This document shows, piece by piece, positions 1 to 12,960 of a stretch of DNA of 12,960 nt. Numbering within the stretch: the first letter of the stretch is position 1; every line of letters begins with the position of its first letter. A program made the position numbers and the translations under genes. The notes beneath the pieces were generated by a model. The model ran no database searches, was not told where the DNA came from, and worked only from the letters and a program-made list of their open reading frames with translations. This DNA comes from an uncultured archaeon (GTDB taxonomy: Archaea; Asgardarchaeota; Jordiarchaeia; Jordiarchaeales; Jordiarchaeaceae), in NCBI GenBank assembly GCA_964510585.1, contig CAZECW010000048.1, forward strand, positions 1 through 12,960. The letters are read 5' to 3'.

Positions 1-139
1 CAGCCCCCATGAGGGTGCCAACATAGACGCCGTTCCCTTTGAGGGAAGGGCGTGTTAACTGGGTGATGGCACACCCATTGCTTCGAAGGCGATGAGCCAG
101 AAGCAAGAATCTCCCGACTTTAGTCGCGGAGAGTGTCAA
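1..139 (+). mobile_element. Right end of an IS200/IS605-family insertion sequence (body lies upstream, outside the window)
   Basis: GAAT at 107-110 sits at the foot of an imperfect hairpin, TCTCC-CGACT-tt-AGTCG-c-GGAGA (110-132), followed by terminal TCAA at 136-139. This is the guide/hairpin/cleavage-site layout of IS608-type right ends. Composition becomes AT-rich immediately after 139. No tnpA or tnpB coding sequence is visible. Confidence 0.8.
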
Positions 140-159
140 ATCCTTATCTATTTTGAGGC
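1..159 (+). ncRNA. Putative 3' part of a TnpB omega-RNA (reRNA): scaffold to 139, guide from about 140
   Basis: Four consecutive stem-loops: ACGCC-g-TTCCCT/AGGGAA-g-GGCGT (27-53), TGGGTG/CACCCA (60-77), TGCTTC..GGC/GCC..GAAGCA (79-105) and the end hairpin (110-132). All three + frames are closed by position 58. omega-RNAs are known to be encoded by IS200/IS605 right ends, with the flank acting as guide. Expression is inferred. Confidence 0.5.
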
Positions 160-341
160 TTTAAACTGAAAGAAGCCATAAGAGCCCCTACCAAAAGAGA
201 AATCGAACAATACAATATTTTCACACAAACACGAAATAAATTCCACAACTTCAAAAAGAGGACATAGAAAAGCGTTGGTATCAGATTAAATGTAAATTGT
301 GGGTTTCCTCTGAGACTGGAGTTTACATTTTGGATTATCAT
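144..341 (-). CDS. Possible small hydrophobic hypothetical protein (65 aa)
   Basis: ATG-started ORF with two hydrophobic stretches (LIPTLFYVLFLKLWNLF and ILYCSISLLVGALMASFSL). No RBS or family motif seen. The T-rich strand could produce this by chance. Confidence 0.2.
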   Translation of the reverse strand: MIIQNVNSSLRGNPQFTFNLIPTLFYVLFLKLWNLFRVCVKILYCSISLLVGALMASFSLKPQNR

Positions 342-444
342 AAAGGAGATAAAGTGGCATTTTCAAAACGCGCATAGAATTGTTTCGATTTGTTTCGGGA
401 GGCTTCAGAAAAAGGAGTTTTAATTGAAATTTTGTTATGAACTT

Positions 445-1671
445 TTATGTTGAGGACTGCTTGTTTTTGAGTAGTTGGTTGAGGTCGAATTCTTCCTGGA
501 GGATTTTGTTTTTGACTTTTTCCACGTTTATTTCCTGTTTTATTATTTCGGCCATGGGTTTTGCGCTTTTCCTTTCTCCTATTATTATTGATCCAACTAT
601 TTTTCCTTCCTTTAGAACCAATTTTTTGTAGAGGCATTTTTCTGCTTCGATTCTTCTGATCTGCTCATACTCTTCTGTTTCGGGATTAACCAGTCCTATT
701 GAGGTTAGGTCTATTCCCGCCACTTTGAGAGTGTTTAGGGGAATGGTTCCCTTGTAAACCATTTTTTTCCCAGCCATGTTTGCTGCGGCTATCTGAGCCT
801 GCTCCGTGGTTGCCGGAATTATTCCGTACACTCTCCCCCTGTGTTCAGCGATGTCTCCCGCCGCATAAATGTTTTCAAAGTTGGTTCTCATATAGTCGTC
901 CACAATGACTCCTCTGTTCACATTTATTCCCGCTTCTCGGGGAAGCTCAATGTTGCTTCGGATACCTGTGGCGAAAATAACTAGTTCCGCCGGGATGGAC
1001 TCACCGCTCTTTAGTTTTAAGCCAGAAACTTCAGAGTTCCCCACAATCTCCTCTGTCTGGGCTCCACACCTAATTTCCATACCCATTTTCTGAAACTCGC
1101 TTATAAGTACATTTGAGCCCTCCTGATCAACCTGTCGTGGAAGAAGCCAGGGTGCAAATTCCAATATGGTAACATTTAGACCCAACTTTCTCAGAGCAGC
1201 AGAAATCTCCAATCCCAATAGGCCTCCACCCACAACAACCGCATTCTTACATTTCTTAGCATATTCTCTTATTGCCAGGGCATCATCAATGGTTCTAAGG
1301 GCAAACACTCCCCTTTTTTCAGCACCCTTAACCGAAGGAATAAAGGAGCGGGCACCATTAGCCAGAAGAAGACTATCATAAGAAACCCTATTTCCACCAG
1401 CCAGAACAATCTCATTCTCAGCGGGCTTCAGAGACTTTACCGGGGTACCCAAATGAACTTTAACATTTCTCTCCTCATACCATTTGAGGGGATAAATGAA
1501 AATGTCGCTAACCTTCGATTCTCCTGATAAAACCCTGTAGAGGGAAGGCCTAGGATAATAAGGATAATTCTCATCACTAAAAACTTCAATACTGCTATCA
1601 GGTGCATTTTGCAAAAGATACCTGCAAGCAGTAAAACCTGCCAAACTAAACCCAACAATCACAATCTTCAA
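445..1671 (-). CDS. FAD-dependent pyridine nucleotide-disulfide oxidoreductase family; NADH:rubredoxin oxidoreductase / NirB N-terminal-like
   Basis: N-terminal FAD fingerprint IVIVGFSLAG, ATG-like LLLANGA, NADH-binding VVVGGGLLGLE and second FAD motif TNFENIYAAGD. C-terminal NLKVAGIDL-type segment (TLKVAGIDL...YKKLVL). No redox Cys in the YYPRPSL segment, so it is not a CoA-disulfide reductase or NADH oxidase. TTG start with AGGAGGAG RBS at 1678-1685 (6-nt spacing). Confidence 0.9.
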   Translation of the reverse strand: MKIVIVGFSLAGFTACRYLLQNAPDSSIEVFSDENYPYYPRPSLYRVLSGESKVSDIFIYPLKWYEERNVKVHLGTPVKSLKPAENEIVLAGGNRVSYDSLLLANGARSFIPSVKGAEKRGVFALRTIDDALAIREYAKKCKNAVVVGGGLLGLEISAALRKLGLNVTILEFAPWLLPRQVDQEGSNVLISEFQKMGMEIRCGAQTEEIVGNSEVSGLKLKSGESIPAELVIFATGIRSNIELPREAGINVNRGVIVDDYMRTNFENIYAAGDIAEHRGRVYGIIPATTEQAQIAAANMAGKKMVYKGTIPLNTLKVAGIDLTSIGLVNPETEEYEQIRRIEAEKCLYKKLVLKEGKIVGSIIIGERKSAKPMAEIIKQEINVEKVKNKILQEEFDLNQLLKNKQSST

Positions 1672-1703
1672 ACAAAACTCCTCCTAAAAGTGAAAATGGA
1701 AAA

Positions 1704-1725
1704 CTCAAGCTAATGTTAGCTTGAG
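1704..1725. promoter_or_regulatory. Perfect 10-bp inverted repeat, candidate transcription-factor operator
   Basis: CTCAAGCTAA-tg-TTAGCTTGAG, 33 bp upstream of the oxidoreductase start. The 2-nt spacer is too short for an RNA loop. Confidence 0.55.
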
Positions 1726-1980
1726 AAAAAGAGGCACAAAGAATTAAAATACCTTTCCCAAAGAAAAACCCAAAAAACAAAAACAGCATAACTGGCACAA
1801 GTCTAAAAAAATAATCCACCAGAAATCAGAATACTTATACGCTGAAACACCCCCACAAAAATAATAGAAATCGAAGACGCTCTCCTTCCCTAAACCCAAT
1901 TTTCAACGACTCTTTTTGAGGACGAGAAAATTCTTTGAAACTTGCATGGAAAAACAGTCTCAATTATTTCTAATTTGTCA

Positions 1981-1999
1981 TTCAAAAGAACCTTTTGAA
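1981..1999. promoter_or_regulatory. Perfect 8-bp inverted repeat upstream of the HDAC-fold gene
   Basis: TTCAAAAG-aac-CTTTTGAA, followed by TATA-like TTTAAAAA near 2014. The AT-rich context lowers its significance. Confidence 0.4.
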
Positions 2000-2103
2000 A
2001 CATTTACAGAACGTTTAAAAATTAAGGTTCAAAATATGAAAGCGGCAGAAACTCTATAAAGTTGATTCAGATTTCGTTAAATTTGTTTTTGGGAGAGATT
2101 TTG

Positions 2104-2946
2104 ATGAGGACCGGAGTCTTCTGGCACGACCTCTTCGCCAAGAATTCTTGGCCAGTGATTGGAAACAAGTTCAAAAATTTCCCCAAAGCAATGGAGTGGG
2201 CCCTAAAACTTGAGGGAGTCAAACTTTACACCCCCAGCAAAGTATCCTGGGAAACCCTAAAAAAGGTACACACTGAACCCCTACTGGAAAACCTGAAAAA
2301 AGCTTGGTACTGCGAGGGAGCACTCTACTCTGTGGGAGGATGCATAGAAGCCGCAACCAAAATAGTGAGCGGCGAACTAGACAACGCACTGGTTTTCGAT
2401 GTAGGAGCGGGACACCACGCCGGGCCATCACACGCTTGGGGAGGCACCTACATTTCCTGCACCGGCCCCACAGTAGTATCTCTACGCGAAAAATTTGGAG
2501 CCAGTCGCTACGCCATACTGGACACTGACAGTCACCACGGCGACGGAACCAGAGCGGTGTTCATGGGGGACAGGGATGTCCTACACGTTTGTTTCTGCAG
2601 CAACAACATAGTAGAAGATGGGGGAACCAAGATATGCGTGGACGTAGGCTACAACACAAATGATCAAGAGTATCTCAGCCATGTGGAGGAAGAATTTGTG
2701 CCCCGCGTGGAAAAGTTCAAGCCCCAAATAATCTTCCACCTCTTGGGACACGACACCGCCCAGGGAGACTACGGCGATAGGGGACTCTCAGAATCCTTCT
2801 TCCTGGAACTGGTCAAGATGGTCAAGAGATGCGCCCAAAAAGTCTCTAATGGAAAATACATGATTATTACGCACGGCGGCTCCAGGGAAGACCTCGCAGA
2901 ATACATATTCCCAAACGTCATTGAAATTCTCGCCAGCCCCTCGTAG
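2104..2946 (+). CDS. Histone-deacetylase-fold (arginase/deacetylase superfamily) Zn-dependent amidohydrolase, divergent
   Basis: GHHA catalytic His pair, LDTDSHHGDGT (D-x-H metal ligands), LGHDTAQGD (third metal Asp) and HGG near the C-terminus. The ATG at 2104 (MRTGVFWHDLF) follows GGGAGA at 2091-2096 and is preferred over the track start at 2062. Confidence 0.85.
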   Translation: MRTGVFWHDLFAKNSWPVIGNKFKNFPKAMEWALKLEGVKLYTPSKVSWETLKKVHTEPLLENLKKAWYCEGALYSVGGCIEAATKIVSGELDNALVFDVGAGHHAGPSHAWGGTYISCTGPTVVSLREKFGASRYAILDTDSHHGDGTRAVFMGDRDVLHVCFCSNNIVEDGGTKICVDVGYNTNDQEYLSHVEEEFVPRVEKFKPQIIFHLLGHDTAQGDYGDRGLSESFFLELVKMVKRCAQKVSNGKYMIITHGGSREDLAEYIFPNVIEILASPS

Positions 2947-3170
2947 CAGTTTCAAAACAGGTGGGCTAAAAAATGGTCAAACACCCAAAAATTATGGGGA
3001 GGGCTCACCAAAGATTTTGTAATAAATAAGAAGGGTTTCTTGTGGGCCTGTTTTCATTTCTTCTAAAGCGTTTGGATTCCTGATGAAAAATGGCTAGAAG
3101 CGGCGATGTGGGGTTTAACCTTTGTTCATCCTTATCCTGAATATGTAGAGTTTTTGTGTGTGAGATTTAG

Positions 3171-3207
3171 AGATATACTTATATATCTTTGATATCATTG
3201 TATATCT
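3171..3207. promoter_or_regulatory. TATA box flanked by repeated GATAT/ATATC half-sites; candidate autoregulatory operator
   Basis: AGATATA-ctta-TATATCT inverted repeat (3171-3188) overlaps TTATATA (3179-3185). A TGATATCA palindrome (3190-3197) and a second TATATCT (3201-3207) follow, directly upstream of an RHH gene. Confidence 0.55.
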
Positions 3208-3217
3208 GGTGCTTGGT

Positions 3218-3610
3218 GTGGATGTCCTAATTAGGGGTATAGACGAGGAAGTTTATGCCAGATTAAAAGCAAGAGCCTCAGAGCGGGGCTTAAAAATAGG
3301 GGAAGCCTTAACAGAAGCCATTAAGACCTGGTTAAAAAATTCTCCTGAGAAAAATGAGCGTGAGAAGGAGAGAGACCTGAATATTGCCACCTTCAGAAGA
3401 ATGAGAAGATTTCTTGAAAAAAACCACAAGGGAAAATGGGTTCTCATAGCTAAAGGCGAAGTAATAAGACTGGCGGATTCCATATTAGAAATAGTTGAAG
3501 CCAAAAAAAGTGAACAACTCACCGACAGACCCAGCCTCATTTTCAAGGTAGGCGAAACCCGCATAAAAAGAACCATAGGATTCAATGCAAGGAGGAAAAC
3601 CACCCAGTGA
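3218..3610 (+). CDS. Ribbon-helix-helix (FitA/Arc-like) domain fused to a DUF5678-like domain; putative antitoxin or regulator
   Basis: N-terminal DVLIRGIDEEVYARLKARASERGLKIGEALTEAI fits the RHH beta-alpha-alpha pattern. C-terminal HKGKWVLIAKGEVI fits the GKWV motif I recall for DUF5678. GTG at 3218 follows GGTG at 3208-3211; GTG at 3209 is the alternative start. Confidence 0.75.
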   Translation: MDVLIRGIDEEVYARLKARASERGLKIGEALTEAIKTWLKNSPEKNEREKERDLNIATFRRMRRFLEKNHKGKWVLIAKGEVIRLADSILEIVEAKKSEQLTDRPSLIFKVGETRIKRTIGFNARRKTTQ

Positions 3611-4047
3611 AAGAAAAAACCTGGAACTACGCAACACCACCAACTTCAAGTGTCCCTGCACCATACATCGAAATAGTAGTACACACCCCTGATAGAAGCT
3701 TAAAATATCCAATTGAGGGCACCCTTAGCGCCATGGTTGACACCGGATTTGACGGCTACCTAATCATACCCATCAACATATTCCAAGAGTTAAGACTTGA
3801 CCAATATGAAGTCCCACCAGACCTAATCGAAGTCACCGAAACATTTTCGGGCGAAACAATCAAGCTGCGTACCTCCCTAGCCATCGTAGAAATACAGGGA
3901 CTACTCGAAAAACAAGTTGAGATAGATACTCACGAAAACTGCCAAGAACCACTCCTCGGACGACTCTTCCTCGAAAACCTAGTAACAACCCTAAACGGAC
4001 CGAAAAGAAAAACAAAAGTTTCCACACAAGGCGAGCTCTCCGGGTAG
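3607..4047 (+). CDS. Clan AA (retropepsin-like) aspartic protease, AF_0612-type
   Basis: PAPYIEI strand, catalytic AMVDTGFDGYLIIP and C-terminal LLGRLFL. Single-domain size (146 aa) implies a homodimer. GTGA start/stop overlap (3607-3610) couples it to the upstream gene. Confidence 0.85.
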   Translation: MKEKTWNYATPPTSSVPAPYIEIVVHTPDRSLKYPIEGTLSAMVDTGFDGYLIIPINIFQELRLDQYEVPPDLIEVTETFSGETIKLRTSLAIVEIQGLLEKQVEIDTHENCQEPLLGRLFLENLVTTLNGPKRKTKVSTQGELSG

Positions 4048-4513
4048 GAATACACGAAAAACAATTCAACCCCCCTTCTTCTTGGAACCAAATCCCCTCA
4101 ACTAGACTAGGAGCAGCTCTTCCCACCATATGAAACCACAAGACCACCGCTAAAGGCATTAGACATTAACTCTTACCCTAAGAAGTTTTGTTGGGTGGAC
4201 TCCTGTTGGAGACAATTTCTTTCGAAACTTTACTGCGTACAAGAAGGAAGAGGACTTCAGGATCACAAGTAGAGAATACTGATAAAGGTGTATAGGGTAA
4301 GAGATAACCCTGATGCTCCCAGTAGACTCTGCTCGCCCCACCTCTTTGCTGAACTTTTCGACGATCCTAAAAAAAGGGAATGGTAAGTCTTCGTGATGAA
4401 AATTAATATTTTAAACTGAGAAGTCTTAATTTCTTAATTTATATTGTTATTATCCTTTGAGTTTTAGGGGTTTAAGGCCAAAAAATGTGGAGTGGAACTT
4501 AGTGTTTGACGAT

Positions 4514-5293
4514 TCATTTTTTCTTGCTCTTTTTTTCCATGTAGCGTTGGAACAAGGTCGCCATGTCTTCGGTTCTCACACATATGTCTTGCGCCAATAT
4601 GGAGTACTCAAGGACGCTTTCCATATCTATTTCCATGGATTTGTTGGCGATTTTTTTGGCCAGGCCCACGGCTATTAAACCGTTGTCCTTAATTTCGTTA
4701 GCCATCTCTAAGGCTGCGTCCATTAGTTTATCGGCGGGCACCACCTTGTTTACAAGACCTATTCTCTCAGCCTCTTTTGCATCTATGATTCTTCCCGTGA
4801 AGATTAGTTCTTTGGCTCTCCCCAGACCCACTATTCTGGGAAGCCTCTGAGCTCCACCGAGATCCGGAACCAGGCCAAAACATACTTCCGGAACGCCCAT
4901 TCTGGCGTTTTCCGCAGCAATTCTTATGTCGCAGCACAAAGCCATCTCTAAGCCCGCACCGATAGCAGCCCCATTGATAGCGGCTATCACAGGCTTCTCC
5001 ATGCTTTCCAGTAGTCCATAGTTTACTTGGCTCTTCTTTAGAATGTCTCGGAACATTCGGGAGGATGCGCCACCAAGTGCCCCCATAGAAGAGAAGTCTA
5101 TGCCCGCCGAAAAGACTGGGCCTGCGCCCGTAAGAATTACCACCTTCACCTCGTTGTCGTCGGAAACAATGCGAGCAGCCTCACCGATATCTCTAAACAT
5201 TTCGGCGTTAATGGCGTTCCTTTTGTCCGGTCTATTCAGAATAATTCTGCCAACGCCATCCTGCTTCTCAATTTTAATAGTTTCCAGATCCAT
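4514..5293 (-). CDS. Enoyl-CoA hydratase/isomerase (crotonase superfamily)
   Basis: IILNRPDKRNAI, FSAGID oxyanion loop, AAINGAAIGAGLEMAL, PEVCFGLVPDLGGAQRLPRIVG and AEAERIGLVNKVVP-type motif. Both catalytic Glu positions are present. ATG at 5293 with GGAGG RBS at 5300-5304 (259 aa); the track's extension to 5443 is probably untranslated. Confidence 0.93.
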   Translation of the reverse strand: MDLETIKIEKQDGVGRIILNRPDKRNAINAEMFRDIGEAARIVSDDNEVKVVILTGAGPVFSAGIDFSSMGALGGASSRMFRDILKKSQVNYGLLESMEKPVIAAINGAAIGAGLEMALCCDIRIAAENARMGVPEVCFGLVPDLGGAQRLPRIVGLGRAKELIFTGRIIDAKEAERIGLVNKVVPADKLMDAALEMANEIKDNGLIAVGLAKKIANKSMEIDMESVLEYSILAQDICVRTEDMATLFQRYMEKKSKKK

Positions 5294-5588
5294 AAAATTC
5301 CTCCAATAATGTAATCGATGAAACGGTAGTATAATAAACATGTTGTTAAATTTTTTGATAGCATAGAGTGAACTCTTCAAATACGAGATAACAAAAATTT
5401 TCCATTCATATTTAGAAGGCGCAAAAAAGTTGAATGATGACATTCTTTGTCCAACAAAATTTCCATGTTACAATCCAGTCATAACTTCACGAGAACAAAA
5501 ATTGCTAATAGCCCCATTTGTGCACAGGGTTTCTCAAATTTTTGTTTTTTCCGCGTCTGGGGTTCCAAGGTTTTAAAGAGAGGGTATT

Positions 5589-6578
5589 TTAGATGGGGTA
5601 CGCTCCGCAGGTTCTGCAATAGGTTGAGCCGCTTTTAACATTGGAGTGGCATTTGGGACAGGTTTTTTCTTCTGGATTTTTGGGTGAGGGGACGCCAACC
5701 TCACGGCGAAATATTTCATAGTAGAATAGGTGCTCCTTATCTCGAACTTCGACTCCATCCACTTCCTGGTAGTTTCTCTTTTTTTCCTCGAACTCCTCAT
5801 CACCGATTAGCCGATCAAAAATTTTAGTTAGACAACTTGTACCAGCTCCCTGCTCAATGGGTGTTTTAGCCCTCCAAACAATACTGGGGGGAAGAATTTC
5901 CTCAAAGGCTTTTCTCAGAATCCACTTCCCATAAACAACACCGTTTATACGCCTCACCTTAAGGCTGGGCTCTATTTGCTTTGCAAAATTTTGGAATTCC
6001 TCATCTAGATAGGGCAACTTTACATCCAATCCTAAATGGGTCGCAATATCTACGGATGAGAAATGCATGTTTTCCCACATTTTCGCCAGTTCACGCTGCA
6101 ACTCCTCGCCAGAATGTTTAAAGAGGAAGCTGTAGCCCGCAAAAAGCTCATCCGCCCCGTCCCCGGTAAAAACGGTTTTCAAACCCTCATCCTTCGCCAC
6201 CCTTAAAGCCACCAGAATAACCACACTGTTGCGTATCTCCATGGGGTCAAAGGAATTCAGAACCCGAATAGCCACGGGAAACTCAGATAAAAGCTCCTCC
6301 CAACTCAAGTAGTGAACCTTATGTTCAATTTCAAGCTTATCCGCAATCAGCTTAGCATAAGCAACATCCGGCGCGAAAGCCTCCCTGAAGGCCACAGTAA
6401 CCCCCTTCAACCTCTGATACACAGAGGCTACCTGTGCAATTATGGAGGTGTCCAAGCCCCCAGAAAGCAGTATACCCTCAGCAGGGTTTCTCCTCACAGA
6501 CTCCTCCAGTAAACGCCTAAGCCTAAAACAAATTTCCCTAATCTCCAACTGCAATGACCCTTCAACAAAAATTATCAT
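5589..6578 (-). CDS. Asparagine-synthetase-related protein: synthetase (PP-loop) domain only, plus C-terminal zinc ribbon
   Basis: LLSGGLDTS PP-loop, TGDGADELFAGY, LPYLD and GKWILRKAFE..LP..IVWRAK. Ends in CPKC-x10-CRTC. No N-terminal Cys1/Ntn glutaminase domain. Start is uncertain (ATG 6578, or TTG 6554/6548 after GAAGGG). Confidence 0.88.
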   Translation of the reverse strand: MIIFVEGSLQLEIREICFRLRRLLEESVRRNPAEGILLSGGLDTSIIAQVASVYQRLKGVTVAFREAFAPDVAYAKLIADKLEIEHKVHYLSWEELLSEFPVAIRVLNSFDPMEIRNSVVILVALRVAKDEGLKTVFTGDGADELFAGYSFLFKHSGEELQRELAKMWENMHFSSVDIATHLGLDVKLPYLDEEFQNFAKQIEPSLKVRRINGVVYGKWILRKAFEEILPPSIVWRAKTPIEQGAGTSCLTKIFDRLIGDEEFEEKKRNYQEVDGVEVRDKEHLFYYEIFRREVGVPSPKNPEEKTCPKCHSNVKSGSTYCRTCGAYPI

Positions 6579-6744
6579 TTTTATAGAAACTGATGAACCT
6601 TCTCCTTACACGAATTCTTTCGTCTTCACCATTAAGCACAGTAGTGTCGTCCAGCCCTTTGTCACTAAATTTAGCCTTTACCTTTAAGCCCTTAAAGTGG
6701 AACCGTTCCAGTAAAACTTGTTTCAAAAAGGTTTCCTTCAACAC
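6562..6744 (-). CDS. Possible small hypothetical protein (60 aa) between the AbfD-like and AsnB-like genes
   Basis: The ORF fills the gap on the same strand as both neighbours, has a charged protein-like composition, and stops next to the AsnB-like start. No motif or good RBS seen. Confidence 0.3.
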   Translation of the reverse strand: MLKETFLKQVLLERFHFKGLKVKAKFSDKGLDDTTVLNGEDERIRVRRRFISFYKNDNFC

Positions 6745-6804
6745 TAATTGGTTGAATCCTCAAAAAATTTTTTTATGTACCTTTTCTCACTAAGTTGGGA
6801 GTTT

Positions 6805-8265
6805 TTATGGTTTGAATTCTGGGAAGTTTTTGAATTCTTCTATCCCCGCTAGGCATTTGGCGATTTTTTCACGCGTTTCCAAATCGTAGCCCCGATATAT
6901 GGTGATTCTTTGAGCTTCAGGTGAGCCTCCTCCATGACAACTGGCCACCATAAGCCAACCCGCAAATCCATGAGCAGTTAAATCCTCCACCAGTTTGAAT
7001 GCCTTCATACGATCCAGAGAGGAAACATCAGCCCTGCCCTTCAAATATTTCTCAAGGAAAGGCTTGGTTTCGGGGTTAAAGTAATCCTTCTCCGAGGGAC
7101 AGGTAACCGCAAATCCCCCAGCAATGTCATGCACCCGATAAATCTCCTCATAAATATGTGTTCCAGCAATGTACTTTCCAATGTTCACCATAGTTATGTC
7201 TGGCTCATAGGTTCCAGGACCCCTAGGTTTTCCCCTGACAGATCCCGCTATGCCACAAGCATACATCTGCTCCGCAGTACATATTATGTCAGTAATTTTT
7301 TCTCGAATGTGTCCAGCATCCTTCACTCCGTTGTAGTCCGCGATAAGTGTGGCAGCTCCCATGAGAATGTCGCTTACCGCTGGTTTGCATCCGCAGTAGC
7401 TGTGACGGTGATAAACTGCGAAGAGTTCAGCTGCGGGGCCAGCAAATTCCCACTCTCCACACATGAAAACATTTTCCCAAGGTATGAAAACATCGTCAAA
7501 AACGGTGAGAGTCTCAGTAACCCCCCACCTGGCCCGGAAGGGTGAGTCTATTTCTCTCCTCTCCCTGGGAGTTACGGAGCGCGCTATAAGTTTTAAACCC
7601 TCAGCATCTATGGGCACCGCGAAGGAAACAGCGTATTCACTGTCCTTCTCCCTCAGGGCCCTGGTGGGCATAATGATTAGCTCGTTTGAGGGGACAGCAG
7701 CGGTTGTGTGGCACTTGGCACCCCTAACCACTATTCCATCATCTCTCTTCTCCACCACCCTTAGGTAGAGGTCGGGGTCAGCCTGCTCTGAGGGCCTGAG
7801 GCTACGGTCTCCTTTAACATCGGTCATGGCACAGGTGGAACTAATGTCATCCTCCTGAAAATGGCTTAAATAATTTTTAAAATTTTCATAGTAGCTTGTT
7901 CTATATTTCTGGTCTATTTCGTGGGTCACTATGGATAAAGCGTTTAGGGCGTCCATGGCCATGCATCTTTGGATGCAGCAGCACTGGCGGGCATACATTC
8001 TAATCATTTGTACCTTCTTAATGAGGTCGTCTGGGCTCTGGTTAACGTGGGTGAAGCGGTTCACCACCCTGCCGGTTAGGTGCGACTTTGCAGTGGTTAA
8101 TTCCCGGTATCGAGGGTCGTGGGCCAGCTCATACGTTAACCCAATAACGTCAATTTGAGGTTTAAGTAGAGGGTGATTAACCCTATCCTCAATTTTCTCG
8201 CCAAACATGTAGATTTCAGGCTTCTGCTTCTTCAAGCCCTCAATAAATTGCTCTTTGGTCTTCAA
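6805..8265 (-). CDS. 4-hydroxybutyryl-CoA dehydratase / vinylacetyl-CoA isomerase (AbfD)-like FAD/[4Fe-4S] protein, variant active site
   Basis: CIQRCMAMDA (C-x3-C ligands), AMTDVKGDRSLRPSEQADPDLY, IVVRGAKCHT, ETLTVFDDVFIPWENVF, YHRHSYCGCK (His and Cys ligands) and HGGGSPEAQR. RBS GGAGGT at 8275-8280 supports a start at TTG 8265 (or CTG 8268), about 486 aa, rather than 8544. abfD is withheld because a catalytic Glu is substituted. Confidence 0.9.
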   Translation of the reverse strand: MKTKEQFIEGLKKQKPEIYMFGEKIEDRVNHPLLKPQIDVIGLTYELAHDPRYRELTTAKSHLTGRVVNRFTHVNQSPDDLIKKVQMIRMYARQCCCIQRCMAMDALNALSIVTHEIDQKYRTSYYENFKNYLSHFQEDDISSTCAMTDVKGDRSLRPSEQADPDLYLRVVEKRDDGIVVRGAKCHTTAAVPSNELIIMPTRALREKDSEYAVSFAVPIDAEGLKLIARSVTPRERREIDSPFRARWGVTETLTVFDDVFIPWENVFMCGEWEFAGPAAELFAVYHRHSYCGCKPAVSDILMGAATLIADYNGVKDAGHIREKITDIICTAEQMYACGIAGSVRGKPRGPGTYEPDITMVNIGKYIAGTHIYEEIYRVHDIAGGFAVTCPSEKDYFNPETKPFLEKYLKGRADVSSLDRMKAFKLVEDLTAHGFAGWLMVASCHGGGSPEAQRITIYRGYDLETREKIAKCLAGIEEFKNFPEFKP

Positions 8266-8572
8266 CAGTATGAAACCTCCTATAATTGTAGAATGATAAT
8301 TTGCCGCGGAAATATGTCTTTGCCTTGTCTGAGACGAGTAAATGTATAAAGAGTTTGTGAAAAACTCAATTTTTATGTTTTGACTTGAGAGGCGGAGCTT
8401 ATTTATATTTGCCATTTGAAACCCTTTTTTTCGTCTTAAGCGAGCTGGGCTTATATACCTTTTTTTGAAAAGATTTTTGGGTGCAAAGCACGCTGTGGAG
8501 TGTTTACCTGGTAGCGTTATTAAAGGAAATTGTGAATAGCTCAATTTGTATATTTAAATTAACGTGGCAAAG

Positions 8573-8587
8573 TTTTTATTATAAAAA
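8573..8587. promoter_or_regulatory. Symmetric TATA-like element in the divergent AbfD-like / V4R-like intergenic region
   Basis: TTTTTA-tta-TAAAAA reads as a TATA-like box on both strands, about 60-70 bp upstream of the + gene. The region is AT-rich. Confidence 0.3.
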
Positions 8588-8654
8588 GGTTATGATTTAA
8601 TTGAACACGACATAAAATGCGATTGGTGAGAATAAATTAAAACTGGTGTTAAAA

Positions 8655-9359
8655 TTGGCAGGTTACAAACTCTCTGACTTCAAAATGTTGGAGAAAGCTC
8701 CCTACGAGCTACCAGACACAAAACTTCTAACAGATTTAGTGATTGAAGGCTACAAATCTGTGGAAAAAACCTTCGGCCCAGTTTATACCACCAACTTCAT
8801 AAAGCATGCTTTGCGATTTGTGAAAAGGAAGGTGGGAGAAGAGCCAACCCAGGAAATCAAAACTTTAGACCAGTTAAAAGAGTATCTAGTTTCTCTGGCT
8901 GACAAGTACAAATTCCCCTACTGCGCAGCGGTATACGCCCAGTTTAATGTTGAAAACTTTTTTGAGGGCAGAATAGGTGCTGCAAGCATGGAGGTGGGAC
9001 ACACCTTCACTAAAGACGTGGAAAAAGCAGATAGCATCGAAGACCAAAACATCGACATAGATGGAATACTCGAAAAATATAGAAAAGACACAATTCAAAC
9101 CATGATGGCTCACCACGAAATGGGCTACAGGAAAAACGGAGATGGAAGCATACACATTATTTACCCCACCTGCTTCCTCAAAGAAGCATGCAAATTAGCC
9201 TACGAGGAAGGCTTAGCAAAAAGGCGTGACGGCACCATACAATGCGGAATAATGCAGTACAACTGTCAATACCTCAAACTAGTTACTGGCTACAACTGGG
9301 ACTTTAAACTAGTAGAATACTTTGAGCCCCACTGCGTCGCACACTGCTTCATGTTCTAA
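8655..9359 (+). CDS. Hypothetical protein with C-terminal V4R / methanogen-output-domain-like Cys-rich fold
   Basis: C-terminal half has the pattern helix-G-helix, beta hairpin, YPTCFLKEAC, QCG..NC, then LVEYFEPHCVAHC, typical of V4R-like ligand or metal-binding domains. TTG at 8655 after GGTG at 8645-8648; GTG at 8646 is the alternative. The CDS is secure but the fold call is tentative. Confidence 0.7.
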   Translation: MAGYKLSDFKMLEKAPYELPDTKLLTDLVIEGYKSVEKTFGPVYTTNFIKHALRFVKRKVGEEPTQEIKTLDQLKEYLVSLADKYKFPYCAAVYAQFNVENFFEGRIGAASMEVGHTFTKDVEKADSIEDQNIDIDGILEKYRKDTIQTMMAHHEMGYRKNGDGSIHIIYPTCFLKEACKLAYEEGLAKRRDGTIQCGIMQYNCQYLKLVTGYNWDFKLVEYFEPHCVAHCFMF

Positions 9360-9448
9360 AAGTCACCATCCCACAACCCACAAAAAACTGTCCGGTCCAA
9401 ATTTTGTGTTCTACAGCCCAAAAATTAAGAAACACACCAAGACCAGAA

Positions 9449-9480
9449 ATTTTTCTCTTTCTCCCTTTTTTTCAATTTTT
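9449..9480 (+). terminator. Oligo-T / pyrimidine tract, archaeal-type terminator candidate
   Basis: TTTTTCTCTTTCTCCCTTTTTTTCAATTTTT about 90 nt downstream of the V4R-like stop. Confidence 0.45.
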
Positions 9481-9603
9481 TACCCTTTAGACTGCTCCCC
9501 CCTTGTGGCCTGTCTCATAGTTTTTTCTTCTCAGTCTTGCCAAAAAGATATTTATAATAGTTGTATTAGTGCCATTTTAGTTGACTATTAGAAGGTGGAA
9601 TGG

Positions 9604-10692
9604 TTGAAGGCTCTTCTATGGGATGGTAAACCCTACCCTCAAGGTTTCTATTTAGACGATGTTGAAAAGCCGGTTCCCAAAAAGGACTGGGTGCTGATTG
9701 AAACAAAACTGTGTGGCATATGCGGCTCAGATATGGGAATTATTACTGGTAAGATGGCTCTGGCTGATTTTATGCCCAAACCACTCATCTTCGGCCACGA
9801 AGTGGTGGGAGTCATAAGCGAGATTGGTGGGGGCGTGGAGGGTTTTAATGTAGGAGATAGAGTGGTTGTAGATGGAGCTGCGGGGTGCGCCGAGCTAGGT
9901 TTGGAGCCCTGTGACATGTGTAGGCTGGGTCGCTACAGTCTCTGTTATAACCAGGTTCTTCTCGGCGGAGGACTGGGATACAATAAGGTGAACGGTGGAG
10001 GTTTCGCAGAGTATTTCTTAGCCCACAAATCCAGAGTTTACAAAATTCCCAAAAATGTTTCAGATGAAAGTGCGGTTCTCACCGAACCCCTAGCAGTCGG
10101 GATCCACTCCTGCTTTGTGGGAAATCCAGCCGGAAAAAGGGTTGCCATAATTGGTGCGGGTGCCATTGGGCTACAGATACTTCAGGCCTGTAAGGTAATG
10201 GGGGCACTGGAAACCTTTGTGGCAACCGAGTTTGAGTATCAATCAAAACTGGCTCAAGAACTGGGAGCAGACCATGTGTACTGCTTGGAGAAGGGTGAAA
10301 CACCCTCCACAGAAATAATTATGGCAACAGGCAGAGGGGTTGACCAGACTTATGACGGTGTGGGAAGCGCACAAACACTACAGAGCGCAATCAACATAAC
10401 AAAGCCACGGGGAGAAATCATATTTGTGGGATTGATGAGAGAAGCATCCATAGATTTCCTCATGTTCAACGTTAAAGAACTCAAACTATACGGCGTTAAC
10501 GGCTATCCCCTCGAGCCCCAAGTTGCCAGAACCCCATTCAGCATAGCTTTAGAGCTGCAAGAGAAGGGAAAAGTCAAGAACCAGCCTCTACTCACAAAAA
10601 CCTTCAAGCTTGAGGAATGGAAACAGTCCTTCGAAGCGCAACTGGACAAGAAAAAACATAAATCAACAAAAATAGCCTTCAGACACCATTAA
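9604..10692 (+). CDS. Zn-dependent medium-chain dehydrogenase/reductase (sorbitol/threonine dehydrogenase-like)
   Basis: CGICGSD, FGHEVVG, structural Zn C-x8-C-x2-C-x7-C (CAELGLEPCDMCRLGRYSLC), GGGFAEY, LTEPLAVGIH and Rossmann IIGAGAIG. TTG at 9604 (MKALLWDG) after AGGTG at 9593-9597; GTG at 9595 is the alternative. Confidence 0.93.
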   Translation: MKALLWDGKPYPQGFYLDDVEKPVPKKDWVLIETKLCGICGSDMGIITGKMALADFMPKPLIFGHEVVGVISEIGGGVEGFNVGDRVVVDGAAGCAELGLEPCDMCRLGRYSLCYNQVLLGGGLGYNKVNGGGFAEYFLAHKSRVYKIPKNVSDESAVLTEPLAVGIHSCFVGNPAGKRVAIIGAGAIGLQILQACKVMGALETFVATEFEYQSKLAQELGADHVYCLEKGETPSTEIIMATGRGVDQTYDGVGSAQTLQSAINITKPRGEIIFVGLMREASIDFLMFNVKELKLYGVNGYPLEPQVARTPFSIALELQEKGKVKNQPLLTKTFKLEEWKQSFEAQLDKKKHKSTKIAFRHH

Positions 10693-10866
10693 GCCCCCTC
10701 CCACTCCATTACCCTTTAACTAAACCAGTTACAGGCAGTCTAACTTAGTGAACACCCACATTTTCCACCCACCATTTTTTCAATTATTGATGGGTAAACT
10801 CTTAAATAGTTATACAAACAAACTTGAAACAATAAATCCTTAACTAAAGTTTTTGGGAGGACAAAA

Positions 10867-12819
10867 ATGACCCTAAAAAGAGCGGAAGATGCAGAAGAAG
10901 AAAAAATAGTTGAGAAAGAAGAAAAGAAAATAGTTGAGAAAAAAGTGATAGAGCGAGTTTCCGTTAAAAAAATCGAAGCTGAACAGACTGAAACGGAGCT
11001 AGAAGCAGTAAAACCAAAATACCTGGAACTGTCAGAACGACGGGAATGGTCCGGAGGAGAACTCCTCCTATACTGCCTAGCCCAAGAAAAGGTGCCCTAC
11101 ATTTTTGGAGTAGTTGGAGGACAATGGGTAACCTTCATGGACGCCCTATACCGTGAAGGAGAAAACCTAGGAATAAAATACATTGGAACCAGACACGAAC
11201 AAGCCGCAGCACACATGGCAGACGCCTACGCCCGCCTCACAGGCAAACCCGGAGTATGCCTGGGAACCGTAGGCCCAGGAGCAGCAGACCTAATTCCCGG
11301 AGTGTACCCTGCTTATGCAGACAGCATACCCATGGTAGTTTTAACAGTGCAAAACCAAACCTGGAAATCATATCCTGATTATGGTTCCAGTCAGGGATGC
11401 GATCAACTTAGCCTATTTAAAGGTGTAGTGAAGTGGAACGCCATGATTTCCCACTGGAAGAGGATACCTCAAATGGTACAACAAGCATTTCGCATCGCAA
11501 CTGCTGGCCAACCGGGGCCTGTCCACCTAGACATCCCAGTAAATATACTGTTCGAAGTGGGATCCATAGAAAATGTCCGCATCGTTCCAGCAGAAAGATA
11601 CCGGGCCACAAAGCCTGCCACGGGAGATCCAGAACTGGTAAAGTTGGCCGCAAAAATGTTGGTGGAAGCAAAATTCCCCCTAATCCACTGTGGAGGAGGA
11701 GTGCTGAGATCAAAAGCCAGCCAAGAAGTGGCAGAACTAGCCGAGTACCTGGGAGCAGTGGTGACTGGCACAGCTTTTGCGCGAGACGTACTCTCTGACG
11801 AACATCCATTATACTTTGCCACGGGAAACTATGGGGGAGTGGCAGCCAAAACCCAGGCGGACACTGTGCTATTGGTGGGAAGTACACTAAATGTTTACGA
11901 TTTCTGGGGCCAACCACCAGGATGGAAGAGCCCCGAAGAACAAAAATTCATACAGATAGACATTGACCCCGAAATGATAGGGGTGAACAGAGACGTGGAC
12001 TTAGCCATCGTGGGAGACGCAAAATCCACCCTTAGAGCCATAATAAACGAAGTAAAAAAACTGACCAGCAAAAAACCACCCAACCCAGCAATAGAAGCAC
12101 TTAGACAAGTCGCAGAAATGGGAACACAAGGATTAAAAGAATTAATGGAATCAGACATCAAACCCATCCACCCCTTAAGAGTTGCGAAAGAGGTAAGAGA
12201 CTTCTTCCCCAAAAACGCCATAAGCATATTGGACGGGGGTAACGCCGTAATGTGGTACACTTTCGCACACCGAATATATGAGCCTGGAACTCACCTCCAA
12301 GCCTTAGACTCAGGGCACCTCGGAGTGGGACTACCATACGCAATAGGGGCAAAACTAACAGAGCCCCAGAGACCAGTATTTGCCATATGTGGAGACGGAG
12401 CCTTCATGTTCAACATACAGGAACTTGAAACCGCAGCCAGACTCGAATTGCCATTCGTAGTAATCATAATGAATGACCGCCAATGGGGAATGATTAAGAC
12501 CGCACAAAAGCTAAACTTCGGAGAACGATTCATCGGCGTTGACTTCATCGACGTAAGATACGACCAAGTCGCAAAAGCAATGGGATGCTATGGAGAAAGA
12601 GTGGAAGACCCAAAAGAAATCAGACCCGCCCTCGAAAGAGCAGTAAAATCAAACAAGCCAGCAGTACTAGACATAATAATCGACAGAGAAGCAGCCCTCA
12701 CACCACCCGGTCTAGAATTCATATATTCAATGTGGCTTGAAGGCTGCCAAGTGCCCAAAATCGAGGAAAAAACAGAAGAAGCAACAAAACTAAAAGAAGA
12801 CGTCAGAGAAGCAGCCTAA
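10867..12819 (+). CDS. Thiamine-diphosphate-dependent enzyme, acetolactate-synthase-like / lyase-decarboxylase superfamily
   Basis: TRHEQAAAHMADAYAR (catalytic Glu), GTVGPG, GQPGPVHLDIP, IQIDIDP, IVGDAK and ThDP/Mg motif GDGAF-x22-ND. GGAGG RBS at 10856-10860, 6 nt before the ATG. Confidence 0.93.
   Translation: MTLKRAEDAEEEKIVEKEEKKIVEKKVIERVSVKKIEAEQTETELEAVKPKYLELSERREWSGGELLLYCLAQEKVPYIFGVVGGQWVTFMDALYREGENLGIKYIGTRHEQAAAHMADAYARLTGKPGVCLGTVGPGAADLIPGVYPAYADSIPMVVLTVQNQTWKSYPDYGSSQGCDQLSLFKGVVKWNAMISHWKRIPQMVQQAFRIATAGQPGPVHLDIPVNILFEVGSIENVRIVPAERYRATKPATGDPELVKLAAKMLVEAKFPLIHCGGGVLRSKASQEVAELAEYLGAVVTGTAFARDVLSDEHPLYFATGNYGGVAAKTQADTVLLVGSTLNVYDFWGQPPGWKSPEEQKFIQIDIDPEMIGVNRDVDLAIVGDAKSTLRAIINEVKKLTSKKPPNPAIEALRQVAEMGTQGLKELMESDIKPIHPLRVAKEVRDFFPKNAISILDGGNAVMWYTFAHRIYEPGTHLQALDSGHLGVGLPYAIGAKLTEPQRPVFAICGDGAFMFNIQELETAARLELPFVVIIMNDRQWGMIKTAQKLNFGERFIGVDFIDVRYDQVAKAMGCYGERVEDPKEIRPALERAVKSNKPAVLDIIIDREAALTPPGLEFIYSMWLEGCQVPKIEEKTEEATKLKEDVREAA
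10903..10941 (+). repeat. In-frame direct repeat in the N-terminal extension of the ThDP enzyme
   Basis: AAAATAGTTGAGAAA at 10903-10917 and 10927-10941 (24-nt period), encoding EEKIVEK / EEKKIVEK. Confidence 0.8.
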
Positions 12820-12840
12820 AGGTGATGTAGAATTGCTTGG

Positions 12841-12921
12841 CTTTTTCGATGTTTTCTGAAGAGGGGTTCTGCCTTTTTTGTTTTTCTTCCTATCCCCATT
12901 TTTGCTTCTTCACTCTTCTTT
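12841..12921 (+). terminator. T-rich tracts downstream of the ThDP enzyme, terminator candidate
   Basis: CTTTTT, CCTTTTTTGTTTTTCTTCC and CATTTTTG within about 90 nt of the stop codon. Confidence 0.4.
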
Positions 12922-12923
12922 GC

Positions 12924-12960
12924 TTAAACCGCCGCCATGATTAGCCCGTAGCTGAAGTGC
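12924..12960 (-). CDS. Possible C-terminal end of a convergent membrane protein (partial)
   Basis: The minus frame reads ...HFSYGLIMAAV-stop (TAA at 12924-12926), resembling H-x-x-YG helix ends of small membrane proteins. Only 11 codons are visible, and another frame is also open. Confidence 0.25.
   Translation of the reverse strand, partial: HFSYGLIMAAV

What the first reader, a model, noticed from the sequence alone, without database searches (positions are those of the whole stretch)
3218..4047. Toxin-antitoxin-like operon whose effector is a retropepsin-like protease (RHH-DUF5678 plus DTG protease)
Seen: two small genes with a GTGA overlap. The first is an RHH DNA-binding domain joined by a charged helix to a GKWV domain; the second is a single-domain aspartic protease with intact DTG and LLGR motifs and no signal peptide or transmembrane segment. 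The pair is isolated by long intergenic gaps among metabolic genes. Known: RHH-first, coupled two-gene operons are the type II TA layout, but characterised toxins there are mostly nucleases or transferases. Inference: either the protease is a toxin inhibited by the DUF5678 domain, or it is a switch that cleaves its own repressor in a stress or antiviral response. I know of no experimental characterisation. This is the best candidate for an undescribed system in the window.
Basis: partly seen in the sequence, partly recalled or inferred. Interest (0 to 1): 0.7.

Follow-up and report, generated by a model that had tools for sequence, protein, structure and literature searches.

The report
Retropepsin-like protease with RHH-DUF5678 partner
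An Asgard archaeon from hot springs carries a small, self-contained gene pair built like a toxin-antitoxin module: an HIV-protease-like enzyme and a DNA-binding partner whose tail is predicted to plug the enzyme's active site. I found no study of this pair.

Summary
Gene A (3218-3610) encodes a ribbon-helix-helix (RHH) head, a charged helix, a DUF5678-like domain and a basic tail. Gene B (3607-4047) overlaps it by GTGA and encodes a soluble 146-aa retropepsin-like protease with D45-T-G and L116-L-G-R.

The pairing is not chance:
- The same genome has three such pairs.
- In 151 Asgard genomes, 25 of 26 assessable strong partner hits lie directly upstream of a protease hit.
- Natural DUF5678-protease fusions exist.

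A co-fold of two protease copies with the partner's C-terminal half scored 0.77, against 0.02 for the best control. It places the tail (RIKRTIGFNARRK) against the catalytic Asp and flaps of both protease copies.

Within the genus the roughly 1.2-kb cassette is present, absent, relocated or decayed. Broken proteases occur with intact partners. The only broken partner sits beside a DTA protease.

The best reading (about 0.5) is a type-II-TA-like module in which the partner represses the operon and blocks the protease as a substrate mimic. Toxicity, cleavage and targets are untested. Seven full-text searches found no paper on the pair. Earlier runs of this scan noted the same cassette on much other DNA.

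The parts
3027..4250 (.). Extent of the presence/absence cassette: promoter, both genes and the 3' non-coding stretch.
   Evidence: A same-genus genome (G064) keeps both flanks but lacks this stretch. The left junction lies right after window 3026. The right end is approximate, 4111-4250.
3171..3207 (+). Operator-like repeats. Two 17-nt direct copies lie at 3172-3188 and 3191-3207. An inverted repeat AGATATA-N4-TATATCT lies at 3171-3188. A GATATC palindrome lies at 3191-3196.
   Evidence: Repeats found. They are conserved in orthologous cassettes, including one in a different genomic context (L046). Distant pairs each carry their own repeats at this position. Binding by the RHH head is inferred.
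3179..3186 (+). TATA-box-like TTATATAT, about 32 nt upstream of the start codon. A GGTG lies at 3208-3211.
   Evidence: Read directly from the sequence. Promoter function is inferred from general knowledge of archaeal promoters.
3218..3610 (+). Gene A, 130 aa: RHH head, charged helix, DUF5678-like domain, basic tail.
3218..3349 (+). RHH DNA-binding head of gene A.
   Evidence: Sub-threshold matches to FitA-like_RHH, RHH_10, 56B_RHH, ParG and VapB. Helices are predicted at residues 13-25 and 30-44.
3417..3423 (+). A7 run in the linker of gene A.
   Evidence: A relative has A6 here, which frameshifts gene A just before the DUF5678 domain.
3416..3550 (+). DUF5678-like core (strand, strand, helix, strand; GKWV motif).
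   Evidence: The model built on 65 relatives has mean pLDDT 81.9. The strand DRPSLIFK is predicted to pair with protease residues 65-75.
3551..3607 (+). Basic C-terminal tail. The conserved T-I-G-F lies at 3572-3583.
   Evidence: In the co-fold the tail touches D45, G47-G50, flap residues 75-80 and L116 of both protease copies. The G-[FW] motif is conserved in this subfamily. Three relatives end exactly at G-W.
3590..3595 (+). AGGAGG ribosome-binding site for gene B, inside gene A.
   Evidence: Read directly from the sequence.
3607..4047 (+). Gene B, 146 aa: soluble single-domain retropepsin-like aspartic protease.
3739..3747 (+). Catalytic D45-T46-G47.
   Evidence: Invariant in alignment A5.
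3832..3861 (+). Predicted flap hairpin, residues 76-85, with the near-invariant G82.
   Evidence: Residues 75-80 of both copies touch the partner's tail.
3952..3963 (+). L116-L-G118-R motif, the second retropepsin signature.
   Evidence: G118 is invariant.

Best explanation
This is a self-contained, self-regulated two-gene module built like a type II toxin-antitoxin pair, with a retropepsin-like aspartic protease as the effector.

The two genes are translationally coupled. The partner's DUF5678 domain docks on the protease dimer. Its basic C-terminal tail lies in the substrate cleft under the flaps, as a substrate or product mimic, and keeps the enzyme shut. Its RHH head binds the repeats over the TATA box and represses the operon.

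If the partner is lost or out-competed, the free protease cuts cellular or viral proteins and harms the cell.

Status of each step:
- Shown: the genes, motifs, conserved pairing, fusions and cassette behaviour.
- Predicted: the binding and the tail sitting in the cleft.
- Inferred: repression, inhibition and toxicity.
For: Conserved pairing:
- Three pairs occur in this genome.
- All 20 loci inspected that carry a DTG-[FYSA]-[DE]-type protease and an upstream DUF5678-like gene, 17 of them measured with gene junctions between -29 and +1 nt.
- 25 of 26 assessable strong partner hits in 151 Asgard genomes lie directly upstream of a protease hit.
- Weaker partner hits are also followed by D[TS]G proteases.

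Fusions: natural DUF5678-protease fusions exist. P0171 passes the Pfam cut-offs for both domains.

Antitoxin-type heads: RHH here, and Phd/YefM in P0027.

Co-fold: score 0.77 in three runs, best of three controls 0.02. That mark was reached by 58 of 80 solved complexes and 2 of 110 mismatched pairs. Partner pLDDT was at least 85, and the runs agree in at least 91% of contacts. The tail touches D45, G47-G50, flap 75-80 and L116 of both protease copies. No solved relative of the partner exists.

Tail specificity: the tail motif changes with the protease subtype.

Mobility and decay within the genus:
- The cassette sits at the site between the deacetylase-like (HDAC) and enoyl-CoA hydratase (ECH) genes, at a FeoB/EamA site, beside an archaeal ATPase, and in an island of TA genes.
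- It is cleanly absent in G064.
- The protease is truncated or frameshifted beside an intact partner in G028 and L080.
- The only broken partner sits with a DTA protease (L007, L008, G056).
- No intact DTG protease was found beside a broken partner.

Regulation: operator-like repeats travel with the cassette.
Against: - No experiment shows toxicity, inhibition or DNA binding.
- The Pfam and NCBIfam hits for the window's own proteins are all below the curated cut-offs.
- The tail-in-cleft pose could be recalled from the many solved retropepsin-peptide complexes.
- In this lineage the cassette is syntenic in several genomes, lies among metabolic genes, and is under purifying selection (dN/dS 0.07-0.17). 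That also fits a useful housekeeping function.
- The decay asymmetry rests on about a dozen related cassettes.
- The partner frameshift lies in a homopolymer and could be an assembly error.
- No match was found in phage or plasmid records.
Confidence: 0.5

Rival explanations
1. The pair is a self-cleaving regulatory switch. The partner is the protease's dedicated substrate, not its inhibitor. Cleavage at the tail (for example after the conserved Phe or Trp) or in the linker changes or destroys the RHH repressor, as ImmA does to ImmR or IrrE to DdrO. The protease is not toxic.
For: - The co-fold puts the tail in the cleft in substrate fashion.
- T-I-G-F followed by N-A-R-R resembles retropepsin sites with an aromatic P1 (my own knowledge of retroviral cleavage sites).
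- In fused forms the same basic tail is the linker to the protease N-terminus, like a self-processing site.
- Three relatives end exactly at G-W, as if already trimmed.
Against: - The cassette carries no cargo for such a switch to control.
- The patchy, multi-copy, relocating and decaying pattern fits selfish modules better than regulators.
- Broken proteases beside intact partners are hard to explain if the protease is harmless and the partner's only role is to be cut.
Confidence: 0.2
2. The partner is a detached prosegment or assembly chaperone for a housekeeping or quality-control protease. It guides folding or dimerisation and masks the site until needed, as a retroviral precursor or a zymogen propeptide does. 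The RHH head only balances expression.
For: - Fused and split forms are colinear.
- Both genes are under purifying selection.
- The cassette has been stable at one locus in several genomes and in four metagenome runs spanning 2017-2025.
- The neighbours are metabolic genes.
Against: - Only 32 of 151 Asgard genomes have a hit, and copy number ranges from 0 to 8.
- Within one genus the cassette is lost, relocated or broken.
- The heads are typical antitoxin DNA-binding domains.
Confidence: 0.15
3. The pair is a dedicated antiviral, abortive-infection-type module. A viral cue removes or titrates the partner, and the protease then cuts viral or host proteins.
For: - The protease has weak matches to PADLOC models: PDLC01052 'protease' (E 7e-6) and PEPT_D of Sulfolobales type III CRISPR loci (E 2e-5).
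- The paralogue on contig C184 weakly matches PDC-M08B (E 1.6e-4).
- PDC-M08 is listed as a two-gene defence candidate in the supplement of Payne et al., bioRxiv 10.1101/2024.01.29.577857.
Against: - No defence genes lie in this window.
- The window's own protease does not match PDC-M08B, and no partner matches any PADLOC model.
- I could not link the PDC family numbers to these proteins.
Confidence: 0.1

Closest known systems
Type II toxin-antitoxin modules with RHH antitoxins (FitAB, VapBC)
   Same: - Two small overlapping genes, with the DNA-binding protein encoded first.
- An RHH head plus a C-terminal region predicted to reach into the effector's active site.
- Repeats at the promoter.
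- Patchy, multi-copy, relocating and decaying distribution.
   Different: - The effector is an aspartic protease, not a PIN nuclease or another known toxin.
- The neutralising part is a folded DUF5678 domain plus a substrate-like tail.
- Toxicity is untested.
Prokaryotic retropepsin-like proteases (Rickettsia APRc/ApRick, PDB 5c9b/5c9d/5c9f)
   Same: Single-lobe clan AA fold signatures, D-T-G and hydrophobic-hydrophobic-Gly. This is the best solved sequence relative, E 8e-5.
   Different: - The match is weak.
- The window's enzyme is soluble, with no membrane segment.
- It comes with a dedicated partner gene. I know of none described for APRc (my recollection; its genomic context was not examined here).
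Retroviral protease within its Gag-Pol precursor
   Same: An upstream polypeptide whose end lies in the protease cleft. The fused DUF5678-protease forms place the basic tail directly before the protease N-terminus.
   Different: - It is not viral.
- The upstream part is a separate gene here and carries a DNA-binding head.
- Self-processing is not shown.
PADLOC phage-defence candidate PDC-M08 (Payne et al., bioRxiv 10.1101/2024.01.29.577857)
   Same: A two-gene candidate whose second-gene model weakly matches the paralogous protease on contig C184.
   Different: - The window's protease and all partners tested do not match it.
- The candidate is itself untested.
- I could not confirm what its family numbers stand for.
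ImmA/ImmR and IrrE/DdrO protease-repressor pairs
   Same: A protease encoded next to the repressor on which it acts.
   Different: - Those proteases are metalloproteases.
- Their repressors control cargo genes.
- Here nothing beyond the pair itself is seen to be controlled.

Membership tests
Retropepsin-like aspartic proteases (clan AA; TIGR03698 / Pfam gag-asp_proteas) | Catalytic Asp-Thr/Ser-Gly triad | tested here: met
   D45-T46-G47 is invariant in 21 relatives.
Retropepsin-like aspartic proteases (clan AA; TIGR03698 / Pfam gag-asp_proteas) | Second signature, hydrophobic-hydrophobic-Gly, near the C-terminus | tested here: met
   L116-L117-G118-R119 is present, and G118 is invariant.
Retropepsin-like aspartic proteases (clan AA; TIGR03698 / Pfam gag-asp_proteas) | Score at or above the curated family cut-off | tested here: not met
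   TIGR03698 scores 50.9 bits against 57.35. gag-asp_proteas scores 18.7 against 28.2. The family profile does reach ApRick (E 8e-5), HIV-2 protease (9e-4) and Ddi1 (4e-3).
Retropepsin-like aspartic proteases (clan AA; TIGR03698 / Pfam gag-asp_proteas) | Single lobe that acts as a homodimer with one shared cleft | tested here: inconclusive
   The 146-aa length fits a single lobe. In the co-fold one tail touches D45 and the flap of both copies, and the protease chains have pLDDT about 90. This is a prediction only.
Type II toxin-antitoxin module | Two small co-directional, translationally coupled genes | tested here: met
   The genes share a GTGA overlap. In 17 related pairs the junctions lie between -29 and +1 nt.
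Type II toxin-antitoxin module | Antitoxin with a DNA-binding domain and a separate effector-binding region | tested here: met
   The RHH and VapB-type matches are sub-threshold. The C-terminal half is predicted to bind the protease. P0027 carries a Phd/YefM head instead.
Type II toxin-antitoxin module | Direct binding of the two proteins | tested here: inconclusive
   The co-fold scored 0.77, best control 0.02. That mark was reached by 58 of 80 solved complexes and 2 of 110 mismatched pairs. This supports binding but does not show it.
Type II toxin-antitoxin module | The effector is toxic and the partner neutralises it | not testable with these tools
   Indirect evidence only. Broken proteases occur with intact partners. 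The one broken partner sits with a DTA protease. No intact DTG protease was found beside a broken partner.
Type II toxin-antitoxin module | Autoregulation at an operator in the promoter | tested here: inconclusive
   Repeats lie over and after the TATA box. They are conserved with the cassette, and distant pairs carry their own repeats. No binding data exist.
Type II toxin-antitoxin module | Patchy, multi-copy, mobile distribution | tested here: met
   32 of 151 Asgard genomes have a hit, with 0 to 8 copies each. At least four genomic contexts and one clean indel occur within a genus.
DUF5678 (PF18929) | Score at or above the Pfam gathering cut-off | tested here: not met
   The window's protein scores 20.3 bits against 23.2. 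It is linked by profile to proteins that do pass: the C184 paralogue at 35.9 bits, P0089 at 43.5 and P0027 at 62.2.
PADLOC candidate PDC-M08 | Match to the A and B gene models | tested here: not met
   The window's proteins have no match. Only the C184 protease paralogue matches PDC-M08B, weakly, at E 1.6e-4.

The most novel reading that the evidence does not exclude
This would be a new class of toxin-antitoxin or abortive-infection module. Its toxin is a cytoplasmic retropepsin-like aspartic protease. Its antitoxin silences it by laying a substrate- or product-like tail into the active site. That would be a cellular counterpart of the way retroviral proteases are held within their precursors. 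The module is present in Asgard archaea, and at least 1,508 protein clusters carry the partner domain.
Probability: 0.4. Interest if true: 0.8.

Novelty: new variant of a known kind. Interest (0 to 1): 0.62.

Why it matters
If the protease proves to be a toxin held shut by its partner's tail, aspartic proteases would join the known toxin-antitoxin effectors. I know of none among characterised TA toxins. It would also give DUF5678 a function and give retropepsin-like enzymes of prokaryotes a cellular role. The pair would provide a compact natural protease-inhibitor system from thermophiles. It also bears on where the retroviral and Ddi1-type protease fold was used before eukaryotes. The hypothesis can be tested directly with a two-gene construct and an Asp-to-Asn control.

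Tried and rejected
- AlphaFold model of the whole partner from 12 close orthologues: mean pLDDT 51.7, too poor for a fold search.
- Fold searches with the good DUF5678 model (pLDDT 81.9): no clear match. Foldseek's best E was 0.87, and the best VIA-align Z was 3.6. This does not show that the fold is new.
- Partner profiles against solved structures: nothing for the C-terminal half. For the head, only weak RHH hits: 2kel at E 0.11 and 3h87 at E 0.47.
- The search for related loci in genome contigs failed three times because no stretch of the alignments was conserved enough. I therefore give no named distribution outside Asgard archaea from my own tests.
- Cluster look-up gave few names: Freyarchaeota and Baldrarchaeia only.
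- tblastn of the protease against phage and plasmid records: no match.
- No RNA holder was listed among the sequencing runs.
- Seven full-text searches (DUF5678; retropepsin with antitoxin or toxin-antitoxin; aspartic/aspartyl protease with RHH, antitoxin or 'protease toxin'; retropepsin with gene neighbourhood) found no paper on the pair. The one retropepsin-plus-antitoxin hit lists a small retropepsin near Sulfolobales type III CRISPR loci, with no partner mentioned.
- The main text of Payne et al. does not mention this protease. Its supplement lists PDC-M08 and PDC-M52 only by family numbers, which I could not resolve.
- Contig breaks at 3029-3032, 3170-3172 and 3187-3229 in the laid runs were not interpreted. 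One loose end is adapter sequence.
- The sigma-70 promoter scan was not used, because the organism is an archaeon.

Full report
WHAT IS THERE

The window is contig C48 of a 3.78-Mb genome that is 96% complete. Source names on close homologues place it in Candidatus Freyarchaeota, an Asgard archaeon. The same DNA is held in hot-spring metagenome runs.

Gene A runs from GTG 3218 to TGA 3610. Gene B runs from GTG 3607 to TAG 4047. They share the four bases GTGA. The start at 3218 is the one conserved in 11 orthologues. The upstream GTG at 3209 falls out of frame in a relative. An AGGAGG at 3590-3595 precedes gene B.

The flanks are a deacetylase-like (HDAC) gene, 271 nt upstream, and an enoyl-CoA hydratase (ECH) gene on the other strand, 466 nt downstream. 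The rest of the window encodes metabolic enzymes. The window holds no tRNA genes and no Rfam matches.

THE TWO PROTEINS

Gene A gives sub-threshold but concordant matches:
- FitA-like RHH, residues 6-27: E 9e-6, 26.0 bits against a cut-off of 27.
- Three further RHH families over the same region.
- A VapB antitoxin model, E 1.5e-4.
- DUF5678, residues 70-114: E 5e-4, 20.3 bits against 23.2.

A profile of its C-terminal half finds 1,508 clusters among 1.84 billion representative proteins. Several of those tested pass the DUF5678 cut-off. A model built on 65 relatives has mean pLDDT 81.9. It shows a helix, two strands, a helix and a strand, followed by a disordered basic tail. Neither Foldseek nor VIA-align finds a clear solved counterpart.

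Gene B scores 50.9 bits on TIGR03698, whose cut-off is 57.35. D45-T46-G47 and G118 (within L-L-G-R) are invariant in 21 relatives, and a flap-like glycine, G82, is nearly so. The family profile reaches Rickettsia ApRick (E 8e-5), HIV-2 protease and Ddi1. Neither protein has a membrane-like segment. Both genes are under purifying selection, dN/dS 0.07-0.17.

THE PAIRING IS CONSERVED

This genome holds three protease hits, and each has a DUF5678-like gene directly upstream.

In a sample of 151 Asgard genomes, 32 have a TIGR03698-like hit, with up to 8 copies each. I extracted the loci and found two classes:
- Proteases with D-T-G followed by F, Y, S or A and then D or E are preceded by a partner in all 20 loci inspected that carry one. 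Gene junctions lie between -29 and +1 nt in the 17 pairs measured.
- A second class, D-T-G-[AS] proteases of about 125 aa, has no such partner.

Searching from the partner side, 25 of 26 assessable hits with E at or below 1e-10 lie directly upstream of a protease hit (one search compared). Several weaker hits are also followed by D-[TS]-G proteases that the protease model had missed.

Natural fusions exist. P0171 (206 aa) passes the Pfam cut-offs for both DUF5678 and aspartic-protease families. P0094, P0089 and P0076 are similar. All are colinear with the split pair on contig C184. P0027 has a Phd/YefM antitoxin head in front of two DUF5678 domains.

PREDICTED COMPLEX

I co-folded two protease copies with residues 56-133 of the partner, numbered from 3209.
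- The score was 0.77 in all three runs, and the best of three controls scored 0.02.
- That mark was reached by 58 of 80 solved complexes and by 2 of 110 mismatched pairs.
- Partner pLDDT was at least 85, and the runs agree in at least 91% of contacts.
- The counts hold only roughly here, because I used my own alignments and three chains.

In the model, the strand DRPSLIFK pairs with protease residues 65-75 of one copy. The tail RIKRTIGFNARRK touches D45, G47-G50, I53, flap residues 75-80 and L116 of both copies. That is the canonical substrate groove.

No relative of the partner has been solved, so the docking is not recalled from a known complex. The peptide-in-cleft pose may be, because many retropepsin-peptide structures exist.

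The tail motif varies with the protease subtype:
- [IL]-G-[FW] with DTG[FY] proteases.
- L-P-A-P with DTGADD proteases.
- R-[VI]-Y-R with DTGSDG proteases.

Three relatives end exactly at G-W. This suggests that the aromatic residue sits at P1, and that the tail may act as a product-like plug. That is an inference.

REGULATION (INFERRED)

Directly upstream of gene A lie a TATA-like TTATATAT (3179-3186), two 17-nt direct repeats (3172-3188 and 3191-3207), an inverted repeat and a GATATC palindrome. The block is conserved in orthologous cassettes, including one in an unrelated genomic context. Distant pairs each carry their own short repeats at the same position. This fits repression by the RHH head. 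No binding data exist.

BEHAVIOUR IN GENOMES

Orthologues 68-87% identical occur only in Freyarchaeota records. Their state differs from genome to genome:
- L007, L008 and G056: the pair sits at the same HDAC...ECH locus. Gene A is frameshifted at an A-run (A6 in place of the window's A7 at 3417-3423), and the protease reads D-T-A.
- G064: both flanks are kept, but window 3027 to about 4250 is cleanly missing.
- G028: HDAC lies 65 bp from ECH. The pair is on another contig beside an archaeal ATPase. Its partner is intact. Its protease is truncated after about residue 83 by recombination with a copy of a neighbouring gene's 3' end.
- G038 (a complete genome): only a remnant of the protease's C-terminal half remains, next to an AbiEii-like nucleotidyltransferase. 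An intact pair occupies that FeoB/EamA context in L081.
- L080: the pair lies among MNT-HepT, PIN and UPF0175 genes. Its partner is intact and its protease is frameshifted near residue 10.

Orphan partners also occur elsewhere in the phylum.

I saw three broken proteases beside intact partners (a fourth, P0013, has no known partner). I saw one broken partner, beside a D-T-A protease. I saw no intact D-T-G protease beside a broken partner. This asymmetry is what one expects if the protease is the harmful component. The sample is about a dozen related cassettes, and the frameshift lies in a homopolymer.

In contigs of four runs (2017-2025) the cassette has no indel inside either gene. One variant has 36 differing bases, and its indels all lie outside the coding regions.

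INTERPRETATION

The best reading (0.5) is a type-II-TA-like module. The partner represses the operon and blocks the protease with a substrate-mimicking tail, and the free protease is harmful.

The rivals are:
- A non-toxic self-cleaving switch (0.2).
- A detached prosegment for a housekeeping protease (0.15).
- A dedicated antiviral module (0.1).

The co-fold cannot tell an inhibitor from a substrate. The fused forms and the tails that end at G-W point both ways.

KNOWN OR NEW

Seven full-text searches found no paper on the pair. One paper lists a small retropepsin near Sulfolobales type III CRISPR loci (PMC3973734).

PADLOC models match the protease only weakly. The partner matches no PADLOC model. 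PDC-M08B matches only the C184 paralogue. I could not resolve the candidate's family numbers in the supplement of Payne et al..

Earlier runs of this scan noted the same cassette on much other DNA: 474 notes in at least 436 genomes. These notes are unchecked AI notes. I tested their main claims here myself: the pairing, the fusions and the tail in the cleft.

I class the finding as a new variant of a known kind, with interest 0.62.

Noticed in passing
L003:1435-2270 (G000 contig C75, minus strand): The third pair in this genome has a DTGFDG protease frame with no ATG, GTG or TTG between the upstream stop and the DTG motif. The frame overlaps the end of the 134-aa partner gene by about 80 nt in the -1 frame. 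Possible explanations are an unusual start codon, frameshifting or a decaying copy.
   Followed up: partly
window 3417-3423: The A7 run in gene A's linker (GAA AAA AAC, a slippery-looking heptamer) is A6 in L007, L008 and G056. That splits gene A into an RHH-only product and an intact out-of-frame DUF5678 part. It could be a real frameshift, phase variation or an assembly error. The window's A7 shows no indel in contigs of four runs.
   Followed up: partly
window 4047-4514 versus L007:6441-10914: Relatives carry about 4.4 kb more between the protease and ECH: genes of 227, 58 and 177 aa with no Pfam match, plus an Old-Yellow-Enzyme-type oxidoreductase. The window lacks this stretch. The locus is therefore variable on both sides of the cassette.
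   Followed up: partly
L046:398-949 and L046:5150-5407 (G028 contig C396): The 3' part of a 183-aa gene is duplicated 4 kb away and fused in frame to the truncated protease. This marks a recombination that destroyed the protease.
   Followed up: partly
L013, L018, L019, L021, L026, L027, L028 (Asgard genomes G021, G048, G078, G066, G007, G084, G089): A second class of stand-alone D-T-G-[AS] proteases of about 125 aa reaches 8 copies per genome (G021, G099) and has no DUF5678-type partner. Its role is unknown.
   Followed up: no
L069:611-1728 (G007 contig C39): An orphan DUF5678-like gene of 74 aa, with a tail ending ...H-M-G-F-R..., follows a PIN gene and a 112-aa putative DNA-binding gene. 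No protease lies downstream.
   Followed up: no
window 8646-9359 (+): A 237-aa ORF between the HpaB-like gene and the alcohol dehydrogenase gene has no Pfam match.
   Followed up: no
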